Source of the DNA: Candidatus Kaiserbacteria bacterium
GTDB lineage: Bacteria > Patescibacteriota > Minisyncoccia > Phycocordibacterales > UBA2100
Assembly (NCBI GenBank): GCA_027083345.1
Contig: JALWOZ010000010.1
Span: forward strand, 7,301-71,300
DNA: 64,000 nucleotides
Reading direction: 5' to 3'
In this document: piece after piece, positions 1-64,000 of the stretch
Numbering within the stretch: the first letter of the stretch is position 1
Layout of the letters: each line of letters opens with the position of its first letter
Made by a program: the position numbers and the translations under genes
The notes under the pieces: generated by a model
Told to the model about the DNA's origin: nothing
The model's database searches: none
The model's input: only the letters and a program-made list of their open reading frames with translations

Positions 1-1
1 A

Positions 2-1456
2 GAAGAGCCCGAAGTAGCGAAAGAGCTTGAGGATCAATTTAACAAAGATGGTATTACCTTTATAGGCAATGCTTACATAAAAGAATTTACAAAAGATGGC
101 GAAGCTATTTTTGAAATAAAAAAAGAAGATAAAATTATAAATACAATTAAAATTCCTAATGACGCTGTTTTAATATCAATAGGTAGAATAGCAAATACTC
201 AGATAAACCTTGAGAAAGCTGGGGTAAAATATACAAAATATGGCATAACAACAAATAGGAAATATAGGACCAATATAAACCATATTTTTGCAATAGGCGA
301 TGTTACAGACAGGCTAAAATTTACTCATGTAGCAGATGATGCCGCCAGGAATGTAATAAAACAAATATTAATACCTTTACCTATTTTTACTAAAATAAGA
401 GTAGTACCTAAAGTTACTTACACCGATCCTGAACTGGCCCAAGTTGGTTTGTCCTATAAACAAGCGATAAAAGATTATGGAGAAAACTCAATAATAAAAA
501 TAGTAGTACCTTTTGCAAAGATAGTAGACAGATCCAGGATAGATGGTACAGGCGGAGTGCTAGTTATAATAGCTAAGCGGTTATCAGGTAGGATTCTAGG
601 AGGGCATATAGCACATGCACGCGGAGGAGATATGCTAGCCTTTTTAACTTTAGCTATTAAAAGTAGACAATCTATGTGGAAGTTAAATAATATGATATTC
701 CCTTACCCGAGTTACTCTCAAGTATTTAAAAAAGCATCGGACCAATTTTTAACAGAAACTATTAAAACTATTAAGGTAGACATATTAAACTTATTTAAAA
801 AACATTTTACTAAAATATCTGCTTTAATATTTTGGGGAATACTATTATATATATTTAACTCATATAAAGTGGCTCATGGTCTAGATACTAAAGAACTATC
901 CATAATGTTAGCCAGTTTTATCACTAGTACACTTTGGGGTCCCTTAATCTATATGCTATTTTATATATTTCGGCCACTTATACTCTTCCCCGCTGTATTG
1001 CTTACTACCCTGTCTGGGGTTATGTTTGGGTTTTGGGGAGGATTTATATTTACAATGATAGGAGAGAATCTCTCAGCCAGCTTTGTGTATTTAATAGGAC
1101 GTTTCTTTGGCAAAAATATACAATTTAAAGATACATTTATAGGGCCAATGGTTACTAAAATCTGCAACGAGACTTTTATATCTGTTTTACTAGCTCGTTT
1201 TTTGTTCTTCCCCTTTGATTTGACTAACTTAGCTTGTGGAGCCATGAAGGCCAGGTGGCGTAGTTACGCCCTAGCAACGTTCATAGGTATAATTCCAGGC
1301 ATGAGTACATTTATTGCTCTTGGAGCCAGTTTTGAGAATGTCTCTGACTTTGACTTATCTATGTTGCATATAAATAGTACGACCTTATTAGTCTCCATCA
1401 CTCTATTTGTTTTTACCTTAACATTAGCAAAAGCGTTACGTAAATATCATAAATAA
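2..1456 (+). CDS. FAD-dependent pyridine nucleotide-disulfide oxidoreductase (MerA/Lpd-like C-terminal region, 5'-truncated by window edge) fused to a C-terminal DedA/TVP38 (SNARE-associated) membrane domain
   Basis: Frame 2 stays open from the window start into the ATG-bounded ORF at 449. The upstream translation contains the AIGDV FAD motif (IFAIGDVTDRLKFTHVADDAARN) and a dimerisation-domain-like region (GGHIAHARGGDMLAF...IFPYPSY). Residues about 150-335 are polytopic membrane with DedA-like segments. There is no C-terminal CC pair as in true MerA. Confidence 0.55.
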   Translation, partial: EEPEVAKELEDQFNKDGITFIGNAYIKEFTKDGEAIFEIKKEDKIINTIKIPNDAVLISIGRIANTQINLEKAGVKYTKYGITTNRKYRTNINHIFAIGDVTDRLKFTHVADDAARNVIKQILIPLPIFTKIRVVPKVTYTDPELAQVGLSYKQAIKDYGENSIIKIVVPFAKIVDRSRIDGTGGVLVIIAKRLSGRILGGHIAHARGGDMLAFLTLAIKSRQSMWKLNNMIFPYPSYSQVFKKASDQFLTETIKTIKVDILNLFKKHFTKISALIFWGILLYIFNSYKVAHGLDTKELSIMLASFITSTLWGPLIYMLFYIFRPLILFPAVLLTTLSGVMFGFWGGFIFTMIGENLSASFVYLIGRFFGKNIQFKDTFIGPMVTKICNETFISVLLARFLFFPFDLTNLACGAMKARWRSYALATFIGIIPGMSTFIALGASFENVSDFDLSMLHINSTTLLVSITLFVFTLTLAKALRKYHK

Positions 1457-1462
1457 TAGAAA

Positions 1463-1915
1463 CTAAAGTACTTCAACATTCCTCTTTAGCCACATAAATA
1501 TAGCTAACGTAGCCAAACAAAAAGTAATGATGGCAGAGATGATGCAATAAAAGCAAAAAGCTTTAATTACAAAAGCTTGCAAGTATATAAAATATATAGA
1601 ATCTAAAGCTCCAAATATAGTCATTGCTAATACCACGTCTCTCAGTCTAGGTATACTCACTTTATATATAAGCAAAAGACTTATTATAAACATCACCATA
1701 TAAAACAACAACCCTAAATAAGCTAGTGGTACACCAAACATAACAGCATAAGGACTAGACTCAACAATGCCACAACCACTAAGTCCATTGCAAAACATCT
1801 TGTCTATATGCATATACCTCGTATAACTAAGATATATCGTATCTAATAAACCCAATAAACTAAAACCTAAAAATAAAGTATTTAGAGATGGTACTTGTAT
1901 TTTCTTAAAACTCAT
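1463..1915 (-). CDS. vitamin K epoxide reductase (VKOR) family protein (DsbB-analogue)
   Basis: 150 aa with 4-5 TM segments and a CFYC redox motif in the last TM. An N-terminal conserved Cys pair region (CNGLSGCG) is typical of bacterial VKOR. Confidence 0.65.
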   Translation of the reverse strand: MSFKKIQVPSLNTLFLGFSLLGLLDTIYLSYTRYMHIDKMFCNGLSGCGIVESSPYAVMFGVPLAYLGLLFYMVMFIISLLLIYKVSIPRLRDVVLAMTIFGALDSIYFIYLQAFVIKAFCFYCIISAIITFCLATLAIFMWLKRNVEVL

Positions 1916-1918
1916 ATT

Positions 1919-2698
1919 TTATTTTCTTAATTTATAACCTGTTCTAAATATTACACTTATAATCACCATAAGAACTCCTGCTAGTATAGATATAAGTAAC
2001 ATAGACAATGCAGGATGCACATCTGTTATTCCATAAAAAGACCAACGCAAGCCATTTATCATATATACTAAAGGGTTAAACAGAGCTATATGTTGCCAAA
2101 AACTTGGAAGCATCTTCAAAGAATAAAATATACCTCCTAAAAACGACATGGGAGTAATAACAAAAGAAGGCACTAATTGAAACTGCTCAAAAGTGTTGGC
2201 CCATAAACCTACTATAAATCCAAATAAGGCAAATATCATAGACACTATTATAGAGAAAGATAATGCCCATATGGGGTGTAGGATGTGTAAAGGAGTAAAA
2301 AATAATGCTACTATAAAAATAATAAATCCTATCATCACTGCGCGAGTTGTAGCAGACAATATATAGCCTAATGTAATCTCTACATATGATAAAGGAGCAG
2401 ACAACATCTCATATATCGTATTAGTAAATTTAGCAAAAAATATGCCAGAAGCTGCTGCTGAAAAGCTATTAATTAATAAAGCCATCATTATAAGTCCGGG
2501 AACTATAAACTGCATATAAGACACACCATTTATTCCGCTGATCCTATTACCTAATGCTGCCCCAAATACTACAAAATATAAAGTAGTCGTAAGTACGGGG
2601 AAAGCTATAGACTGAAATATTACTCTTTTGGTACGCGACATCTCTTTTATATATATAGTCCAGAGCCCAAGCCAATTGATGTTTTTAAAATTACTCAT
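1919..2698 (-). CDS. ABC-2 type transporter permease
   Basis: 259 aa with 6 predicted TMs. It overlaps the upstream ABC ATPase gene by 8 nt (translational coupling). Confidence 0.6.
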   Translation of the reverse strand: MSNFKNINWLGLWTIYIKEMSRTKRVIFQSIAFPVLTTTLYFVVFGAALGNRISGINGVSYMQFIVPGLIMMALLINSFSAAASGIFFAKFTNTIYEMLSAPLSYVEITLGYILSATTRAVMIGFIIFIVALFFTPLHILHPIWALSFSIIVSMIFALFGFIVGLWANTFEQFQLVPSFVITPMSFLGGIFYSLKMLPSFWQHIALFNPLVYMINGLRWSFYGITDVHPALSMLLISILAGVLMVIISVIFRTGYKLRK

Positions 2699-3425
2699 TT
2701 TTATCTTTTACTAAATTTACATAAATGTCTTCTAAACTTTTACCCTTATGCTCTGCAACTAGACTCTCTTTTTCTTTTATAAATTCTAATTTACCTTTGT
2801 TTATGAGGGCAACTCTATCAGAGAGTCTTTCAGCCTCCTCAAGATAGTGAGTGGTTAAGATTATCGTCATTCCTTCTTTATTTAGATCTTTAACTAAAGA
2901 TATTAACTCTCGCCTTAACTCTACGTCTACTCCGGCTGTTGGCTCGTCTAAAAACAAAACTTCTGGTTCACTGACTAGGGCACGAGCCAAAAGTACTCTC
3001 CTCTTCATACCGCCTGAGAGCTTGAATATCTTTTCGTCTTTCTTATTTAAGATAGATAACTTAGATAGTATCTCTTTATAAAGCTCTTCATCTTGTTTTT
3101 TACCAAAATAACCTCTAGTATATCTAAGTACATCTATAACAGTAGCAAAGTGTTCTAGAAATATCTCTTGTGGGACTAACCCTATTAATTGGCGAGAGTC
3201 TCTATAGTCTTTCTTAATATCGTAACCTCTAACGGTTACTGAGCCTTTAGTGGGTTCTACTAGACCACATATTGTATTTATAAGAGTAGTCTTACCGGCT
3301 CCATTAGGTCCTAATAGCGCAAGTATCTCCCCTTTATTTACTTGTAAAGTAACATTATCGAGAGCCATCAACTCTCGACGGGTGCCTTTATTATAAATCT
3401 TGGTTAAATTAGTAACTTTTATCAT
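2691..3425 (-). CDS. ABC transporter ATP-binding protein
   Basis: Walker A GPNGAGKTT, signature LSGGMKRR, Walker B LFLDEPTAGVD, H-loop TTHYLEE. Confidence 0.85.
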   Translation of the reverse strand: MIKVTNLTKIYNKGTRRELMALDNVTLQVNKGEILALLGPNGAGKTTLINTICGLVEPTKGSVTVRGYDIKKDYRDSRQLIGLVPQEIFLEHFATVIDVLRYTRGYFGKKQDEELYKEILSKLSILNKKDEKIFKLSGGMKRRVLLARALVSEPEVLFLDEPTAGVDVELRRELISLVKDLNKEGMTIILTTHYLEEAERLSDRVALINKGKLEFIKEKESLVAEHKGKSLEDIYVNLVKDKNE

Positions 3426-3432
3426 CCTACCT

Positions 3433-3954
3433 TTACATAAATAAACTATATATAAAATGCACTGTTGGGTCTATATTGGGACCGTAAACAATACTTGCTC
3501 CCAATGCTCCTGTTATGGTTACAAGCACTAAGCCTACAACCGCCAAAAACAAGCGCACATTTGACAACATAACAAAATCTGCCAATTTACGACCATATTT
3601 AAATAATGAGTCAATGCTAGAATGTACCTTAATTAGCCGCTTACTCCAACCTAGAGCATCTAATACTCTCAATGTATAACCACCGGCCAATAACCCGAAT
3701 ACTGCTACAGTAAGTTGTGCAAATGTCTCGTGAACCTCAACTATATCCCCCTTGTCTACCAAATGACTAGCTATTCCGCCTGTTATTAGAGTAGGTAAGG
3801 CACTCAATATACCTAATATTATAAATACAGATTTAGTGTGCTCTATGCCAGTTCTAAACTTTTGGTTTTTTATAAATAGGGTGATAAATTCAAAAAAGAC
3901 AAATAAAACAAACAGGGCTATGGGGAAGTGCACAAACAAAGGATGAATATTCAT
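3433..3954 (-). CDS. membrane protein, DUF2231-like
   Basis: N-terminal HPLFVHFPIAL motif and 4 TMs. Confidence 0.35.
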   Translation of the reverse strand: MNIHPLFVHFPIALFVLFVFFEFITLFIKNQKFRTGIEHTKSVFIILGILSALPTLITGGIASHLVDKGDIVEVHETFAQLTVAVFGLLAGGYTLRVLDALGWSKRLIKVHSSIDSLFKYGRKLADFVMLSNVRLFLAVVGLVLVTITGALGASIVYGPNIDPTVHFIYSLFM

Positions 3955-4041
3955 ATAGATTTTATTATATTTGATAATATATTAAACAATTGCCACTATA
4001 ATATCATATTACCAAATAAACACTAATGTAATCTTATTTTA

Positions 4042-4674
4042 TTATAGCTTAGGTTTATAAGTTTTAATAAAATACACTGCATACAAAAATACCGACACAC
4101 TAAACAATGACACGACTACTTGCGTCCAAATAGGTAATACCGAAGCATACGAAAACAAAAATGCAAATGGAGATATCCCTACTATAGTCGTCCATATAAA
4201 TGTCTTATACGATATGGACGAAAATAAGCCTAAAGCATAACTCATAATATCTACCGGCATAGCAGTACGTAATAAAATTATCACAAAATATAAATGAAGT
4301 TTAGAAGAGTGTACCTCCAGATCTTTAATCTTTTTGCATATATTTAATTGTTGCAATTTACCGTGCCCATATTCTCTAGCTAGATAAAAAGCTATTATAG
4401 AGCCAATAAACCAACCTGTTATAGAGTATATGGCAGTAATAAATGGCCCAAAAGAATTCGCTGCCAAAGGCACCAAAAAACCCGAGCCAAGAGGAGCTAC
4501 CACTATAGATAAAATAGTTATACCGATATAAGCTATTGGTGCAAACATACTAGCTTTAAGCATCAGATTCTTAAGGTCATCAGAGTATATCTGAGAGAAT
4601 TGAGCAAGAACTACAAAAACCACTATAGACAAAATTCCGAAGAATATATAATTTGTTAATTTAAATTTATCCAT
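4042..4674 (-). CDS. DedA/TVP38/TMEM64 family membrane protein
   Basis: Segment VVAPLGSGFLVPLAANSFGPFITAIYSITGWFIGSIIAFYLAREYG, typical of a DedA core. Confidence 0.55.
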   Translation of the reverse strand: MDKFKLTNYIFFGILSIVVFVVLAQFSQIYSDDLKNLMLKASMFAPIAYIGITILSIVVAPLGSGFLVPLAANSFGPFITAIYSITGWFIGSIIAFYLAREYGHGKLQQLNICKKIKDLEVHSSKLHLYFVIILLRTAMPVDIMSYALGLFSSISYKTFIWTTIVGISPFAFLFSYASVLPIWTQVVVSLFSVSVFLYAVYFIKTYKPKL

Positions 4675-5212
4675 TACATACTAAAGACTCATCCATCTTT
4701 TTAACTAAAGAATATATAGAATATAATAATAAAGCTATACCAATTAATCCTAATTCTTCTCCTCCTAAAGGTAAAAAACTTAGCAATGCTCCCGCTCCTA
4801 ATAAACTTAACAATGAGGTTACTACAAAACTACCGCAAGCAGCACAGCCTATACCCAAAAATCCCGCAACCAAACCTCCTATACCCGTACCGAAAATTGG
4901 AGTCATATTTTTGGTTAGTTTTTGTCGACGCCTAACATAAAACGCCAACAAAGTGATGTTAATAGCAAACAAAATGGCTATGGTTAAAGTATAAAAGGCT
5001 GAAAATAAAGTAAAGTTAGTAGTTATAGCTCCGTAAAATGAAGCTATAAATTTAATTTTCCCCAAAACGCTTAAAGAGTTACTAGAGGCGACTTTAAGCA
5101 TTAACTCTCTGTTGGGGAAGAGTAAAGAAACACTTATTATTATGCTAGCTATCATAAAAGCTAACAAAAAATATAGAGGCTTAATTAAAACTCTACCAAT
5201 GACTTTAATCAT
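4667..5212 (-). CDS. Gly-rich polytopic membrane protein with CAAC (CxxC) motif, function unknown
   Basis: GIGGLVAGFLGIGCAACGSFVV glycine-zipper TM with a Cys pair. It lies immediately upstream of the DsbA-like gene. The start was taken at the internal Met to avoid overlap with the dsbA-like stop. Confidence 0.3.
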   Translation of the reverse strand: MIKVIGRVLIKPLYFLLAFMIASIIISVSLLFPNRELMLKVASSNSLSVLGKIKFIASFYGAITTNFTLFSAFYTLTIAILFAINITLLAFYVRRRQKLTKNMTPIFGTGIGGLVAGFLGIGCAACGSFVVTSLLSLLGAGALLSFLPLGGEELGLIGIALLLYSIYSLVKKMDESLVCNG

Positions 5213-5213
5213 A

Positions 5214-5939
5214 TTAATTATTACGTGCAAAGTCTAGCAATTGCTTTATAGCCTCTTTAGGTTGAGACCCATTTAATGGCAATGTCTTACCTGACGCTGT
5301 TATAACCACTCCCCAAGGAGTACCTCTACCACCAGTAGCTATAGCATTGTCTATATCGGCCTGTACATGTTTATCCATCTCTCCGCTAGATACACATTTA
5401 TCAAAATCACTTTTATTTACACCAGCTTCAGCTACTAAAGGAGGTACTACTTTATCATAAATGGTCCTATCATTAGATAATGTATCTCTAAAGTATCCAT
5501 CAGTAAACTTCCAAAAAGCATTATTACCACCAAGCTTATTAACGCATTCTGAAGCTACAGCAACCTTACGAGCATTACGAGGGTGCAATGAATCTAATGG
5601 GAAATGCCTATATACCCACGCCACATCCTTCTCTTCTTTTATTATTTCATTCATTGTACCGTGATGTCGTTTACAAAACGGGCATTCAAAGTCAGAATAT
5701 TCAACTATCGTAACCTTTGGATTTGTAGCGCCTTTGGTATGATCTGACTTATCTACCGGTCTTAATTTATTTGTAGTATCAACTTGTTGGTCATCAACAC
5801 TGGGAGCCACTGCCGTATTCGCACCTCTACCACCAGAAAAAAATACCGCTAAAGCTATAAATGCCCCCGCTATAACAATGGCTATGGGCACCGCATAACT
5901 ATTTTTTGTTTGTAATTTTTGTTCTTTTTGATTTTCCAT
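5214..5939 (-). CDS. DsbA-family thiol:disulfide oxidoreductase, membrane-anchored
   Basis: N-terminal TM anchor, then a thioredoxin fold with CPFC active site (VTIVEYSDFECPFCKRHH). Confidence 0.7.
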   Translation of the reverse strand: MENQKEQKLQTKNSYAVPIAIVIAGAFIALAVFFSGGRGANTAVAPSVDDQQVDTTNKLRPVDKSDHTKGATNPKVTIVEYSDFECPFCKRHHGTMNEIIKEEKDVAWVYRHFPLDSLHPRNARKVAVASECVNKLGGNNAFWKFTDGYFRDTLSNDRTIYDKVVPPLVAEAGVNKSDFDKCVSSGEMDKHVQADIDNAIATGGRGTPWGVVITASGKTLPLNGSQPKEAIKQLLDFARNN

Positions 5940-6052
5940 ATTATTTTACTATTTCTTAAATTTATTAATCTTAATTATAATTTTAACATACTTATTAACA
6001 TATATATTATTAAAATCCTTAATAACTCCAACTAATACTCTTCATAATAATT

Positions 6053-6469
6053 CTATACACTGCTTATTGCCCTTACCAATCTCTCTTGTGCGTTTAAAGC
6101 AACCTCGTCTAAACTTGCATTACCAACAGTCCTCATCATATTTACCGGTAGAACAGTCGAGACTCTTACCTCTCCAGCATCTTCATAAACTATTACATTA
6201 CATGGTAAAAATAGACCAATCTCCTTCTCTGCCCGCAACGCCCTGTCTGCTAATACTGGGTTACAAGCACCCAAGATAACGTAGTTGTCATACTCGGCTC
6301 CAATCTTCTCTTGCATTGTTGCCTTAATATCAATCTCAACCAATACTCCAAAGCCTTCAGTAGATAGTGCTTCTTTTACTTTCTCTACAGCCGTATTAAA
6401 GTCTAAATCAACACTTTTAGTGTGAGAGTAATCTGCATTATTTACACACTCTTTATTTGTATAATTCAT
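6053..6469 (-). CDS. DUF302 domain protein
   Basis: 138 aa. The GFGVLVEIDIKATM...YVILGACNP signature is typical of DUF302. From memory, this family often sits next to heavy-metal ATPases. Confidence 0.55.
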   Translation of the reverse strand: MNYTNKECVNNADYSHTKSVDLDFNTAVEKVKEALSTEGFGVLVEIDIKATMQEKIGAEYDNYVILGACNPVLADRALRAEKEIGLFLPCNVIVYEDAGEVRVSTVLPVNMMRTVGNASLDEVALNAQERLVRAISSV

Positions 6470-6489
6470 AATGTTTTTAATAATTTTTA

Positions 6490-8466
6490 TTAATTTAAAT
6501 TAACCCTCTTTAATAACATTGCATTTGCTACAACTATTACGGTTGAAAGACTCATGATAAATGCTCCTATCTCCGGTCTTAGATAAAACCCAGCAAATGC
6601 AAACACCCCCGCTGCAGCTGGTATAGCTACAATATTATAACCAAGCGCCCATATAAGATTTTCAACCATCTTTTTGTATACTGCTTTTGAGAGTTTAATT
6701 AATCGCACAATATCAAGCGGATTACTCCTGGTTAGCACCACATCCCCTGCCTCAACTGCCACATCAGTACCGGCCCCAATGGCTACACCAACATCAGCTT
6801 GGGTAAGTGCTGGAGCGTCATTAACTCCGTCTCCCACCATAAGCACCTTACTACCATCCTCCTGCAACTCTTTTATATATTTATATTTATCCTCCGGTAA
6901 TACGTCTGCATAATATTTATCTATGCCAAGCTCCCCTGCCACAGCCTGTGCTACTTGCGTATTATCCCCTGTGAGCATTACTGGAGTTACCCCCAACTCT
7001 TTTAACTGCTTTATTGCTTCTTTAGCCTCAGGCTTTATTGTGTCTGCCAAGAGTATAGTGCCTAGTAAATTCTCGATACTTGCTACATACACAATAGTGC
7101 CCTGCACATCCTCTTTAGGTACTTTGATATTATACTCCTCCATTAACTTGGCATTACCAACCAAATACTCCTTACCTCTCAATGAGCCAGTTAATCCCTT
7201 GCCTGCTATGTTTTTAAAATTCTCTACATCTTTAATGTCAACACCATCGTCTTTAGCCTTATTTACAATAGTCTGAGCAATAACGTGAGAAGAGTATTGC
7301 TCAAAAGAAGCCGCTACACACAACAGCTCTGCATAACTTACTCCCTCTTGAGGAGTTATACTAGCAATGCCAAATACTCCCTCTGTGAGGGTACCTGTTT
7401 TATCAAATACTACTACATTTGCCTTTTTAACCACCTCAAGTTTAGAGAGATCTTTAACGAAAAAGCCGCTCTTGGTAGAGAGACTTGTGGCTATTGTTGT
7501 AACAGTTGGTATCGCTAAGCCCAATGCATGAGGACAAGCAATAACAAGTACCGTTATAGCCAGCGTAACACCAAAGACAAAAGGTTGCCCAAGCAAGAAT
7601 GTCCACACAACTAGAGTAAGGAGCGCCGTGATACCAGCAACAACCGTTAGTACACTCGCAGCTTTATCTGCGAGTTTTTGTGAGGTTGGCTTGGTGTTTT
7701 GTGCTTGCTCTATCAGTTGCTGTATCTGCCCCACTGTAGAGTCAGCACCTACACGAGTCACACGCATAGTAAAGGTAGTATCTACTACTATTGATCCTGA
7801 GACCAAACCATCACCCACACCTTTATTAACCGGCTTAGACTCACCGGATATTAAAGATTCGTCTATGTGCCCCTCGCCTTTGGCGATCTCACCGTCTGCC
7901 GGTACTCTCTCTCCTGGCTTTATTAATACTATATCTCCAACTTTCAACTCTGAGACTTCAATATCTTTGACCTCTCCAGAGGAGGTTTGTAAATGCGCAA
8001 TTGAGGGTAAGAGCTTAGCCACCTCTTGCAAAGCATTACCCGCTGCTGAGCTAGATTTTGCCTCTAAATAATGCCCGAAGAGTAGCACCCATATTAAAGT
8101 TGAGATCTCAAGATAAAACTCAATCCCTAGTGATGGTACAAATGTAGATACCACGGAGAAAGCGTATCCAGCAAGTACAGCCATAGAGACGAGCGTCATC
8201 ATGCCTGGCTTTTTCATCTCAAGCTCCATCTTTGCATGCTTAAAGAAAACCAGAGAAAAGTAAAATATCACCGTAGCAAGTACAAATGATATATATCTGC
8301 CATACTCAAATACTGGTAACCCTAAAGCATTGGCCACCACCTCATTTAATCCAACCAGTGGTATGAGTAAGAAGGTTACAATCCAAAATTTGTGCAAAAA
8401 TTCATCGGCAGAGCCATGCCCCATCCCAGGTGATCCATGCTGACTATGACAAGAATGTTCTTTCAT
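6490..8466 (-). CDS. copB: copper-translocating P1B-type ATPase (CopB-like, CPH motif, His-rich N-terminus)
   Basis: DKTGTLT, GDGVNDAPAL, TM6 motif IACPHALGLA (CPH = P1B-3 subtype), N-terminal MKEHSCHSQHGSPGMGHGS His-rich metal-binding stretch. Confidence 0.85.
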   Translation of the reverse strand: MKEHSCHSQHGSPGMGHGSADEFLHKFWIVTFLLIPLVGLNEVVANALGLPVFEYGRYISFVLATVIFYFSLVFFKHAKMELEMKKPGMMTLVSMAVLAGYAFSVVSTFVPSLGIEFYLEISTLIWVLLFGHYLEAKSSSAAGNALQEVAKLLPSIAHLQTSSGEVKDIEVSELKVGDIVLIKPGERVPADGEIAKGEGHIDESLISGESKPVNKGVGDGLVSGSIVVDTTFTMRVTRVGADSTVGQIQQLIEQAQNTKPTSQKLADKAASVLTVVAGITALLTLVVWTFLLGQPFVFGVTLAITVLVIACPHALGLAIPTVTTIATSLSTKSGFFVKDLSKLEVVKKANVVVFDKTGTLTEGVFGIASITPQEGVSYAELLCVAASFEQYSSHVIAQTIVNKAKDDGVDIKDVENFKNIAGKGLTGSLRGKEYLVGNAKLMEEYNIKVPKEDVQGTIVYVASIENLLGTILLADTIKPEAKEAIKQLKELGVTPVMLTGDNTQVAQAVAGELGIDKYYADVLPEDKYKYIKELQEDGSKVLMVGDGVNDAPALTQADVGVAIGAGTDVAVEAGDVVLTRSNPLDIVRLIKLSKAVYKKMVENLIWALGYNIVAIPAAAGVFAFAGFYLRPEIGAFIMSLSTVIVVANAMLLKRVNLN

Positions 8467-8468
8467 AA

Positions 8469-8918
8469 TTATTTAATCTTATTTTGAGTAGCAGATGTAT
8501 AATACAAATTGATAACATCCTCATGTTGCATTGAATAGTCTCCAAGCTCTGTACTCTCCTTACCATTAACAGTCATCTTCTCAAATTCACCAAAATCGCT
8601 CATCATATCCTTACCCCAAATTTTAAAGAATTCCTTCAATTTAACTTGATTTTTAGTTACACGACCTCCAAACTCCATATGTATTAACCCCTTATTACTA
8701 TCATCGTGAGTATGTATCGGATTGTGTACAGCTCCTATACCTATATTTGCTGGTATCTCCTGCTCCTCTCCATCTACAAATATATGCAGCTCTGGATGCC
8801 AATGTATGCCACGAGTAGTCACGACATTTGGATCACTATTTTGTAATTTTGCTGACCATGCAAACAAGCCAAATATTGCAATAATTGCTACGATTATCCA
8901 TATTGTTGTTTTTAACAT
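8469..8918 (-). CDS. N-terminally anchored His-rich protein, putative extracytoplasmic metal-binding protein
   Basis: Single N-terminal TM, then a His-dense region HWHPELH...HNPIHTHDD. The gene sits between copB and the MerT-like gene in the same operon. Confidence 0.3.
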   Translation of the reverse strand: MLKTTIWIIVAIIAIFGLFAWSAKLQNSDPNVVTTRGIHWHPELHIFVDGEEQEIPANIGIGAVHNPIHTHDDSNKGLIHMEFGGRVTKNQVKLKEFFKIWGKDMMSDFGEFEKMTVNGKESTELGDYSMQHEDVINLYYTSATQNKIK

Positions 8919-8940
8919 AATTTTAAATTTATTATATTAA

Positions 8941-9177
8941 TTAGTTTTCTTTATCCGCCTCACTTTCTTGTGTAGACACTTTACCTTTATTACATGTGCA
9001 TCTCGTCTTGTACACATAATAACCAGCGCCTACCACTAATACCCAAAAGATTAAGTGTATAAAAAAACCAAAACCTCCCATATACATATAATGCCCCTGA
9101 CCCCAAGAGTCTCCCATCATATCTCCACCATAGTCATTATCTTGCTGCCCTCCATGTGCTTCTGCTATATTTAACAT
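8941..9177 (-). CDS. small Met/Gly/His-rich membrane protein
   Basis: 78 aa, HYMYMGGFGFF followed by one TM and a CTC motif. Operon position suggests metal handling. Confidence 0.25.
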   Translation of the reverse strand: MLNIAEAHGGQQDNDYGGDMMGDSWGQGHYMYMGGFGFFIHLIFWVLVVGAGYYVYKTRCTCNKGKVSTQESEADKEN

Positions 9178-9210
9178 AATTTTATTTTATTAATTTTTTA
9201 ATTTTCTATA

Positions 9211-9660
9211 TTATTTTACATTTGGTACAGGACACTTGTCTTCGGCATATTCACAAAAGACACAACAATTTTTACTGTCTTTTGGTGTGCTTATTACCTC
9301 ACCGCATCCATTACATTTATAGAATGGTTGACAATTGTTGGTGGGGATAGTCTCAACTTGCACATGTCCACACTTTGGACAAGTTATTTTGGTTTTTTTA
9401 TCTTTAATGTTGTCCTCTCGCTCCTTCTGTAACTCACAACTTGCACATTTACCTGTTTTATATTTATAAAATGAATAAATAGTTACCACCACCATAACTG
9501 CAAGAGCTGGTAAAAGGACATAATCTAAATATGGCGTAAATACACTCAAACCAATTGCCGCCAGCAATATTACTAGAACAGGAGTAAAGCAACAAAGGGC
9601 TATAGCGATAGTGCCGCCTATTACTCCGTATAATTTTCTTTTAGCTTTTTTCTTATTCAT
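9211..9660 (-). CDS. MerT/MerF-like metal transporter (vicinal Cys in TM1) fused to C-terminal Cys-rich zinc-ribbon-like domain
   Basis: TM1 ALCCFTPVLVILLAAIGLS matches the MerT CC-x-x-P-L-V-L-I-A-L-G signature. The C-terminal 70 aa carry CPKC..CNGC..CCVFC..C. Confidence 0.45.
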   Translation of the reverse strand: MNKKKAKRKLYGVIGGTIAIALCCFTPVLVILLAAIGLSVFTPYLDYVLLPALAVMVVVTIYSFYKYKTGKCASCELQKEREDNIKDKKTKITCPKCGHVQVETIPTNNCQPFYKCNGCGEVISTPKDSKNCCVFCEYAEDKCPVPNVK

Positions 9661-9663
9661 ATG

Positions 9664-9945
9664 CTACCTTTTTAATTTATAAACTTTCAACACTTCATTT
9701 ATCGCTCTGTTTTCTTCACTCTTCCTCCCGCTTTGCATCTGATCTTTAACACATGTATGCAAATGTTGCTCCAATATTGTGTCTTCAAAAGAGCGTAACG
9801 CATTACGCACTGCACTAGTTTGGGTTATTAAATCTATACAATAGCGACCATCGGTAACCATCTTTTGCAATCCTCGCACCTGCCCTTCAATCTTCTTAAG
9901 ACGTATACTGTACTTCTTTTTGTCTGCTTTTGAATAATCCATCAC
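9664..9945 (-). CDS. csoR: CsoR/RcnR family metal-sensing transcriptional repressor
   Basis: 93 aa, RLKKIEGQVRGLQKMV...RYCIDLITQTSAVRNAL...H..C: the C-H-C copper-ligand pattern of CsoR. Confidence 0.8.
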   Translation of the reverse strand: MMDYSKADKKKYSIRLKKIEGQVRGLQKMVTDGRYCIDLITQTSAVRNALRSFEDTILEQHLHTCVKDQMQSGRKSEENRAINEVLKVYKLKR

Positions 9946-9951
9946 AAATCA

Positions 9952-9972
9952 GTATACCCCCTAAGGGTATAT
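9952..9972. promoter_or_regulatory. candidate CsoR operator: inverted repeat GTATACCC-N5-GGGTATAC immediately upstream of csoR
   Basis: Perfect 8-bp arms. From memory, CsoR operators are GC-core palindromes of the form TACCC...GGGTA. A direct repeat AATCAGTATAC occurs at about 9947 and about 9995. Confidence 0.45.
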
Positions 9973-9985
9973 ACTGCAAATGTAC

Positions 9986-10648
9986 TTATGCACAATCAGT
10001 ATACACATCTACATTATCTTTATTGGATAAAGCACATATTGGCTCAATATAGGACTCAGAAGTTTTAGACAAAGAACTTAGTCGAGCACATTTACCCTCT
10101 CCCGTAGTATATAAAACTATATGGTCAACACTCTCTAGCAAAAACCTAAGAGTAATGGTGATACGCTCTTTAAACTGATTATTGGTATTCTCATGTATAT
10201 ATCCCGTAACCCAATTATCAGTCTCTATGAACAATCTTCTAAATAGATCTTCATTTTCTGGCATAGGCAAAATCCCTGCAATATGTCCATCTGTACCCAT
10301 GCCAAGTAATGTGATTATCTTGCCTTCTGGATGTTGCCTTCGCCATCTTTTATATACCTCCTCCTCTATAGAAATTAAATTAACATTATGCTTTTTTATA
10401 TTCTTAAACCACTTTGTTTGTACCAGTCGCCGTGCATTACTATCTATCTCTCCTACATTGAGTCTTTCATCCACCAACCCTATACTCACTCTCTCATCAA
10501 TATTCTCAACGGCAATATACTCAAGTACACTCATTGCCGAGCCGCCTGACAAAAGTAATAAAACAGGAATACTTTTATATTCTGCCAAGAGTTCACCAAT
10601 ACGCTCTCCAGCGTCTTTACCAATTTGAGTACTTGTATGTAAATGCAT
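9986..10648 (-). CDS. pgl: 6-phosphogluconolactonase
   Basis: GMGTDGHIAG motif, diagnostic of Pgl/NagB-fold lactonases. Adjacent to gnd and zwf. Confidence 0.7.
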   Translation of the reverse strand: MHLHTSTQIGKDAGERIGELLAEYKSIPVLLLLSGGSAMSVLEYIAVENIDERVSIGLVDERLNVGEIDSNARRLVQTKWFKNIKKHNVNLISIEEEVYKRWRRQHPEGKIITLLGMGTDGHIAGILPMPENEDLFRRLFIETDNWVTGYIHENTNNQFKERITITLRFLLESVDHIVLYTTGEGKCARLSSLSKTSESYIEPICALSNKDNVDVYTDCA

Positions 10649-10655
10649 AATTTAT

Positions 10656-11588
10656 TTAATCAACTATTACTTTCAATTCGTACCCAAATACTTTACTAAC
10701 TTCTTGCATATAATTCTTTATATTTTGTTTAAATAATGGCGCACGAACTTTCTGTATTTTACCTATAACATAATAACTCACCGCCATCATAGTTGCATAA
10801 TTTGCATTCTCTGGGAGTGGTATGTGTAAGCGATTACCCTCTTTACCCCAAGCAGTATTACGCTCGGCTTCTGTACCAAAACTAATAAAGAGCTCGTCTC
10901 CAGGTACTACTGTCGTGGCATGAGCAACATACTCGGCAGTCTCTACATCTCGTGCAACTGTGCGTCCAAAGAGCTCAATAAACTTAACTTGCAACATACG
11001 GATAATCCCAGAAAAGCGCGATGGTACAATAAGATAATAGCGATCAAAGAGTGAGAAGTCTGATAATGTCAATTTATCTATCACCTCAATAATATGATTG
11101 TATATTTTCTGCGCATCCTCTTTTGTTGCGCTAAGAATCATAGCCATATAGGTACTGGTATTATATGTATAAGGCTCTCGGTTTTTAGGGTAAGAGTATA
11201 CTATATCTGCTGTCATTGCGGCAGTTGAGTCTGGGCTATTAGTCAAGAGTATGACCTGCTTGCCTAAATCCTTTGCTTTTTGTGCGATTATTGGTGCATG
11301 TTTTTCTCCACTCGCAGAGATAAGTACAACCCCATCTATATTATCTATATTCTTTAATTTCTCTTCATAGGTACTCTCACTGGCAAATATAGCATCCAAC
11401 TTCTCAAAAATAATCCTACCGGTAGCCTCTGCATTACCAGAGCCAACAATTAATGGGCGTTTATACATACTCACATCAATTTGTGGTAACTCTAATTGCA
11501 TAAAGAGCTCGAGAGCTCCCAAAACCACAGTATCTAAATCTGGGAGATTGTCGAGAGTAAAACTTTTTAATATTTTTTGATTTTTCAT
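10656..11588 (-). CDS. hypothetical protein within zwf-gnd-pgl operon (possible OpcA-like G6PD assembly factor or SIS-like protein)
   Basis: Start taken at the internal Met (MKNQKILK) so it does not overlap gnd. No confident motif. Position between gnd and pgl mirrors opcA in actinobacterial zwf operons. Confidence 0.3.
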   Translation of the reverse strand: MKNQKILKSFTLDNLPDLDTVVLGALELFMQLELPQIDVSMYKRPLIVGSGNAEATGRIIFEKLDAIFASESTYEEKLKNIDNIDGVVLISASGEKHAPIIAQKAKDLGKQVILLTNSPDSTAAMTADIVYSYPKNREPYTYNTSTYMAMILSATKEDAQKIYNHIIEVIDKLTLSDFSLFDRYYLIVPSRFSGIIRMLQVKFIELFGRTVARDVETAEYVAHATTVVPGDELFISFGTEAERNTAWGKEGNRLHIPLPENANYATMMAVSYYVIGKIQKVRAPLFKQNIKNYMQEVSKVFGYELKVIVD

Positions 11589-11595
11589 ATATCTC

Positions 11596-12525
11596 TTATG
11601 AGCTAACTTTTGTATTACCTGCATGTCCTCCAAACATATTGCGCATCGTTTGTATAAGTTTACCCGCATAGCTCGGATCTTTCTGACTCTCAATCCTAGC
11701 ATCAAGCGCATGTTGAATAACTCCTGCATCTATACCCATATTTCCAGCCACCTTAAGGGTCCACTCTCCCTCACCAGAGGCACCGGCAGATCCACTCACC
11801 TCTGCAAGATCTTCGCCATAAGTTTGGAATCCTTTTTGTAACCATCCCACTAATCTACTTGTTATTACACTTTGATGTTGGTAGATGTCTGCCACATCTA
11901 GCATCTTTAGGTCGAAGTCTGAATGCTTCATGATATTAAAACCTTCTGCTATTGCTTCCATCATACCGTATTCGATACCATTGTGCACCATCTTTACAAA
12001 GTGCCCGGCACCACTCCTACCCATATATTTATAAGCATCTTTAGCAGATATATCTTTAAACAAATCCTCTAAATAGTTATATGTATCTTTTTCTCCTCCA
12101 ACCATTACGCAAACTCCATTCTTTGCACCTTCAGGACCACCGGAGACTCCAGCGTCAATATATTTTATTCCCTTTTTACTCATCTTTTTGCTTCTCTCTA
12201 TAGATAACTCATATAGTGAATTGCCTCCGTCTATCACAATATCTCCAAAACTTAGTAAGAGCCCTAAATCATCAAGTACTCCGTCTACATAATTATGTGG
12301 CACCATAAGCCAAATAACCCTCTCCCCGGGGTCTCCACTATTGTTTACTAGATCCTTAAGATCTTTATATCCCACACCACCAACCTCTATAAACCTATCC
12401 ACAGCATCATCGTTCACATCAGTAGCAACCACCTTCCACCCTTTAGTTAAGAGCCTGTTAGCCATATTAAAGCCCATTTTACCCAACCCAATATAACCAA
12501 TCTTCTTACTTATTATTTTTGTCAT
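11596..12525 (-). CDS. gnd: 6-phosphogluconate dehydrogenase (decarboxylating), short YqeC/GndA-like form
   Basis: N-terminal Rossmann IGYIGLGKMGFNMANRL. 309 aa short-form 6PGDH. Confidence 0.75.
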   Translation of the reverse strand: MTKIISKKIGYIGLGKMGFNMANRLLTKGWKVVATDVNDDAVDRFIEVGGVGYKDLKDLVNNSGDPGERVIWLMVPHNYVDGVLDDLGLLLSFGDIVIDGGNSLYELSIERSKKMSKKGIKYIDAGVSGGPEGAKNGVCVMVGGEKDTYNYLEDLFKDISAKDAYKYMGRSGAGHFVKMVHNGIEYGMMEAIAEGFNIMKHSDFDLKMLDVADIYQHQSVITSRLVGWLQKGFQTYGEDLAEVSGSAGASGEGEWTLKVAGNMGIDAGVIQHALDARIESQKDPSYAGKLIQTMRNMFGGHAGNTKVSS

Positions 12526-12543
12526 TATTATATTCTTATTTTA

Positions 12544-13944
12544 TTAAAGATTCTTATTAAACTCTTGCAACAAAGGCATAGTACCCTTTTTATATGACAC
12601 CAAAGGCACACTCTCCCAATTGTTAATTATAGGAGTTATAAACTTCCATGCCGCACACACCTCTTGAGCTGTTGGGAATATTGTACGATTACCTAAAATA
12701 GCATCTCTTAAAACTTGCTCATATGCATCAGGCAATCCTTTACTATCATCATATACATATTTTAACTCTTGAGATTCTAATACATATTCTAAGCCGGGCT
12801 TTTTAACCCAAAATCGTATAGATATTTGTTTTTGAGGTTGTAGAGAGAAAGTTAGCCTATTACCATGCTCATGACCTTCTCCATTAACACCACAAACACA
12901 AGGGGTACGCCTTTTAAATTGTACTTGTATCTCTATATTGTCTTCTGGCATACCTTTACCCCCTTCTATCAAAAACGAAACCCCTTGCCAAACCGGTGAG
13001 TCCACAAAAGCCCGTATAGCAAAATATGTCTCAGTATCTGAATTGTCGCTTATACCAGCAGTATCTCTATAACTGTCATATTGAGCTCTAAATGTATTCT
13101 TAGCTACTTCTTCTTTACTAGAGTACACCCTTAGAGAATTTAATATACCCAAACGCATAGAAGAGATTTTCTCAGCATTTAGCTCCCCGGGGCTGTCCAT
13201 TGCCAACAAGGTTAACAATTGCAATAGGTGATTCTGCCCGACATCTCTTAGGGCTCCAACTGTCTCATAAAAAGCTCCTCTATTCTCAACATCTCCACTT
13301 TCATACATCTTTATATGAACAGACTCGACATGGTTATTATCCCAAGTATGCTCGAATAATGCATTTGAAAATCTAAAAGCTATCAGATTCTCTATAGTAT
13401 CTTTCGCCAGGTAATGATCTACCCTAAATATTTGAGTCTCTTTTAAATATTGATTAATTATACTATTGAGCTCCTCTGCACTCTCACTATCATAACCAAA
13501 TGGCTTCTCTACTAAGATCCTACTCCAATTAGTGGGACCCTCTATAGCAACTTCACTATTACCTAAATTTTTAAAAACTTCTTTATATAAAGTGGGAGGT
13601 ACTGCTAGGTGAAAGAGTCTATTACCTCTAACATCAACTCCTAACTCATGTTCCATATCCAAAATAGCAGCACCAAGCTTGTGATACGCTTCTTCATCTA
13701 ATAGATCCATTTGTAGATAAGAAAGTATATCCAAAAATTCTTCAGACACTCCGTTAACTTTCCCTGCTACATAATCCTTAAAAGTTGTTGTACTCATTTG
13801 TTCTCTAGACACTCCTAAAATCCTTACATCTTTAGGCAAATTTCTACGTTTATATAGATCAGATAAAGAAGGTAACAGTTTACGCCAAGCTAAATCTCCC
13901 ATGGCCCCAAAAAGTATTATTGTAGTAGGTGTGTTAAATGTCAT
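12544..13944 (-). CDS. zwf: glucose-6-phosphate 1-dehydrogenase
   Basis: ILFGAMGDLAWRKLLPSL NADP-binding motif. RVDHYLAKD active-site motif. An alternative start is 13962. Confidence 0.85.
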   Translation of the reverse strand: MTFNTPTTIILFGAMGDLAWRKLLPSLSDLYKRRNLPKDVRILGVSREQMSTTTFKDYVAGKVNGVSEEFLDILSYLQMDLLDEEAYHKLGAAILDMEHELGVDVRGNRLFHLAVPPTLYKEVFKNLGNSEVAIEGPTNWSRILVEKPFGYDSESAEELNSIINQYLKETQIFRVDHYLAKDTIENLIAFRFSNALFEHTWDNNHVESVHIKMYESGDVENRGAFYETVGALRDVGQNHLLQLLTLLAMDSPGELNAEKISSMRLGILNSLRVYSSKEEVAKNTFRAQYDSYRDTAGISDNSDTETYFAIRAFVDSPVWQGVSFLIEGGKGMPEDNIEIQVQFKRRTPCVCGVNGEGHEHGNRLTFSLQPQKQISIRFWVKKPGLEYVLESQELKYVYDDSKGLPDAYEQVLRDAILGNRTIFPTAQEVCAAWKFITPIINNWESVPLVSYKKGTMPLLQEFNKNL

Positions 13945-14020
13945 ATATGAGTAACTGTTCATATATAATACTACACCTATACTGCTTACACAAAAATACA
14001 ATGTGCATAATCATTACGCA

Positions 14021-14332
14021 CTATTTATAAAAGATCTCAAGAGCTTGAACTAGCTTTTTAGTAAATTCCGAGTCTGTTAGGCTATAACACATAGATTGCC
14101 CAACTCTAACACATTCAACAATTTTTAAAGCTTCCATCTTATTAAGTTGATGACTAGCTGCTGAATGAGTAAGCCCTATAGTCTCTGCAACCTCGTATAC
14201 GCATTGTCCACTCTTCTCAGCATCTACTAGAAGTTTAATTATCCTACACCTTGTAGGGTCTGCTATTATTGCAAATATAGAGGCAGCCTCTGTAGCTTTT
14301 TTATATTCCTTTTTCTTCTTATTACCAAACAT
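14021..14332 (-). CDS. ArsR/SmtB family transcriptional regulator
   Basis: Winged HTH CRIIKLLVDAEKSGQCVYEVAETIGLTHSAASHQLNKM. Confidence 0.7.
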   Translation of the reverse strand: MFGNKKKKEYKKATEAASIFAIIADPTRCRIIKLLVDAEKSGQCVYEVAETIGLTHSAASHQLNKMEALKIVECVRVGQSMCYSLTDSEFTKKLVQALEIFYK

Positions 14333-14352
14333 AACTATATTTTTATTATTAA

Positions 14353-15360
14353 TTGAGTATACTATATATTGTACTACTTATGAAGCACTCTCACCCTAAA
14401 CCAAATCTAAAAGTACAGATATTTGTATCTATAATAGCGCTAGCATTTTTAACCGTCTTGCTACTGACCATTAAGGGTGATGCTCATTATTGGTTAAGAT
14501 TTTGGTGGATGTTCCCCATAGCTTTAAGCATAGCTATAACTGTCAACACTTTGGGTATAAGTGGCGCTGCTTTATTTGTGCCATTCTTTATTTTAATCTT
14601 CCCTATCTTTGCAGACCCATTAACCACCACCCAAAGTGTTAAGCTGGGCCTTATAACAGAGTCCTTTGGATTGTCTAGCTCTGCTTTGGCTTTTTGGGTT
14701 TTTGGTTTGGTAGATAAAAAGTTGGCTACTTACGCAATAATAGGTGCATTACCTTTAGTTATAACTGGGGCTCTCATTACTTCTTTTATACCTCATAGTA
14801 TATTACTACTTATGATTGCTAGCTTACTAATTATCTCTATAACCTTACTTAAATACACAAAGACTCTTCAAAAACACAGGTTAGAAGAGTTATCTAAAAA
14901 TCCAATAGACTATTCAAAAACAAAAGGAGAAAAAGTTACTAAAACCAGCTTAGACGGCGTTCACTATAATTACTGTCGTACCAAAATCGGATACTACAAA
15001 CGCTTTATAGGATACGGCATAGGGGGCTTCTTTCAAGGAGCCGCAGGCTTTGGTATAGGAGAGATGGGTATTATCTCAATGATCCTCACAAAGATACCCA
15101 CACGCATAGCAGTAGGTACAAGTCATATAGTGGTAGCCAGCACTGCAATTATTGCATCTTTTATACATGTATCTCTAGTTAACTCAACCCTAGATAGTGT
15201 CCCTTGGAATATACCATTTATTACGGTACCGGCAGTGATAATAGGAGGTCAACTAGCTCCATATATAACTTCTAAATTACCAACTAAATGGCTTGAAAGA
15301 TTTATTAGCGCTCTATTTTTACTTATAGCAATTTCTTTAGTCATACTAGCCTTTAATTAA
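14353..15360 (+). CDS. TauE/SafE (DUF81) family anion exporter-like membrane protein
   Basis: Two-repeat polytopic membrane protein with GISGAALFVPF and GIGEMGIISMIL glycine motifs. The true start may lie downstream (14380 or 14509), because it sits only 20 bp from the divergent arsR start. Confidence 0.45.
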   Translation: MSILYIVLLMKHSHPKPNLKVQIFVSIIALAFLTVLLLTIKGDAHYWLRFWWMFPIALSIAITVNTLGISGAALFVPFFILIFPIFADPLTTTQSVKLGLITESFGLSSSALAFWVFGLVDKKLATYAIIGALPLVITGALITSFIPHSILLLMIASLLIISITLLKYTKTLQKHRLEELSKNPIDYSKTKGEKVTKTSLDGVHYNYCRTKIGYYKRFIGYGIGGFFQGAAGFGIGEMGIISMILTKIPTRIAVGTSHIVVASTAIIASFIHVSLVNSTLDSVPWNIPFITVPAVIIGGQLAPYITSKLPTKWLERFISALFLLIAISLVILAFN

Positions 15361-15409
15361 AAGCTCCATGATATAATTTATTAACCTTTAACAACATTAA
15401 TTATAATCT

Positions 15410-17812
15410 ATGGATAATCCTACAAATTTTAAAGGTCTTTCAGACTCTCAAGTAAAAGATCTTAGACAAAAATATGGAGCTAATGAGTTAGTTGAGATAA
15501 AAGACTCTACATTAATATGGATACTAAAAAAGTTCCTGAACCCCATAACCATAATGATAGAATTTGCTCTTATTTTATCTTTTTTGGCTCATAAGACTGA
15601 GGACTTTGTAATAATTACAATACTCTTGTTGGTGAATGTGGGTATAGAGATGTGGCAAGAGAAGAAGGCCTCAAATGCTCTCGAGGCTCTGAAAGAGACA
15701 TTAACCCCTACTGCGGTTGTCTTACGCAATAACTCTTTCGTAACAATACCGGCCAGAGAACTTGTACCCGGAGATATTATCAAGATTGTTATTGGAGACA
15801 TAGTGCCTGCAGATGTAAAAATTATAAGCAACGACATAGTAGAGGTAGACCAAGCATCTATAACAGGAGAATCTCTGGCAGTAGAACACAAAAAAGAAGA
15901 TACACTATACGCCACCTCAATAGTTCAAAAAGGTTCTGCTTATGCTGAGGTTATTGCAATAGGCAGTGCCACATTTATAGGTAAAAGTGCTGAGTTAGTA
16001 AAGCGCGCCGAAATACAAGAAGAGAGCCACTTTCAAAAAGCTATAATAAACATAGGTAAATTTTTAGCTGTATTGTCAGCCACTTTAATAATACTCACCT
16101 CAATAGCTCTATGGTACAAAGGAGACTCTTTAATAGAGATACTACAATTCGCTTTGGTATTAGCTGTGGCCTCTATACCAGTAGCCTTACCTGCAGTACT
16201 CTCTGTAACTATGGCAGTAGGAGCCTCTGCTCTAACAAAATATAAAGCTGTAGTGGCTAACTTTAAGGCTGTTGAGGAACTGGCGGGAGTAGATACTTTG
16301 TGTGTAGACAAGACCGGCACTCTAACCAAAAATGAGCTCTCTATAACACAACCAATAACATATAATAATGAATCATTAAAAACTTTGTTTACATATGCTA
16401 TCTTAGCTTCTGAGATAAATCATAAAAATAACATAGAATTAGCGATAGGGCGTGTTGCAAAAGAATATGATGTACTAGCCAAAGACCTAAAACAAATATA
16501 CACAATAACTAAATTTATATCATTTACACCATCTACCAAATCTACAGAGGCTTTTTTAACAACAAAAGACGATGAGAAGTTCTCAATAGTTATGGGTGCC
16601 CCACAAATTATAGCAAACTCTTTAACTAACCTAGACACTAAAAAACAATTAGAAGAAGATGTGGCAAAATTAGCAAAAGATGGCCTACGCTCTTTAGCTA
16701 TTATCAAGAAAACAAACAACACTGTAGAACTAGTAGGACTACTACCTATGATAGACCCCCCAAGAGAAGACTCTAAAACAGTAATATCTGCAATACGCAA
16801 TTATAATATACAAATAAAAATGATTACGGGAGACAACTCTGCAATAGCCAGATTTATAGGTAAAATACTAAACTTAGGTACAAATGTTAAAAATACCCAA
16901 GAACTAAACTCTACTAATAATATTGAGAAATTAATACACAGCACAAATATTTTTGCTGAGGTTGTACCTGAAGATAAATACAATATTATAGACTCTCTCC
17001 AAAAAAATGGGCACATAGTAGCCATGACAGGAGACGGCGTCAATGATGCACCAGCCCTTAAGAAGGCAGACATTGGCATTGCCGTCTCTGGTGCCTCCCC
17101 TGCCGCACGCTCAGCCGCTGATGTTGTGCTTACCGATCCCGGTCTAAGTACCATAAAAATAGCACTGGAGCACGCCAGGCAAGTCTTTGCCCGTATGCAA
17201 GGTTACGCAACTTTCCGTATAGCAGAGACGGTGCGGGTAGTATTTTTTGTTAGTCTTTCGGTGTTCTTTTTTGGCTTTACACCTATACCTGCCATTATGA
17301 TAGTGTTACTTGCCCTACTTAACGACATCCCTGTAATGGCTATGGCTTACGATAATGCGCCGGTAAACAAAGACCCTGTAAGATGGGACTTGTACGAAAC
17401 AATAACCGTCTCTAGTGTGCTAGGTATAGCTGGCTTAATATCCTCTTTCTTGTTGCTATATATATTACAAGCTAGTGCAGTACCTTTAACTGTTATCTAT
17501 ACTATACTATTTATTAAACTTGACGTATCTGGGCACTCCACTCTATACACAACACGTACTGGCCATAAGCACTTTTGGGAGAGACCATTCCCCTCTCTAA
17601 AATTCTTCTTACCCGCATTTGGGTCTAGACTAGTTGGTACTCTTTTAGCTATTTTTGGTATATTTATGCAACCTATAAGTATAGTGGCCATATTGGCAAT
17701 ATGGACATACAGTACAATATGGTTCTTATTTAATGACCAAATAAAAGTCTTAACATACAAGATCCTATATAAATTTAGAAAGAAAAACACAACTATACAC
17801 CAAGCTTATTAA
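15410..17812 (+). CDS. P-type ATPase, P3A (plasma-membrane H+-ATPase/PMA-like) subfamily
   Basis: DKTGTLTKNEL, MITGDN, MTGDGVNDAPALKKADIGIAV, and the TM6 motif MAMAYDNAP, which matches the PMA1 AIAYDNAPYS region. Confidence 0.75.
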   Translation: MDNPTNFKGLSDSQVKDLRQKYGANELVEIKDSTLIWILKKFLNPITIMIEFALILSFLAHKTEDFVIITILLLVNVGIEMWQEKKASNALEALKETLTPTAVVLRNNSFVTIPARELVPGDIIKIVIGDIVPADVKIISNDIVEVDQASITGESLAVEHKKEDTLYATSIVQKGSAYAEVIAIGSATFIGKSAELVKRAEIQEESHFQKAIINIGKFLAVLSATLIILTSIALWYKGDSLIEILQFALVLAVASIPVALPAVLSVTMAVGASALTKYKAVVANFKAVEELAGVDTLCVDKTGTLTKNELSITQPITYNNESLKTLFTYAILASEINHKNNIELAIGRVAKEYDVLAKDLKQIYTITKFISFTPSTKSTEAFLTTKDDEKFSIVMGAPQIIANSLTNLDTKKQLEEDVAKLAKDGLRSLAIIKKTNNTVELVGLLPMIDPPREDSKTVISAIRNYNIQIKMITGDNSAIARFIGKILNLGTNVKNTQELNSTNNIEKLIHSTNIFAEVVPEDKYNIIDSLQKNGHIVAMTGDGVNDAPALKKADIGIAVSGASPAARSAADVVLTDPGLSTIKIALEHARQVFARMQGYATFRIAETVRVVFFVSLSVFFFGFTPIPAIMIVLLALLNDIPVMAMAYDNAPVNKDPVRWDLYETITVSSVLGIAGLISSFLLLYILQASAVPLTVIYTILFIKLDVSGHSTLYTTRTGHKHFWERPFPSLKFFLPAFGSRLVGTLLAIFGIFMQPISIVAILAIWTYSTIWFLFNDQIKVLTYKILYKFRKKNTTIHQAY

Positions 17813-19617
17813 ACTTTCTTATTTCTCTTGCGCTCATTCTCAGTAAGATATTGCTTACGCAAACGTATATCATCTGGTGTTACCTCTAGGTACTCATCTG
17901 CTCGCATCAAACCAAGTGCCTTCTCTAGTGTTAGCTCCATTGGTGGTGTTAGTTTTATAGTCTCGTCTGTACCTGCTGCACGCATATTAGTCAATTGCTT
18001 ACCCTTTGTTGGGTTAACCATCATATCTTCACCTTTGGCAGTGTTGCCCACTACCATACCCTCATACACCTCTGTAGTTGGGCCGATATATAGCACTCCG
18101 CGAGTTTGCAGATTAGTAAGTGCAAAGGTGAGTGCCTTACCTCTAGCCATAGAGATCATAGAGCCAAGCTCCGTCTTAACTATCTCTCCAGCATAAGGCT
18201 TAAACTCTGTAAAGATGCTCGTAAGTATGCCCTCGCCCTTAGTGTCTACTACAAACTCATTGGCATAACCGAGTAAGCCTCTGGTGGGTATGTCAAACTT
18301 CATACTCACCTGCCCGTTCTCTGTCTTCATATCGCTCATGATACCGCGCCTCTTGCCCAACTTCTCTATGATTACTCCACTATACTCCTCTGGTACAAAT
18401 ATACTCACCTCCTCAAAGGGCTCGTATTTTTGCCCATCTCGCTCCTCAGTAATAACCTCAGGTTGACTCACAGCAAGTTCAAAGCCCTCTCTACGCATAT
18501 TCTCTATAAGTATGGCTAGGTGCAACTCTCCACGCCCAGAGACTTTATAGCGCACCCCATCATCAAGCTCTGCACTTAGTCCAACGTTCACCTCTAGCTC
18601 CTTCTCTAGCCTATCGCGTATTTGTCTGCTAGTGAGGAACTTGCCACCCTGCCCAGCAAAGGGTGAGTCATTAACAAACATGTGCAATGACAACGTTGGC
18701 TTGTCTATAGTTATCTCTGGCAATGGCTCTGCACCTTCGCTATCGCTTATAGTCTGACCAATATAAATCTCCGGTATACCAGCTAGCATCACAATATCTC
18801 CTGCCTTTGCCTCTGCAACCTCCTTTTTACTCATACCCTCAAAGGTATAGAGTTTACTCAGCTTGCCCGTGTATTTATTACCCTCCGCATCTTGTACAAA
18901 GACATTACTCTTATCTTTAAGAGTACCACTATATATACGACAGATACCCATACGCCCTAAGAAGTTGTCGTACGCAAGGTTAAATACTTGCGCGCGCAAT
19001 GGCTCATTGTCTAAATTACCCTTATTGGCTGGAGGCACAACCTCTAATATTAAATCTAGTAATGGTGTTAAATCTTTAGACTCATCACTCATCTCTCTCT
19101 TGGCTATACCATCTCGCCCCACAGCATAGATAGTCTCAAAGTCTAGTTGCTCATCAGTAGCACCAAGATCCATAAAGAGCTCGTATACATCTTCTTGAGC
19201 TTTGTCTACATCTGCGCCAGGCTTGTCTATCTTATTAAGCACAAGTATTGGTTTTAGCCCAAGCTCAAGACTCTTCTTAAGTACAAACTTAGTCTGTGGC
19301 ATTGGGCCCTCTTGTGCATCTACTATTAGCAGTACTGAGTCTATAGAGCGCAATACACGCTCTACCTCAGAGCCAAAGTCGGCGTGGCCTGGAGTGTCTA
19401 AGATGTTTATCTTAGTAGGTTCTCGCCCTGAGCTTGTCGAAGGGTACATCAACGAGGTGTTCTTAGCATAGATAGTGATACCGCGCTCTTGCTCTATCTT
19501 GTCTGAGTCCATAGATACACCCTTTTGCACCATGCCTGTTTGCTCAAGCATTGCATCTGTAAGAGTTGTCTTACCGTGGTCTACATGGGCTATTATTGCT
19601 ATATTTCTTATCTCCAT
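17809..19617 (-). CDS. typA: translational GTPase TypA/BipA
   Basis: [29 protein letters not shown]. 602 aa with the BipA-specific C-terminal domain length. Confidence 0.85.
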
Positions 19618-19677
19618 AAGTGCTAGAGTATACGCTATTTCTAGCTTTTTGCTAGAGTTCTGCTAAGATACTCACTA

Positions 19678-20466
19678 ATGTATTTAGAAATCTTACTCTC
19701 TGGTGTAGTTATAGTACTCACATCTCTCTCTGGCAAGCTCGTTATGTGGGGAACATTAGGTCGATATTTGCAAAAGCATCTTAAGTACCTAGTAACATTA
19801 GCACTCGGAGTATTCTCCGTTACCCTCTACTTAATGTTTGGAGAGGTCCTTGAACTCTCTACATCTTGGTGGCAGACCTCAATAGCCCTAGCACTCGGAG
19901 CGGTTGCACTAGAGGCTGTGCACCGCCTATTGCCAGACGCTCACCATCACCACGGCGCAGACAGAGGCGAATGTTGCGAGACTTGTGACTGCAACAAAAC
20001 GCACACTCATAGTCGCAAGATAAATCCAAAGCGTATCCTCCTAGGAGATGCACTACATAACATAGGCGACGGTGTGGCTATCGTATCTGCATACTTGATC
20101 AGCCTTGAGGCAGGCCTTGTGCTTACGGCCGGCATCTTCTTGCACGAGTTTGTACAAGAGACCTCTGAGTTCTTCATCCTTAAAGAGGTCGGTTACTCAA
20201 CTAAGAAGGCACTCTTAAGCAACCTATTGGTACAAAGCTCTATTTTTATAGGTATTATACTTACAATTATAGTCTCTAACACTACTACTTATACTCCGTT
20301 AATAATAGCCTTCTCTGTTGGAGCTCTAGCTTATATTATATTGCGTGACTTGCTACCACACACACTTGAGCGTATTAAGCACGGCGGAGGGTTAACTAAG
20401 CACTTACTCGCCTACACCATAGGCTTTATAATTATGCTCGCTATAGCCAGCTTACTACCTGGTTAA
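19678..20466 (+). CDS. ZIP family metal cation transporter (ZupT-like) with His/Cys-rich loop
   Basis: HNIGDG and HEFVQE metal-site motifs. Loop HHHHGADRGECCETCDCNKTHTH. Confidence 0.6.
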   Translation: MYLEILLSGVVIVLTSLSGKLVMWGTLGRYLQKHLKYLVTLALGVFSVTLYLMFGEVLELSTSWWQTSIALALGAVALEAVHRLLPDAHHHHGADRGECCETCDCNKTHTHSRKINPKRILLGDALHNIGDGVAIVSAYLISLEAGLVLTAGIFLHEFVQETSEFFILKEVGYSTKKALLSNLLVQSSIFIGIILTIIVSNTTTYTPLIIAFSVGALAYIILRDLLPHTLERIKHGGGLTKHLLAYTIGFIIMLAIASLLPG

Positions 20467-20863
20467 ACAACGAATGTAGGATTACTGCATTTACTAGTCC
20501 AAAGAGTATATACCATCGCTTCTTTAAGGTCGAGAAGGTTATAATCAAAACTGTGAGCATATGCATAGGCATTGTATACAATAATCTCTGCCCAAATATA
20601 CTCATGTCTCCAATCTGCAATATGTTATTTAAGTACAACATACTCTCAGAGAGTCCAAACAATAATCCAAAAATAGCAGCCGCTATCAGCTTACTCTTGC
20701 TACTACTTAACCTACTTATGAGTACAAGTACCACAAGTGCTTTTACTAGCTCCTCTACAACCTCTGAGTAGCCGGTGAGCGCAACCACAGGTATAAGCAC
20801 CATAGGCAATATTAACCCAGCTAGTATTATAAATATAAAGTGTATTGGATTATTGTTTGGCAT
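20441..20863 (-). CDS. PrsW-like/CPBP-like intramembrane protease homologue (short, 140 aa)
   Basis: 4 TMs carrying EELVKAL (EExxK), FGLSE (FxxxE) and HSLFN (HxxxN), in the PrsW order. It starts 5 nt after the giant gene stop. Confidence 0.45.
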   Translation of the reverse strand: MPNNNPIHFIFIILAGLILPMVLIPVVALTGYSEVVEELVKALVVLVLISRLSSSKSKLIAAAIFGLLFGLSESMLYLNNILQIGDMSIFGQRLLYTMPMHMLTVLIITFSTLKKRWYILFGLVNAVILHSLFNQVVSWL

Positions 20864-20867
20864 AACA

Positions 20868-23800
20868 TTACTTGAGCACCTCTACATACTCCCCTGAGAC
20901 CCAACCGTCTATGCCCTTGGGGATTATTATATAATACCAACCGTCCTTCTGTGCCTCATACACATACTCCTTGCCCGGCAAAACCTTGCCCAACTTAGTT
21001 GAGCTAGCACTTGGCTTGCCTCGTACATTTAGCCAACCTGTCTCTGTGTCTTTAACCTTAACTTTAGATACTAATTGTCTTGTAGAAGTTGCAATAGATT
21101 GCTTAACAAGGGAGTCGACAGAGGTGTTTTGTAACTCACCTTTATTCTTAATACTTTGAGTAAACGTACTTATATTTGTTGAGGTTGACACCTTCTCAAT
21201 ATTTACAGATTCCACAGTGTTTATGTTTTTATCATACACTATTGGTTCTTTATCCTTACTCATAAATGCAGGTACAGATAACATAACCATACCTATGACA
21301 AAACCAGGAAAACTAACTAAAATAAGGACACCGATGGCACTACCACTAAATACCTTTATTATATGCACTAATCGCCCCCAAAATGTCTCAGGATCATGCG
21401 CCTCTGCAGATATATCCTCAATACCCTCTTTTATAATTAGAGTCTCTTGAGGGTAACGCAGACCTGGTATTCTCCTACCGTGCCTACCTAAGGCAGTTAT
21501 AAGTAAAGTCTGTTGACGCCACATCGCAAAGACAATTGCTGCTAGTAGACCAAAACCAAATACTATAGCTAACACTATACCCCAAGTAGAGAAGGTTTGT
21601 ATACCTCCAATGCTACCCACTAACCCATTTGAAGCTCCTGAACTGGTTACTAAATCTTTTAATTTATTCATTAATTGATCAATCTGTTTAACCTTACCAA
21701 CATTATTACGATATACAACTATATGTCTCTGTGGAGTAGAGTAACTCGTAGCTTGAGATTGGGCAACACTATCTACTAAAGACTTCAACTCCTCTACTAA
21801 TAATGTACCTCTAGCCTCATATTGAGTACCGCTTAATACCTTAGCATAACTCTCTGCTTGCTTTTTAATATTTGCTAATTCTGCCAAATCAAAAACCCAG
21901 ATATCGGTCATCTCTACCTTCTTGGTTATAGACTCCCCTCCACCAAGAGTTATTTCAGCGGATACAAAATAATTTTGAGCATTGGGGTCATACTCAACCT
22001 TTAACCCGTCTGCATTCATAATACTCTCCGGTGTAGCTTCTTTTGGCAACAATTGTTTAAATTTAACCAATTGTTTTTTATCGCTAGGGTTTGTAATTAT
22101 AAAATGCAACTCTACTGAATTAAATTTCATAAATGTCTCTACTATAGGTGCTGTACCATTATTTGTAACAACTGCGTTAATTGTGTTAGAGACGGCTTTA
22201 AGCTCACTAAGCTTATTTTGCACATCTTTAAGTGTCTCAGTATTTTGCTCACTTACCTGTAAAAGCTTTTTAAGGCCGTCTACTTTTACATTTATATTCA
22301 CTTCTTTAGCGCCATCAAGAGCCTCTATAAGTTGCTGAGATGTTAACTGGAGTTGGTTAATAGTACCCACACTACTACCAATAATTGGACCATTGCCTCC
22401 ACCAGCTGAGCTAACCGACTCCTCTACAGCAGTGAAGGAGCGTGACGCAGACGACGACTCTGTGCCATAATAGTTGACCACTTTAAACCAGTAGTCTCCA
22501 ACATCTGGCACGGTTGCTGTAAGAGTCTTATTAAAGTCTACCCCAGGAGTAACCAGCTTGGCCGCTTGACCGTAGTATATATCATCGTTACCACCACACT
22601 GATTGTCTTGCGAGTCTACCACACACCACTCGTACTGATATTCATATGAGGCATTACCCTCATTAGAGATTGTAATATCAGCAGATATAGAGTCTACAGT
22701 AGAATCAGATATTGAGTTAATTATGACCTGAGATGGAGCTCCGGTAGCCTGCCAATAATCTACCTTGTGTAAAGTATTACCACCAACTACAACTGTTACA
22801 TCGGACTCATATAAACCTGATGTAGAGCCAGTGGGTAATGCATATGTATATTCATATTCTCCGGTACCAAGTGACGTCATCGTAGTAGTAGCAACCGCCA
22901 CAGCCCTAGATGCATCATAAATGACTATGGTGGGTGTTGAGTCTGCATCTGTTGGAGTTGTCTCGTAATCCTCTATTGTTAATTTAGTCCTATAAGTATT
23001 ACCAACTTGCACAGCATTTGGGCCACTAAGCTCTACATTATAGAGAGATTGTTGAGAGCTACGCAAAGCCGACACGGCAGTAGCCAAAGAGTCTATCTTA
23101 GTGTCTACTGATGAGAGCAACGTATTGATGCTGTTGACCTTAGACTGTATGTCCGTAACTTTAGTCTGTATATCCGTAACTTTTGTATTTGTATCCACCG
23201 TAGTGCTGGCGATGGTATCTACCACCGTGTCTATAGTGTCTATCTTCGTCTCATTGGCATTAACCTCTGTGATAATGTCTGACTTCGCTGCACCAAGTGA
23301 ACCTGCGGTTGTATGCTCAGAGAGTTGCTCATCAAGTACGGAGTCTGCTATGGTAGCCTTTGACAACGCGCCGGTATTTATAACATTACATCCATTACTG
23401 TTATCTGTGAGCTCTACATTACCTCGCACCACTACCGTGCCGGCCGTACAGGTGGTATCTATTATTGCATGACCGGATACAAAGTCCATACTCACAGAGT
23501 CAGATGATCCTGTCTTATTGATCAACTTAATCCCTCCTGAGTACCCTCTTAAACTCAAATTATGCCCACTGCCACCGAAGTCTATAATTGGAGTACTCGT
23601 ACCCGCTACACTACTCCTTGAGTCTATTATGTTAATTGTCTCATTGCTTGAGCCGGTTAAAGTTGTGGTGGCTGAGGTAAACGCTGAGTTAAATATAACT
23701 CCGGTAAATCCAGACAAACCGTTAACAAAACTATCTCTAACCACAACATCTCCATTAACCGTACCACTAAGAGTAAGGTTATCAAAAGATGCTCCGGTAG

Positions 23801-26800
23801 TGTCTCCTCCACCTAAAGTCATGGAGCTCACATTAGCCGAACTACCACTAAAGGCACAATTCCGTAGCACAGCCGAGCCAGGCACCGTGATAGGCCCTCT
23901 TATAGAGTAGTGTGTTAGAGAGTTAGCGGAGCCGATAGTAAGAGCGTCTGTAATGTTATCTACCGGGTGTTCTTGATTACCCATAGGGTACACTGTGCCC
24001 GAGCTACCTGATATACTGTCTATGTACACAGAGGCATTTGCAAAATCCTTAAATCGCTTTAAGAGCCCAACAGGGGTTGTTGAGATATAAGTTGTGCCAT
24101 CATTGATTATCTTAACTTTAGCCTGATACACATCTTCGTCAGGCAAGCCGGACGGAGATTTGCTAAAGTGGAAGGTACCATTACTTGAAGGTGAAGAGCT
24201 TGTGGCATTATAAACAACGGTACCACTATTATTCTCTATCCATACCTCGGCACTTGTAGGGTTTGATATAACCGCGCCGTTAAGCTCTAGCCATGCATTA
24301 ATCTTAAGTGTGTCCGTATCTGTCTCAAAGCCTACTGCCGCCTTTGTTTGATTGAGCACACTCTGTGCCGTCATTGTGAGGTTGAGTGTGCCGTCTGTAG
24401 TTATGCTCTGCGTTGTCGTCTTGGTATTATACCCCACCTTATCCATAACAATATCAAACGAGCCATACGGCCAAGAGTAAGTAAACGGACTGCTTTTAGA
24501 TGCAGCACCGGTGCCGTCCCCGGGGTTAAATGTGATACTGCTAAGATGGTCTGAGGTAGACGAGTCTTGCACATTCACCGTCATACTTGCATAACGGATT
24601 GTAAAGTCGGCATCCGACTCGTCATAAGCGTCTGAGTCTGATGAGTCTACTATCTTGATCTTTGTTGTAGTGCTATTTGAAAGGTCTGGGAGTGTCCAAG
24701 AGTATGAGCCTGTGTTTGACGTTGATGTAGCTATTGTGTATGGATAGCTTGAGCCACCATCTGTTGAGTAAAATATGTCAACACTTGAGACACTTCCGCT
24801 TGTCGTCCAGCTTATTGTCTTGCTCGGTGTTAGAGCTATCCAATATTCAGAGCCGTTTGGAGAAGTTATGGTAAGTCCACCAACTATCTTATAAGTGTCA
24901 GAATCATCTTGTATGCTCTGTTGGTCAGAGATTATACGCACCTTTGTACTTGTGCCCTGCTCAGAGCTTGGGATGTTTGTCCATGAGTATGAGCCTGTGC
25001 CAGACGCACCTATGGAGACTCCCGTAGCTATTGTGTAGTCAAAGCCGTTACCGTCTCCACTGTCTGCCTTGAGTGTTACTGTTGTTGCCGGCGAGCCCGC
25101 ATAGCTCCAAGTAATTGTCTTACTACTCCCTACTGCCCAAGCGTTGCCAGAGGCGGGTGCGGTGATAGTTAATGAGCCCTCTGTGGTAAAACTCGTGCCT
25201 GTAGAGTATGTAGACCACGCAGTGCCATCGTGGTACCGGACTCTAAAATAGTAGGTAGTGTTAGCTGCCAGCTGTGTGGCACCGGAGAGATTGTTGGCAA
25301 AGGTGCCGTTAGAGCTATTGATAGTTGTACTCGTCTCTGCAGAGCCGGCAGTACGCGTCCACTCCGGAGAACTAAAGTCTGAGTTGTCGTCCACCTCCCA
25401 TTGTGCATTGGTCTGAGCATCACTATCTGCATCACTATATGCAGATGCAGAGAGAGTCGTATTGCGCACCTGCAGAGTTGCGCCATTTGTCGGGGATGAG
25501 TTTGTTGGAGTATTTGGGGGCACATTAAGAAGTGTATAATCTACTGTCACACTCTTAAGTTCTGGTGTATAAGAGGCATCATGACTGTCTAAGAATGCTT
25601 TATATTGAAAATACTGATTGTCTGGAACATTAGTCAGTGTGAGTGTCGGTGTAGTTATGGTGTTGGTCGTGCCCCACTCATAATAGGTAGAGGCTGTGCC
25701 ATCTGGGCCAGCGAAACTCTCTCCATTACAAGCAGAATCATTACAACTCCTTACTTGATACTTCATATTCAAAACTCCTCGTTTATAGATATTTGCTATC
25801 TCAGTAGCTGACAAAGCCCTATTCCACACCGCCACTTCGTCAATAAGCCCATTCCAATTTTCAACACTTCCACCTGAACCATTAGAATAAGCACCAATAC
25901 TTACCGGATCGCTATTTGAACTTAAAGTAACTGAACCGACATTAGTAGAGCTTTCTAATGTACCATCAACGTAAATCCTCGCATATGTGCCATCGTACAC
26001 TCCCACAACATAATGCCATTGGCCATCAGATACACTAGTTATACTATCACCAGAGTTAAGCCAACTTCCGTTATTGATGTAGAATCTTGCCTTGTCCGCC
26101 CCAGAATCCCATCCTGCACCTAAAGCAAATACTCCTGTGGCCGGTGTCTGTGTTTGTTTTCTAACTATAGAACGGCCTGTCCCTATATTTCCATCGGTAC
26201 CATCCCATCTAACCCACGCTCCCGCTGTTATAGATGTAAGACCATCCAGAGCATCTATATCTCCGAAAGTGATCCAATCATTACTACCGTCAAATCCTAT
26301 TGCATCATTTAACTTTCCAGTTTGGGCATATAACGCTCCGTTATATGTACCACTATTCCCTTGTCCAGATGAATCAGTAATAGTCCCTGACGCCTCATTG
26401 AGATGTGCCAATAGCTTATTACCTGTCATATCAATATTACCTGTGGTGTATGCCGTCTCTACTCCCGCATTATCTGACAATTCCTTACCGATTGGACGCT
26501 CTGGAGTCCACGCAATAGAATTCCAAGTAGCGTTTGCTGTTGCGTCTTTGATGGCTGAGGTATATGAGCCCGAGTGTCTCTTTTGATGTTCATATATAGA
26601 GTGTATCTCTGTGGTACTCAACTCTCTATTCCACACAGCAACCTCATCCAAAGATATATTTGCAAAGCCGGAAGTGCCGTTAAACTCAGATCCTAATTTA
26701 AGAGTATAGCCCGAATCGTCTATACCAGAAGTATTCGTATGGCTTGCACTAGCCCACGAAGCTCCATCTTTATATAACTTAAATCCTGTTGGAGTCATAA

Positions 26801-27620
26801 CAAACACTATATGGTGCCAAGTATCTAATGTAAGCCCACTACCTTGTGCCAGTGCAGCATTACCGCCAGAATAACAAAAGAACTCAATTTGTCCCGCACT
26901 AGTGAGTCGTGCACCACATCCAGATGCCCCATCAGATGTGTCAAAAATATAATTACTAGTAGCAAAGGTATGCGGATTAAGCCACAAACTAACCGTCATG
27001 GTAGTATATGCATCAATATTCTCTCCTGTGTCTATATAATCATTAACGCCATCAAACTTTATAGCTGTACCCATCTTGGCTGTCTGAGAATATGTGGGTC
27101 CTCCATTTACCGTACCAGTATTATTATTACCAGAGGTGTCTGCCACAGAACCACTAGACTCATCTAGATGGTAGAGAAGCGTATTACCTGTCATGTCTAT
27201 CCAGCCAGTAGAAGTCGCATTCTCAGGGAAGGTGTCTAATATATTATTAGTATTAGTACTCTCAACCCAACTATTAACCCCATTCCACTGCGTATAATTA
27301 TATGTACCAGCATCAAAATTAGCTTGTGAGTTATCTACAGTTGTGGCTGCCTCAGTGGGGCTGGCAGAGTAGAGCGTATACGCCCAGTAACCAGCAAAGG
27401 CCAATGTGCCTAATACCCAAATACCTAGCAAGAGACGCAGTGGCCTAAATGTAGGACTAGACATTATGATTTTTATATCTCCTAACGTCGTAGGCTTTTG
27501 GGGTCTTTTAGTCTTAATTTGACTATTATGCCTGTCTTTTATATCATTCTTAGAGACCTGTCTTAAATCTAAAACAGTATCTTGCCTAACATTATCTTTA
27601 ATATTTTCATCACTACTCAT
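20868..27620 (-). CDS. giant (2250 aa) membrane-anchored surface protein
   Basis: N-terminal 60-aa cytoplasmic tail plus a TM. Two LamG repeats (DMTGN.LL.HL.E.SG...DGVNDYI...LDEVAVWNR.LS..EI). Two Ig-like units (ITAPASGNAWAVGSSKTITWSY / ITSPNGSEYW...TISWTT). Heptad-like repeats (VDT.ASTTVDTNTKVTDIQTKVTDIQSKVN), two TMs at about aa 1955-2065, and C-terminal GWLNVRGKPS...GWVSGEYVEV SH3b. Confidence 0.8.
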   Translation of the reverse strand: MSSDENIKDNVRQDTVLDLRQVSKNDIKDRHNSQIKTKRPQKPTTLGDIKIIMSSPTFRPLRLLLGIWVLGTLAFAGYWAYTLYSASPTEAATTVDNSQANFDAGTYNYTQWNGVNSWVESTNTNNILDTFPENATSTGWIDMTGNTLLYHLDESSGSVADTSGNNNTGTVNGGPTYSQTAKMGTAIKFDGVNDYIDTGENIDAYTTMTVSLWLNPHTFATSNYIFDTSDGASGCGARLTSAGQIEFFCYSGGNAALAQGSGLTLDTWHHIVFVMTPTGFKLYKDGASWASASHTNTSGIDDSGYTLKLGSEFNGTSGFANISLDEVAVWNRELSTTEIHSIYEHQKRHSGSYTSAIKDATANATWNSIAWTPERPIGKELSDNAGVETAYTTGNIDMTGNKLLAHLNEASGTITDSSGQGNSGTYNGALYAQTGKLNDAIGFDGSNDWITFGDIDALDGLTSITAGAWVRWDGTDGNIGTGRSIVRKQTQTPATGVFALGAGWDSGADKARFYINNGSWLNSGDSITSVSDGQWHYVVGVYDGTYARIYVDGTLESSTNVGSVTLSSNSDPVSIGAYSNGSGGSVENWNGLIDEVAVWNRALSATEIANIYKRGVLNMKYQVRSCNDSACNGESFAGPDGTASTYYEWGTTNTITTPTLTLTNVPDNQYFQYKAFLDSHDASYTPELKSVTVDYTLLNVPPNTPTNSSPTNGATLQVRNTTLSASAYSDADSDAQTNAQWEVDDNSDFSSPEWTRTAGSAETSTTINSSNGTFANNLSGATQLAANTTYYFRVRYHDGTAWSTYSTGTSFTTEGSLTITAPASGNAWAVGSSKTITWSYAGSPATTVTLKADSGDGNGFDYTIATGVSIGASGTGSYSWTNIPSSEQGTSTKVRIISDQQSIQDDSDTYKIVGGLTITSPNGSEYWIALTPSKTISWTTSGSVSSVDIFYSTDGGSSYPYTIATSTSNTGSYSWTLPDLSNSTTTKIKIVDSSDSDAYDESDADFTIRYASMTVNVQDSSTSDHLSSITFNPGDGTGAASKSSPFTYSWPYGSFDIVMDKVGYNTKTTTQSITTDGTLNLTMTAQSVLNQTKAAVGFETDTDTLKINAWLELNGAVISNPTSAEVWIENNSGTVVYNATSSSPSSNGTFHFSKSPSGLPDEDVYQAKVKIINDGTTYISTTPVGLLKRFKDFANASVYIDSISGSSGTVYPMGNQEHPVDNITDALTIGSANSLTHYSIRGPITVPGSAVLRNCAFSGSSANVSSMTLGGGDTTGASFDNLTLSGTVNGDVVVRDSFVNGLSGFTGVIFNSAFTSATTTLTGSSNETINIIDSRSSVAGTSTPIIDFGGSGHNLSLRGYSGGIKLINKTGSSDSVSMDFVSGHAIIDTTCTAGTVVVRGNVELTDNSNGCNVINTGALSKATIADSVLDEQLSEHTTAGSLGAAKSDIITEVNANETKIDTIDTVVDTIASTTVDTNTKVTDIQTKVTDIQSKVNSINTLLSSVDTKIDSLATAVSALRSSQQSLYNVELSGPNAVQVGNTYRTKLTIEDYETTPTDADSTPTIVIYDASRAVAVATTTMTSLGTGEYEYTYALPTGSTSGLYESDVTVVVGGNTLHKVDYWQATGAPSQVIINSISDSTVDSISADITISNEGNASYEYQYEWCVVDSQDNQCGGNDDIYYGQAAKLVTPGVDFNKTLTATVPDVGDYWFKVVNYYGTESSSASRSFTAVEESVSSAGGGNGPIIGSSVGTINQLQLTSQQLIEALDGAKEVNINVKVDGLKKLLQVSEQNTETLKDVQNKLSELKAVSNTINAVVTNNGTAPIVETFMKFNSVELHFIITNPSDKKQLVKFKQLLPKEATPESIMNADGLKVEYDPNAQNYFVSAEITLGGGESITKKVEMTDIWVFDLAELANIKKQAESYAKVLSGTQYEARGTLLVEELKSLVDSVAQSQATSYSTPQRHIVVYRNNVGKVKQIDQLMNKLKDLVTSSGASNGLVGSIGGIQTFSTWGIVLAIVFGFGLLAAIVFAMWRQQTLLITALGRHGRRIPGLRYPQETLIIKEGIEDISAEAHDPETFWGRLVHIIKVFSGSAIGVLILVSFPGFVIGMVMLSVPAFMSKDKEPIVYDKNINTVESVNIEKVSTSTNISTFTQSIKNKGELQNTSVDSLVKQSIATSTRQLVSKVKVKDTETGWLNVRGKPSASSTKLGKVLPGKEYVYEAQKDGWYYIIIPKGIDGWVSGEYVEVLK

Positions 27621-27841
27621 ACTTTATAGTACATAGTAGCATATTTTATACACAACAATGCATAAATATTAACAATCGATAATAAATACTTTAGATTTAT
27701 ACTGCTGACTGATGCGGTCTAGAACCTTAGCTGGTCAAGCCGTTGCAAGGTATTATAGCATATTTTTGCTAATTAATTTTATGTGTCTCGGTAGGTCTAT
27801 TTATTCTGTAAATGCGACGAATTCGACACATATAAAAAGAG

Positions 27842-28174
27842 CTATATTTTTTCTATCTCAATACCTAGGACACCATATTTTTTCTCGTCTTCTTCCGAAT
27901 AGAATGTATACATCTTGGTATATTCATCTGTACTTATTGAACCATAGGCCTCAGGGGCAAATGATTCGAACAAAGCTTTAAAAGAACCAAAGTGATGTAG
28001 TCCAAGCACTCTCATTTTTAATTTAGATGCTGTATGTGCAACATTAGTAAAAACTATCTCGTCACCAATTTGTACCTGTTGACGCTTTTCATCATTAAGA
28101 CGGATTTCTATTTTCTTACTTCCTTCAAGAATTAAGTCAAATGGTGTTGCTTGCAATTTCATTTGGTGAATCAT
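27842..28174 (-). CDS. ASCH domain protein
   Basis: FDLILEGSKKIEIRLNDEKRQ...GDEIVF, a typical ASCH beta-barrel start. Confidence 0.5.
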   Translation of the reverse strand: MIHQMKLQATPFDLILEGSKKIEIRLNDEKRQQVQIGDEIVFTNVAHTASKLKMRVLGLHHFGSFKALFESFAPEAYGSISTDEYTKMYTFYSEEDEKKYGVLGIEIEKI

Positions 28175-28296
28175 ATAAATTATAGAATAGCATATTAACC
28201 GATACAAATGAAAGAGTGACATAGTGGTTATATAGCATGCCAATTATGGTACTGAAAATATGACCCTCTCGGTCATTTGAATTGTCACATTACTGC

Positions 28297-28365
28297 TGCC
28301 AGACTAGGATTCGAACCTAGATAGCGGGTACCAGAAACCCGAGTCCTACCATTAGACGATCTGGC
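28297..28365 (-). tRNA. tRNA-Gln(CUG)
   Basis: The minus-strand sequence folds as a cloverleaf. Acceptor GCCAGAU/GUCUGGC, anticodon stem CGGGU/ACCCG with loop UUCUGGU, T-loop GGUUCGAAUCC. Coordinates plus or minus 3. Confidence 0.6.
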
Positions 28366-28555
28366 AATACTTCGCGCTACGCGCTACGAACTGCACAGCA
28401 ATGAAGCTGTCTGCAATTTATACCATTTTTCTAATATTTTTCCACTTATGTCTTATCCTCTGTCTAATCGTTATCAACATGGTGTAAGAAAAACTTAATA
28501 TAATCGTCTATACTTAAAAGGTACGTATAGAATTAATAAACTTAATAAATAAAAT

Positions 28556-29170
28556 ATGAAGACTAGAACAAATAAATATACAAGGTTGACTACATTAACA
28601 ATTGCCACTATCTACGCAATTATTTTTTATGCTTATCCGGTTAACGCTCAAACGGATTTTGGTCTATCAGAGAGCGATTTATCTGAATTAGACTCTATGT
28701 TAGAAGAGGTGGACTCCGCAACTAAAGACATTGACCTGGCAACACAAACACAAAATAATGATGGTCAAGAAGATTTTGGATTAGGTGATGGTAGCAACAA
28801 CCCAACAGTAATTGATATAAAAAATATGACCGACGAAGAGCTACTAAACTTAGACATCAAAGACGACTTCTTAAGTGATAACTTATTAGGAGATTTAGAT
28901 AAAGAGATAGTGAGTCGTGAGTACTCTCCTATAACCTCTCCAGAATGGGACTCTGTACGCAGTTTTATAAAAGAAAATGAGAAAGAAGGCTCTGTAGACT
29001 GGCTAGAAGCTATGCCAGACATTGAAACTGGAGAAATACACTTAAAAGGTGTGGAACACAAATCTCTATTTGGTCTATTTGGCATAGATTTAGAAGTATC
29101 TCGTATTATAGACTCAAATGGTAATCTAAAGACAATAAACAGACCTTGGTACTCCATCTTTGCTTGGTAA
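28556..29170 (+). CDS. secreted acidic protein, unknown function
   Basis: Signal peptide ending VNAQ. D/E-rich with DFGL repeats. Upstream of the ECF sigma gene on the same strand. Confidence 0.35.
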   Translation: MKTRTNKYTRLTTLTIATIYAIIFYAYPVNAQTDFGLSESDLSELDSMLEEVDSATKDIDLATQTQNNDGQEDFGLGDGSNNPTVIDIKNMTDEELLNLDIKDDFLSDNLLGDLDKEIVSREYSPITSPEWDSVRSFIKENEKEGSVDWLEAMPDIETGEIHLKGVEHKSLFGLFGIDLEVSRIIDSNGNLKTINRPWYSIFAW

Positions 29171-29253
29171 TGTAAGAAAGTGGGAGTTATTACGTCTACA
29201 ACAATATATCCGCACACTATACAAGCCTATCGTGTGCAGATATACTCTAAAGC

Positions 29254-29805
29254 ATGACAGTAGAAGATGCCTTTAACAAAGCATATGACGATTATGCCGA
29301 TGCTCTTTTTAGGCATTGTATGTTTAGATTGTCTCACCGCGAACGTGCCTTAGAGTTGGTACAAGAAGCATTTATGAAGACTTGGGACACAGCACAAAAA
29401 GGAGAGAGAATTAAAAATTGGAGAGCTCTTCTGTATCGTTATCTTAATAATCTAATAATAGATGAATATAGGAAAAAGAAGCAGGAGTCACTAGACTCCA
29501 TATTAGACAAAGAGGGTGTTAGTGAAGCCAACTTTGCAGACTTAAAAACCAACTCATTGGAGGAGGTCATAACCCTACTAGACTCTAAACAAATTGCAAA
29601 ACATCTAAATATGGAATTATATAAACTACAAGACAATTACAAACGAGTATTGATACTAAGATATATAGATGGATTACGCATAAAGGAGATAGCTAAAATC
29701 CTTAAAGAGACAGAGAATACTGTATCTGTACATCTAAATAGAGCATTGAAAAAGTTAAAAAGCAATTTACTTAATAATGACCCCTTAATAATGCAAAAAA
29801 TATGA
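29254..29805 (+). CDS. ECF-type RNA polymerase sigma factor (sigma-70 regions 2 and 4)
   Basis: Region 4 HTH LRYIDGLRIKEIAKILKETENTVSVHLNRALKKLK. Region 2 DAFNKAYDDYADALFRHCMFRL. Confidence 0.75.
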   Translation: MTVEDAFNKAYDDYADALFRHCMFRLSHRERALELVQEAFMKTWDTAQKGERIKNWRALLYRYLNNLIIDEYRKKKQESLDSILDKEGVSEANFADLKTNSLEEVITLLDSKQIAKHLNMELYKLQDNYKRVLILRYIDGLRIKEIAKILKETENTVSVHLNRALKKLKSNLLNNDPLIMQKI

Positions 29806-30743
29806 TGAGTAAGGTAGACAAAAAAATACAGTATCTCTTGAAGTCTCTGGGTAGAGGTATACACATGCACGTAAGAGAGAAAGAGGCTATGCGCTCACGA
29901 TTACAAGAGTATATAAGACTCAAGCCAATTAAAGTAGAAAATGTAGAGAAAAAATACATTTACATAAACTTTAAAAAGTATTTTGGATATAAATTTATAC
30001 CTGCTCTACTTATAATTATACTATTGGTTGGCTCTGGAGGAGCTGTCGCCTTTGCTTCCGAGTTAGCACTGCCAGGAGACACCCTATATGGAGTAAAAGA
30101 GTTTATTGAGGAATCTAAAGCAAAAATATTGATAAGTGATGAAGCCAAGATAAATTGGGCAGAACAAAGAGCAAAAAGACGTGAGCAAGAGGCAAAGCAA
30201 CTAGCTAAATTAGGTCGACTAAACGAGAACAATAGCAAGTTGATAGAAAATAAAATATTAAAACATAAATTACATGTACAAAAAATATTAAAAAAGATTG
30301 AGAAGCGTAATCCCGCAAAAGCCAAAATTATTAAAGCTAGACTACACAAATTAATACTAACCAAACCAAAGAGACGAGAATTGCATGACAAAAAAGGCGT
30401 TACTGAAGATCACCCGTCTTTTGTAGAGAAAGTTAAAAATAAGAGAAGTTTAAATACAAAAGATGATACCAAAAGACAAGGGATTAGACGAATTAAGATT
30501 GAGAATATTAAGAAGGATTTATTTGAAGTGCTTAAAAAACAACAAGAACAAAAACCTAAATTAAAGAACATTAATAAAAGTGAAGAGCATAAACAAAATA
30601 AAACAACCACAAGAAAACAAATTAAAGATAAGCCACTTGAACATAGAGAGGTTATAAAGCGCTCTGTTACAAATAAATTAAAAGATAGACGCAACAACAT
30701 AAGAAAAATAAAGGAGGAGAGTAATCCCCATAAAGAAGAGTAG
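29802..30743 (+). CDS. putative anti-sigma factor / membrane protein with DUF5667-like domain and extremely basic C-terminal tail
   Basis: Start overlaps the sigma stop by 4 nt. Single TM, then LALPGDTLYGVKEFIEE (a DUF5667-like PGD.LY motif). The C-terminal 170 aa are K/R-rich. Confidence 0.4.
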   Translation: MMSKVDKKIQYLLKSLGRGIHMHVREKEAMRSRLQEYIRLKPIKVENVEKKYIYINFKKYFGYKFIPALLIIILLVGSGGAVAFASELALPGDTLYGVKEFIEESKAKILISDEAKINWAEQRAKRREQEAKQLAKLGRLNENNSKLIENKILKHKLHVQKILKKIEKRNPAKAKIIKARLHKLILTKPKRRELHDKKGVTEDHPSFVEKVKNKRSLNTKDDTKRQGIRRIKIENIKKDLFEVLKKQQEQKPKLKNINKSEEHKQNKTTTRKQIKDKPLEHREVIKRSVTNKLKDRRNNIRKIKEESNPHKEE

Positions 30744-30834
30744 GTGTAAGAAAATATTATGCTTTTCGTCTATAATAATAAGCAAGGTAATATAACATTG
30801 CTAAAATTATTAATTATTAACTAAAGTAAATATT

Positions 30835-31584
30835 ATGAATAAGACATTTCCAATTATAATGCTGTTGGCCATAACTACTCTAGGAGTTGCAAATTCAGCA
30901 TCCGCAGACTCCGATATAGATGCAGACTCAACTCATCCGGGTAGAGAATTTATTAAGGAGGTTAGACAAGAGCGTAACGACTGGCTAAAGAAAGTACGTG
31001 CTGATCGTAAAACCATATACGAAGGTCGTAAAGAGGCAATAAGTCATGCTAAAGAGATCAGAGCTAACTTAAAAAAAGACGCTAGGGGCATCCGTGCAGA
31101 CTTTGTAAAGAAATATAAAGCAGCTGACACACCTGAGGCTCGTAGAGCTATACGAGCGGAAGCAAAAACTGTCAAAGCAGACTTTAAGTCAAAAGCAGAA
31201 AACGTAAGAAAAGAATTTAGATCAAAAATACAAGAGAAGTTAAAGAGTCGCCTAAGTACCATCTCTAGTAGATTAGATAATGCAATGACTAGAATATCTA
31301 GCATCATAGAGAGGATACAAACATACCTAGATAAGAAATCAGAAGAAGGGGTAGACACATCTTCTGCTCAAGAAGCGCTGAATAAAGCTGTAGACGCCAA
31401 AGACAGAGCCGTAGCAAATATACAAAAAGTTAAAGAAACCATACGAGCTATACTCTCTAGCGACAAACCTAGAGACCTTATAAGAGAGTTGCGCGCAGAG
31501 ATAAAGACAACAGTAAAGTCTATAAGAGAGACTAACCGCGCTATGAGAGAGACCATAAAAGTAATCAAAAGGATGAACTCATAG
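30835..31584 (+). CDS. secreted coiled-coil repeat protein, unknown function
   Basis: Signal peptide, then repetitive charged helical sequence (R.D..KK, IRA..K repeats). Confidence 0.35.
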   Translation: MNKTFPIIMLLAITTLGVANSASADSDIDADSTHPGREFIKEVRQERNDWLKKVRADRKTIYEGRKEAISHAKEIRANLKKDARGIRADFVKKYKAADTPEARRAIRAEAKTVKADFKSKAENVRKEFRSKIQEKLKSRLSTISSRLDNAMTRISSIIERIQTYLDKKSEEGVDTSSAQEALNKAVDAKDRAVANIQKVKETIRAILSSDKPRDLIRELRAEIKTTVKSIRETNRAMRETIKVIKRMNS

Positions 31585-31610
31585 ACTAATAAGGTAGTTT
31601 GTGGTATCTT

Positions 31611-31642
31611 ATTGCTCATAATGCACCACTATTATGAGCAAT
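31611..31642 (+). promoter_or_regulatory. perfect 12-bp inverted repeat (ATTGCTCATAAT-N8-ATTATGAGCAAT) spanning the infB start codon
   Basis: Seen directly in the sequence. The right arm contains ATG AGC AAT (Met-Ser-Asn of IF-2). Confidence 0.5.
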
Positions 31643-33142
31643 ATAGAGACTACAAAAGAGAGACCGCCTGTTATAGTTATAATGGGACATGTAGACCACG
31701 GCAAGTCTGCTCTACTTGACTACATTCGTAAAAGTAATGTTGTGGCTGGTGAGGCTGGAGGTATAACCCAGCATATTAATGCATATGAGATAGAGCATGA
31801 GTTTGAAGGTAAGCCTAAGAAGATTACCTTTATAGATACTCCTGGACATGCGGCCTTCTCTGCTATGCGTGCCCGTGGTGCAAGCGTTGCCGACATAGCT
31901 GTATTAGTTGTCAGTGCCGAGGATGGAGTAAAGACTCAAACTCTCGAGGCACTCAACTCTATCAAAAGTGCAGGTATACCATACATAGTGGCTATTAATA
32001 AAATAGACCTACCATCAGCAGACGTACAACGCACTAAGAACACTCTTGTAGAGCATGAGGTGTACATAGAGGGTATGGGTGGAGATGTGCCTTGGGTGGC
32101 CATCTCTGCCAAGACCGGTGAGGGCATACCAGAGCTATTAGACACAATGCTACTATTGGCTGAGATGGAGGAGCTTAAAGGTGATGTTACTAAACGAGCT
32201 ACTGGGGTTGTAATAGAGAGTAACAGAAGTGCCATGAGAGGTACCGCTGCAACACTAATTATTAAAGATGGTACTCTCTCATCAGGACAATTTGTAGTTA
32301 TAGGTGATGCTATGGCCCCTGTTAGGATTATGGAGGACTTTAAGGGCGAGAGGATAGAGAACGCCACCTTCTCCTCCCCTGTCTCTCTTATAGGCTTTGA
32401 CAACTCGCCAGAGGTGGGTACTACTTTCACCGTCTTTGACAATAAGAAAGACGCAACACTAGCGCGTTCAGCATATAAGACCTCTGCTGGCTCTAACATG
32501 CAAGCACTCAATGACGACGGTAAATATATAATGTCTATTATACTAAAAGCAGATGTTACCGGCTCTATAGAAGCTATAGAGCATGAGCTTAAAAAATTAG
32601 AAAGTGAACTAGTCGCTATACGCATTTTAGAGTCAGGTATAGGCTCAGTGAGTGAAGGAGATATTAAGATTGCAATAGCTAAACCTAACTCTGTAGTGCT
32701 GGGATTTAACTCCAATATAGACGCAACGGCCACAGAGGTTGCTCGACAACATGGTGTTATCATTAAAGAGTTCAACATAATATATGAGCTTGTGCAGTGG
32801 CTAGAGGCACACATAACTGAGCATCGCCCCAAGGTAGAGGTAGAGAGGGTTGTAGGCGAGGCTAAGGTACTCGCACACTTTAGTACCAATAAGCAAGCTG
32901 GCGAGACAATCCTCACCATAGGCGGTCGCGTGCTTAGTGGCCAAATGCGCAACAGTAATAAGATAAAGATATACTCTCATGATAAACAAGAGAAAGGTGA
33001 AGGTAGAATATTGACCCTACAAAGTGGCAAAGCGCCAGCCGAGAGTATAAATACAGACCAAGAGTTTGGCACTCAAATAAAGACTGAAGTAGACATACAA
33101 AAAGGCGACATACTAAAATGCATTGAGCTGATAATGGAGTAA
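31634..33142 (+). CDS. infB: translation initiation factor IF-2 (short form lacking N-terminal domains)
   Basis: The G domain starts at residue 12 ([29 protein letters not shown]). 502 aa. Confidence 0.85.
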
Positions 33143-33146
33143 CTAT

Positions 33147-33491
33147 ATGAACATTCAAAATAATACAAATGGACGTAGAATCAAAGTAACTGAGAATATT
33201 ATGCATCTGGCAGCCGAATTTTTTAGATTAAAAAGTAACAGAAGATCTTTGATAACAATAACAAAAGCGGATCTCTCACCTAATTTCTCTGAGTCTACAA
33301 TATACTTTACTGTGTTGCCCACAGAGTACGAGGAGGAGGCACTAAACTTTGCAAAGCGTAAGCGTCGTGAGTTTAAACTCTATGTTAAAAAGCATGTAAG
33401 TATGAAGAAGATCCCCTTCTTTGATTTTGCTATAGACGAGGGGGAAAAACATAGGCAAAGGATAGACGAGATAAGTAGGAATGTTGAGTAA
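33147..33491 (+). CDS. rbfA: ribosome-binding factor A
   Basis: 114 aa with an RbfA-like KH fold. Sits directly after infB, the canonical infB-rbfA order. Confidence 0.7.
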   Translation: MNIQNNTNGRRIKVTENIMHLAAEFFRLKSNRRSLITITKADLSPNFSESTIYFTVLPTEYEEEALNFAKRKRREFKLYVKKHVSMKKIPFFDFAIDEGEKHRQRIDEISRNVE

Positions 33492-33537
33492 TCTCGTATA
33501 CTTGCTATAATCTCCTGCACAGATTACTCTGTAATAA

Positions 33538-33609
33538 GGCTCGGTGGCGAAGTGGTAACGCTGCGGGTTGCAAACCCGCCATGCACCGGTTCGATTCCGG
33601 TCCGGGCCT
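33538..33609 (+). tRNA. tRNA-Cys(GCA)
   Basis: GGCTCGG acceptor, anticodon stem GCGGG/CCCGC with loop TTGCAAA, T-loop GGTTCGATTCC, discriminator U. Confidence 0.7.
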
Positions 33610-33752
33610 CACTAAAGTTGTAGCACGCAAACTTTAGTACCAAATGTATGATATATTATTATACATAATCATCTACCTGGATGATGCAAAAAGTATAACA
33701 GCGGTAGACATAAGAGTTCTCAGTTGTTTTTTTGCTCAAACAGGCACCCTAT

Positions 33753-33834
33753 GCCGGGATGATGAAATTGGTAGACATAAGAGACTTAAACTCTCTGGGC
33801 GCAAGCCGTGCGGGTTCAAGTCCCGCTCCCGGCA
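33753..33834 (+). tRNA. tRNA-Leu(UAA)
   Basis: GCCGGGA acceptor, anticodon stem AGAGA/TCTCT with loop CTTAAAC, long variable arm, T-loop GGTTCAAGTCC. Confidence 0.7.
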
Positions 33835-33845
33835 CATAACACAAA

Positions 33846-33876
33846 AACTGCGAAGTGTTACTTCGCAGTTTTTGTA
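33846..33876. terminator. bidirectional rho-independent terminator between convergent tRNA genes
   Basis: AAAAACTGCGAAGT-GTTA-ACTTCGCAGTTTTT: a perfect 14-bp stem flanked by A5/T5 on both sides. Confidence 0.6.
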
Positions 33877-33882
33877 ACTCAG

Positions 33883-33955
33883 TCCGCCCAGCAGGACTCG
33901 AACCTGCGACACACGGATTAAAAGTCCGTTGCTCTACCAGCTGAGCTATGGGCGG
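33883..33955 (-). tRNA. tRNA-Lys(UUU)
   Basis: Minus-strand cloverleaf with D-arm GCUCAGCUGGUAGAGC, anticodon stem ACGGA/UCCGU with loop CUUUUAA, T-loop GGUUCGAGUCC. The acceptor appears to begin with C1-G72, which is unusual, so the ends are plus or minus 2. Confidence 0.6.
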
Positions 33956-33983
33956 ATGCAAAGAATTGTATACTATTTCCTTG

Positions 33984-35462
33984 TTATTTCAATCCCTCTC
34001 TAAACAACTCAGCCAAAATACTTGGGTTTGCACTACCCTTTGTAGCCTTCATCCCCTGACCTACAAAGTACTGCAAGAGCTTCTCAGCTCCATCTTTATA
34101 CTCACCAACCTGTTTAGGGTTATCTAATATAATCTGCTCTATGACTCTCTTAAGCTCCTCCGGATCTGACTTTTGTATCAACCCTTTCTCATTTGCAATT
34201 TGTTCTGCCTTACCACCATTTTTATACATCTCTAATAATAAATCCTTTGCTCCTCTACTAGACAATTCTCCTCTATTTATCATTTGTACTATTACTGCCA
34301 ACTCTGTACCTACTACATTTGAGAGGTCTCCAACCTCATTCTTCTGCAATCCTGCCAAATCACTTGATATGTAGTTAGAGAGCTTTTTATACTCTACATC
34401 GCTACTTAACTCGTTAACAGCTTCATCAAATATCTCTCCAAATTTAGGGTTTTGTAAGTAAAAATCTATATCCTCATTTTTAATACCATAAGCTACTTTG
34501 TACCTTTCTCTCTTCTCCCATGGGAGCTCTGGCAAACTCTCTTTAAGAACATCTACACTAAACTCGGGTAAATCTGAGAATCTATACTTAGGTATATCTG
34601 GGTCAGGGAAGTAGCGATAATCATCGGCAGTCTCTTTACTACGCTGAGAGAAGGTCGCTTGCTTATTCTCATCCCAACCGCGCGTCTCTTGTATCAGTTC
34701 CCCGTCGCTCTCACCCTCGAGTATGGCAATGTGCCTGGCAACCTCAAAGTCTATTGCCTGACCCACTACTTTAAATGAATTGAGATTCTTAACCTCAGTC
34801 TTTGTACCAAGCTTGCTAAAGTCTCCATCAAAGTGGCCGTTAGTGGAGACAGAGATATTTGCCTCTATACGCATCTCGCCTTTCTCTAAGTTTGCATCGC
34901 TTACTCCAAGTGTACGCAGTAGTAATTGCAACTCCCGTGCAAATTCTATTGCCTTATCTGCAGAGTGTATAACAGGCATTGTTACCAACTCCATAAGTGG
35001 CACACTAGAGCGATTAAAATCTACAAGTGAATAATTGGTCTTATGTATTGACGTTGCCGTGTCTTCTTCCATATGAATTCTCTCGAGCTCCACACCTACG
35101 AGTGAGCCACCAGAGACAAGTGGATACTGATACTGCGAAATCTGATATGCTTTTGGAATATCCGGATAAAAGTAGTTTTTACGGTCGAACTCAGAGAAGT
35201 CTGCTAAACTGCTACCGAGTGCAACTCCTACCCTCATAACATTCTTAACCGCCTGTTTATTCACAAACGGTAATGCTCCAGGCTGACCTGTACACACTGG
35301 GCATATGTGAGTATTCGGCTCAGAATTAAATGGGTCGTTCTTGCAACGACAAAACATCTTAGTCTGCGTCTTCATCTCTGCATGTATCTCAAGTCCAATT
35401 GTCGGATAATACACCTTGCCTGTTTTGTTCCCTATTATTCCTTTGTCTTCTTGTTTTGTCAT
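33984..35462 (-). CDS. gatB: Asp-tRNA(Asn)/Glu-tRNA(Gln) amidotransferase subunit B
   Basis: N-terminal PTIGLEIHAEM...CRCKNDPF...HICPVCTGQPGALP GatB signature. Confidence 0.9.
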   Translation of the reverse strand: MTKQEDKGIIGNKTGKVYYPTIGLEIHAEMKTQTKMFCRCKNDPFNSEPNTHICPVCTGQPGALPFVNKQAVKNVMRVGVALGSSLADFSEFDRKNYFYPDIPKAYQISQYQYPLVSGGSLVGVELERIHMEEDTATSIHKTNYSLVDFNRSSVPLMELVTMPVIHSADKAIEFARELQLLLRTLGVSDANLEKGEMRIEANISVSTNGHFDGDFSKLGTKTEVKNLNSFKVVGQAIDFEVARHIAILEGESDGELIQETRGWDENKQATFSQRSKETADDYRYFPDPDIPKYRFSDLPEFSVDVLKESLPELPWEKRERYKVAYGIKNEDIDFYLQNPKFGEIFDEAVNELSSDVEYKKLSNYISSDLAGLQKNEVGDLSNVVGTELAVIVQMINRGELSSRGAKDLLLEMYKNGGKAEQIANEKGLIQKSDPEELKRVIEQIILDNPKQVGEYKDGAEKLLQYFVGQGMKATKGSANPSILAELFREGLK

Positions 35463-35464
35463 AA

Positions 35465-36886
35465 TTATCTACCTAACTTTTTAGCTATATCTAATAGTGC
35501 ATCATCATTCTCTTGCGCCGACATAAATTGTACTCCAACAGGCAACTTGCCCTCACAAACTTTTGCTGGGATTGAAATTGCACACGTTTGTGCCGTATTT
35601 GCTGTTACAGTGAATATGTCCATCAAGTATTCAGTAAGCGGATCTCCCTCCATTGAGCCAATCTTCGGCGCAACCACCGGCGCTGTTGGCGTCAGTATAA
35701 AGTCATACTTTTCATATACCTTTGCTAGTTCACTCTTAAGCTCTTCTCGTAGAGCAAGAGCCTTCTCATAATACTTATCTGCATAACCAGCAGAGAGCAC
35801 ATATGTACCAAGCATTATACGTCTCTTTACCTCATCACCAAAGCCTTGCCCTCGTGTCTTCTTATAAGTATCCCATAAGTTGTCACCATCAACTTTACTA
35901 CCATAACGCATACCATCATAACGTGCCAAATTTGATGACACTTCTGCAGGTATAAGTATATAATATATTGCCAACACTTCTTTAAGGATTGGTATATTTA
36001 TGTCCTCAACATCATAACCTTCTGTTCTTATCTTCTCTACAAATGAGTTAAACACAGCTTTAACCTCATCGCTTGATCCATCTATTAATGAGCGTGGTAT
36101 GGCTATTTTATATTTGTCTTTAGTGTTATCTTTTTGCCAAGTATCTTCTGGCAGTACTGTCATATCATAATCGTCTGTTCCTCTCATTGCCTCAAAGACT
36201 ATTTGTACATCCTCTACTGTCTTTGCTGTTGGAGAAATTTGGTCAAAGCTTGAGCCCATAGGCATTGCACCATAACGGCTCACAGCTCCGTAAGTAGGCC
36301 TCATACCCACAACTCCACAGAAACTCGCCGGCTCACGTATAGAGCCTCCTGTGTCTGTACCGAGTGCAACAAGACACATATTTGCCGCCACAGCTGCTAC
36401 TGAGCCTCCAGAGCTACCTCCAGCAATCCTGCTTGTATCTACTGGGTTTTTAGTAACACCAAATGCAGAATTCTCTGTACTTGCACCCATCGCAAATTCA
36501 TCTGTATTAGTTGACCCTAGAAATATGACCCCTTGTTTCTCTAACTTCTCCACAACTGTAGCAGAGTAGGTTGCTTTATAATGCTCTAATATTTTACTTG
36601 ATGCATTTGTTATTTGCCCCTTCTTTGCGATTATAGCCTTAAGTCCCACAGGTATACCTGTAAGCTCAGTTGCAGAGCCTTCTGCAAACATCTTTTGAGC
36701 AATCTCTACTCTCTCGTCAATATCTGTAAAAAGGTGCAAGTAAGCATTAATACCCTTTCCTTTTTTATTATCTTTCTCAATATTTGCAAGATATGCATCT
36801 ACCAAATCTCGTACAGAATACTCTCCTGCCTTAAGGGCTTTATGCGCTTCTCTAATTGTTAAGTCTTGTAAATCTATATCAACCAT
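35465..36886 (-). CDS. gatA: Asp-tRNA(Asn)/Glu-tRNA(Gln) amidotransferase subunit A (amidase signature)
   Basis: GGSSGGSVAAVAA amidase signature. 473 aa. Confidence 0.9.
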   Translation of the reverse strand: MVDIDLQDLTIREAHKALKAGEYSVRDLVDAYLANIEKDNKKGKGINAYLHLFTDIDERVEIAQKMFAEGSATELTGIPVGLKAIIAKKGQITNASSKILEHYKATYSATVVEKLEKQGVIFLGSTNTDEFAMGASTENSAFGVTKNPVDTSRIAGGSSGGSVAAVAANMCLVALGTDTGGSIREPASFCGVVGMRPTYGAVSRYGAMPMGSSFDQISPTAKTVEDVQIVFEAMRGTDDYDMTVLPEDTWQKDNTKDKYKIAIPRSLIDGSSDEVKAVFNSFVEKIRTEGYDVEDINIPILKEVLAIYYILIPAEVSSNLARYDGMRYGSKVDGDNLWDTYKKTRGQGFGDEVKRRIMLGTYVLSAGYADKYYEKALALREELKSELAKVYEKYDFILTPTAPVVAPKIGSMEGDPLTEYLMDIFTVTANTAQTCAISIPAKVCEGKLPVGVQFMSAQENDDALLDIAKKLGR

Positions 36887-36887
36887 A

Positions 36888-37187
36888 TTAATTATTTAAG
36901 ATCTTCTTAACTACGAGTAGATTGTCTTTAGTCTCTGGCATTGCTTCTAATATAGCATCTCGATGCTCCCCTGCTTTATGTGGATTGTCGTCATTACGAA
37001 AAGTATTTACATTATTAAAATTACGTTGTACATCGTCACTCAGCTCAACATCTTTAATTCTATTTACATATTGCAATATGCTAGTGAGTTGACTGGCGAA
37101 CTTCTCCATCTCTTGCCTAGTAAGCTCCAATTGTGCCAAACTTGCCAAATACTCTACCTGCCCTTTAGTTATCTTAATATCACTCAT
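36888..37187 (-). CDS. gatC: Asp-tRNA(Asn)/Glu-tRNA(Gln) amidotransferase subunit C
   Basis: 99 aa. VEYLASLAQLELTRQEMEKFASQL. Directly upstream of gatA. Confidence 0.8.
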   Translation of the reverse strand: MSDIKITKGQVEYLASLAQLELTRQEMEKFASQLTSILQYVNRIKDVELSDDVQRNFNNVNTFRNDDNPHKAGEHRDAILEAMPETKDNLLVVKKILNN

Positions 37188-37219
37188 TAAGGGCTATACT
37201 AACACTTTTACCTAAAATT

Positions 37220-37258
37220 TAAAAGCAAAAGTACGGACAATACCCGCACTTTTGCTTT
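37220..37258 (-). terminator. putative terminator hairpin after groEL
   Basis: AAAAGCAAAAGT-N15-ACTTTTGCTTTT inverted repeat (12-bp arms) with T-rich flank in the transcript direction. Confidence 0.4.
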
Positions 37259-37280
37259 TAGCTTTCTCCTGATAAGAAAC

Positions 37281-38936
37281 CTACATCATAGGCATACCTC
37301 CCCCCATACCTGCAGGCATTGCCGGAGATGCCTCATCGTCTTTAGGTTCATCTGCTATTGCTGCCTCAGTTGTTAAGAGCACCGCTGCTGCACTAGCGGC
37401 ATTTTGTATACCGGCTCTCTCAACCTTTACTGGGTCTATAATACCCTCTTTGAGCATATCTACTATCTTGGGCTCCTGAGAGTCACCTGAGGCATCAAAG
37501 CCAAAGCTTGCTCCGGCCTTAACCATCTCACTCATAAGCACCTCAGCATCATCTCGACCAGCATTAGCAACTATTTGCTTAAATGGAGCCCTTAAAGCGC
37601 CCACTAATATGCGATAACCTACACCGAACTCATCCTTCTCATTAGCCTCTTTATTCTTAGACAACTTGTCTGCAACTTTAACAAGTGCAGCTCCACCACC
37701 AGGTACTATACCCTCCTCAATAGCCGCCTTTGTAGCATTAACAGCATCGTCTATCTTGTCCTTTAAGTACTTCATCTCTGTCTCTGTAGCAGCGCCAACT
37801 CGTATAACAGCTACACCACCACTGAGCTTAGCAATACGCTCCTCTATTTTCTCTCTGTCATATTTACTATCAGTATTCTCTGCCTGGGCTCTAAGTTGTT
37901 TTACTAATTCATCTATAGCGCTCTTTTTACCTTTACCACCAACTATAATAGTCTTATCTTTAGTAGCTACTACTCTTGTTGCCTCTCCGAGCATATCTAC
38001 AGTAGAGTCCTCAATCTTCATACCCAAATCACTTGATATTACCGTAGCACCAAGCACTGTAGCAATATCACTCAATTGAGCTTTTTTATTATCTCCAAAT
38101 CCCGGAGCCTTGATTCCTAGCACATTAAATGTACCTCGCAATTTATTAAGCACAAAAGTTGTAAGTGCTTCACCTTCAATATCATCAGCAATGATCACAA
38201 TATCCTTCTTACCACTTTGGGCAAGTTGCTCTAATAGTGGCAATACATCTTTAATAGCGCTCACCTTTTGATCTGTAACAAGTACTAGCGGATCCTTCAT
38301 CTCAGCTTCCATCTTCTCTGCGTTGGTTATCATATATGGAGATACATAACCTTTATCAAACTCAAGACCCTCTACTACATCACTCTCAATACCGACTGTC
38401 TGGGACTCCTCCACCGTTACAACACCATCTTTGCCAACCTTCTCTATTGTGTCAGCTATAGTCTTACCTAGCTCAGCACTCTCGGCAGAAATACTTGCCA
38501 CAGCGACTATCTCGTCATGTTCTTTAACCTTTTTAGACATCTTCTTTAACTCCTCTACGGCATCATTTGCAGCCCTCTCTATACCACGACGTACCACTAC
38601 TGCATTTGCCCCCATGGCTGTACGCTTAAAGCCCTCCTCAGCTATGGCATGCGTAAGCACGGTTGCTGTACTTGTACCATCTCCGGCTATATCATTAGTC
38701 TTGCTTGCCACCTCTTTGATAATCTCAGCACCCATGTTGGCAAACTTATCTTTAAGCTCTACTTCTTTAGCGATAGTTACACCATCATTGGTGATTCTTG
38801 GGCCACCAAAGCTCTTGTCTAATGCCACATTACGTCCTCTTGGGCCAATTGTTACTCGTACAGCATTTGCTACTGTTGAGACACCTTTTAATAGTGCATC
38901 ACGAACCTCATTGTCAAACTTTACTTCTTTAGCCAT
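37281..38936 (-). CDS. groEL: chaperonin GroEL
   Basis: Full-length Cpn60 with C-terminal GGM tail (MPAGMGGGMPMM). Confidence 0.95.
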   Translation of the reverse strand: MAKEVKFDNEVRDALLKGVSTVANAVRVTIGPRGRNVALDKSFGGPRITNDGVTIAKEVELKDKFANMGAEIIKEVASKTNDIAGDGTSTATVLTHAIAEEGFKRTAMGANAVVVRRGIERAANDAVEELKKMSKKVKEHDEIVAVASISAESAELGKTIADTIEKVGKDGVVTVEESQTVGIESDVVEGLEFDKGYVSPYMITNAEKMEAEMKDPLVLVTDQKVSAIKDVLPLLEQLAQSGKKDIVIIADDIEGEALTTFVLNKLRGTFNVLGIKAPGFGDNKKAQLSDIATVLGATVISSDLGMKIEDSTVDMLGEATRVVATKDKTIIVGGKGKKSAIDELVKQLRAQAENTDSKYDREKIEERIAKLSGGVAVIRVGAATETEMKYLKDKIDDAVNATKAAIEEGIVPGGGAALVKVADKLSKNKEANEKDEFGVGYRILVGALRAPFKQIVANAGRDDAEVLMSEMVKAGASFGFDASGDSQEPKIVDMLKEGIIDPVKVERAGIQNAASAAAVLLTTEAAIADEPKDDEASPAMPAGMGGGMPMM

Positions 38937-38942
38937 ATTATA

Positions 38943-39221
38943 TTATTTAATTACTGCTAATAATTTATCTTCTTTAATCACATAATATTCCTCATCATCA
39001 ACCTCCACCGTGTCATATCCATACTCTGAGAAAAGCACCTTATCGCCTACAGAAACCTCTGCCTTATCTAAAGACCCAACAGAGACAACTTCTCCAAGTT
39101 GTGTACGCTCTTTAGTGTCGCTCTCTGGGAGTATTATCCCTGAGGCTGAGGCCTCTTCTTTTTTAGTAATGGGCTTTACCACCACCCTCTCTCCTAATGG
39201 TTTTATTTTAGATTTACTCAT
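38943..39221 (-). CDS. groES: co-chaperonin GroES
   Basis: 92 aa. IKPLGERVVVK...EDKLLAVI. Confidence 0.9.
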   Translation of the reverse strand: MSKSKIKPLGERVVVKPITKKEEASASGIILPESDTKERTQLGEVVSVGSLDKAEVSVGDKVLFSEYGYDTVEVDDEEYYVIKEDKLLAVIK

Positions 39222-39325
39222 AGATTTATCTATTAATCTTAATAATTAATAATTGTGGTACATATTATAATCGTTGTACCACAGTTGTCAAATTTTTAAA
39301 GTCATCTTACTAATATAATATTAAA

Positions 39326-41858
<2,533 letters not shown>

Positions 41859-41866
41859 AAATATAT

Positions 41867-42466
41867 TTAATTAGTTATCCCTGCTGTCCACTTAAATAAA
41901 TTCTCTTCTATGACAACGCGCCTGGTGTTACCTAATCTACCGGCCAACCACTGTACCTCAGCTCTTACGGTTACCTCTGCTCCATTTGATCCCGACACCT
42001 CTGTTATATTTACGAATCTTTTGAATTTGGAAGAATTCCCAACCTCATGACCATAAAAACCAGTAGTGTCGTTAAAAAGTAAATTATTACAAGAAGACCC
42101 TTCACTTGTGCTACATTGTATAAAATTATTGCTACTAGAGATAGAATCAACCATAAATGGCTCCGCCGATGTCTCATTTTGACTTTTTACATATAAACCA
42201 TTTAACCAATCTAAATTACTATTGCCCTTTATTATCTCTAATAAATTATGATCTCTCTGAGCGCGCACTGTCTCTATAGCCTCTTGAGCCAGGTGGAAGG
42301 CCACCACCTGATCTCTAGCATTATAAGCTGCCATTAAACTCTGAGCTGCCAACGTTAAGGGAGCTGCCACCGCAATAGTTAACACAGTTATAGCAACTAG
42401 AGTTTCTATGAGAGTAAAACCCTGTTTAAAATTTGCTTTACATTTTTTTGTTACTATATTCTCCAT
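41867..42466 (-). CDS. type IV pilin / pseudopilin (prepilin-type N-terminal cleavage/methylation domain)
   Basis: KQG|FTLIETLVAITVLTIAVAAPL. Confidence 0.65.
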   Translation of the reverse strand: MENIVTKKCKANFKQGFTLIETLVAITVLTIAVAAPLTLAAQSLMAAYNARDQVVAFHLAQEAIETVRAQRDHNLLEIIKGNSNLDWLNGLYVKSQNETSAEPFMVDSISSSNNFIQCSTSEGSSCNNLLFNDTTGFYGHEVGNSSKFKRFVNITEVSGSNGAEVTVRAEVQWLAGRLGNTRRVVIEENLFKWTAGITN

Positions 42467-42468
42467 AA

Positions 42469-43047
42469 TTATATATCTAATAACCTCTGGGTAGCACTGG
42501 CTTGTATATCAAATTTAGTAGTGGTCTTTTGCTTCTTAAAACCGGCTTTACCACGCACTATCATAACAACTCTTGGCTGACGTGTATCTCCTTGAGTATC
42601 TGAGGTTTTATAAAATTGTACATAATCTATATCTACCTCTTTTGCCGTCAAAGGTACATTCACAAGCCCAACCCCCTGCACATTATATATCTTATATATC
42701 CTACCAATAGGCTCCTCAGAGCCTGTAGTCGTCTCCTCAAATTTATATCTCCATGTCTCAGTAGGCTTACCAAAAGGAGTAAATGATAACTCATGGTTGT
42801 TGTTAGATACTACGTAATTATTGCCCATCCTTAAGGCACGCACCATGCCATCTAAGGCTATGTTTAAATTATTCATTACAGATTGGATATTCTGAGCTCG
42901 TCTACTTGCATCTATCAATGCTAATAAAGACCCAACACTAACCAACATAACTACAGCAAATAAAGAGACGGCCACCATCATCTCAACTAAGGTAAAACCT
43001 TTTTGATAACATTTTCTATCTAATTGACTATTTTGACTTTTACTCAT
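42469..43047 (-). CDS. type IV pilin / pseudopilin
   Basis: QKG|FTLVEMMVAVSLFAVVMLVSVGSL. Confidence 0.65.
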   Translation of the reverse strand: MSKSQNSQLDRKCYQKGFTLVEMMVAVSLFAVVMLVSVGSLLALIDASRRAQNIQSVMNNLNIALDGMVRALRMGNNYVVSNNNHELSFTPFGKPTETWRYKFEETTTGSEEPIGRIYKIYNVQGVGLVNVPLTAKEVDIDYVQFYKTSDTQGDTRQPRVVMIVRGKAGFKKQKTTTKFDIQASATQRLLDI

Positions 43048-43048
43048 A

Positions 43049-43600
43049 TTATTTCTCTACGGATATCTGCCCAGACACCTCTACCACAACCTTCATTGTA
43101 TCATTCCTAGGAGATTTTAATACAATCTCGGCTCTAGAATAAATTTTATTTTCTGCCCCATTACCTCGTATTATTGCATCTGGCTCAGGCCTCTTAAATA
43201 AAATATCTATCCTATTAACAGGTGTGCAAGACCCACTATTCTCTACCAAACACAAACTACTAACCTCGTATCCTCTGCCTATGTTGTATTTAGTAACTTC
43301 TTCTAATGTATTTGTGAGTAATCCGTCTGGAGTTGAGTCTATAAATATAGAGTACTCTTTAGGAGTACTTAAGTTAAAATATATACCATACCCAGCATCA
43401 AAATTACTGGCGCTATTAGTCTTGCGCACACTAACTCCATAAGTCTGAGCTTCTCTAACTGCTAAGGCCAACTCATATGCAAGGTTACGCAACATAACTT
43501 GTCCTCCAAACTTAGAATGATTCGCCAAAGTTACCCCAGTAATTAAAGCCATTATACCTATGGTTACCACGAGCTCAATTAGTGTAAAGCCACGCCTCAT
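43049..43600 (-). CDS. type IV pilin / pseudopilin
   Basis: MRRG|FTLIELVVTIGIMALITGV, with a short leader. Confidence 0.65.
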   Translation of the reverse strand: MRRGFTLIELVVTIGIMALITGVTLANHSKFGGQVMLRNLAYELALAVREAQTYGVSVRKTNSASNFDAGYGIYFNLSTPKEYSIFIDSTPDGLLTNTLEEVTKYNIGRGYEVSSLCLVENSGSCTPVNRIDILFKRPEPDAIIRGNGAENKIYSRAEIVLKSPRNDTMKVVVEVSGQISVEK

Positions 43601-44400
43601 ATAAATATTATAGCATTTAATATTTCAATAAAACCTACTCCTGTGAAGAACACTACAAGAAAACCCAATATCAAGAAAGGTCCAAAAGCTACCTCGCTCT
43701 TAGCGTTAGCTTTACGCAATAACATTAACACCAGTCCATATATAGCCCCAATAATAAACGCAAACCATAAAGCCGATATACCCATATATATACCTAAAAA
43801 TATACCTATACCCACTGAAAGCTTAACATCACCAAAACCCATGGCCCTCCCTTTAGAGAAGAACCAGAGTGCAAATATAGGCAATGCAGTTGCGACTCCT
43901 CCCAACAAAGACATTAGAAAATCAGCAGGAGTATAACTTGTTATAATAGACGATATTAAAGCAAGACAAGCAAAAGAGTAGGTGTATTTATCTGGCAAAA
44001 TAGTATGCTTAAAATCATATGTAGTCATAATAACCAAAACAGACATGGTCATAAACAATATAATTAAAACAATGCCAGATAACAATAAATCATATGTACC
44101 GAAATGATTATATACAAAAAAGCCAGATAGTGTGAAGAGTATAGCGGTACCAACCTCTACTAATGGATATTGGAGAGATATTTTACTTTTACACTCATTA
44201 CATTTACCTCTTTGTACAATAAAAGAGAGAATGGGTATAAGCTCAAAAAACCTCAAAGACCTCCCACATACCATGCAACCACTCCTACCTGCTAAGCTCT
44301 TACCTGTATTGTGCCGTAAGATAACTACATTTAAAAAACTACCTACAATAGTCCCAAGTATAAATAAAAATATTAAAAATAACCCTATAGATATATCCAT
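43597..44400 (-). CDS. pilD: prepilin peptidase (A24 family, PilD/TadV-like)
   Basis: Tetracysteine motif CMVCGRSL...CNECKSK in the first cytoplasmic loop. Catalytic region GFGDVKL. 8 TMs. Overlaps the first pilin gene by 4 nt. Confidence 0.8.
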   Translation of the reverse strand: MDISIGLFLIFLFILGTIVGSFLNVVILRHNTGKSLAGRSGCMVCGRSLRFFELIPILSFIVQRGKCNECKSKISLQYPLVEVGTAILFTLSGFFVYNHFGTYDLLLSGIVLIILFMTMSVLVIMTTYDFKHTILPDKYTYSFACLALISSIITSYTPADFLMSLLGGVATALPIFALWFFSKGRAMGFGDVKLSVGIGIFLGIYMGISALWFAFIIGAIYGLVLMLLRKANAKSEVAFGPFLILGFLVVFFTGVGFIEILNAIIFI

Positions 44401-44438
44401 AGGGTTATTTTAACATACAATTGTGTAGATTACTTATC

Positions 44439-47400
44439 TTATCCTTTTGATTCTACCTCTGGGAGATCCGCTATTAACTCACTCTTTTTAGATCCCTTAA
44501 ATCCTGTACCGGCAGGTATCAAACGTCCTAAGATAACATTCTCTTTAAGTCCTACAAGCTTGTCTACAGCCCCTCTTACTGCATCCTCAGTAAGCTTACG
44601 TGTAGTATGCTGAAATGACGCACTAGACAACCAACTATCTCTGGTTAATGCAACCTCTGTAATACCTAATACAACCTTCTCTCCAGTAGCTGGTATCCCT
44701 CCCTTGTTCTCTGTTAACTCGTTCTCCTTATTCAATACACTTACCTCTACAATCTGGCCTGTAGTGAACCTTGTATCTCCAGGATCTACAACCTTACGTC
44801 TACTAAACATCTGCTTAACTATTATCTCCAAGTGCTTACGAGACACTGCTATACCTTGCAAGTCATAAATCTTAAGAATCTCAGTAATAATATACTCACG
44901 AGCCTTCTCCTCTCCCGCATAAGTATAATACTCATCAATACTTGCAGAACCATCTGTCATTAAATCTCCCTTCTTAACAACATTGCCAGGCTTAACCATA
45001 ATCATACGAGCAGGTGGCACCTTGTATAGTGTCTCCCTTTTTAGCATCTTTTTGCCTCCAGTCTCAGGCAAAAGTGTTATCGTTCTCTGACCCTTATCGT
45101 CTTCTAAAATCTCTCCTACTGTTCCATTTATCCTGGCTATAACAGCAGGACTCTTAGGATTACGGCGATCTATAACCTCTTCAACACGAGGTAAACCTTG
45201 TGTAATATCTCCTCCAATACTTGCTCCTGTCGCGTGCTTAGTGTTCATAGTTAGCTGTGTAGATGGCTCTCCAAGACTCTGAGCTGCTATAGTCCCAACG
45301 GCTTCTCCCACCTCTATTTGCTGACTGGTGGTAAGGTCGCTACCATAACACTTTGCACACACACCACGACTGGTATTACACATCATTGGTGAGTATACCT
45401 TTACCTCTTCTATGCCGGCATCCTCTATATCTTGAGCGTCAAACCCTGTTAGCAGGTGTCCCTTTTTAAACTTTTTACCATTAGCCTCAACGGTCTCTGC
45501 TAATACACGACCCTTGATGTTTTTAGCTATAGATACCTCTATACCCAGAGAATTAATTTTAGATACTGTCATAGACTCTTGAGTACCACAATCCTCCTCT
45601 ACTACTATAACATCTTGAGATACATCAAATAAACGCCTTGTAAGATAACCGGCAGACGCAGTCTTAAGCGCAGTATCAGCCAATCCCTTACGAGAGCCGT
45701 GAGTTGTAATAAAGTACTCTATAGGAGTGAGACCCTCTTTATAAGAGGTTGTAATAGGAAACTCGATAATATCTCCCTTAGGGTTTTGGATTAAGCCCTT
45801 CATACCTCCCATATTAGTTAACTGAGCGATAGAGCCACGCGCCCCGGAACGGATCAGGTTATTAACAGAGCTATCTCCGTCGCTATGAGCCGTATCTACA
45901 ACCTTCTCTACCTCATTCTTAATACCTTGCCAAACCTCTATAGTCATTCTACGTCTCTCAGCCTCACTCAAAAGTCCATCATCAAATTGCTCTTTTAATT
46001 GCGCTACCTGCTCTTTACCTTTTTTAATTATCTCTTTTTTACTATCCGGCACAGTAACATCCGTCATACCCCAAGTAACTCCCGAATGAGTAGCATATTT
46101 AAACCCAAAGTGCTTTATACGATCTAAAATATGTGGTATACCGTCTAAACCATAAATCTCTATAAGCTCGTCTACCAACGGCTTCATATCCCTTTTAGTT
46201 ATAACATCATTTATATACCTAAAGTCATTAGGTAAAACAGAGTTAAAGAGCAAACGGCCAACAGATGTCTCAAATAGATCACCATTAAACTCAGCATACT
46301 TCTCATTCCCGCTAGGTAATACCTTAATCTTTGCCCTGAGGTCAACAACCCCAAAGTCATAGGCAGTTATAGCTGCATTAGTACTCTCAAACACTTTACC
46401 CTCGCCTTTGGCTCCATCTATAATATTAGTCATCCAATATACCCCTAATACAATATCCATAGAAGGTCCAGTGGTTACCTCCCCACTACCAGGCTTTAAT
46501 ATGTTTTTATTTGCACTCATTATCTCTTTAGCTTCTGTCTGAGCCTCTAAACTAAGTGGCACATGCACCGCCATTTGGTCTCCGTCAAAGTCAGCATTAA
46601 ATGCACTACACACAAGAGGATGCACCTGCACAGCCTTACCCTCTATCAATACTGGCCTAAAGGCTTGCAAAGATTGTCTATGCAAAGTAGGTGCCCTATT
46701 AAGTAAGACGTGTTTATCTTTAATAACATCTTCTAATATAGCCCAGACCTCAGGGATGCCTTCATCTATCAATTTATTTGCTCCACGAATGTTAAAGGCA
46801 ATCTCTTGCTCTAACAACCCTGCAATCACAAATGGGCGAAATAACTCCAAAGCCATAGCTTTAGGTAATCCACATTGATCTAGCTCCAAATCCGGACCTA
46901 TAACAATAACACTACGCCCTGAATAATCTACTCGCTTACCCAATAAATTCTGCCGGAAGTATCCTTGTTTGCCCTTCATGTGGTCTGCCAAAGACTTTAA
47001 AGGTCTACTTTGACCAGAGCCCATAGCCGGACCGCTACCTCTCCTTATAGAGTTATCCAAGAGTGCGTCAACTGCTTCCTGTAAGATCCTCTTCTCATTT
47101 CTCAAGATTACATCTGGAGCATGTATTGCTATTAACTTCTTCAACCTATTATTACGATTAATTACACGCCTATAGAGATCGTTTAAGTCTGAACTTGCAT
47201 GCCTACCACCCTCTAAAGCAACCATGGGCCTAAGAGCAGGTGGGATAACGGGCAACTTTGTAACAAACATCCACTCCGGCCTTACACTGCCGTGCTTCAT
47301 ATTGGTTATTAGTGTTAATCTTTTACGCAACTTTTCTCTGTCAGTAGCGTTAGCCTTCTCTAGCTTCTCCTCTATTATCTGCTCGAATTTATCTAAGTCC

Positions 47401-48080
47401 AAATTGACAAATATCTCATAAATAGCCTCTGCTCCTATCTTGGCCTCAAATGCAGAACCATACTTAACGGCGTAACGATGATACTCAGACTCTTCTAGAA
47501 CTTTATTAAGTACTATGCTTGCAATCTCTTTTTTAGCTTCATTAGCTTTCTTTTTTAATTCTTTTTTATCGTCCTCGCTCTTAAGAGTACTCATTTTATT
47601 CTTAAACTCTGTATCCAACTCCTTAAGTAGACGCTCCTTCTCCTCTTCGTGTACCTTAGTTATTATATACCCTGCAAAATAGATAACCTTCTCCACATCT
47701 GTAGTTGGCAACCCCAGCAAGAGAGCTATACGAGAAGGTATACCTCTTAAAAACCATATATGACTAACGGGTACAGCAAGGTCTATATGCCCCATACGTT
47801 CACGACGTACTACAGCGCGAGTTATCTCTACCCCACACTTCTCACACACAATACCCTTGAAGCGTATACCCTTATACTTGCCACAATAACACTCAAAATC
47901 CTTCTCTGGGCCAAAAATCTTCTCGTCAAAGAGACCATTTTTCTCTGGTCTTTGAGTACGATAATTTATAGTCTCAGGCTTGGTAACCTCACCACGACTC
48001 CAATCTAATACCCTCTCCGGAGAGGCCAATCTTAATACTACCTCATCAAAATCTTTTCTATTCTTTTTATTTCTTAACAT
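44439..48080 (-). CDS. rpoC: DNA-directed RNA polymerase subunit beta'
   Basis: Zn-binding CYCGKYKGIRFKGIVCEKCGVE, NADFDGD catalytic loop. 1213 aa (short form). Confidence 0.95.
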   Translation of the reverse strand: MLRNKKNRKDFDEVVLRLASPERVLDWSRGEVTKPETINYRTQRPEKNGLFDEKIFGPEKDFECYCGKYKGIRFKGIVCEKCGVEITRAVVRRERMGHIDLAVPVSHIWFLRGIPSRIALLLGLPTTDVEKVIYFAGYIITKVHEEEKERLLKELDTEFKNKMSTLKSEDDKKELKKKANEAKKEIASIVLNKVLEESEYHRYAVKYGSAFEAKIGAEAIYEIFVNLDLDKFEQIIEEKLEKANATDREKLRKRLTLITNMKHGSVRPEWMFVTKLPVIPPALRPMVALEGGRHASSDLNDLYRRVINRNNRLKKLIAIHAPDVILRNEKRILQEAVDALLDNSIRRGSGPAMGSGQSRPLKSLADHMKGKQGYFRQNLLGKRVDYSGRSVIVIGPDLELDQCGLPKAMALELFRPFVIAGLLEQEIAFNIRGANKLIDEGIPEVWAILEDVIKDKHVLLNRAPTLHRQSLQAFRPVLIEGKAVQVHPLVCSAFNADFDGDQMAVHVPLSLEAQTEAKEIMSANKNILKPGSGEVTTGPSMDIVLGVYWMTNIIDGAKGEGKVFESTNAAITAYDFGVVDLRAKIKVLPSGNEKYAEFNGDLFETSVGRLLFNSVLPNDFRYINDVITKRDMKPLVDELIEIYGLDGIPHILDRIKHFGFKYATHSGVTWGMTDVTVPDSKKEIIKKGKEQVAQLKEQFDDGLLSEAERRRMTIEVWQGIKNEVEKVVDTAHSDGDSSVNNLIRSGARGSIAQLTNMGGMKGLIQNPKGDIIEFPITTSYKEGLTPIEYFITTHGSRKGLADTALKTASAGYLTRRLFDVSQDVIVVEEDCGTQESMTVSKINSLGIEVSIAKNIKGRVLAETVEANGKKFKKGHLLTGFDAQDIEDAGIEEVKVYSPMMCNTSRGVCAKCYGSDLTTSQQIEVGEAVGTIAAQSLGEPSTQLTMNTKHATGASIGGDITQGLPRVEEVIDRRNPKSPAVIARINGTVGEILEDDKGQRTITLLPETGGKKMLKRETLYKVPPARMIMVKPGNVVKKGDLMTDGSASIDEYYTYAGEEKAREYIITEILKIYDLQGIAVSRKHLEIIVKQMFSRRKVVDPGDTRFTTGQIVEVSVLNKENELTENKGGIPATGEKVVLGITEVALTRDSWLSSASFQHTTRKLTEDAVRGAVDKLVGLKENVILGRLIPAGTGFKGSKKSELIADLPEVESKG

Positions 48081-48102
48081 AATATTTTATCTTAGATATT
48101 TC

Positions 48103-51100
48103 TTAAAGGTTATCTACTGATTCTGTAGTTGTAATTTCATCTTTATCAGACTCCTGCTCTATCTCTTTAATGTCTTCATCACTGGGTTCTAGCTCCACCT
48201 CTTGAACAGGTTTAGGGACATCCTCTACTATACTCTCTTGGTACTCAGTAGCGTCTTGACTATCTCTTAAAGACACATCGAGAGCTAATCCTCTTAAATG
48301 TCTCTGTAATACATTAAATGTCGCGGGTATATTACTCTGAATTATTCTCTCTTTCTTTATAATGGCATCAAAGGCTGCGGTGCGGCCCATTATGTCATCA
48401 GACTTAATTGTTAGCACCTCTCTTAATGCGTACGCAGCACCATAACCTAAGAACGCCCAGACTTCCATCTCTCCGATTCTCTGGCCTCCATTTTGAGCCT
48501 TACCTCCAAGAGGTTGTTGTGTTGTAAGAGAATAAGGGCCAATTGATCGCATATGGAGCTTATCCTCAACCATATGGTGGAGCTTTAATATATACATAAC
48601 TCCCATAGCAACATCTTGATCAAACTTCTCTCCCGTACGACCATCATATAGAGCTACCTTACCTGTCTCATTATATCCAGCCTTTTTAAGCTCTTCTTTA
48701 ATCTCATCTTCAGTTGCCCCAGCAAAAGGTGGTACAACAGCTTGATAACCTAAAGTATCTGCTGCAAGACCGAGATGCAACTCTAAAATCTGTCCTAAGT
48801 TCATTCGGCTTGGTACTCCAAGAGGTGTCAAAATAATATCAATAGGCTCTCCATCCTTTGTGTAAGGCATATCCTCCTCCGGTAAGACTTTTGAGATCAC
48901 TCCTTTGTTTCCATGTCGCCCGGCTAATTTATCTCCAACAGAGATGTTGCGCAATTGAGCTACCTCTACTTGTATCTTTTTTATAACACCAGAGCCAATA
49001 TTGTCTCCATTCTCCCTAGAGAATATCTGCACACCCACAACACGACCTCGTTTACCAGCAGACATCCTCTTACTTGTATCTTTTACATCTTTAGCTTTGT
49101 CCCCAAATATAGAGCGCAACAATCTCTCCTCTGCTGTAAGCTGTGTCTCACCTTTAGGAGTAACCTTGCCCACCAATATGTCTCCGGGTCTAACCTCAGC
49201 CCCAATACGAATAATACCCTCCTCATCTAGATTACGGAGCTTCATCTCGCTAACGTTTGGTATATCATGAGTAGTAACCTCAGGACCAAGCTTAGTATCC
49301 CTAACCACGCACTCAAACTGCTCTATATGTACTGAGGTAAACTTGCTCTGCTTTACCAATCTCTCAGAAATTATTATAGCGTCCTCATAGTTAGCTCCAG
49401 CCCAACTCATAAATGCCACTCGCGCATTTTGCCCAACTGATATTTGCCCACCATCAGTAGAAGAGGTATCGGCTAGTAAATCCCCTCTTTTAACTTTATC
49501 ACCGACTTTAACAGTAGCCCTATGGTGAAAGTTAGAGAAATCATTAGTACGACTAAATGTTATTAACTCATACTCGTCCTTCTTGCCTTTAGTATTCTTG
49601 ATTACTATCTTATTAGCATCTACAAAGTCTACCACCCCTGCCTCTTTTGCTATTATCACCCTACCCGAATCTCTGGCTGCTACCTTCTCTATACCGGTTG
49701 CCACAACTGGGGCCTCAGGTATTATACAAGGCGTAGCTTGCTTCTGCATATTTGAACCCATAAGTGCCCTGTTGGCATCATCATGATCTACAAACGGTAT
49801 CATCGTGGTAGCCACAGAGAATGCCTGATTAGTAGCAACCTCTATATAGTCCACCTCTTTAGAGGGTACTAACATAGGGTCTGACTTATACCTAACCTCC
49901 ACCACTGAGTCAACGAGTTTACCTGAGGAGTCTCTTGCAGTAGCTCCATGTGCTATTTTAAACTTCTCTTCGTCTAAAGCATTTAGATACTCTATCTCTT
50001 TTGTTATCTTACCATTCTTAACCTTAGCATATGGCGTCTCAATAATACCAAAGTTATTTATCCTAGCATAAGTAGCCAAACGCAAAATAAGACCGATATT
50101 CCCTCCCTCAGGAGTATGTATCGGACAAAGTCTACCATAATGGCTGGTATGAACATCTCTCACCTCAAAACCGGCTCTTTCTCGTGTGAGACCGCCAGGA
50201 CCCAATGCAGAGAGCGTACGCAAGTTCTCTAGCTCTGCCAGTACATTTTGCTGGTCCATAAATTGAGCTAGAGAGTTAGCTACAAAAAAGTCTTTAATAG
50301 CAGCGGAGAAAGGTCGAGGGTTTAAAAATTGTACGGGTAAGCTTGTCTCCACATCTACCGTAGACATCCTATCTTGTACATTTCTTTTTAGTCTACTCAT
50401 ACCCACACGCACTTGCCTTTGCATCATCTCTCCTACATATCGCACACGGCGCATACCCAAGTGGTCTATGTCGTCTGACTCAGCATCTTTAGTATCATTT
50501 AATTCTACAATCTTTTGTATTATCAAAGATATATCATTTAAATCTAATACTTGCTTTTTAATAGATTTATCATCAGTCTTTAATCCAAATCTGTCGTTAA
50601 ATCTATAACGACCAACCTCAGATAAATCGTACCTCTCTGAGCTAAATAGCCCGTCTATAAACTCTTTGGCATTCTCTGGAGTAGCTAAATCACCATCTCT
50701 TACATGTTTATATATATCAACAAATGCATCTTTAGCTGTTTTAGTTGTGTCTAAAGATAATGTCTTCTCTATAACCTCTTGTACAGACTTATCTGACTTC
50801 TCAAATAATTTTGTTATATCTGCATTAGTCTCAGCTCCAAAAACTCTTAAGAGTGTTGTTACGGGGAACTTGCGTTTACGGTCTATCTTAACATATATAG
50901 CCCCATCGGGTTCACTCTCTATCTCCAACCAAGCTCCCCTACTCGGTATTATTTTAGCTCCAAAATATTCGTTACCCTTTATTACTTGAGTTAAGAAAAA
51001 CACTCCATAAGAGCGAGCCAACTGAGGGATAACTACTCTCTCAACACCATTTATAACAAAAGTACCGTGATTAGTCATTAAAGGGAAGTCGGTTAAGAAT

Positions 51101-51444
51101 ATCTCTTGACTCTTTTGCTCTCCTGTAGTCTTGTTTATCAATTTGGCAGTAACCTTTAGAGGTGCTTCGTAAGACATCTTACGCTTTTTAGCATAATACT
51201 CATCGATTTTAGGTTTACCAAATACAAACTTAGATAACTCGAGAGAGAATTTCTTACCAGAGTAATCATTTATAGGAGAAAACTCTTTAAACACCTCATA
51301 CACACCTTCTTTTAATAACCACTCATATGAGTGCAATTGTTCTTCCACCAAATTCGGTATCTCCGTAAGAGGCTCTTGATAACGCCCAAAAAACTTTTGC
51401 TCTCTCTCACCATAAGAGACTGCGACATCTTTAGATTTTGCCAT
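48103..51444 (-). CDS. rpoB: DNA-directed RNA polymerase subunit beta
   Basis: Start taken at MAKSKDV. Conserved beta-subunit blocks throughout (GRHGNKGV, rif region). Confidence 0.95.
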   Translation of the reverse strand: MAKSKDVAVSYGEREQKFFGRYQEPLTEIPNLVEEQLHSYEWLLKEGVYEVFKEFSPINDYSGKKFSLELSKFVFGKPKIDEYYAKKRKMSYEAPLKVTAKLINKTTGEQKSQEIFLTDFPLMTNHGTFVINGVERVVIPQLARSYGVFFLTQVIKGNEYFGAKIIPSRGAWLEIESEPDGAIYVKIDRKRKFPVTTLLRVFGAETNADITKLFEKSDKSVQEVIEKTLSLDTTKTAKDAFVDIYKHVRDGDLATPENAKEFIDGLFSSERYDLSEVGRYRFNDRFGLKTDDKSIKKQVLDLNDISLIIQKIVELNDTKDAESDDIDHLGMRRVRYVGEMMQRQVRVGMSRLKRNVQDRMSTVDVETSLPVQFLNPRPFSAAIKDFFVANSLAQFMDQQNVLAELENLRTLSALGPGGLTRERAGFEVRDVHTSHYGRLCPIHTPEGGNIGLILRLATYARINNFGIIETPYAKVKNGKITKEIEYLNALDEEKFKIAHGATARDSSGKLVDSVVEVRYKSDPMLVPSKEVDYIEVATNQAFSVATTMIPFVDHDDANRALMGSNMQKQATPCIIPEAPVVATGIEKVAARDSGRVIIAKEAGVVDFVDANKIVIKNTKGKKDEYELITFSRTNDFSNFHHRATVKVGDKVKRGDLLADTSSTDGGQISVGQNARVAFMSWAGANYEDAIIISERLVKQSKFTSVHIEQFECVVRDTKLGPEVTTHDIPNVSEMKLRNLDEEGIIRIGAEVRPGDILVGKVTPKGETQLTAEERLLRSIFGDKAKDVKDTSKRMSAGKRGRVVGVQIFSRENGDNIGSGVIKKIQVEVAQLRNISVGDKLAGRHGNKGVISKVLPEEDMPYTKDGEPIDIILTPLGVPSRMNLGQILELHLGLAADTLGYQAVVPPFAGATEDEIKEELKKAGYNETGKVALYDGRTGEKFDQDVAMGVMYILKLHHMVEDKLHMRSIGPYSLTTQQPLGGKAQNGGQRIGEMEVWAFLGYGAAYALREVLTIKSDDIMGRTAAFDAIIKKERIIQSNIPATFNVLQRHLRGLALDVSLRDSQDATEYQESIVEDVPKPVQEVELEPSDEDIKEIEQESDKDEITTTESVDNL

Positions 51445-51597
51445 TATTGTATAGTTATTTACGAATAATTCTAATAAAATTTGCACTTAATTATTGCTCC
51501 CTTAACACAATCATTCGCAAATGCAATCACACAAATATACACCAAGATAACCCATTGTCAAGCGCTATATCAACACTTAATAACTTGATAATTAAGA

Positions 51598-52755
51598 TCA
51601 AAATGCACGAGGAGCAAATGGATTACTAGGAGCCTCATCTGTATTATCTACATTGTTAAAATTAGATATATCATCTAATTGCTTAACAACTTCCATAATA
51701 TCGTCAGTGGCGGAAGAGGGAGGCTCTATATCGTAACTAGGCTGAGCAAATGGATTTGTAATCTCTTCATTTTTGCTCTCTGTATTTGTAGTTGGATTAG
51801 ATGAATTAAATGTATTATTAAATCTCTCTACTGCATCATCTTCTATAGCTATATTTGTGTCATTAGTCTCACTCTCTTGTAGTGGCTCAGCTAGAGGAGC
51901 AACCTGTAATTGCTCTTGAGAGGCTTTATCTTTAGCTAACATGTCTAACAATCTTTTAAGATCCTCTGGGGAGAAGTAGTCGATATGTACTTTACCTCCA
52001 TTTTTAGATCGTTGTTCTATCTGTACTCTTGTACCTAAGGTCTCTGTTAATTCCTTTTCCAAACCTATAAGCTCTGGAGAGAGGTCTTGTTTGCGAGCCT
52101 TGTCTGTAGCAATCCTTCTGGCAATGCGCTCACTCTCACGTACTGTGAGCTTTTTAGTAGTAATCTCTTTGAAGAGGGTATCTCTCTCTGCCGGCCTCTC
52201 TCCTAACATCAATAAGGGCCGAGCATGCCCCTCACTTATATTACCAGCTACCAATGCTGATTGTATGTTCTCCGGTAGGCCAAGTAGGCGCAAAGTGTTA
52301 GAAACATACTCACGACTCTTGCCCACCTTCTTTGCAATCTCAATGTGTTTTAAATTAAACTCATCTACAAGTTGTTTAAATGCCAAAGCTCTATCTATAG
52401 CATTTAGATCTTCTCTTTGAAGGTTTTCTATTATGGCTAACTCTAGCTTCATTTTGCTAGTCTCCTCTTGGGCTCGTATTATCACTGGCACCTGAGGTAT
52501 ACCGGCCATCTTACTAGCTCTGAGTCTACGCTCTCCGGAGATAAGCTCATACTCTACTGTTATACCCCCATCATCACGCTCAGTTTCTTTACGAGTTACT
52601 ACCAATGGTTGTAGTACCCCATATTGCCTTATAGAGCCCGCCAGCTCCGCTATCTTATCATCATTAAACTCTTTACGAGGTTGATATGGATTAGGGCTTA
52701 TCCTATCTACCTCAACCCAAAATATACTATTATTATAAAATTCACTCATTGCCAC
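51598..52755 (-). CDS. parB: ParB/Spo0J family partition protein with long low-complexity C-terminal tail
   Basis: ParB box GERRLRAS. N-terminal VDRISPNPYQPRK. HTH region. The last 120 aa or so are disordered and acidic. Confidence 0.75.
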   Translation of the reverse strand: MAMSEFYNNSIFWVEVDRISPNPYQPRKEFNDDKIAELAGSIRQYGVLQPLVVTRKETERDDGGITVEYELISGERRLRASKMAGIPQVPVIIRAQEETSKMKLELAIIENLQREDLNAIDRALAFKQLVDEFNLKHIEIAKKVGKSREYVSNTLRLLGLPENIQSALVAGNISEGHARPLLMLGERPAERDTLFKEITTKKLTVRESERIARRIATDKARKQDLSPELIGLEKELTETLGTRVQIEQRSKNGGKVHIDYFSPEDLKRLLDMLAKDKASQEQLQVAPLAEPLQESETNDTNIAIEDDAVERFNNTFNSSNPTTNTESKNEEITNPFAQPSYDIEPPSSATDDIMEVVKQLDDISNFNNVDNTDEAPSNPFAPRAF

Positions 52756-52790
52756 TTATTCTACCACAGACTCGAATTGCTAAATATTTA

Positions 52791-53066
52791 TCACTGTGCA
52801 TAACAGGTGCTTATTATAGAGTTGACTTTATACTCATAAGCATCAAGTTTATTATCTGCCCTAGCTAAAGCCAAGCCTCTAAGTAACAGTAACCCCTCCT
52901 CATAAGACGAATATTGTTTTGCCCTATTTATATGACCCAATGTTTTATATGCTCTTGTGAGAGAGCTTTTATACCTTGTTTCATTATTGTCCTTAGATGC
53001 TCTTATGCACCTAGCTACATCTGCTCCGAGATTAGCAAAATAAAACTTTGTACTTTTATTTTCCAT
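52791..53066 (-). CDS. hypothetical protein (91 aa)
   Basis: ORF only; no motif recognised. Confidence 0.25.
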   Translation of the reverse strand: MENKSTKFYFANLGADVARCIRASKDNNETRYKSSLTRAYKTLGHINRAKQYSSYEEGLLLLRGLALARADNKLDAYEYKVNSIISTCYAQ

Positions 53067-53082
53067 TTTTATTATTAAAAAC

Positions 53083-53454
53083 TTATAACTCTAAATACGG
53101 CACAACTTTCTGTATTATATTTTTCATTTTGGCTCTTATATCAGCATCTTCAACTTCCATACTCCTATTGCCTTGTGCTGGTCGTATGTTTATTAACGAT
53201 ATATATTCCAATGCATCCTCTCCCTTTTCATCTTGGTAAATATTAAATCCCCAAATATTAGGTTGTTGTGAGCCATGTGCTATAAGTACATTATTGGCAT
53301 CCATATGCCACTCTCCTCCTAATGCAATAAGACCTGTATCTATATCGACAACTCCTTTCACAAGTATCTTATGCCACTTATCTGCCAAATCATTAAGTGT
53401 ATCTGCACTGACAACATCTCGCACAATTATTATGTCTTTAGTTGTTGCTGTCAT
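53083..53454 (-). CDS. conserved hypothetical protein (123 aa)
   Basis: ORF with a pattern VKGVVDIDTGLIALGGEWHMD...NIWGFNIY that resembles a small conserved DUF family. No function recognised. Confidence 0.3.
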   Translation of the reverse strand: MTATTKDIIIVRDVVSADTLNDLADKWHKILVKGVVDIDTGLIALGGEWHMDANNVLIAHGSQQPNIWGFNIYQDEKGEDALEYISLINIRPAQGNRSMEVEDADIRAKMKNIIQKVVPYLEL

Positions 53455-53518
53455 GCTTAATATAATAGCACAAAGTTAGAAACTATGTATAATTGTAAAC
53501 GCATTTAAATAATATAAT

Positions 53519-53571
53519 GCCGGAGTGGCGAAACCTGCCTGCCGGCAGGCAGGTCGGTAGACGCGTACGAC
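53519..53571 (+). pseudogene. partial duplicate of tRNA-Leu(CAA) 5' half (positions 1 to the anticodon stem), interrupted by a 20-nt palindrome
   Basis: GCCGGAGTGGCGAAA is identical to the start of the intact tRNA at 53836. Then comes the insert CCTGCCTGCCGGCAGGCAGG, then TCGGTAGACGCGTACGAC (2 mismatches to TTGGTAGACGCGCACGAC). Similarity ends at the anticodon loop. Confidence 0.6.
53534..53553. repeat. 20-nt GC-rich perfect palindrome CCTGCCTGCCGGCAGGCAGG inserted in the D-loop of the tRNA fragment
   Basis: Seen directly. 75% GC in an otherwise AT-rich locus. Self-complementary. Confidence 0.6.
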
Positions 53572-53595
53572 GTTCACAACTGTTCAAATATATAA

Positions 53596-53835
53596 ATGGA
53601 CTACATAGTATATGCAATCAGTAGTGTACATAGAAATTATGTATATATCGGAATGACTAACAATTTAAACCGGCGATTATCTGAACACAATAAAGGTTAT
53701 AACAAAACTACTAGACCATACGCACCTTTTGTACTATTATACTCTGAACCTGTTCCAAATCGTATAGAAGCTCGTAAACGAGAAAAATATCTAAAAAGCG
53801 GAGTAGGTAGAGAGTTTTTAAAGAAACTTAAATAA
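53596..53835 (+). CDS. GIY-YIG family nuclease (small, YhbQ/UPF0213-like)
   Basis: YVYIGMTNNLNRRLSEHNKG contains the GIY-YIG motifs (Y.YIG...R...EHN). Confidence 0.65.
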   Translation: MDYIVYAISSVHRNYVYIGMTNNLNRRLSEHNKGYNKTTRPYAPFVLLYSEPVPNRIEARKREKYLKSGVGREFLKKLK

Positions 53836-53917
53836 GCCGGAGTGGCGAAATTGGTAGACGCGCACGACTCAAAATCGTGTGAGGCAACTCATGAGGGTTC
53901 AAGTCCCTCCTCCGGCA
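53836..53917 (+). tRNA. tRNA-Leu(CAA)
   Basis: GCCGGAG acceptor, D-arm GCGAAATTGGTAGACGC, anticodon stem CACGA/TCGTG with loop CTCAAAA, long variable arm, T-loop GGTTCAAGTCC, 3' acceptor CTCCGGC plus A. Confidence 0.75.
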
Positions 53918-53928
53918 CCGCAACACAA

Positions 53929-54711
53929 TTAAATACCTTCAATAAAAGACCTTAGTATATTATTAAATTCTTTAGGCCTATCTAAATTTGCAAAATGTCC
54001 TGCACCCTTTAACTCAACTAATTTAAAATTATCTTTCTCTTGCCAAGTATTGATAGAACTCTTTATGACCCTATTAATCTCCTTATCCATTTCCCCTCTT
54101 ATTATCGTGGCAGGGATACTAGACTTCTTTATAACTTCTAAATAATTAAAATTTACTAAATGCGGGATTATATTTAAAATAGTCCTCTTTTTTGTTTCTT
54201 TTACCATATCTTTAATCTGTTTTCTTGAATCTTTATTCATTCCAGCTATAGATGCTAAATTCGCAATTGTCTCTATACTAAATAAAACATAAAGTAGCCT
54301 TACAAACTTGATTGTAATTTGTGATTTTGTCAATTGTGCAGTTGTACCAAAAGTAGTAAAAGATAACAACCTGTTGGCATCCTCTTTTAATAACTCATAA
54401 CCTACATTCCCACCTAAAGAATTCCCGACATAGTGCACCTTTTCTATGCCTAATATATTTAAAAGCTTAATTATATCGTCTTTCAACTTAGATAAATCAA
54501 AATCTGATTCTGTTGATTTTGCACAGAACCCTGTATTACCATGACCACGAAGACTTATAGAGATGACTTTATAAGTATCTTGGAAAAAACTATGTTGATT
54601 TTTGAATTGGTTTAAGTTAACGCCTAACCCATGAACAAAAACAATAGCCTCCCTATTCCTCTCTCCTGATAAACAATATTCTAGATTAATCTTCCCTAAG
54701 TTAACTCTCAT
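53929..54711 (-). CDS. alpha/beta-fold hydrolase
   Basis: HGLGVN oxyanion region and GNSLGG nucleophile elbow (GxSxG). Confidence 0.6.
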   Translation of the reverse strand: MRVNLGKINLEYCLSGERNREAIVFVHGLGVNLNQFKNQHSFFQDTYKVISISLRGHGNTGFCAKSTESDFDLSKLKDDIIKLLNILGIEKVHYVGNSLGGNVGYELLKEDANRLLSFTTFGTTAQLTKSQITIKFVRLLYVLFSIETIANLASIAGMNKDSRKQIKDMVKETKKRTILNIIPHLVNFNYLEVIKKSSIPATIIRGEMDKEINRVIKSSINTWQEKDNFKLVELKGAGHFANLDRPKEFNNILRSFIEGI

Positions 54712-54734
54712 AATATACCAACCCGGTTAATATA

Positions 54735-56318
54735 TTATTTTACAGTGATATTCCCCATTATTTTTGGATCTGCACCCTTTTGTTGCAATAAAATGGGAAA
54801 ATCTCCAACTTTGTCTGCCTTAAATACAATCACTCTATCATTACCAGATGAAAACTTAGTCTGTACTTTGAAATCTTTAATCAATATTTTTGAAACTCCT
54901 TCATGAGATCTATACCGTAAGGTTATTGTGTCGTTCAGTGCAACAATTAAAGAAGAGGGACTCAAAATATTTTTATCACCAATTAAAGTAAATTCTTTTT
55001 GCCCTTTAACTACAGGTGTTGCCACGGCGTCGCCTCCTATAAGATCTTTATTCTCATTAGTAATAAAAGGAATTGGGTCTCCATTATCATCTCCTAAAGT
55101 AATATCCTTATTAAAGATATTCTCTCCTGCAAAATTCATAAAAATACCATTTTGTGTGTCAGCCTGAGCATCAAAAAACAGCTCTCCATCATCTGAATCT
55201 GATATCCTCAAATACAAATGAGATGAAGGCGAAGATTGTAAAGACGTCTTTATATATGTACCTATCCTAGGTATAAAAAATACCAAAGATACGATTATAT
55301 AACTTAAGGCCATCATCCACACGACTCCCATACTTATAGCGAGTGTTGCATTAATTTTTGTTTTTAAAAAGACTAACCACTTACCAATCATAAAGATAAA
55401 CAATAATGGGACTATTATGAGAGTATACAAACTCATAGCTAGCAACAATAATACGTTCTTAGAGAAGATATCTGCAAACAACTGCTGAGTTGCGACATCC
55501 ATGTCTACCACAAACCCTCCACTAAATATAGCCATTAGTACCATTGTAAGTATGATCATAACTAACCCAGTAATAAACATTGTTAAGAATCCAATAAATT
55601 TACGAGCAAATACAAAAAGAGCCTGTAATGTATACAATCCATTAGTACTTATCTCTTCTCCATTCTTACGACCCCGTTTAAAAAGATATTTCCCTAAGAA
55701 ACTTTTGGTTCTCTCTTTAGAATCTTCCGGAATATCATTTAACCTATCTTTTACATAACTTTTAACAGATTCAAGATTTACACTATCACCATACATGGCC
55801 ATCTTCTCTGACTGTGTCTTTGCTTTGGGAACTGCCATCCATAATACAATATATACCCAAAACCCAATAGAACTAAAGAGTAATGAAATTAAAAATAATA
55901 TACGAACTATCACTACATCCACACTAAAATATTTTGCAAGTCCACTTGCCACACCAGCTACCAATCCATCATCTCCGTCTCTATACAAACGTTTTTTATT
56001 GCTAGATTTTTTAGAAGCATCTTTATATGTACTCCCCTCTGACTCATCTGCTGTACGTAAATCTTCTATTGAACCTAATTCTTCTATAACATGCTCAACA
56101 TCCTGCACTGTAATAGCCTTATTAACACTCTTATCACATGTAAGCATCTTCTCTGCAATCCCAGATTCAATGTCTTTTATTATCTCATCACTCAACTCTT
56201 TATCTGTATCTTGAAAATAATGTGTAATATCTGTAATGTACGTCTTTAGTATTTGATATGCATCTTCTTCTATTGAAAAAGTGATACCAGAAAGTGTAAT
56301 TTGTTTTGCATTTTTCAT
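54735..56318 (-). CDS. PspC-domain membrane protein (stress-response, PadR-associated)
   Basis: LYRDGDDGLVAGVASGLAKYFSVDVVIVRILFLISLLF... is a canonical PspC domain. Additional TMs and a C-terminal extracytoplasmic beta-rich domain follow. Confidence 0.6.
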   Translation of the reverse strand: MKNAKQITLSGITFSIEEDAYQILKTYITDITHYFQDTDKELSDEIIKDIESGIAEKMLTCDKSVNKAITVQDVEHVIEELGSIEDLRTADESEGSTYKDASKKSSNKKRLYRDGDDGLVAGVASGLAKYFSVDVVIVRILFLISLLFSSIGFWVYIVLWMAVPKAKTQSEKMAMYGDSVNLESVKSYVKDRLNDIPEDSKERTKSFLGKYLFKRGRKNGEEISTNGLYTLQALFVFARKFIGFLTMFITGLVMIILTMVLMAIFSGGFVVDMDVATQQLFADIFSKNVLLLLAMSLYTLIIVPLLFIFMIGKWLVFLKTKINATLAISMGVVWMMALSYIIVSLVFFIPRIGTYIKTSLQSSPSSHLYLRISDSDDGELFFDAQADTQNGIFMNFAGENIFNKDITLGDDNGDPIPFITNENKDLIGGDAVATPVVKGQKEFTLIGDKNILSPSSLIVALNDTITLRYRSHEGVSKILIKDFKVQTKFSSGNDRVIVFKADKVGDFPILLQQKGADPKIMGNITVK

Positions 56319-56320
56319 AA

Positions 56321-56665
56321 TTATTTTATGGTTACATTATTAATAGATTTTTGTAATTCTTTCCATGTCTTTTGTAAATCGCTAAGTACCTGTATACCCA
56401 ATTTTGTAATTTTATAATACTTTCTTGGAGGTCCATATTTTGACTCCCTCCAAGAATGTTCTAATAATCCCTCGTTTTTCAACCTAGTTAACAATGGATA
56501 GAGAGTGCCCTCAACTACAATAAGATTTGCTTTTTTAAGATCAATAAGTAAATCTGAAGAGTACATCTCACCTTTACTAACACTTAGCAATACTACAAAA
56601 CTCAAAAGACCTTTACGCATTTGCAAACGTTTTGTATTTAACATTTCTTTCTTTTTATTTACCAT
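56321..56665 (-). CDS. PadR family transcriptional regulator
   Basis: GEMYSSDLLIDLKKANLIVVEGTLYPLLTRLKNEGLLE winged HTH of PadR. Confidence 0.75.
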   Translation of the reverse strand: MVNKKKEMLNTKRLQMRKGLLSFVVLLSVSKGEMYSSDLLIDLKKANLIVVEGTLYPLLTRLKNEGLLEHSWRESKYGPPRKYYKITKLGIQVLSDLQKTWKELQKSINNVTIK

Positions 56666-56785
56666 AGGTACAATATATCATACGCTACTATGTAATGCAA
56701 GCTACCCACCGCACAGCTGCTACCAGACTAGTAGTACCGGCATTTTTATGATAAATTGATTACATAGTTATAACTTCAATTTATT

Positions 56786-57805
56786 ATGACTCATGAGATA
56801 CCTAACATAAGCACAAACAATAACTCCAATAGCAAGAAAGAGTTATTAAGCCACATACGTCCTAATAAGGTCCTTGAAAGTACCCTCAAATCTCTAAACA
56901 ATAAAATCCTTATCGATATATATAATGAATACCTAATAAAGTCAGGTGTCCCCAATAATATAGACAACTATATTTACTCTGATGCCATCAAGCCAATGGA
57001 ATCTTCTAAAAAACACCCATTAGGACTATATACAGAACACCATATTATAGAATTAAGCATAGACAACATTCATAAATCTGCAAAATCTCTATATGACGAC
57101 TTTTTAAAACCAAACTTTATTGTACGTGCACAAACTAAAAAAGAAGTTATGAACAAGATAATACGTATCCGTATACTAGAAACCATAATACATGAGAATA
57201 CGCATGCAATAGCTCGTCAATATAATTGTCCACCTATTCAAACAGACCTCGACAAAGTTGAATCTCACTTTCACACTGGTTTTCTCTCTAACATCAAATA
57301 TAAAAACAAGTACAATATAAAATTTAATATAAAACACTATGAAGAAATTAATGAGGGAGTAACTCAATTAATTACTGAACGGATACTAAAAGAATATCTA
57401 CGCAGGACAGGGCAAGCTGGAAAAATAGAGAAGGCGTATCTGTCTATACCAGTAGCTAAGAGAGGTGGATATGAACACTATATACTAAGTATACAATATT
57501 ATATAATATTCATCTCAGCCCTATCTGATATACCACCAGACATCGTTGAAACTTCTATAATAAAAGCATATCTACGTGGTGATGAATTGATACCAAATGA
57601 AGTATTGATAGAATTCTCAGAACTTATAAAGCTAGACGAATTTCTATCCCTCAGAGACAACATAAGAAAATTGGAGGATCCTGATAAGTTTAAAAGTGAA
57701 ATAATAGACATATTAAGGAAACTACCTCGAGAGAAATATAACAATGCTAAAGATAAACTAAATACTATTATATCCACACATTATGGATATAGCGGAACTC
57801 GCTAA
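56786..57805 (+). CDS. hypothetical protein with HExxH motif (possible zinc metallopeptidase)
   Basis: ILETIIHENTHAIARQYN contains HENTH. No other recognisable domain. Asn/Lys-rich. Confidence 0.3.
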   Translation: MTHEIPNISTNNNSNSKKELLSHIRPNKVLESTLKSLNNKILIDIYNEYLIKSGVPNNIDNYIYSDAIKPMESSKKHPLGLYTEHHIIELSIDNIHKSAKSLYDDFLKPNFIVRAQTKKEVMNKIIRIRILETIIHENTHAIARQYNCPPIQTDLDKVESHFHTGFLSNIKYKNKYNIKFNIKHYEEINEGVTQLITERILKEYLRRTGQAGKIEKAYLSIPVAKRGGYEHYILSIQYYIIFISALSDIPPDIVETSIIKAYLRGDELIPNEVLIEFSELIKLDEFLSLRDNIRKLEDPDKFKSEIIDILRKLPREKYNNAKDKLNTIISTHYGYSGTR

Positions 57806-57834
57806 CTCAAAAGCACTATATTATTTTGCTTCAT

Positions 57835-58449
57835 TTAAATCTTCCCCACCAAGTCTAACCCTGGCTCTAAAGTGTCGTCTCCTGCTTGCCAACTAGCTGG
57901 GCATACTTTGCCGTCATGCTCAGCAACAAATTTGGAAGCTTGTAGCTTGCGGAGTAGCTCCTTAGCGCTCCTACCTATTGAGTTGTCATTGACCTCTGCT
58001 AGCACTATCTTGCCCTCTGGGTTGACTACGAATGTACCGCGCAATGCCAAGCCTTCATCTGGTATAAGCACACCGAAGCTCTCGGAGAGCATATGGTTGG
58101 CGTCGCTTGCCATCGGGTACTCTATCTTGCCTATCGCTGGTGAGCTGTCGTGCCATGCTTTATGGCAGAAAGCTGTGTCTGTAGAGACAGAGATAATCTC
58201 TGCTCCCTCCTTCTTAAACGCTTCATAATACTCTTGCATCTCCTCAAGCTCTGTAGGGCACACAAAAGTAAAGTCCGCCGGGTAGAAGAAGAGTATAAGC
58301 CATTTATCTCTAAAGTCCTCAATAGTTACTTTGTGTATGTCTTCCTCCCCTCCTGGATTAAATACCTCAAACTCAAAGTTAGGTACAGAATCTCCCACAT
58401 GTAGTGGCCCGTGCGCAAAATCTAATACTCCTCTCTCGTCGTTATTCAT
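57835..58449 (-). CDS. peroxiredoxin (typical 2-Cys, AhpC/Prx1 family)
   Basis: FTFVCPTE peroxidatic Cys. C-terminal VCPASW resolving Cys. Confidence 0.8.
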   Translation of the reverse strand: MNNDERGVLDFAHGPLHVGDSVPNFEFEVFNPGGEEDIHKVTIEDFRDKWLILFFYPADFTFVCPTELEEMQEYYEAFKKEGAEIISVSTDTAFCHKAWHDSSPAIGKIEYPMASDANHMLSESFGVLIPDEGLALRGTFVVNPEGKIVLAEVNDNSIGRSAKELLRKLQASKFVAEHDGKVCPASWQAGDDTLEPGLDLVGKI

Positions 58450-58505
58450 CACACAACTATCACACATAATATTTTATTTACTTTATTAACTATATTTTAA
58501 GATTT

Positions 58506-59066
58506 TTATTGTATCACACTTTTCTCATAGCCCTCATAATAGTATGACTGCTCTATACCCTTAAATATCACCTCTCTATCATCAACATCTGCTGTTAAGT
58601 TATCTAAAAGTAATGTTCTTATTTCTAAGTCGTTGATAGTGCTACGTTCCATTGCTTGTAAGTAAAGCTCCTTGTCTACATGCTGCCAATTCACCACTTT
58701 ACAAAGTCTATTCTTTAAAATCATGTCCAGCCATATGCGCATAGTCCTACCATTACCCTCAGCAAACGAATGGGCAATGTTCATCTCTACATACTTTGCA
58801 ACTATCTCCTCAAAAGTACCCTCTGGCATAGATTCAATCTTTGGTAATATATCATCAAGGTACAACACATTCGCAAAGCGGAACCCGCCTTTAGATATGT
58901 TCACTTCACGAATCTCCCCTGCAAAATCATATAGTCCATCAAAAAGATATTTATGTATATCTTTGAGTCCTTTTACAGTACCGACTTCTATTTTATTTAT
59001 ATCACTCAACTCAAATAATCTGTAGGCATTCTCCAAGCTCTTCCTGTCTATTTCTTGTGTGTCCAT
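58506..59066 (-). CDS. Fic/Doc (Fido) family protein
   Basis: [12 protein letters not shown] matches the HxFx(D/E)GNGRxxR Fic active-site motif. Confidence 0.75.
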
Positions 59067-59121
59067 GCTTTTACATTATACCATTTTAGGCTTGTATATG
59101 CTACTGTAATTAAATAATATT

Positions 59122-60087
59122 ATGTCAAAAAAGACTATAAAACCAAAGATAATCATCCTGGTAGGACAGACAGCCAGTGGGAAGACGAGTACTGCCATAG
59201 AGCTAGCTAAAGCTATTGATGGCGAGGTTATCTCTGCAGATTCCCGTCAAGTATACAAGCATCTCAATATTGGCTCAGACAAGATTACTAAAGAGCAAAT
59301 GCAAGGTATACCTCATCACCTACTTGATGTAGCAGACCCGTTAAGACAGACTTATACGGTAAGTAATTTTGTAGACGATGCAACTAAGGCCATACAGAAA
59401 ATAAAAAATCGAGGGAAAGTGCCTATAGTTGCCGGTGGCACTATGCTCTACATTGATGCACTACTAGGCAATGTACTTGTACCAGAGGTAGAACCAAACC
59501 ATGCATTGCGTAAAAAGCTAAATAGCAGAACTGCTGAGGAGCTCTACTCCGAGCTCAAAGCCAAAGACCCTCGCCGAGCTAAGCAGATGATAACAGAAGG
59601 ACAAGACTCTAACCCCCGCCGACTCATACGTGCTCTAGAGATTGTTGCCAAACTTGGGCAAGTACCGAGACCTCAGGATAACGACTCGATTGAGAATCCT
59701 TTATCAGGATTTGATGTACTATGGACAGGCTTGCACAATGAGCTATCTATACAAAAAGAAAAGATAAATAAACGCAACGCAAAGATGCTAAAAGATGGAC
59801 TACTTGACGAAGTTAAGGGACTTATAGATATGGGAGTAACACAGGAGCAATTTGATACATTTGGCTTTGAGTACAAGTACCCTGCTATGTATCTATTTGG
59901 TATACCTATCATAAAAGATGAGCCACCAACCCTTGAGCAAGTATTAATGAAAATGAACAGTAGCACCTGGCGCTACGCAAAAAAGCAACGAGCATGGTGG
60001 AGTGATAGAGATAAGATTACTTGGTTTAAAGCAGAAGAGCGTATTGCATTCATAAATAAAGTAGAAAATTTTATTAAGAACAAATAA
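59122..60087 (+). CDS. miaA: tRNA dimethylallyltransferase
   Basis: P-loop GQTASGKT. DSRQVY. 321 aa. Confidence 0.85.
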   Translation: MSKKTIKPKIIILVGQTASGKTSTAIELAKAIDGEVISADSRQVYKHLNIGSDKITKEQMQGIPHHLLDVADPLRQTYTVSNFVDDATKAIQKIKNRGKVPIVAGGTMLYIDALLGNVLVPEVEPNHALRKKLNSRTAEELYSELKAKDPRRAKQMITEGQDSNPRRLIRALEIVAKLGQVPRPQDNDSIENPLSGFDVLWTGLHNELSIQKEKINKRNAKMLKDGLLDEVKGLIDMGVTQEQFDTFGFEYKYPAMYLFGIPIIKDEPPTLEQVLMKMNSSTWRYAKKQRAWWSDRDKITWFKAEERIAFINKVENFIKNK

Positions 60088-60091
60088 ATTA

Positions 60092-60640
60092 TCATTTATG
60101 CACGTACCTCTCTTTTATAACTTGTATAAACTCTTTAACAAGGGGTGTAACCTCCTCTTCTATAAACTTTACTCTTTCTTCAACAGATAGTCCCGGACCT
60201 CCTGCCCTCTCTGGGACTATAATTTCTTGAGTATATTTGTCTAATAACCTGTCCTTCTTAACTCCCAGCTCTCTCCTCTTGTCTAGATCGTATTCGTCTT
60301 TATCTAATTGTACCAATATGATCCCTAGTGCTGTAAATATACCACTAATACTATTACCTCTTAAAAGATTTTGCTCATATATTTTGCGATCTTCTTGTGA
60401 GAGACTATCTCTCCACTCTCTCCTCTCTTTATGATTCTTAAATACCCCAACCTTATCTATAATAAATGGATATGTATAAACCTCAGCTATAACCTCTAAA
60501 GCACTTAATGTCATTTTAGGCACGCTCGCAAACAAACTTAAATCCAAAGACAATAAATTTTGATGTCTCGCTTCTTTAACTACTTCTACGAGAGGTAGTA
60601 TTTTATTTTGCCGTTCTTTAGACCCAAAACTCTCTTCCAT
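60092..60640 (-). CDS. hypothetical protein
   Basis: Start moved to the internal Met (MEESFG) so it does not overlap tRNA-Trp. One hydrophobic segment. No motif recognised. Confidence 0.3.
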   Translation of the reverse strand: MEESFGSKERQNKILPLVEVVKEARHQNLLSLDLSLFASVPKMTLSALEVIAEVYTYPFIIDKVGVFKNHKERREWRDSLSQEDRKIYEQNLLRGNSISGIFTALGIILVQLDKDEYDLDKRRELGVKKDRLLDKYTQEIIVPERAGGPGLSVEERVKFIEEEVTPLVKEFIQVIKERYVHK

Positions 60641-60685
60641 ATACTTAATATTATAACATGATAAATTTAGCTTTTTTATTTTCTG

Positions 60686-60758
60686 CAGGGGTAGCCGGAC
60701 TCGAACCGACGACACATGGCTTTGGAGACCATTGCTCTACCAACTGAGCTATACCCCT
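60686..60758 (-). tRNA. tRNA-Trp(CCA)
   Basis: Minus-strand AGGGGUA acceptor (A1-U72 as in E. coli tRNA-Trp), anticodon stem AUGGU/GCCAU with loop CUCCAAA, T-loop GGUUCGAGUCC. Confidence 0.7.
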
Positions 60759-60863
60759 ATATTACGCACTACCTTTAATAGCAATACGTGTGGCAAAATA
60801 GTACCACAATATGCCAAATAAAAAAGCACCTAATAGGTGCTTTAAACAATATAATTTATCAAA

Positions 60864-61025
60864 TTACTTCTTCATCTCTTTGTGCTCTGTCTTTACTTTA
60901 CAGCGAGAACAAAACTTACTTAAACTAAGCTTTTCAAGATTCTCACCTTTAATACGCCTTGTTGTGCGGTAGTTAATCTCCTTACACTTAGCACATTGCA
61001 TTTTTTTAACTTTATCTTGTGACAT
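60864..61025 (-). CDS. rpmG: 50S ribosomal protein L33
   Basis: 53-aa ORF missing from the ORF track: MSQDKVKKMQCAKCKEINYRTTRRIKGENLEKLSLSKFCSRCKVKTEHKEMKK. It has the L33 CxxC...CxxC zinc-ribbon pattern and the conserved rpmG-tRNA-Trp synteny. Confidence 0.7.
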   Translation of the reverse strand: MSQDKVKKMQCAKCKEINYRTTRRIKGENLEKLSLSKFCSRCKVKTEHKEMKK

Positions 61026-61078
61026 AATATATTTATTTGAGCGCCAGTATAGCCTAATTATAAATATTACGCAATACC

Positions 61079-61771
61079 TTAAAATCCTCCACCGGTTACA
61101 AACCCATTCCTATCTCCGGTAACATCACCTTGCCCTCTGGGATCATTTTGGAAATTCTCAAATAAATTCCTAAGTTCATTCACAGCACTATTATTCGTAT
61201 CGCCAGAGTCTGCATTTTGTACATCAGGAACATTACTCAATTCGTCAGTAGGTACATCAAAATTGTTTGGTGAACCACTATTAAGTCCCGGTATCTCACC
61301 TCCTACTTGAGTATCGGCTTGCTCGCACCCTACAATCTTATTCCAATCACCTTCGTAGCCTAATCCATTAGCTACATTCGTCATTATAGCATTAACTATG
61401 AGCCACGCTGCCAAAACTCCAATAATACCAAACATCGTCCTACGAAAGACATTCAACGCTGATTTCACCTTATTATTGTTACCATTATTGGTTAAAAATA
61501 AGAATCCAGAATAAGAGAACATGATAGCCGTAAGCAAAACAGCTAAGTATATAAAGTATTGCACAATATTCCCTATCATTTGCACAAAGGTGCACCAATT
61601 GCAGGGTATGCCTCCATTCTCATTGCCTATACCTGTACATGAGACTATGTGAGCATTGCTAGGTGCGGTCTGCAATTGCGCATAAGCAACATCAACATAA
61701 GCCCATAAAAACATAATCAACATCAACAACGCAAATATAGACAATCTTATTATACTCTTCTTTAATAACAT
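61079..61771 (-). CDS. putative TrbC/VirB2-like pilin-type membrane protein with acidic disordered tail
   Basis: Start taken at MLLKK. Signal peptide ending AYAQ, a 4-Cys segment, two TM helices separated by a short basic loop, then an Asn/Asp/Gly-rich C-terminus. Confidence 0.3.
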   Translation of the reverse strand: MLLKKSIIRLSIFALLMLIMFLWAYVDVAYAQLQTAPSNAHIVSCTGIGNENGGIPCNWCTFVQMIGNIVQYFIYLAVLLTAIMFSYSGFLFLTNNGNNNKVKSALNVFRRTMFGIIGVLAAWLIVNAIMTNVANGLGYEGDWNKIVGCEQADTQVGGEIPGLNSGSPNNFDVPTDELSNVPDVQNADSGDTNNSAVNELRNLFENFQNDPRGQGDVTGDRNGFVTGGGF

Positions 61772-61808
61772 TGTTGTAATAATACCATTGCTGATGTAAA
61801 GTACAAAC

Positions 61809-62345
61809 ATGGTAAAAATAACAAAAGATGGAGACAAGATATTAAGAGAGGTTGCAGAGCCACTTAATATAGATGCCATACGATCTAGAGAAACTCAAAA
61901 GATTTTAAAAGACATGTCAGAGGCTCTAAACTCCGAGAAATTTGGAGTAGCTATAGCTGCACCGCAAATAGGAGTACCTTTACGCATATTTGTAGTCGCC
62001 GGCAAAATCTTTAATAAAAAAGATAATACGCAAAAGGCAGATGGCATATTCATAAACCCTATAATACTAAAAAGGTCTAAAAAGATGCAAGAGTCGCACG
62101 AGTCTTGCCTATCTATACAAGGTCGCCCACCTGAGCAAGGCCCGGATGTGGCAGGAGTTGTACTCCGCCCAGAGAAGATGAAAATAAGCTATTATAATGA
62201 AAAGGGAGAGAAGAAGGAGTACGGAGCTAGTGGCTTTTTATCAGCTATATTTGACCACGAGATAGACCATCTAAATGGCACTCTCTTTATAGACAAGACT
62301 ATAAACGTGTGGGAAATAGACAAAGACTTTAATAAGGTGTCCTAA
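61809..62345 (+). CDS. def: peptide deformylase
   Basis: GVAIAAPQIG, ESCLS, HEIDHLNG metal-binding motifs. Confidence 0.85.
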   Translation: MVKITKDGDKILREVAEPLNIDAIRSRETQKILKDMSEALNSEKFGVAIAAPQIGVPLRIFVVAGKIFNKKDNTQKADGIFINPIILKRSKKMQESHESCLSIQGRPPEQGPDVAGVVLRPEKMKISYYNEKGEKKEYGASGFLSAIFDHEIDHLNGTLFIDKTINVWEIDKDFNKVS

Positions 62346-64000
62346 TTGCTTGAGCCTGTAGTCGTCGCTGTTGGAGTTGGGGTCGTTGTAGCGTGCCCAA
62401 CATCTGATAGTGTGGTAGTAGCCGTAGAGTCTGTTGTACTTGCTGTGGTTGTCGCAGTGTCATCTGTTGTTGTAGATGTTGTCTCATTTGTAGTTGTAGA
62501 GGTGCCGGTTGCAAAGTCTTGATTGTTTGATGAGTCTGGAGTACCTACTATCACAGTGCGGGTTGAGGAGGCTGTTACTCCATTGTACTCTGCTCTGTAT
62601 TCTATTGTGTAGGTTGTGCTTGTGCTTGTGTCTATGTCTACTGTTTGTACCTCTGTATTGTCTATATATGTGTGTAATGTTATATCTACTGTGTCTCCAT
62701 TCTCATTTACTGCTGTTGCTGTTGCTCCTAAGTCGCTATAGGTAGAGTTTAGTGCTATCTCTGCTGGGTTGTTGCCGAGGATTGTTATTGTCATAGCGCC
62801 ATCCGTAGTCTCTGACAAAGACGATTCACTTGATGTTTGTGTTGAATTTGTAGATACTGTGGCTAATTGTGCCTTTAGATTTTGCACCTCCTGCTCCAAC
62901 TTAGCTATCCTCTCCTCATTGTTAAATACTTTACCCGCTAAAGACTTTACACCGCTAGACAAGAAGGTTACAAATTTATATAAATCTATACCCTTACCTC
63001 CTTGAGCTAATATATCTAGTGGAGACTCCTCTGCTATGAGCCCAAACCTCTCTGTGCTCGTTGATGCATCACTTTTATAATAATATTTGGCTGCCGTTAA
63101 ATTTAGTAACTTATCTAAGATAGTATCCTCATCTGCTTTGGTTAAGTGTTGTATGTCTTTTTTAGACTCTCTTGTAGATACATTAACAAATGCTTTAGAC
63201 GCTATATTGCCATCTACATATAATTTATATGGTTTTGTTGTAGTGCTTGTTGTTGTGCCTATAGCTATACTCCCATCAGAGTCTATAGAGAATGTCTTAG
63301 ACAACTCTTGCACAGCGCTTAAAGCATACAACTCCAACCCAGTATAGTTAACCTGCTTGTAGCCCTTATCATCTATAACTACGAGCTCAGGGAAGATGCT
63401 CTCAACATTTTGTGCTAATGTTCCTATTTGGTTTGCCTCTGTGCCATACTTGTACTCGTCATATGCAAGCTGGTTCCATTTATAATTAACTACCCTCAAG
63501 CCGGCAAATTTATCTAGTACTCCTGTAATGTCCTCTATATTAGTCTTAAGTCTCTCGTCGGAGCTACATGTACCGGCTATCACCGTACCGTCGGCGTCTT
63601 TTACACATCCTGTCGTACCTGTACCTACTCGTATATCTCCTGACACATCTAGCTTATCTGCCGGCGCCGTCGTCCCAATGCCGACGTTGCCATTACTGTC
63701 CATTGTCATAACTTGAGTACCTACAGATGTTGCAGAAGTTCCATCTTTATACCAAGAAAGGTTGTTCCCATTATCTAACCCTACTCTCCATTGCCAAGCC
63801 CCTTGTTTGTATAGCTGCCAAACTTTATCCGCCGTTAGCTGTTTCTCAATAGAAAAGGCATCTTCTGAAGATCCTGAAGCAGTACTTACATGAAGATGTG
63901 CACCCGGACTCGTCGTACCAATACCCACATTACCATCAGTCCTTACTATAAAGTTACTGCCAGAGGCTCCGGAGCTAGCCTCTATAAGGTTACGAGCACT
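62342..64000 (-). CDS. tail-fibre-like protein, N-terminus beyond the window
   Basis: The frame stays open upstream of the GTG at 63928 to the window end. Repeated GNVGIGTT.P..KL.V units. S74 domain 1: SSDERLKTNIEDI...GTLAQNVESIFPELV...YTGLELYALSAVQEL. A degenerate second copy (ERFGLIAEESP). Coiled coil ERIAKLEQEVQNLKAQL. DUF5011-like ITILGNNPAEIALNSTYSDLGATATAVNENGD. T-rich C-terminus. Confidence 0.6.
   Translation of the reverse strand, partial: SARNLIEASSGASGSNFIVRTDGNVGIGTTSPGAHLHVSTASGSSEDAFSIEKQLTADKVWQLYKQGAWQWRVGLDNGNNLSWYKDGTSATSVGTQVMTMDSNGNVGIGTTAPADKLDVSGDIRVGTGTTGCVKDADGTVIAGTCSSDERLKTNIEDITGVLDKFAGLRVVNYKWNQLAYDEYKYGTEANQIGTLAQNVESIFPELVVIDDKGYKQVNYTGLELYALSAVQELSKTFSIDSDGSIAIGTTTSTTTKPYKLYVDGNIASKAFVNVSTRESKKDIQHLTKADEDTILDKLLNLTAAKYYYKSDASTSTERFGLIAEESPLDILAQGGKGIDLYKFVTFLSSGVKSLAGKVFNNEERIAKLEQEVQNLKAQLATVSTNSTQTSSESSLSETTDGAMTITILGNNPAEIALNSTYSDLGATATAVNENGDTVDITLHTYIDNTEVQTVDIDTSTSTTYTIEYRAEYNGVTASSTRTVIVGTPDSSNNQDFATGTSTTTNETTSTTTDDTATTTASTTDSTATTTLSDVGHATTTPTPTATTTGSSN

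Follow-up and report, generated by a model that had tools for sequence, protein, structure and literature searches.

A predicted MerF-GDCCVxC fusion protein encoded by an accessory gene in a Patescibacteria-type copper operon

The second gene of a six-gene copper operon found in the window (the whole stretch of DNA that was analysed, 64 kb) encodes a 149-residue protein in which a predicted MerF-family two-helix transporter is joined through a linker to a nine-cysteine GDCCVxC domain. We are highly confident of what the parts are and of how the operon is arranged. The mechanism that we prefer, in which the fusion would take a thiophilic ion and hand it on to its own nine-cysteine tail, is tentative and is given slightly less than an even chance. 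The argument draws on the following features.

9953-9971, no strand assigned: predicted CsoR operator, a G/C-tract inverted repeat (TATACCCTTAGGGGGTATA) in the promoter spacer, overlapping the -10 element
9951-9980, minus strand: promoter-like site, TTTGCA-18 nt-TATACT, upstream of csoR
9664-9945, minus strand: csoR, CsoR-family repressor of 93 aa (PF02583, 94.8 bits against a cut-off of 22.8)
9211-9660, minus strand: fusion gene, 149 aa, predicted MerF two-helix transporter, linker and GDCCVxC domain, starting 3 nt after the csoR stop
9454-9630, minus strand: predicted MerF module (residues 11-69), with C23/C24 in LCCFTP of TM1, then TM2, then C72-x-x-C75
9226-9390, minus strand: GDCCVxC domain (residues 91-145; NF041374, 60.3 bits against a cut-off of 40), NCCVFCEY variant
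8941-9177, minus strand: 78-aa membrane peptide with one TM helix, Met/His-rich at its N-terminus and carrying C-x-C behind the helix
8469-8918, minus strand: 149-aa His-rich, N-anchored protein of an uncharacterised family, with H39, H41, H69, H71 and H80 invariant
6490-8466, minus strand: CopB, P1B-3-type copper ATPase of 658 aa, with CPH, GYNIVAIP, MSLST and a His-rich N-terminus
6053-6469, minus strand: DUF302 protein of 138 aa (PF03625, 85.2 bits against a cut-off of 23)
5214-5939, minus strand: DsbA-like thioredoxin, in the probable continuation of the island (4042-5939)
4667-5230, minus strand: 187-aa membrane protein with a GCAAC motif, probable continuation of the island
4042-4674, minus strand: VTT/DedA protein, probable continuation of the island

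All six open reading frames of the operon were found on the minus strand in the order proposed by the first-pass annotation, namely csoR, the fusion, the 78-aa peptide, the 149-aa His-rich protein, CopB and DUF302. The span given there for the operon, 8469-9985, covers no more than the operator and genes one to four, with CopB and DUF302 falling outside it. The gaps between successive genes are 3, 33, 22, 2 and 20 nt, which fits a single transcript. The model scores of MerF, GDCCVxC, CsoR and DUF302 all lie well clear of chance. The P1B-3 signature consists of CPH in TM6, GYN(X)4P in TM7, MSxST in TM8 and a His-rich N-terminus (PMC5552934). The translation of CopB shows ACPHALG, GYNIVAIP, MSLST and the His-rich stretch MKEHSCHSQHGSPGMGHGS, and its description as a P1B-3 copper ATPase with a His-rich N-terminus is therefore sustained motif by motif. 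CopB scores 561.6 bits with TIGR01511 (cut-off 397), and an HMM scan of the protein returned no HMA domain. The 78-aa peptide has no family match in Pfam or NCBIfam, and its orthologues in three related loci (L005-L007) are placed between csoR and the His-rich gene. The His-rich protein has no match in Pfam, NCBIfam or the PDB; its AlphaFold2 (AF2) model reaches a pLDDT of 89.7, and a fold search with this model gave no significant match. Of 46 well-flanked loci, 33 have its gene beside that of a P1B ATPase. The homologues of the His-rich protein point to Patescibacteria as the probable origin of the window.

The copper-efflux core of CsoR and CopB is ordinary, and csoR together with the His-rich protein and a P1B ATPase, accompanied in some loci by DUF302 and DsbA, is a recurrent copper island of Patescibacteria. 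In locus L011, DUF302 likewise lies downstream of the ATPase, and the set and order of the DsbA, 187-aa and VTT/DedA genes are repeated there. Among the 46 loci, 24 have DsbA and 20 have the 187-aa protein, and the genes at 4042-5939 are therefore read as probably continuing the island. The 187-aa protein was also considered as a MerC relative, and this was rejected: HMMs lent it no support, and local BLAST showed only a weak match (E=0.009), to the CPLC module of protein P0142. The window helps to define a copper island specific to Patescibacteria and DPANN lineages, in which no fewer than two of the conserved proteins, the His-rich ectoprotein and the membrane protein with the GCAAC motif, are uncharacterised.

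The CsoR protein carries the Cu(I) ligand set C36/H61/C65 (x-C-H-C fingerprint), and its best PDB matches, Geobacillus 4M1P and Streptomyces 4ADZ, align with it over RYCID and H-x3-C. From the ligand residues and the family match, the csoR product is predicted to be of the Cu(I)-sensing type. The promoter-like site is the sole one found upstream of csoR, and it is overlapped by the predicted CsoR box (TACCCTTAGGGGGTA, 9955-9969), which alone in the 64 kb matches TACCCNNNGGGGGTA without a mismatch. The palindrome that had been placed at 9952-9972 is thus present, at 9953-9971, and it is kept in three related loci, given that the -35 element, the spacer, the -10 element and equivalent CsoR boxes upstream of csoR are conserved in L001, L005 and L011. 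In the best explanation, the operator would occlude the promoter from which csoR and the fusion are transcribed together. The shared, operator-covered promoter suggests that expression of the fusion would follow the binding of Cu(I), or perhaps of some other thiophilic ion, to CsoR.

Judged from its sequence, the N-terminal half of the fusion belongs to the MerF family. The first-pass annotation had called it MerT-like, with a MerT/MerF signature in TM1, and it is the MerF name that stands: the module scores 79.8 bits with NF033565 (cut-off 50) and 61.1 bits with PF11431 (cut-off 24.3), while the Pfam scan did not list MerT and the MerTP model gave 21.7 bits against a cut-off of 180. Residues 11-73 align with the PDB entry for MerF, 2M67 (E=1.9e-15). 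Two membrane spans are expected of MerF (PMC3466566, PMC5500634); the AF2 model of the fusion has helices at 4-36 and 42-68 with a pLDDT of 82-93, and the positive-inside rule is obeyed by charges of +7 (N-terminus) and +3 (after TM2). In keeping with this topology, both Cys pairs of MerF reportedly lie open to the cytoplasm (PMC5500634). The TM1 string singled out earlier, ALCCFTPVLVILLAAIG, was found in the fusion with its CCFTP motif intact, and the conservation of the CC motif across orthologues was verified, with C23, C24, F25, T26, P27, D46 and P51 invariant among 41 aligned homologues and the C23/C24 pair present in 116 of 117 homologues. This first vicinal pair is reported to be essential for transport in MerF (PMC5500634). 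The second pair of the fusion is C72-A-S-C75, that is CxxC and not the CC found in the related fusions P0002 and P0003. Among 116 homologues, the second pair is CC in 29, CxxC in 15, a single Cys in 34 and missing in 38, which suggests that it is dispensable in many of them.

There are 11 Cys after TM2, of which the conserved domain uses nine (C94, C97, C110, C116, C119, C132, C133, C136 and C143). In an alignment of 69 sequences, C132 is at least 90% conserved and the other eight are invariant. The tail also scores 81.3 bits with an HMM built from 85 stand-alone GDCCVxC members. The relatives were gathered by exhaustive profile search, a word-indexed search with the tail alone having returned 1 protein. 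For the structure prediction of the fusion, an alignment of fusions and GDCCVxC proteins only was used, a joint MAFFT alignment with MerFs having mis-aligned MerF onto the tail. In the resulting AF2 model the tail is a compact, confident domain of four short strands (pLDDT >90), with a zinc-ribbon-like fold and two CxxC knuckles. The earlier view of a nine-Cys, zinc-ribbon-like tail is thus upheld by the conserved Cys, the NF041374 score and the predicted fold. No solved homologue of the tail was found in the PDB or by structure comparison. The eponymous "GD" is "KN" in the window tail (NCCVFC), and the variant subclass (K/E)NCCVxCE(Y/F), with a two-residue insertion, makes up 15 of the 150 best representatives. 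GDCCVxC is a curated domain without literature on its function: searches of the literature found no experimental work on it, with "GDCCV" matching papillomavirus papers only. Nothing relevant was found linking MerF with CsoR, and MerF with Patescibacteria gave one unrelated paper.

The same architecture occurs elsewhere. Four independent MerF-to-GDCCVxC sequences (among them P0002, P0003 and P0125) are 54-63% identical to the window protein, with variable linkers, and the fusion is conserved at 59-63% identity across metagenomes. P0129 is a more distant MerF-to-GDCCVxC fusion and P0130 a fusion in reverse order; in other fusions, GDCCVxC is joined to MerT-like, CPLC-membrane, HMA (P0238) or glutaredoxin-like (P0152, P0179) modules. 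A profile built from an alignment of three fusions found no relative, at that sensitivity, in GTDB species-representative contigs. The contexts of P0126, P0127 and P0129 gave no informative neighbours, and P0139 has a methyltransferase neighbour. The GDCCVxC domain itself is widespread, with 1,467 representative clusters (grouped at 50% identity) and 353 plasmid records, which include clinical KPC/VIM plasmids carrying Tn5563. In four of seven plasmid loci, a MerR-type regulator gene, merT and a merP or HMA gene are followed by GDCCVxC, with no merA in the flanks that were read; a fifth locus is without annotated merT, and in another merT overlaps GDCCVxC.

Within the copper island, the fusion gene appears to be a gene-sized accessory insert. 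No MerF or GDCCVxC gene was found in 80 related Patescibacteria/DPANN copper-island loci (GTDB) or in the three closest syntenic contigs, so that the pairing of a MerF-type transporter with a copper exporter under CsoR, which had been called unusual, is indeed so. In loci L005-L007 the fusion is missing from an otherwise matching row of csoR, the peptide, the His-rich gene and copB, and the intergenic sequence downstream of the insertion point is preserved. The variable presence among the closest relatives, the clean gene-sized boundaries, the lack of fusion components in all 80 related islands and the abundance of GDCCVxC on transposons and plasmids would suit a mobile, mercury-related remnant, carried as cargo between csoR and the next gene and without a role in the copper response. 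Such hitch-hiking is nonetheless very improbable. The GC (0.356) and GC3 (0.273) of the fusion gene match those of its neighbours, which also leaves a recent foreign origin by composition unsupported; there is no transposase near the gene, its start codon lies only 3 nt from the csoR stop, and all functional residues have been kept intact at the identity seen across metagenomes. Moreover, linkage to CsoR-family genes recurs in four layouts: that of the window; that of L001, with csoR, two small genes, the fusion and an HMA gene directly after it; that of L002-L004, where a CsoR-like gene, whose product is without the His/Cys ligands, is followed by a free GDCCVxC gene; and that of L017, where csoR, rhodanese and multicopper oxidase genes are preceded, about 1 kb upstream, by the reverse-order fusion.

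In the preferred relay, a MerF-family two-helix soft-metal transporter would have its cytoplasmic C-terminus extended by the GDCCVxC domain. Hg(II) and/or Cu(I)/Ag(I) would be taken by C23/C24 in TM1 and would then pass to C72/C75 at the inner membrane face, after which the nine-Cys domain tethered to the hairpin would capture the ion. In that case the fusion would be the merT-merP-GDCCVxC plasmid module in one polypeptide, with GDCCVxC where MerA normally stands; CopB would handle copper, and mercury or silver would be sequestered or handed to some other partner. By Rosetta-stone reasoning, the fusion suggests that GDCCVxC works together with mercury-type importers and so offers evidence on the function of a domain that lacks literature. 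This gene-fusion logic, the placement of GDCCVxC after merT-merP on plasmids and its fusions to several other soft-metal modules give indirect support to the proposal, already made from the sequence, that the tail may be a cytoplasmic acceptor.

Several observations count against the relay. No MerA, MerR, MerP or HMA gene was found in the 64 kb, and tblastn with MerR, MerP, MerT and MerA from the plasmid loci gave no match in the window except a flavoprotein at its start (2-1456, plus strand), on the opposite strand and about 8 kb from the fusion. This MerA-like oxidoreductase had been suggested as a related partner, a suggestion that did not survive comparison. It scores higher with generic models (FAD-oxidoreductase 164 bits, lipoamide-dehydrogenase 163) than with MerA (126, cut-off 454), is 26% identical to genuine MerA and, where MerA ends in LSCCAG, runs on into a VTT/DedA membrane domain with no C-terminal CC; its N-terminal redox CxxxxC region falls off the window. 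It is not MerA. A mer operon is recognised by MerR or ArsR, MerA and usually MerP; the locus is not one, and its regulator is CsoR. It is hard to see what a cell would gain from taking up a toxic metal under the control of a copper-stress regulator when neither a reductase nor an exporter to match is at hand. The second Cys pair, as CxxC and as a pair dispensable in many homologues, weakens the second step of the relay, and three more members of the GDCCVxC subclass of the fusion sit in unrelated contexts.

The same parts could serve without import. The hairpin might only anchor a cytoplasmic chaperone or buffer, with the nine-Cys domain scavenging Cu(I) for the HMA-less CopB and replacing CopZ. 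The fusion gene stands under a Cu(I) sensor and near the gene of a copper exporter, the window has no HMA or CopZ gene to set beside a CopB without an HMA domain, L001 encodes an HMA protein directly after its fusion, and GDCCVxC is itself fused to HMA in P0238. The reported cytoplasmic exposure of both MerF Cys pairs (PMC5500634) would suit this role as well. However, this CopB operon occurs in the closest relatives with no fusion gene in it, meaning that CopB needs no such protein; MerF by itself has been proven to import Hg(II) (PMC5500634), and canonical GDCCVxC genes sit with the importers MerT/MerP and not with exporters. We consider this membrane-tethered chaperone unlikely. A redox or regulatory role, with GDCCVxC as a thiol/selenol redox module or as a metal-dependent signalling partner of CsoR-family proteins and not as a metal sink, is more doubtful still and is judged quite improbable. 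From the NCBI family name, GDCCVxC domain-containing "(seleno)protein", it follows that Sec replaces a Cys in some members, and such a replacement usually marks a redox-active site; the name thus hints at redox chemistry instead of the plain binding on which the relay depends. The fusions to glutaredoxin-like domains, the pairing of a ligand-less CsoR-like protein with a free GDCCVxC protein in L002-L004 and the abundance of thiol-redox genes in the island (DsbA, VKOR and a flavoprotein disulfide reductase) point the same way. Nonetheless, the fold is zinc-ribbon-like and its two CxxC knuckles look structural, GDCCVxC has no cofactor-binding motif, and the genes with which it is most strongly and most often associated are those for Hg(II) uptake.

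If the preferred relay is extended beyond the window, GDCCVxC might be the end-station of a widespread MerA-free soft-metal pathway, composed of an importer (MerT, MerP or MerF) and a nine-Cys/seleno-Cys acceptor; this generalisation is speculative and rather unlikely. Were it true, hundreds of "defective mer loci" of the Tn5563 type, on plasmids and transposons, would be complete, functional four-gene systems, and Patescibacteria of metal-rich habitats would have fused the pair and switched it from MerR to CsoR control, with a copper-, silver- or mercury-induced uptake-and-sequester device as the result. Should GDCCVxC prove a working partner of Hg(II)-type importers, "defective" mer annotations would need to be re-read, and a second, reductase-free route for thiophilic metals would exist.

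Compared with MerF (PF11431/NF033565; PDB 2M67, 2H3O), the window protein shares the two-helix hairpin, LCCFTP in TM1, YLDYVLLPAL in TM2 and a second Cys pair beyond TM2. It differs in that this pair is CxxC and not CC, in its fusion to a nine-Cys domain of 65 residues, and in being encoded in a CsoR/CopB copper operon, and not in a MerR/MerA mer operon, of a Patescibacteria-like host. The tail shares the CPxC...C...CxxC...CCVxC...C pattern with GDCCVxC proteins (NF041374) such as that of the ORF after merP in Tn5563-type merR-merT-merP loci, and both are partnered with an Hg(II)-type importer. In the window, however, the domain is of the variant subclass, is covalently fused to the importer, is placed under CsoR instead of MerR, and is chromosomal in an uncultured lineage. 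MerTP (NF033556) and NmerA-MerA likewise bring successive thiol-relay stations for a soft metal into one polypeptide, with MerT and MerP or HMA and reductase as the parts, whereas here these are MerF and GDCCVxC.

In Bacillus subtilis, csoR-copZA is a CsoR-regulated copper-efflux system with an inverted-repeat operator of the TACCC-N3-GGGGGTA type over its promoter. The window operon has in common with this type the C-H-C ligands of CsoR, the G/C-tract operator and a downstream P1B copper ATPase. It departs from it in that the ATPase is of the CPH, His-rich CopB type and CopZ is lacking, and in its additional genes, which encode the His-rich ectoprotein, the Met/His peptide, DUF302 and the predicted MerF-GDCCVxC fusion.

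Six closely spaced open reading frames on the minus strand span positions 9985 to 6053 of the window.

Genes of the csoR operon
9664-9945, minus strand: csoR (PF02583, 94.8 bits)
9211-9660, minus strand: fusion gene, 149 aa, starting 3 nt past the csoR stop codon
8941-9177, minus strand: 78-aa gene, without a family match
8469-8918, minus strand: gene of the His-rich protein, 149 aa, without a family match
6490-8466, minus strand: P-type ATPase gene (CopB), 658 aa (TIGR01511, 561.6 bits)
6053-6469, minus strand: DUF302 gene (85.2 bits)

The intergenic gaps, in order from csoR to the DUF302 gene, are 3, 33, 22, 2 and 20 nt. This reading agrees with the gene list and order of the first-pass annotation, including its DUF302 gene and its copper P1B-3 ATPase with a His-rich N-terminus. 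The interval that it had assigned to the operon holds the first four genes and the operator, while the ATPase and DUF302 genes lie outside. No Pfam or NCBIfam family was matched by the 78-aa or the His-rich protein. CsoR has the residues C36, H61 and C65, and aligns with the solved Geobacillus and Streptomyces CsoR over the RYCID and H-x3-C ligand motifs. The ATPase is a copper P1B pump, given its TIGR01511 score and its best PDB matches, CopA and CopB; its sequence bears a His-rich N-terminus and the P1B-3 signature CPH / GYN(X)4P / MSxST, with motifs as defined previously (PMC5552934).

A promoter-like site, TTTGCA-18-TATACT at 9980-9951, encloses the palindrome TATACCCTTAGGGGGTATA, which is the sole exact CsoR-box match within the 64-kb window. 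The -35 element, the box and the -10 element are conserved upstream of csoR in three related loci (L001, L005 and L011). Repression of the csoR promoter by occlusion, relieved by Cu(I), would be the behaviour expected of the CsoR family. Immediately upstream of csoR (9986-14001, minus strand) lie genes for G6PD, 6PGDH, a 357-aa unknown protein and 6PGL; only 40 nt separate the pgl stop from the csoR start and, therefore, the csoR promoter reaches into the 3' end of pgl.

The N-terminal half of the fusion (residues 11-69) is MerF, scoring 79.8 bits with NF033565 (cut-off 50) and 61.1 with PF11431 (cut-off 24.3), and the solved MerF 2M67 matches at E=1.9e-15. The protein had been taken as MerT- or MerF-like; the MerF assignment holds, while MerT identity is rejected by the MerTP model (21.7 bits versus a cut-off of 180). 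C23, C24, F25, T26, P27, D46 and P51 are invariant in 41 aligned homologues, and CCxxP is kept in 116 of 117, so that the vicinal-cysteine signature seen at first reading is indeed conserved in orthologues. The second cysteine pair, C72-x-x-C75 here and CC in two other MerF-to-GDCCVxC fusions (P0002 and P0003), varies across MerF homologues, which is consistent with mutagenesis of MerF, where the essential pair is the first one only (PMC5500634).

Residues 91-145 score 60.3 bits (cut-off 40) with the curated NCBIfam domain NF041374, "GDCCVxC domain-containing (seleno)protein". Eight of the tail cysteines are invariant in a 69-sequence alignment; C132, the ninth, is conserved in at least 90% of the sequences. 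AlphaFold2 models two transmembrane helices (4-36 and 42-68) as a hairpin, then a linker helix and a tail that has four short strands and pLDDT >90. Judging from this topology, C94/C97 and C116/C119 would sit at two hairpin turns in zinc-ribbon fashion, leaving C110, C132, C133, C136 and C143 for a candidate second site. The nine cysteines noted initially are present. Foldseek matched the model only weakly to zinc ribbons in the PDB (best E=0.4); the GDCCVxC family has no solved structure. The charges, +7 at the N-terminal end and +3 following TM2, together with published MerF data, place the tail on the cytoplasmic side.

An exhaustive profile search returned 1,467 representative GDCCVxC clusters (proteins grouped at 50% identity) at E<=1e-3. 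Most members are free-standing, of 60-130 aa, with the pattern ...ITCPxCGH...MPTDACQFFYxCxGC...GDCCVFCSYG..CPP. The window fusion falls in a variant subclass, marked by NCCVxCE(Y/F) and an insertion of two residues, to which 15 of the 150 best representatives and all MerF fusions belong. Three of these 150 are MerF fusions: P0125 and P0129, with MerF preceding the domain, and P0130, in reverse order. Other fusion partners are a MerT-like N-terminus (P0197), a CPLC-motif membrane module placed on either side of the domain (P0126, P0142), an HMA domain (P0238) and glutaredoxin-like domains (P0152, P0179). These partners form a varied Rosetta-stone set, all tied to thiol or soft-metal chemistry. 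P0268 is likewise among the proteins with GDCCVxC fused to other modules. A free member of the subclass, P0139, is encoded directly upstream of a SAM-dependent methyltransferase in hydrothermal-vent MAGs (L101 928-1837, also L102), which hints at a link to metalloid or thiol methylation.

GDCCVxC occurs in 353 plasmid records, and gene order was inspected in seven loci (L008-L010, L106-L109). In four of these, GDCCVxC comes after a MerR-type regulator gene, merT, and merP or an HMA gene, and merA is absent from the inspected flanks.

Plasmid modules with merR, merT, merP (or HMA gene) and GDCCVxC
L008, 4709-5204
L010, 4375-5207
L106, 3227-4204
L107, 3321-4207

The merT and GDCCVxC genes overlap in L009, the module is broken by an IS element in L108, and in L109 the regulator is accompanied by a small ORF that bears the annotation "mercuric reductase", while no merT is annotated. 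The genetic coupling of GDCCVxC to soft-metal importers is recurrent. The Tn5563 version, termed a "defective mer locus" in a paper where the GDCCVxC ORF is unmentioned (PMC4785139), is found on clinical KPC plasmids.

Linkage to CsoR recurs in other gene neighbourhoods. L001 has csoR, two small ORFs, a fusion 63% identical to that of the window and then an HMA protein, and its island lies downstream of G6PD, 6PGDH and 6PGL genes, as in the window. L017 carries csoR, a rhodanese gene and a multicopper oxidase gene, with a reverse-order fusion ~1 kb upstream. In L002-L004, the partner of a free GDCCVxC protein, which shares 70% identity with the tail of the window fusion, is a CsoR-family protein; this regulator has lost the H-x3-C copper ligands and gained N-terminal C5, C13 and C15, and may be a differently tuned sensor. 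There, the CsoR-family gene is followed directly by the GDCCVxC gene and an ABC ATPase (L002 1986-2479, also L003 and L004). Three further members of the NCCVxCE(Y/F) subclass have unrelated neighbours.

The remainder of the operon is a lineage-specific copper island, with the fusion as an insert. Homologues of the His-rich protein come almost exclusively from Patescibacteria (Kaiserbacteria, Parcubacteria, Paceibacteria and others) and DPANN archaea, with H39, H41, H69, H71 and H80 invariant, which makes a Patescibacteria-like genome the most likely source of the window. This N-anchored protein, of an uncharacterised family, matched no PDB chain by sequence, and its confident AlphaFold2 model (pLDDT 89.7) gives only weak, beta-grasp-like fold matches; it is probably an extracytoplasmic copper-binding protein. 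In 46 loci of 12 kb or more, the neighbours of its gene include a P1B ATPase (33), DsbA (24), a 187-aa membrane protein (20), CsoR (19) and a multicopper oxidase (16), whereas MerF and GDCCVxC occur in none. L005-L007, which are the nearest relatives (the His-rich protein is 87% identical), carry csoR, genes for a 79-aa peptide and a 148-aa protein, and copB, and lack the fusion gene. In the window, the AT-rich intergenic stretch found after csoR in these loci comes after the fusion gene instead, indicating a gene-sized insertion or deletion with clean ends. The fusion gene is in line with its neighbours in GC and GC3. L011 shares the extended order of the window (csoR ... ATPase, DUF302, DsbA, membrane protein ... 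VTT, VKOR).

The 187-aa protein (4667-5230, minus strand) has a GIGCAACG motif resembling MerC TM1 by eye, with no match to the MerC HMM. Its gene and the DsbA-like gene (5214-5939) overlap by 17 nt at the stop of the latter, and the pair recurs in 20-24 of the 46 related loci. The 187-aa protein may work with DsbA as a thiol-oxidoreductase partner or may be another conduit for soft metals. The L005 island (4012-10940) is larger than that of the window, with a 507-aa unknown protein, DsbD, thioredoxin and a rhodanese-cupredoxin fusion after copB and, further on, a membrane protein resembling ferric reductases together with its NAD-binding partner, then DUF302 and a multicopper oxidase. Downstream of the window's island, on the same strand (1463-3954), are a DUF2231 membrane protein, an ABC-2 exporter pair and VKOR; the L011 island likewise ends in VTT and VKOR.

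Exporter and VKOR genes downstream of the island
2691-3425, minus strand: ABC-2 exporter ATPase
1919-2698, minus strand: ABC-2 exporter permease
1463-1915, minus strand: VKOR

The MerA-like partner proposed for the window start does not survive closer comparison. The ORF at 2-1456 (plus strand), whose N-terminus lies beyond the window edge, joins the C-terminal half of a pyridine-nucleotide disulfide oxidoreductase to a VTT/DedA domain. Its product scores less well with MerA than with generic FAD-oxidoreductase and lipoamide-dehydrogenase models; it is 26% identical to real MerA and runs into the membrane domain where MerA ends ...LSCCAG. It is an unusual membrane-tethered flavoprotein and no MerA partner. 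MerR, MerP, MerT and HMA genes were not found within the 64-kb window.

In the reading ranked first, de-repression of CsoR would lead to synthesis of the fusion, C23/C24 in TM1 would be the first station of a thiol relay continuing to C72/C75, and the tethered nine-Cys domain would be its end. This import-and-capture relay is given somewhat less than an even chance. The Pfam search found no HMA domain in the CopB ATPase, and the second-ranked explanation, itself unlikely, makes the fusion a tethered Cu(I) buffer or chaperone for this HMA-less pump. A redox or regulatory role of GDCCVxC, favoured by the "(seleno)protein" of the family name and by the glutaredoxin fusions, is ranked third and considered improbable, and the view of the inserted gene as functionless cargo comes last, as the least probable of all.

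A literature search found no paper on the GDCCVxC domain. The wider value is a lead to the function of this unstudied domain, which resistance plasmids commonly carry. The pairing of CsoR with CopB is ordinary, and both MerF and GDCCVxC are already catalogued as families. The novelty lies in their rare fusion: only three MerF fusions are among the 150 best-scoring representatives from a library of 1.84 billion, and a word-indexed search of a 5.8-billion-sequence database gave two close relatives of full length. It lies also in the control of this fusion by a copper sensor instead of a mercury sensor, in an uncultured lineage with small genomes.

Follow-up and report, generated by a model that had tools for sequence, protein, structure and literature searches.

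A giant surface protein of 2250 aa and a 140-aa protein of the PrsW family, hereafter mini-PrsW, form a two-gene cassette that is conserved in Patescibacteria (CPR). The pair was analysed in a 64-kb window (the whole stretch of DNA examined), where the giant gene is present as one copy, and its conservation was traced in Patescibacteria genomes and metagenomes. The constant element of the protease's partner is a stalk of ~220 aa followed by a signature second transmembrane helix (TM2), not the three-TM layout with a C-terminal SH3b domain that the window's protein displays. We propose that mini-PrsW is a dedicated processing protease that would cut its neighbouring surface protein at the outer membrane boundary, a reading to which we assign a probability of about 0.5.

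Both ORFs lie at the coordinates and on the minus strand given by an earlier sequence-only reading. Their junction reads TAA-TGTT-ATG, with 4 nt between stop and start, so that the ATG begins at the fifth nucleotide past the stop as first described; because this gap is so short, translational coupling of the two genes is plausible. The features are listed below in the 5′ to 3′ direction of the coding strand.

20868..27620, minus: giant surface protein gene, 2250 aa (ORF and translation)
27438..27620, minus: K/R-rich N-terminal tail, ~61 aa, predicted cytoplasmic, ending in a conserved HPQF[KR]PLR-like motif (sequence)
27366..27437, minus: first hydrophobic segment, aa ~62-85, a signal-anchor or possibly a signal cleavable between AFA and G (Kyte-Doolittle 1.56)
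26601..27053, minus: Laminin_G_3 unit 1, aa 190-340 (Pfam, 79.3 bits)
25794..26291, minus: Laminin_G_3 unit 2, aa 444-609 (Pfam, 96.8 bits)
24591..25190, minus: two Kre9_KNH-type Ig-like units, aa 811-1010 (Pfam, two stretches)
23286..24038, minus: Ser/Thr/Gly-rich region, aa ~1195-1445 (composition)
22416..23273, minus: sub-module A, heptad coiled coil (aa ~1450-1530) and two beta domains (to aa ~1735)
21615..22283, minus: sub-module B, membrane-proximal stalk, aa ~1780-2002
21513..21614, minus: signature juxtamembrane motif and second TM helix, aa 2003-2036, SIGGIQTFSTWGIVLAIVFGFGLLAAIVFAMWRQQ (conservation)
21375..21512, minus: basic, poorly conserved loop, aa 2037-2082, predicted cytoplasmic (sequence; variable across loci)
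21261..21374, minus: third hydrophobic segment, aa 2083-2120, ~37 aa, kinked (hydropathy)
20880..21032, minus: C-terminal SH3b (SH3_3), aa 2197-2247, predicted extracytoplasmic (Pfam)
20441..20863, minus: mini-PrsW, 140 aa, five-helix, PrsW-family glutamic-type intramembrane protease (family assignment)

Family, fold and catalytic residues of mini-PrsW

The assignment of the short protein to PrsW was confirmed by Pfam, where PrsW-protease (PF13367; MEROPS M82) is its sole match, at 37.8 bits against a cut-off of 23.5 (E 1.9e-9) and spanning profile positions 51-175 of 196. All 26 aligned homologues match the same profile. The motif triad that had been read from the sequence is present as E37-E38-x-x-K41, F69-x-x-S72-E73 and H130-x-x-x-N134, and H101 is a fourth conserved residue beyond it. 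Across the clade, 172 of 176 members retain E37, E38, E73, H101, H130 and N/D134 together; taken singly, E37 and E38 are found in 176/176, K41 and H130 each in 173/176, H101 in 175/176 and N134 in 172/176, with Asp replacing the Asn in two more. In PrsW, EExxK/R sits in TMH3, followed by the conserved His in the next helix of the core and HxxxD/N in the last one (PMC4602095).

The AF2 model of the short protein is confident (pLDDT 91.7) and, together with hydropathy, gives five helices, an N-terminal helix plus a four-helix catalytic core, in place of the four TMs counted originally. The core has the expected PrsW architecture, an Rce1/APH-1-like fold, and the best match among solved structures is APH-1, a member of the same superfamily as PrsW/CPBP (PMC6588880). 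Lengths within the clade range from 85 to 190 aa among the best 150 members listed. Most PrsW representatives have eight TM helices (PMC3482391); the short protein, at 140 aa and five helices, falls short of this full-length layout and belongs to a minimal-core subfamily. The PrsW/CPBP catalytic core probably occurs here in its smallest natural version, at ~130-150 aa.

Two loops of mini-PrsW, aa 52-58 and 113-116, are basic; under the positive-inside rule this puts every catalytic residue at a predicted outer helix end, near the outer leaflet. The catalytic face would thus be the membrane face that is also predicted to carry the GGIQT/TW motif of the partner. The label ‘site-2-type’, which the sequence-only reading had attached to the protein, is incorrect, since PrsW cuts RsiW as its site-1 protease (PMC4602095, PMC3482391); the predicted outer position of the catalytic residues likewise does not fit it.

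The giant protein and its constant C-terminal module

Of the cytoplasmic tail and TM anchor described for the N-terminus, hydropathy bears out a tail of ~61 aa preceding a hydrophobic segment at aa ~62-85. The tail is conserved in L003, L007, L020 and L024, and other family members carry classical signal peptides at the position of the first segment. Both Laminin_G_3 units (PF13385) score above the cut-off of 27.6 bits, and the two Ig-like units are supported by Kre9_KNH at 39.2 bits against 24.6. An FN3-like region, also proposed, was not recovered: only a sub-threshold Ig match is seen (Ig_Rha78A_N, 20.4 bits against a cut-off of 27.4). The Ser/Thr/Gly-rich region at aa ~1195-1445 gave no match in the Pfam scan and may possibly form a beta-helix. 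The heptad repeats do hold (TKVTDIQ/TKVTDIQ/SKVNSIN/... at aa ~1465-1510), accompanied by weak coiled-coil Pfam matches. They belong to sub-module A, which also occurs in many smaller secreted Patescibacteria proteins; more than 60 homologues align to aa ~1490-1735 alone, without a C-terminal TM. Taken as a whole, the ectodomain looks like that of an adhesin or fibre.

Sub-module B, by contrast, is confined to PrsW-linked proteins. This stalk comprises a long helix, a beta-sandwich and a helical bundle (~220 aa), and bears a conserved P-x-x-H-I-x-x-[YF]-R-x-N motif. The AF2 model of the C-terminal module is partly confident (mean pLDDT 64). Beyond the stalk lies the anchor signature, G..G..GGIQT..TWGI...FAMWRxQ, defined from 36 sequences, in which G-x-x-G-x-x-GG[IV]QT-x-x-TW[GA]I marks the outer boundary of the helix; motif, TM helix and R/K residues were found in the anchor region of every member. 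The juxtamembrane motif and TM2 show the highest conservation of the module, with a majority fraction of 0.66-0.70 versus 0.37 past the TM, where the sequence is variable between loci. Such conservation is more than a simple anchor would typically show, and makes the motif and TM2 a candidate recognition or cleavage element.

The same helix could instead serve for binding. In gamma-secretase, APH-1 packs against the single TM helix of nicastrin without cutting it, and mini-PrsW might similarly be a non-proteolytic scaffold or chaperone that binds, stabilises or inserts the anchor helix. APH-1 is a small polytopic member of the CPBP/PrsW superfamily whose partner joins a large ectodomain to one TM helix, and the anchor helix here is full of small residues (GFGLLAA), as is typical of helix-helix packing. 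APH-1, however, is eukaryotic, works within a four-subunit aspartyl protease complex and is non-catalytic, having QExxR and no EE pair (PMC6588880), whereas the complete Glu/His catalytic set is retained by almost the entire mini-PrsW clade. Since retention of the entire catalytic set would be surprising in a mere scaffold, we consider this alternative unlikely.

Downstream of the anchor, the members diverge. Two late TMs had been placed at aa 1955-2065; both are present, but hydropathy positions them at aa ~2007-2036 and 2083-2120, and the exposed loop, put at ~1870 aa, measures ~1920 aa from the first to the second hydrophobic segment. AF2 models the third segment as two helices, 2080-2093 and 2095-2114, with pLDDT ~57. 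The C-terminal SH3b domain is clear (SH3_3, PF08239, 42.9 bits against a cut-off of 27), and its predicted side of the membrane depends on the tentative topology of the 37-aa third segment; as for mini-PrsW, the membrane topology is a prediction from sequence. Among 18 compared C-termini, including that of the window's own protein, six end soon after TM2 and lack the third segment, three have TM3 only and nine have TM3 plus SH3b-aligning sequence. The three-TM/SH3b architecture thus describes the window's protein, in which 214 residues follow the anchor element, but is lineage-specific and not the general layout; the anchor is near-terminal only in the six short forms.

Gene pairing across loci

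Of 46 distinct loci that were informative, 44 have a PrsW-like gene directly adjoining a gene with the stalk and anchor module. The loci span several Patescibacteria lineages, the paired genes are separated by about -8 to +21 nt, and the pairing is kept at 28-29% module identity in L028. The outer flanks of the cassette are unrelated between loci (ribosomal operons, ParB, TypA, PfkB), and one pair, in L031, is convergent. Conservation of the pair in relatives is therefore supported by synteny, and with it the idea that the two proteins are dedicated partners, to which the retained catalytic residues also contribute. At two loci (L025 and L027) the protease stands without a partner, as chance adjacency or a purely local gene order without functional meaning would allow; that explanation is effectively refuted by the synteny counts.

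A more conventional function would make mini-PrsW the site-1 protease of a membrane anti-sigma factor, in the window a DUF5667-like protein, with the giant protein as sensor or regulator and not as substrate. RsiW cleavage is the one established function of PrsW (PMC4602095). The window contains an ECF sigma factor (Sigma70_r2/r4) and a membrane protein with a sub-threshold DUF5667 match at 29254-30743, 1.6 kb from the giant gene, and a related sigma factor is found inside the L010 locus and, in L014, immediately behind the cassette. These three are the only ones of about 21 distinct loci tested in which a sigma gene is near the cassette, and no sigma gene is present among the called genes of L003, L005, L007, L009 and L028. 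A consistent association with an ECF sigma/anti-sigma pair was thus not found, in contrast to the near-invariant neighbour that carries the module, and we regard this role as distinctly improbable.

Two comparisons, like the two unpaired loci and the partly confident model of the module, count against the processing reading. Over 20 loci, sequence identity of the PrsW-like proteins does not track that of the module (Mantel r = 0.14, reached by 279 of 2000 permutations), and the PrsW-like proteins are not divided by the two TM2 subtypes, with no discriminating columns; between these subtypes, PrsW identity is 0.58 and TM2-region identity only 0.24. Since the PrsW proteins do not follow the TM2 subtype, sequence-specific recognition of the helix is unsupported, save through the few residues common to both subtypes.

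Proposed processing and known systems

Five lines of evidence were counted in favour of proteolysis: genetic linkage, a complete catalytic set, a conserved anchor, matching geometry and PrsW precedents. We infer that mini-PrsW probably trims or releases the adjoining surface protein, whose N-terminal ectodomain varies between lineages over a constant C-terminal stalk and signature anchor helix. In the window's lineage, the anchor is followed by a loop predicted to be cytoplasmic, another hydrophobic segment and an SH3b of the cell-wall-binding type that is predicted to face outward. Mini-PrsW would dock laterally on the signature helix and cut its partner on the outer membrane boundary or immediately outside it, which in the window's protein would part the ectodomain's C-terminal end from a TM2-loop-TM3-SH3b stub. 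The fibre might then be held by its N-terminal anchor alone or, should this be removed as a signal peptide, come free; where relatives have a classical signal peptide, the entire ectodomain may be shed or handed over.

The nearest enzymatic precedent is Bacillus subtilis PrsW (YpdC), which cuts the single-pass anti-sigma-W factor RsiW at site 1 in regulated intramembrane proteolysis (PMC4602095). Both are membrane-embedded PF13367 enzymes with EExxK, a His in the next-to-last core helix, HxxxD/N and a four-helix catalytic core, and in both the partner is membrane-anchored, with a cut on the extracytoplasmic side that here is presumed. They differ in that the B. subtilis enzyme is a longer multi-helix protein and its partner an anti-sigma factor, whereas mini-PrsW has a giant surface protein beside it.

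The gene pair itself does not appear to have been described. The earlier statement to this effect stands in that full-text literature searches found no paper joining PrsW with CPR or Patescibacteria, but needs qualifying in that polymorphic toxins, RHS filaments among them, can carry a fused PrsW domain, for which a role as releasing peptidase was put forward in 2012 (PMC3482391; Zhang, Aravind et al.). There, too, a PrsW peptidase is linked genetically to a large protein, secreted or filamentous, that it is suggested to process or release. In those toxins, however, PrsW is fused at the N-terminus and the C-terminus is a variable toxin domain with an immunity gene adjacent to it, whereas here PrsW is a separate downstream gene, the C-terminus is an SH3b or a bare TM helix, and the conserved partner element is the C-terminal stalk and anchor helix. 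This link to toxins, and the presence of putative bacteriocin-processing and immunity proteins among the CPBP/Abi relatives of PrsW (PMC4602095), might suggest that the short protein guards its producer against a toxic activity of the giant protein. Pfam and NCBIfam scans found no toxin, nuclease, peptidase or pore-forming domain in the giant protein, and what is conserved with the protease is no effector domain, making self-protection very unlikely.

Haft's work reportedly established PEP-CTERM/exosortase, PGF-CTERM/archaeosortase and GlyGly-CTERM/rhombosortase as C-terminal sorting signals with a dedicated polytopic membrane enzyme. Like these, the cassette combines a surface protein bearing a short signature motif, a TM helix and basic residues with a membrane enzyme that co-occurs with it. 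Conceivably, then, it is a Patescibacteria protein-sorting system, with a minimal PrsW as the ‘sortase’ for a GGIQT-TW, TM and basic C-terminal signal, the anchor being removed, the adhesin passed to cell wall, S-layer or lipid, and the SH3b stub acting in some lineages as a wall-bound receptor. Unlike those systems, the enzyme here is a PrsW and not of the exosortase/archaeosortase or rhomboid families, enzyme and putative substrate are adjacent and 1:1 where one enzyme otherwise serves many scattered substrates, and 80-300 residues (TM3, SH3b) follow the ‘signal’ in the window and about half of the relatives. We hold this extension to be quite unlikely; if true, it would add a new class of C-terminal sorting enzyme beside sortase, exosortase/archaeosortase and rhombosortase.

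A functional parallel to the processing reading is offered by LapA/LapG, in which a dedicated protease controls the surface tethering of a giant adhesin by cutting a retention element. LapG, a Gram-negative enzyme, is a soluble cysteine protease of the periplasm that is controlled by LapD and c-di-GMP and cuts an N-terminal retention module; neither component is homologous to the cassette proteins, and the likeness lies in the combination of giant adhesin and dedicated protease, with the cut here presumptive.

Patescibacteria are ultra-small bacteria that account for a large part of bacterial diversity and spend their lives attached to host cells. A widely conserved adhesin-like giant with its own minimal protease offers a testable handle on how such proteins are matured or released, and extends the PrsW family past sigma-factor signalling and toxin fusions. 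The minimal PrsW/CPBP core is likewise attractive for structural and mechanistic study of glutamic intramembrane proteolysis, and the anchor signature and stalk module could become family models for annotating proteins at present called ‘hypothetical’.

A conserved pair of neighbouring genes

The 2250-aa giant protein and the 140-aa PrsW-like protein (mini-PrsW) are encoded in tandem, and the junction between their genes reads TAA-TGTT-ATG, with four bases between stop and start. The features of the locus in the window are the following:

20868-27620, minus strand: giant gene, 2250-aa ORF (ORF translation)
20441-20863, minus strand: mini-PrsW gene, 140-aa ORF (ORF translation)
19678-20466, plus strand: ZIP-family metal transporter gene, convergent on the mini-PrsW gene
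28295-28366, minus strand: tRNA-Gln(CTG), with the ASCH gene on one side and the sigma region on the other
29254-29805, plus strand: ECF-type sigma factor (Sigma70_r2/r4), divergent from the giant gene
29802-30743, plus strand: 313-aa membrane protein, sub-threshold DUF5667 match (25.9 bits against a cut-off of 27)
33538-33955 (33.5-34.0 kb): tRNA-Cys, tRNA-Leu and tRNA-Lys cluster

The ZIP-transporter and mini-PrsW genes overlap by 26 nt at their 3' ends, and the TypA gene lies beyond the transporter gene. The same convergent overlap is seen in L001, a homologous locus from an independent assembly with identical sequence. The upstream side of the giant gene holds an ASCH-domain gene, tRNA-Gln and, divergently, the ECF-type sigma factor and the membrane protein; these last two genes overlap by 4 nt, are separated from the giant gene by 1.6 kb and form a possible sigma/anti-sigma pair. 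No Rfam families beyond tRNA-Gln and tRNA-Cys/Leu/Lys were found within the window. The low G+C content (32-45%) fits a Patescibacteria genome. Both window proteins are present in public collections without names, and the giant protein is most similar (64% identity) to a protein encoded at L011, in a bin labelled Candidatus Kaiserbacteria.

The sequence-only reading had proposed a dedicated pairing of the two genes, and the synteny search upholds it as strongly conserved: among 46 informative distinct loci, 44 have the pair, and L025 and L027 lack it. Chance adjacency of two genes is excluded by these counts. Species-representative genomes yielded 17 loci. CPR-group labels are attached to 11 of them (Patescibacteria group, Kaiser-, Falkow- and Nealsonbacteria, Paceibacterota, Parcubacteria, Saccharibacteria), other or generic labels to the remaining six. 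With giant residues 1470-2110 as the tblastn query, 16 of these 17 showed the C-terminal module of the giant protein directly upstream of the PrsW-like gene and sharing its strand, and a metagenome scan added 22 more distinct informative loci, all of them paired (22/22). On long contigs, only 1-21 nt separate the end of a gene of 2327, 2075, 2262 or 1140 aa from the PrsW-like gene, and the genes beyond the pair are unrelated (pilM and a ribosomal operon; adenylate kinase and rpsL; ParB and rpoB; ribonucleotide reductase).

Three distant clade members were also compared. The layout is the same in L028, which has 28% module identity, and the upstream fragment in L029 is an SH3b C-terminus. At L031 (8001-9928) the immediate neighbour, a 495-aa module protein, is convergent, with a 20-nt gap between the stop codons, showing that the linkage is independent of co-transcription. 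At L014 (3-4064), the PrsW-like gene (2677-3126) stands between two genes that each carry the stalk (giant aa ~1780-2002) and the second hydrophobic segment (TM2), the upstream one encoding at least 890 aa and the downstream one 313 aa, which suggests that a single protease is able to serve two partners. Genome loci bearing the cassette have mostly CPR-group labels; a few bins (those of L017, L021, L022 and the protein P0040) are titled ‘uncultured Gammaproteobacteria’ or ‘Bacteroidales’ and, judging by locus content, may be mislabelled Patescibacteria.

The ECF sigma and DUF5667-like pair near the window cassette suggests that mini-PrsW could be a canonical anti-sigma protease, but a sigma gene lies near the cassette in just 3 of about 21 loci tested. 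When the window and L014 sigma factors were searched against these tested loci (tblastn, phmmer), sigma was found only in L010 and L014; the ECF sigma gene of L014 (4159-4695) follows its cassette. A sigma factor was thus rejected as a conserved cassette partner, and since a consistent sigma link is absent, the cassette is not a PrsW/RsiW signalling module.

A minimal form of PrsW

Score, motifs and fold all place the short protein in the PrsW family. The family membership first read from sequence was borne out by a PF13367 (PrsW-protease) match of 37.8 bits against a cut-off of 23.5, covering profile positions 51-175 of 196. Its 34 homologues measure 129-168 aa, and one, from a Staskawiczbacteria bin, carries the NCBI label ‘PrsW family glutamic-type intramembrane protease’. 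PF13367 matches all 26 aligned members, whose invariant columns include E37, E38, K41, S72, E73, R93, P99, H101, H130, F133 and N134. This pattern agrees with the published PrsW motifs, namely EExxK, the histidine of the core helix that follows, and HxxxD/N of the final core helix (PMC4602095). When 1.84 billion representative proteins were searched with a profile, 284 clusters came up at E <= 1e-10; the best 150 of these are 85-190 aa throughout, so that the clade is short and coherent.

The AlphaFold2 model of mini-PrsW is confident (pLDDT 91.7, pTM 0.87), with helices at residues 5-30, 33-47, 55-76, 87-112 and 116-139 and a short extra one at 78-84. It contains five membrane helices and not the four TMs counted from sequence. 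The protein is a minimal-core form of PrsW that does not have the usual full-length architecture. The mini-PrsW profile had zero matches at E <= 10 among the sequences of solved structures, and no NCBIfam model matches the short protein or the module. A structural match to APH-1 suggests that mini-PrsW might instead be a non-catalytic scaffold; against this, the clade retains the full catalytic set, E37, E38, E73, H101, H130 and N/D134 occurring together in 172 of the 176 members that are 120 aa or longer.

With the basic loops (aa 52-58 and 113-116) predicted inside and all catalytic residues close to the outer ends of their helices, the active site is predicted to lie toward the extracytoplasmic leaflet. 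The label ‘site-2-type’ previously attached to the protein is wrong, since PrsW is the site-1 enzyme (PMC4602095, PMC3482391).

Constant and variable parts of the partner protein

Much of the domain order read from the giant sequence was recovered by Pfam: two Laminin_G_3 (LamG) units at aa 190-340 (79.3 bits) and 444-609 (96.8 bits), two Ig-like units as Kre9_KNH x2 within aa 811-1010 (39.2 bits against a cut-off of 24.6) and a C-terminal SH3b domain as SH3_3 at aa 2197-2247 (42.9 bits). Heptad repeats are also present at about aa 1465-1510 (TKVTDIQ/TKVTDIQ/SKVNSIN/TLLSSVD/TKIDSLA/TAVSALR), with weak coiled-coil matches. The supposed FN3-like region gave just a sub-threshold Ig match, and the region suggested to be a beta-helix gave zero Pfam matches. 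A toxin domain was looked for in the giant protein and none was found, leaving an immunity-type role for the short protein without support.

Hydropathy places the hydrophobic segments of the giant protein as follows:

aa ~62-85: first segment, moderate, preceded by a 61-aa K/R-rich tail
aa 2007-2036: TM2, strong
aa 2083-2120: TM3, long (37 aa)

The two late TMs had been anticipated at 1955-2065; both exist, but about 50 residues away from that position. The loop between them is basic (RQQ...GRHGRRIPGLR) and, by the positive-inside rule, is predicted to be cytoplasmic, which would place SH3b outside. TM3 is kinked in the predicted model, where confidence is low.

The N-terminal ectodomain is not conserved, LamG being confined to the window's subgroup and other members having MG2/Ig-type domains. 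Nor is the N-terminal anchor, which is a long tail and TM with HPQF[KR]PLR in some relatives and a classical signal peptide in others. The block at giant aa ~1490-1735 (22416-23153, minus strand), a coiled coil and two beta domains, is common to over 60 secreted Patescibacteria proteins of smaller size (40-57% identity, 320-950 aa, N-terminal signal peptide, no C-terminal TM; precomputed Pfam tags Dockerin_1/MG2), and from these matches looks like a general, widespread building block of CPR surface proteins. A protein-database search with the stalk alone gave 5 matches, a number limited by the word index.

The most conserved stretch of the module is the juxtamembrane motif and TM core (majority-residue fractions 0.70 and 0.66), compared with 0.50-0.61 in the rest of the module and 0.37 after the TM2 helix. 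Across 36 sequences, the signature begins P-x-x-H-I-x-x-[YF]-R-x-N ... LK-x-LV and ends G-x-x-G-x-x-GG[IV]QT-x-x-TW[GA]I ... GF ... F-x-MWR-x-Q, its core G..G..TW.I..G being present at >=90%. TM2 occurs as type I (GGIQTFATWGI...FAMWRHQ) and type II (LFGVSTTMTWAI...RSRALE).

The sequence after TM2 is variable. Among 18 C-termini compared, the window's included, six end within about 10-40 residues, three have a further hydrophobic segment alone, and nine, the window's among them, have both a further segment and SH3b-aligning sequence (the alignment to the SH3b region is only partial in L018). The three-TM/SH3b layout predicted for the window protein is therefore lineage-specific. A 2327-aa orthologue at L003 (3012-9995) has two tandem C-terminal SH3b domains, whereas the window protein has one.

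Proposed processing and known systems

From the near-universal 1:1 gene linkage, the strong selection on the catalytic residues of the protease clade, an anchor helix conserved well beyond anchoring needs, and the predicted location of both active site and motif on the outer face, we infer that mini-PrsW may be a dedicated processing enzyme, which would cut the adjacent protein at, or immediately beyond, the outer boundary of TM2. For the window protein the products of such a cut would be the ectodomain and a TM2-loop-TM3-SH3b stub, and in the signal-peptide relatives the entire ectodomain would be shed or handed over.

Helix-specific co-evolution is unsupported, since PrsW identity and module identity show no significant covariation (Mantel r = 0.14, 20 loci) and the division into TM2 subtypes is not mirrored among the PrsW-like proteins, which have zero discriminating columns. 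Both results argue against sequence-specific recognition of the TM2 helix; recognition, if any, would have to operate via the few residues common to both TM2 subtypes, or via the stalk.

The cassette is not a PrsW-fused polymorphic toxin of the kind described by Zhang et al. 2012 (PMC3482391): its protease has a gene of its own, a toxin is absent, and what is conserved is an anchor at the C-terminal end. Its logic is like that of C-terminal sorting-signal systems, combining a motif, a TM helix and basic residues with a dedicated membrane enzyme, but the enzyme family is another and in many cases further sequence follows the ‘signal’. Full-text literature searches found no papers linking PrsW with CPR or Patescibacteria, and PrsW does not figure in a preprint about giant genes of bacteria. 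Set against the known systems and these searches, the cassette is a new, conserved, phylum-wide partnership of a known protease family.

In one locus only, L005, a short (205 aa) Peptidase_M50 gene of the site-2 protease family (11070-11687) lies ~600 nt downstream of the PrsW-like gene, a proximity that is probably coincidental.

Follow-up and report, generated by a model that had tools for sequence, protein, structure and literature searches.

Single-domain GIY-YIG nucleases of the Ssn family bind and cut single-stranded DNA beside a hairpin repeat, copies of which flank the nuclease gene as well (PMC11893778), and the IS-like look of the NTS-ssnA-NTS arrangement was noted by Chenal et al. 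2025 (PMC11893778). Here we analysed a locus in a 64-kb stretch of Candidatus Kaiserbacteria DNA (the window) that is one copy of a widespread, apparently undescribed cassette of ~300 bp. The conserved parts of the cassette are the gene of a 77-80-aa single-domain GIY-YIG protein and a near-invariant 20-bp palindrome, termed PAL. Ssn, consisting of SsnA with NTS/SRM repeats, is the nearest described system: it likewise has a small single-domain GIY-YIG protein (79 aa in the window) whose gene adjoins a conserved hairpin-forming palindromic repeat, present also in many gene-free copies (for PAL, in metagenomes and viral contigs). Nevertheless, PAL and its flanks do not fit the SRM motif HGTCWY...RNCYNB, for which the whole window has no match; PAL itself is perfectly palindromic and symmetric, lacks a conserved oriented flank and in most cases accompanies the gene on a single side. 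Furthermore, the cassette gene lies within a tRNA gene that is partly duplicated, and tRNA is unmentioned in PMC11893778. The cassette is set apart from the Ssn family (cd10448) by repeat motif and tRNA link. A literature keyword search that paired GIY-YIG with tRNA terms did not turn up any account of the association, and the PAL sequence was likewise not found in the literature.

Several other systems share single traits with the cassette. Free-standing homing endonucleases (T4 Seg enzymes such as SegB, and I-TevI) have a GIY-YIG catalytic domain, a selfish gene (putatively so in the cassette) and a conserved target with occupied and empty sites whose function is preserved. However, they are proteins of 200-250 aa with linker and DNA-binding domains, neither of which the 79-aa cassette protein possesses, and they have no companion palindrome or target duplication. 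Proteins of the UPF0213/YhbQ and SLX1 groups are the best matches by sequence profile and structure; UPF0213 genes are regarded as normal parts of the chromosome whose role is unknown, whereas the cassette gene is not found at a stable locus, and SLX1 differs in requiring the partner SLX4. We know of no reported association of UPF0213 proteins with tRNA genes or palindromes. Tyrosine-integrase islands and prophages also insert in a tRNA gene, restore it through a carried partial tRNA and leave a direct repeat. These elements span kilobases, carry an integrase gene and duplicate the tRNA 3' end, while the cassette measures ~300 bp, has no integrase, duplicates either tRNA end and carries a spare piece split by PAL. 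The REP/BIME-RAYT systems resemble the cassette in combining one gene with many short palindromic repeats recognised as hairpins (proposed below for PAL), but their enzyme is an HUH tyrosine transposase (Y1 HUH) and not a GIY-YIG hydrolytic nuclease, and REPs are not tied to tRNA genes.

An intact tRNA-Leu(CAA) was called by ARAGORN at 53836-53919 on the plus strand, where Rfam gave a tRNA match of 60.8 bits (53836-53917). Its first 15 nt (GCCGGAGTGGCGAAA; acceptor 5' strand and start of the D-arm) are repeated on the same strand at 53519-53533, 317 nt 5' of the intact copy and identical at 15/15 positions to 53836-53850. This outer segment of the tRNA fragment is followed at 53534-53553 by PAL, a perfect palindrome of the form (CCTG)2-CCGG-(CAGG)2 (CCTGCCTGCCGGCAGGCAGG), which interrupts the fragment's D-loop between nt 15 and nt 16 of the tRNA. 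The inner segment at 53554-53571 (plus strand; TCGGTAGACGCGTACGAC) aligns with tRNA nt 16-33, that is, with the remainder of the D-arm and the 5' strand of the anticodon stem, with 2 mismatches. An AT-rich spacer read from the sequence (53572-53595, plus strand), possibly degenerate anticodon-loop sequence, separates the fragment from the start codon; such spacers measure ~0 to 40 nt in related loci. The nuclease gene (53596-53835, plus strand) encodes 79 aa, and its TAA stop codon at 53833-53835 abuts nt 1 of the intact tRNA. The first-pass annotation, made from the sequence alone, had described the 15-nt repeat, the 20-nt palindrome, the 18-nt match with 2 mismatches and the GIY-YIG ORF touching the tRNA, and all of these were recovered. 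It had also considered that the upstream copy might be a complete, different tRNA; neither ARAGORN nor Rfam called a tRNA there and the downstream tRNA is complete, and a second, split or permuted tRNA was rejected. PAL is unique in the 64-kb window even at 3 mismatches and arose in 0/100 shuffles, and the window contains no further PAL copies or GIY-YIG paralogues. Chance falls far short of explaining the locus pattern, given that 80 other genomes (the best 80 of 570 relatives) share the architecture.

The protein matched the Pfam GIY-YIG family PF01541 with 62 bits (cut-off 22.6, E=6.9e-17). The residues Y6, Y17, R27, H31 and E63, corresponding to the GIY Tyr, YIG Tyr, Arg, His and Glu, are all present and are invariant or at least 90% conserved over 32 relatives. 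The AF2 model (pLDDT 94.8) predicts strands at 3-10, 16-21 and 45-53 and helices at 24-33, 56-67 and 69-78, a three-stranded sheet with flanking helices that matches GIY-YIG structures. Profile searches revealed distant similarity to 1ywl (E=2.9e-6) and 1zg2 (E=1.3e-5); in Foldseek 1zg2 was the top match (32% identical) and the structure-specific nuclease Slx1 aligned with TM 0.71 and rmsd 2.2 Å. The protein stops right after the catalytic domain, its Pfam matches are of GIY-YIG type only, and no NCBIfam model scored above cut-off. With dN/dS of 0.11-0.17 in the closest family pairs, the nuclease is under purifying selection.

Comparison with relatives, which the first-pass annotation had suggested, defined the empty site. 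Genomes with a 76-79% identical DUF5674 neighbour gene have a tRNA-Leu(CAA) at the same place and no GIY-YIG gene; these empty sites (L082-L088) belong to Patescibacteria closely related to the window organism. In the window the DUF5674 start codon lies 64 nt from nt 1 of the fragment, and the spacing is the same in the closest relatives, L082 and L083. The tRNA of the empty-site relatives begins exactly at the start position of the window fragment, the outer segment occupying the position of their tRNA nt 1, and therefore the window carries a 317-bp insertion. The intact tRNA is thus displaced 317 nt downstream of its ancestral position, and the region at 53462-53518 (plus strand), which aligns with the sequence upstream of the tRNA in L082, L083, L086 and L088, is the resident upstream region of the tRNA gene (putative promoter and leader). 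It would presumably act as the promoter; a sigma-70 scan of 53462-53518 gave no plus-strand site. The cassette entered tRNA-Leu(CAA) in such a way that the old upstream region now faces a dead, PAL-split 5' piece (nt 1-33). With a repeat period of 317 nt, the insertion can be parsed as 53534-53850 (plus strand), comprising PAL, the inner segment, the spacer, the ORF and tRNA nt 1-15, a block absent from the empty-site relatives; this is one of several equivalent parses, and the 15-nt repeat means that the true boundaries are not fixable. The inner segment shares TCGG with the tRNA of the empty-site relatives, where the intact window tRNA has TTGG, a single informative site that is too weak to separate resident from imported tRNA parts.

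We confirmed 570 relatives in one-genome-per-species contigs and retained the best 80 for locus analysis. These 80 loci come from at least 5 phyla, and their nucleases are 56-71% identical to the window protein. Among them the gene directly adjoins tRNA-Leu, rarely tRNA-Ser, on the same strand: such a tRNA or a Leu-like call was directly adjacent in 66/80, lying just downstream of the stop codon in 38 of the 66 and just upstream of the start codon in 28, while the remaining 14/80 are arrays, contig ends or fragment-only loci. The other flank of the gene is a partial copy of the same tRNA, with alignment scores far above those of shuffles; it is the 5' part when upstream of the gene and the 3' part when downstream. 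The combination of gene, fragment and intact tRNA was found at all five tRNA-Leu isoacceptors in several phyla. The anticodon-loop breakpoint proposed by the first-pass annotation holds for the window but is not a fixed feature: the fragment break ranges from ~nt 24 to nt 71 in related loci. Tandem arrays and gene-less units of PAL plus fragment also occur (L006, L007, L039, L044, L066, L077). The same layout was seen for GIY-YIG genes of lower similarity (38-47% identical), which lie at tRNA-Lys, tRNA-Asn and tRNA-Ser and bear the identical PAL, and PAL-split fragments were in addition found at tRNA-Val and tRNA-Ala. In a neighbour-joining tree of 81 proteins the phyla are intermixed, and the tree is too star-like to tell an inherited from a re-created PAL position or layout. 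Together with the empty sites, the recurrence of gene, fragment and tRNA across phyla upheld the earlier suggestion of a minimal mobile element that regenerates its tRNA gene.

PAL or a close variant lies at most 160 nt from the gene in 74/80 loci (best 80 of 570 relatives), usually on one side. In every locus that was read it interrupts the partial tRNA copy, neither removing nor duplicating a tRNA base, at the positions 9|10, 14-15|16, 23|24, 39|40, T-stem|T-loop or T-loop|T-stem. It is identical at 20/20 positions in Bacteroidota, Ignavibacteriota, Patescibacteria and Planctomycetota and is near-invariant despite saturated synonymous sites of the gene (median synonymous divergence 0.81). 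As single-stranded DNA it was computed to form an 8-bp hairpin (-8 kcal/mol). Variants of PAL that are asymmetric can face either way with respect to the gene, which speaks for a function at the level of DNA and not of RNA. The type of variant co-varies with three residues close to the active-site helix (22, 30 and 36), only a hint as phylogeny confounds the signal. Lone copies of PAL are found as well, at many sites outside tRNA genes in metagenomes and viral contigs. The palindrome as an independent insertion, suggested by the first-pass annotation, agrees with these lone copies but not with its constant companionship with the gene family. Among exact-PAL metagenome and viral stretches a GIY-YIG gene was detectable in 7/115, so that PAL may depend on something else or on the nuclease in trans. 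When 1331 ORFs within 3 kb of PAL copies were clustered, only GIY-YIG genes and phage structural genes of related phages emerged; another enzyme consistently near PAL was rejected, GIY-YIG being the sole recurrent family. Direct flank repeats at lone PAL were found in 7/120 cases versus 1/1978 controls, four of them 14 nt long, and in the tRNA loci repeat length tracks the PAL position (9, 14-15 or 23 nt). A constant target-site duplication was rejected, and a fixed staggered cut is not supported, on account of the few flank repeats and their varying length.

On balance we favour the explanation that the locus is a selfish nuclease-plus-PAL cassette of ~300 bp targeted to tRNA genes, whose movement we infer from the comparisons above. 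The fragment is followed by a short spacer, the nuclease gene and then the complete tRNA right behind the stop codon, and therefore the cell keeps its tRNA. The tRNA promoter would transcribe fragment, gene and tRNA together, and RNase P would free the tRNA from the joint transcript. The nuclease may recognise PAL as a hairpin or cruciform, as Ssn does with the NTS hairpin, and cut at or beside it; the link between nuclease and PAL is by association only. Such a break would fall in tRNA-derived sequence, and repair or recombination could use the tRNA-derived arms flanking the gene as homology, whereby the cassette would be copied or integrated into a further gene for the same type of tRNA. This could proceed by gene conversion (homing), or an excised or tandem unit could integrate through a single crossover. 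Both routes would recreate the PAL-split piece, the gene and the intact tRNA, and would also account for tandem arrays and gene-less units. Targeting to tRNA-Leu would then reside in the carried arms and not in a DNA-binding domain, which the protein lacks.

Several points stand against this proposal. At 9-23 nt, the homology arms offer little length for RecA-dependent recombination. A PAL break repaired from a PAL-free tRNA would lose PAL, which leaves the direction of the drive ambiguous. PAL is found at no fewer than 6 tRNA positions (>=6), and purely homology-based copying cannot make new ones. The detectable GIY-YIG gene in only 7 of the 115 exact-PAL stretches weighs on the same side. 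A further point is that the inner part of the fragment agrees, at most loci, with the tRNA next to it even in the anticodon region, a pattern that fits local duplication or orthologous-site spread better than frequent isoacceptor jumps. As to vehicles, tblastn gave no match to the nuclease in cultured phages and plasmids and IMG/VR yielded just 4 matches, three of which reached a contig end while the fourth came to within 150 nt of one. Cultured phages and plasmids lack the family and viral contigs nearly do, and no transfer vehicle was found.

The strongest competitor, which we nevertheless regard as unlikely, is a classical free-standing homing endonuclease that cuts duplex tRNA-Leu DNA, its gene being copied by double-strand-break repair while PAL merely makes the fragment uncuttable. 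The conserved target found both occupied and empty, the tight gene boundaries and the location at tRNA genes of many phyla would all suit such an enzyme, for which T4 SegB, a GIY-YIG homing endonuclease within a tRNA gene cluster (PMC2330249), sets a precedent. However, the bare 79-aa catalytic domain has no DNA-binding domain, which I-TevI and Seg enzymes need, and its fold is nearer to Slx1 and UPF0213 than to I-TevI. Moreover, the intact tRNA beside the gene would stay a target, and PAL is conserved far beyond what disruption needs and also spreads alone.

Less probable still is a host gene tied to class-II tRNAs, for instance a YhbQ-like gene co-transcribed with tRNA-Leu, with PAL as an RNA-stabilising or terminating hairpin and the tRNA piece as a by-product of local duplication. 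Strong purifying selection on the protein would be expected of such a gene, which is always on the same strand as the tRNA, and PAL lies by layout in the 5' or 3' untranslated region, where a stable hairpin could protect mRNA. Yet the gene is missing at the orthologous site of close relatives; it turns up with each of the five Leu isoacceptors, before or after the tRNA and also within arrays, gene-less units exist too, and the protein tree mixes phyla. The first-pass annotation had itself named a housekeeping YhbQ-like gene at a fixed position as an alternative; the position in fact varies, copies can be multiple and close relatives are empty. In addition, a flipped asymmetric PAL alters the RNA hairpin (G-U to C-A) but not the DNA site, and PAL is also found far from any such gene.

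We give equally little weight to PAL being an autonomous dispersed repeat of REP or MITE type, moved by another factor, hitting redundant tRNA copies by chance and linked to the GIY-YIG gene only indirectly. Most exact copies in metagenome and viral sequences are indeed without a GIY-YIG gene in the fetched stretch, and some carry flank repeats resembling target duplications (the 7/120 versus 1/1978 above). Nevertheless, the proximity of PAL to the gene in 74 of the best 80 loci, the recurrence of GIY-YIG as the sole protein family near PAL copies and the identical PAL with distant GIY-YIG clades at other tRNAs all speak against this reading, and many repeats per gene are normal for Ssn/NTS (PMC11893778) and for RAYT/REP.

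A remnant of an anticodon-loop group I intron with its homing endonuclease, or of an integrase-mediated island, is very improbable: fragment similarity fades near the anticodon loop and Patescibacteria do have group I introns in tRNA genes (PMC13011429), but 52500-54800 gave no Intron_gpI match at E up to 10 (the permissive Rfam scan returned tRNA only), the downstream tRNA is complete and not a 3' exon, fragment end points vary widely among loci, and the 317-bp insert encodes the 79-aa ORF alone, with no integrase and with the 5' and not the 3' tRNA end duplicated. The excised tRNA-intron remnant offered by the first-pass annotation is accordingly set aside, as were a group I intron and an integrase-type island as candidates. 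In L120 a group I intron lies in a tRNA that reads as tRNA-Asn and scores 86 bits with the same Intron_gpI model; there the GIY-YIG cassette is not part of the intron, which has an HNH-type ORF of its own.

If the cassette reading is correct, this would be a selfish gene that inhabits an essential, universally conserved gene with no intron, intein or integrase, by duplicating part of its target and marking the spare piece with a palindrome, which would constitute a new lifestyle. More tentatively, and with somewhat less than even expectation, the cassette may represent a new class of minimal autonomous mobile DNA, in which ~300 bp of nuclease gene plus PAL spreads between phyla via tRNA homology arms and regenerates the tRNA on insertion, lone PAL being its MITE-like non-autonomous derivative in bacterial and phage genomes. 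It would then be among the smallest autonomous DNA elements known to us, and its enzyme would join Ssn, as an independent second case, among the GIY-YIG nucleases that recognise a defined hairpin or palindrome. Such a small nuclease (79 aa), specific for a defined 20-nt palindrome, would have practical use as a reagent, as has been argued for Ssn enzymes, and the distribution across phyla could serve as a marker of gene flow into the ultra-small Patescibacteria. The cassette would also account for thousands of ~80-aa proteins annotated as 'GIY-YIG nuclease family protein' in Bacteroidota, Ignavibacteriota and Patescibacteria, and for neighbouring partial tRNA genes that confuse tRNA annotation and gene calling. 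Clustering of ~80-aa GIY-YIG proteins at 50% identity gave 2566 representatives, and in 23/150 representatives the translated palindrome lay inside the called protein.

The tRNA, the 15-nt repeat, the palindrome, the 18-nt match and the GIY-YIG ORF described for the locus in the first-pass annotation were all found. The intact tRNA-Leu(CAA) is located at 53836-53919 (ARAGORN; 60.8 bits with the Rfam tRNA model) and its nt 1 directly adjoins the stop codon of a 79-aa ORF at 53596-53835 that matches the Pfam GIY-YIG family (E=6.9e-17). Nucleotides 1-15 of the tRNA recur 317 nt upstream (53519-53533, the outer fragment), followed directly by the perfect 20-nt palindrome CCTGCCTGCCGGCAGGCAGG (PAL, 53534-53553) and by 18 nt corresponding to tRNA nt 16-33 with 2 mismatches (the inner fragment); ARAGORN called no tRNA in this upstream copy. 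PAL is single copy in the 64-kb window even with up to 3 mismatches allowed, and as single-stranded DNA it is computed to fold into an 8-bp hairpin of -8 kcal/mol. The fragment and PAL are also translated in a 35-aa ORF (MPEWRNLPAGRQVGRR..., 53517-53624), and the same peptide occurs as an N-terminal extension in the public family gene calls P0244 and P0266; this ORF is a recurrent annotation artefact.

The window comes from a Pacebacteria-like member of the Patescibacteria. In contigs whose neighbouring DUF5674 gene is 76-79% identical, tRNA-Leu(CAA) occupies the same place without the GIY-YIG gene. In the closest relatives 64 nt separate the DUF5674 start codon from tRNA nt 1, the same distance leads to the start of the fragment in the window, and the upstream regions can be aligned, with 317 extra bases in the window. 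The fragment therefore shows where the tRNA used to be, and the functional tRNA is now found downstream of the nuclease gene. A compact gene-plus-palindrome unit has thus entered the tRNA gene while one intact tRNA was retained, in support of the earlier proposal that a minimal mobile element regenerated the tRNA gene. In one relative with an empty site, the last approximately 20 nt of tRNA-Leu(CAA), CCAATTCCCTCCTCTGGCAC, are repeated about 180 nt downstream of the tRNA (L082:2155-2175), a pattern resembling a boundary or scar left by another small element that had integrated at the 3' end of the tRNA.

Numerous tRNA genes across many phyla carry the same cassette design. Close relatives of the protein (77-90 aa) number in the hundreds, the best 120 being 57-78% identical. 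One genome per species was scanned and the best 80 of 570 confirmed loci were kept; these span Bacteroidota, Ignavibacteriota, Balneolia, several Patescibacteria lineages, Omnitrophota and Planctomycetota, and the phyla are intermixed in a poorly resolved protein tree. ARAGORN placed a same-strand class-II tRNA directly beside the gene in 66 of the 80 loci, almost always tRNA-Leu with all five anticodons represented (tRNA-Ser in two; a Leu-like tRNA gene without an ARAGORN name in two). The tRNA begins shortly past the stop codon, usually within 13 nt, in 38 loci (downstream layout, as in the window) or ends 0-92 nt ahead of the start codon in 28 (upstream layout), while the other 14 comprise tandem arrays, loci at contig ends and loci in which fragments flank the gene on either side. 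In nearly every case a partial copy of the same tRNA lies across the gene from the intact one, with alignment scores far above shuffled controls: the 5' part from nt 1 in the downstream layout, the 3' part to the last nucleotide, often with the tRNA terminator, in the upstream layout. Fragment-PAL-gene units form tandem arrays in L007, L039, L044 and L066, gene-less units of PAL and a tRNA piece occur in L077 and L006, and in L004 two neighbouring tRNA-Leu genes carry one cassette each. In L006 (1733-2600) four tandem 192-nt units stand behind the GIY-YIG gene and an intact tRNA-Leu(CAA), each an almost complete tRNA copy without nt 1-5, with PAL at 15|16 and its own terminator; ARAGORN wrongly calls them tRNA-Leu genes. 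The family had no matches in cultured phages or plasmids and is nearly missing from viral contigs (four copies, each touching a contig end or no more than 150 nt away from one), and no vehicle for cross-phylum transfer was found among these three sources.

Both the protein and PAL are strongly constrained. The partial tRNA copy is split by PAL, or by a variant with one to a few bases changed or a larger loop, in the printed fragments, and 74 of the 80 loci have PAL-like arms no more than 160 nt from the gene. In the loci read, the insertion of PAL leaves every tRNA base present once. Its positions are 14-15|16 (the commonest), 9|10, 23|24, 39|40, the T-stem 5' strand|T-loop, the T-loop|T-stem 3' strand and, once, T-stem|acceptor; except for the D-loop site, all are stem-loop borders of the cloverleaf. 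Some ORFs of the upstream layout run into PAL and stop there, producing the recurring C-terminus '...AGLSADR*'. Translated PAL (LPAGRQ, PACRQA, LSADR) was found within mis-called extensions of 23 of 150 family representatives at 50% identity, hence the link between gene and PAL reaches far beyond the 80 loci. All 20 positions of PAL are identical between loci of different phyla even though the gene is saturated at synonymous sites (median pS 0.81), implying that the sequence itself is constrained and not just its pairing. The asymmetric variant CCTGTCTGCCGACAGGCAGG occurs in either orientation relative to the gene, which is easier to reconcile with a site in DNA than with an RNA hairpin.

Purifying selection acts on the protein (dN/dS 0.11-0.17 in the three closest pairs), and sequence comparison showed its catalytic residues to be conserved. 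The high-confidence AlphaFold model (pLDDT 94.8) is a bare GIY-YIG core, nearest among solved structures to the UPF0213 proteins 1ywl and 1zg2 and to the structure-specific nuclease Slx1 (TM 0.71, rmsd 2.2 Å), whereas I-TevI is much more distant. As the 79-aa protein has no DNA-binding domain, sequence-specific duplex recognition in the style of I-TevI is unlikely. Loci with canonical PAL and loci with variant PAL differ in residue frequencies at positions 22, 30 and 36 close to the active-site helix, which hints at co-evolution of protein and PAL but is confounded by phylogeny.

The first-pass annotation had also suggested that the palindrome may be an independent miniature insertion, and in part this holds: PAL is a dispersed repeat as well as the conserved partner of the cassette. 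Exact PAL was found in 35 viral and at least 120 metagenome stretches, far more than expected by chance for a 20-mer. In a minority the same design recurs at other tRNAs beside GIY-YIG genes that are more distantly related (38-47% identical), namely at tRNA-Lys (L196), tRNA-Asn (L167), tRNA-Ser (L173) and a tRNA reading as tRNA-Asn (L120), or as a PAL-split fragment with no gene in the fetched stretch, of tRNA-Val (L202) and tRNA-Ala (L158). Most exact copies lie in non-tRNA intergenic DNA, and among the matches listed only 7 of 115 fetched stretches hold a GIY-YIG gene, which is nevertheless the sole protein family recurring near PAL. Direct flank repeats accompany lone PAL in 7 of 120 cases, four of them 14 nt long, versus 1 of 1978 controls. 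PAL thus resembles a dispersed repeat of which an occasional master copy carries a gene, the pattern also seen for NTS with ssnA and REP with RAYT. Lone non-tRNA copies between direct repeats, often of 14 nt, include L097:8382-8429 (perfect), L126:415-462, L112, L164 and L169; such copies are often embedded in short, degenerate tandem repeats, as would arise if the target had been duplicated by repeated insertion or repair. Six exact copies stand in the 29-kb viral contig IMGVR_UViG_3300037242_000417 (L109, L116, L117), three of them sharing the longer right flank 'PAL-GGGCGGCACAA', thus PAL multiplies inside phage-like genomes too.

The alternative of an excised tRNA-intron remnant gained no support. 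Group I introns do occur in tRNA genes of Patescibacteria, and recent work on them does not use the term GIY-YIG (PMC13011429). In L120 (830-1460; IMG/VR contig IMGVR_UViG_3300035537_000177, labelled viral and Patescibacteria-like in appearance) the tRNA downstream of the GIY-YIG/PAL cassette reads as tRNA-Asn(GTT), and a group I intron, scoring 86 bits with Rfam and containing an HNH-type ORF, interrupts its anticodon loop. As the cassette with its fragment lies upstream of this intron-bearing tRNA, one tRNA gene harbours two different selfish elements, and the cassette is distinct from the intron.

To our knowledge, no single-domain GIY-YIG enzymes with a cognate repeat have been characterised other than the Ssn nucleases. 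The Ssn enzymes bind and cut single-stranded DNA beside their own NTS hairpin and are the closest analogue, but the paper describing them makes no mention of tRNA (PMC11893778) and their SRM motif is missing from PAL and the entire window. The PAL sequence was not found in the literature searched, nor did keywords retrieve a description of a GIY-YIG link to tRNA-Leu. We class the system both as an Ssn-type pair of nuclease and repeat and as a selfish element targeted to tRNA genes, and there is a fair chance that its way of moving is new in kind. Since Ssn nucleases cut beside the NTS hairpin and the fold is Slx1-like, the nuclease would recognise PAL as a hairpin or cruciform, and the break in tRNA-derived DNA would be repaired via the tRNA-derived arms. 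Drawn as a circle, all units share one order of gene, tRNA piece, PAL, rest of the tRNA piece and gene, so that a single crossover or gene conversion on one side of PAL would yield the downstream layout and on the other side the upstream layout; repeated events would give arrays, and gene loss the small units. Targeting via the carried arms would account for one clade at all tRNA-Leu isoacceptors, as these have the D-arm sequence in common, and for other clades at other tRNAs. Three difficulties stand against this model: the homology arms are short for such repair, the model supplies no source of new PAL positions, and repair of a PAL break from a tRNA without PAL would remove the palindrome, which bears on the direction of the drive.

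Two further arrangements were seen at tRNA genes. In the viral contigs L113 (2239-2330) and L090 (8570-8660), PAL sits exactly at the variable-loop position of tRNA-Met; the L113 copy is still called by ARAGORN as a 92-nt tRNA-Met, and with PAL as a long extra arm such a tRNA might still work, then resembling a class-II tRNA. In L158 (175-380) an intact tRNA-Ala(CGC), flanked by the short inverted repeats CTGCTATTGCC and GGCAATAGCAG, is enclosed by two pieces of a different tRNA-Ala, a 5' one and a 3' one, whose acceptor halves pair with each other. PAL is located within the 3' piece, and the arrangement has the appearance of one complete tRNA gene placed inside another.
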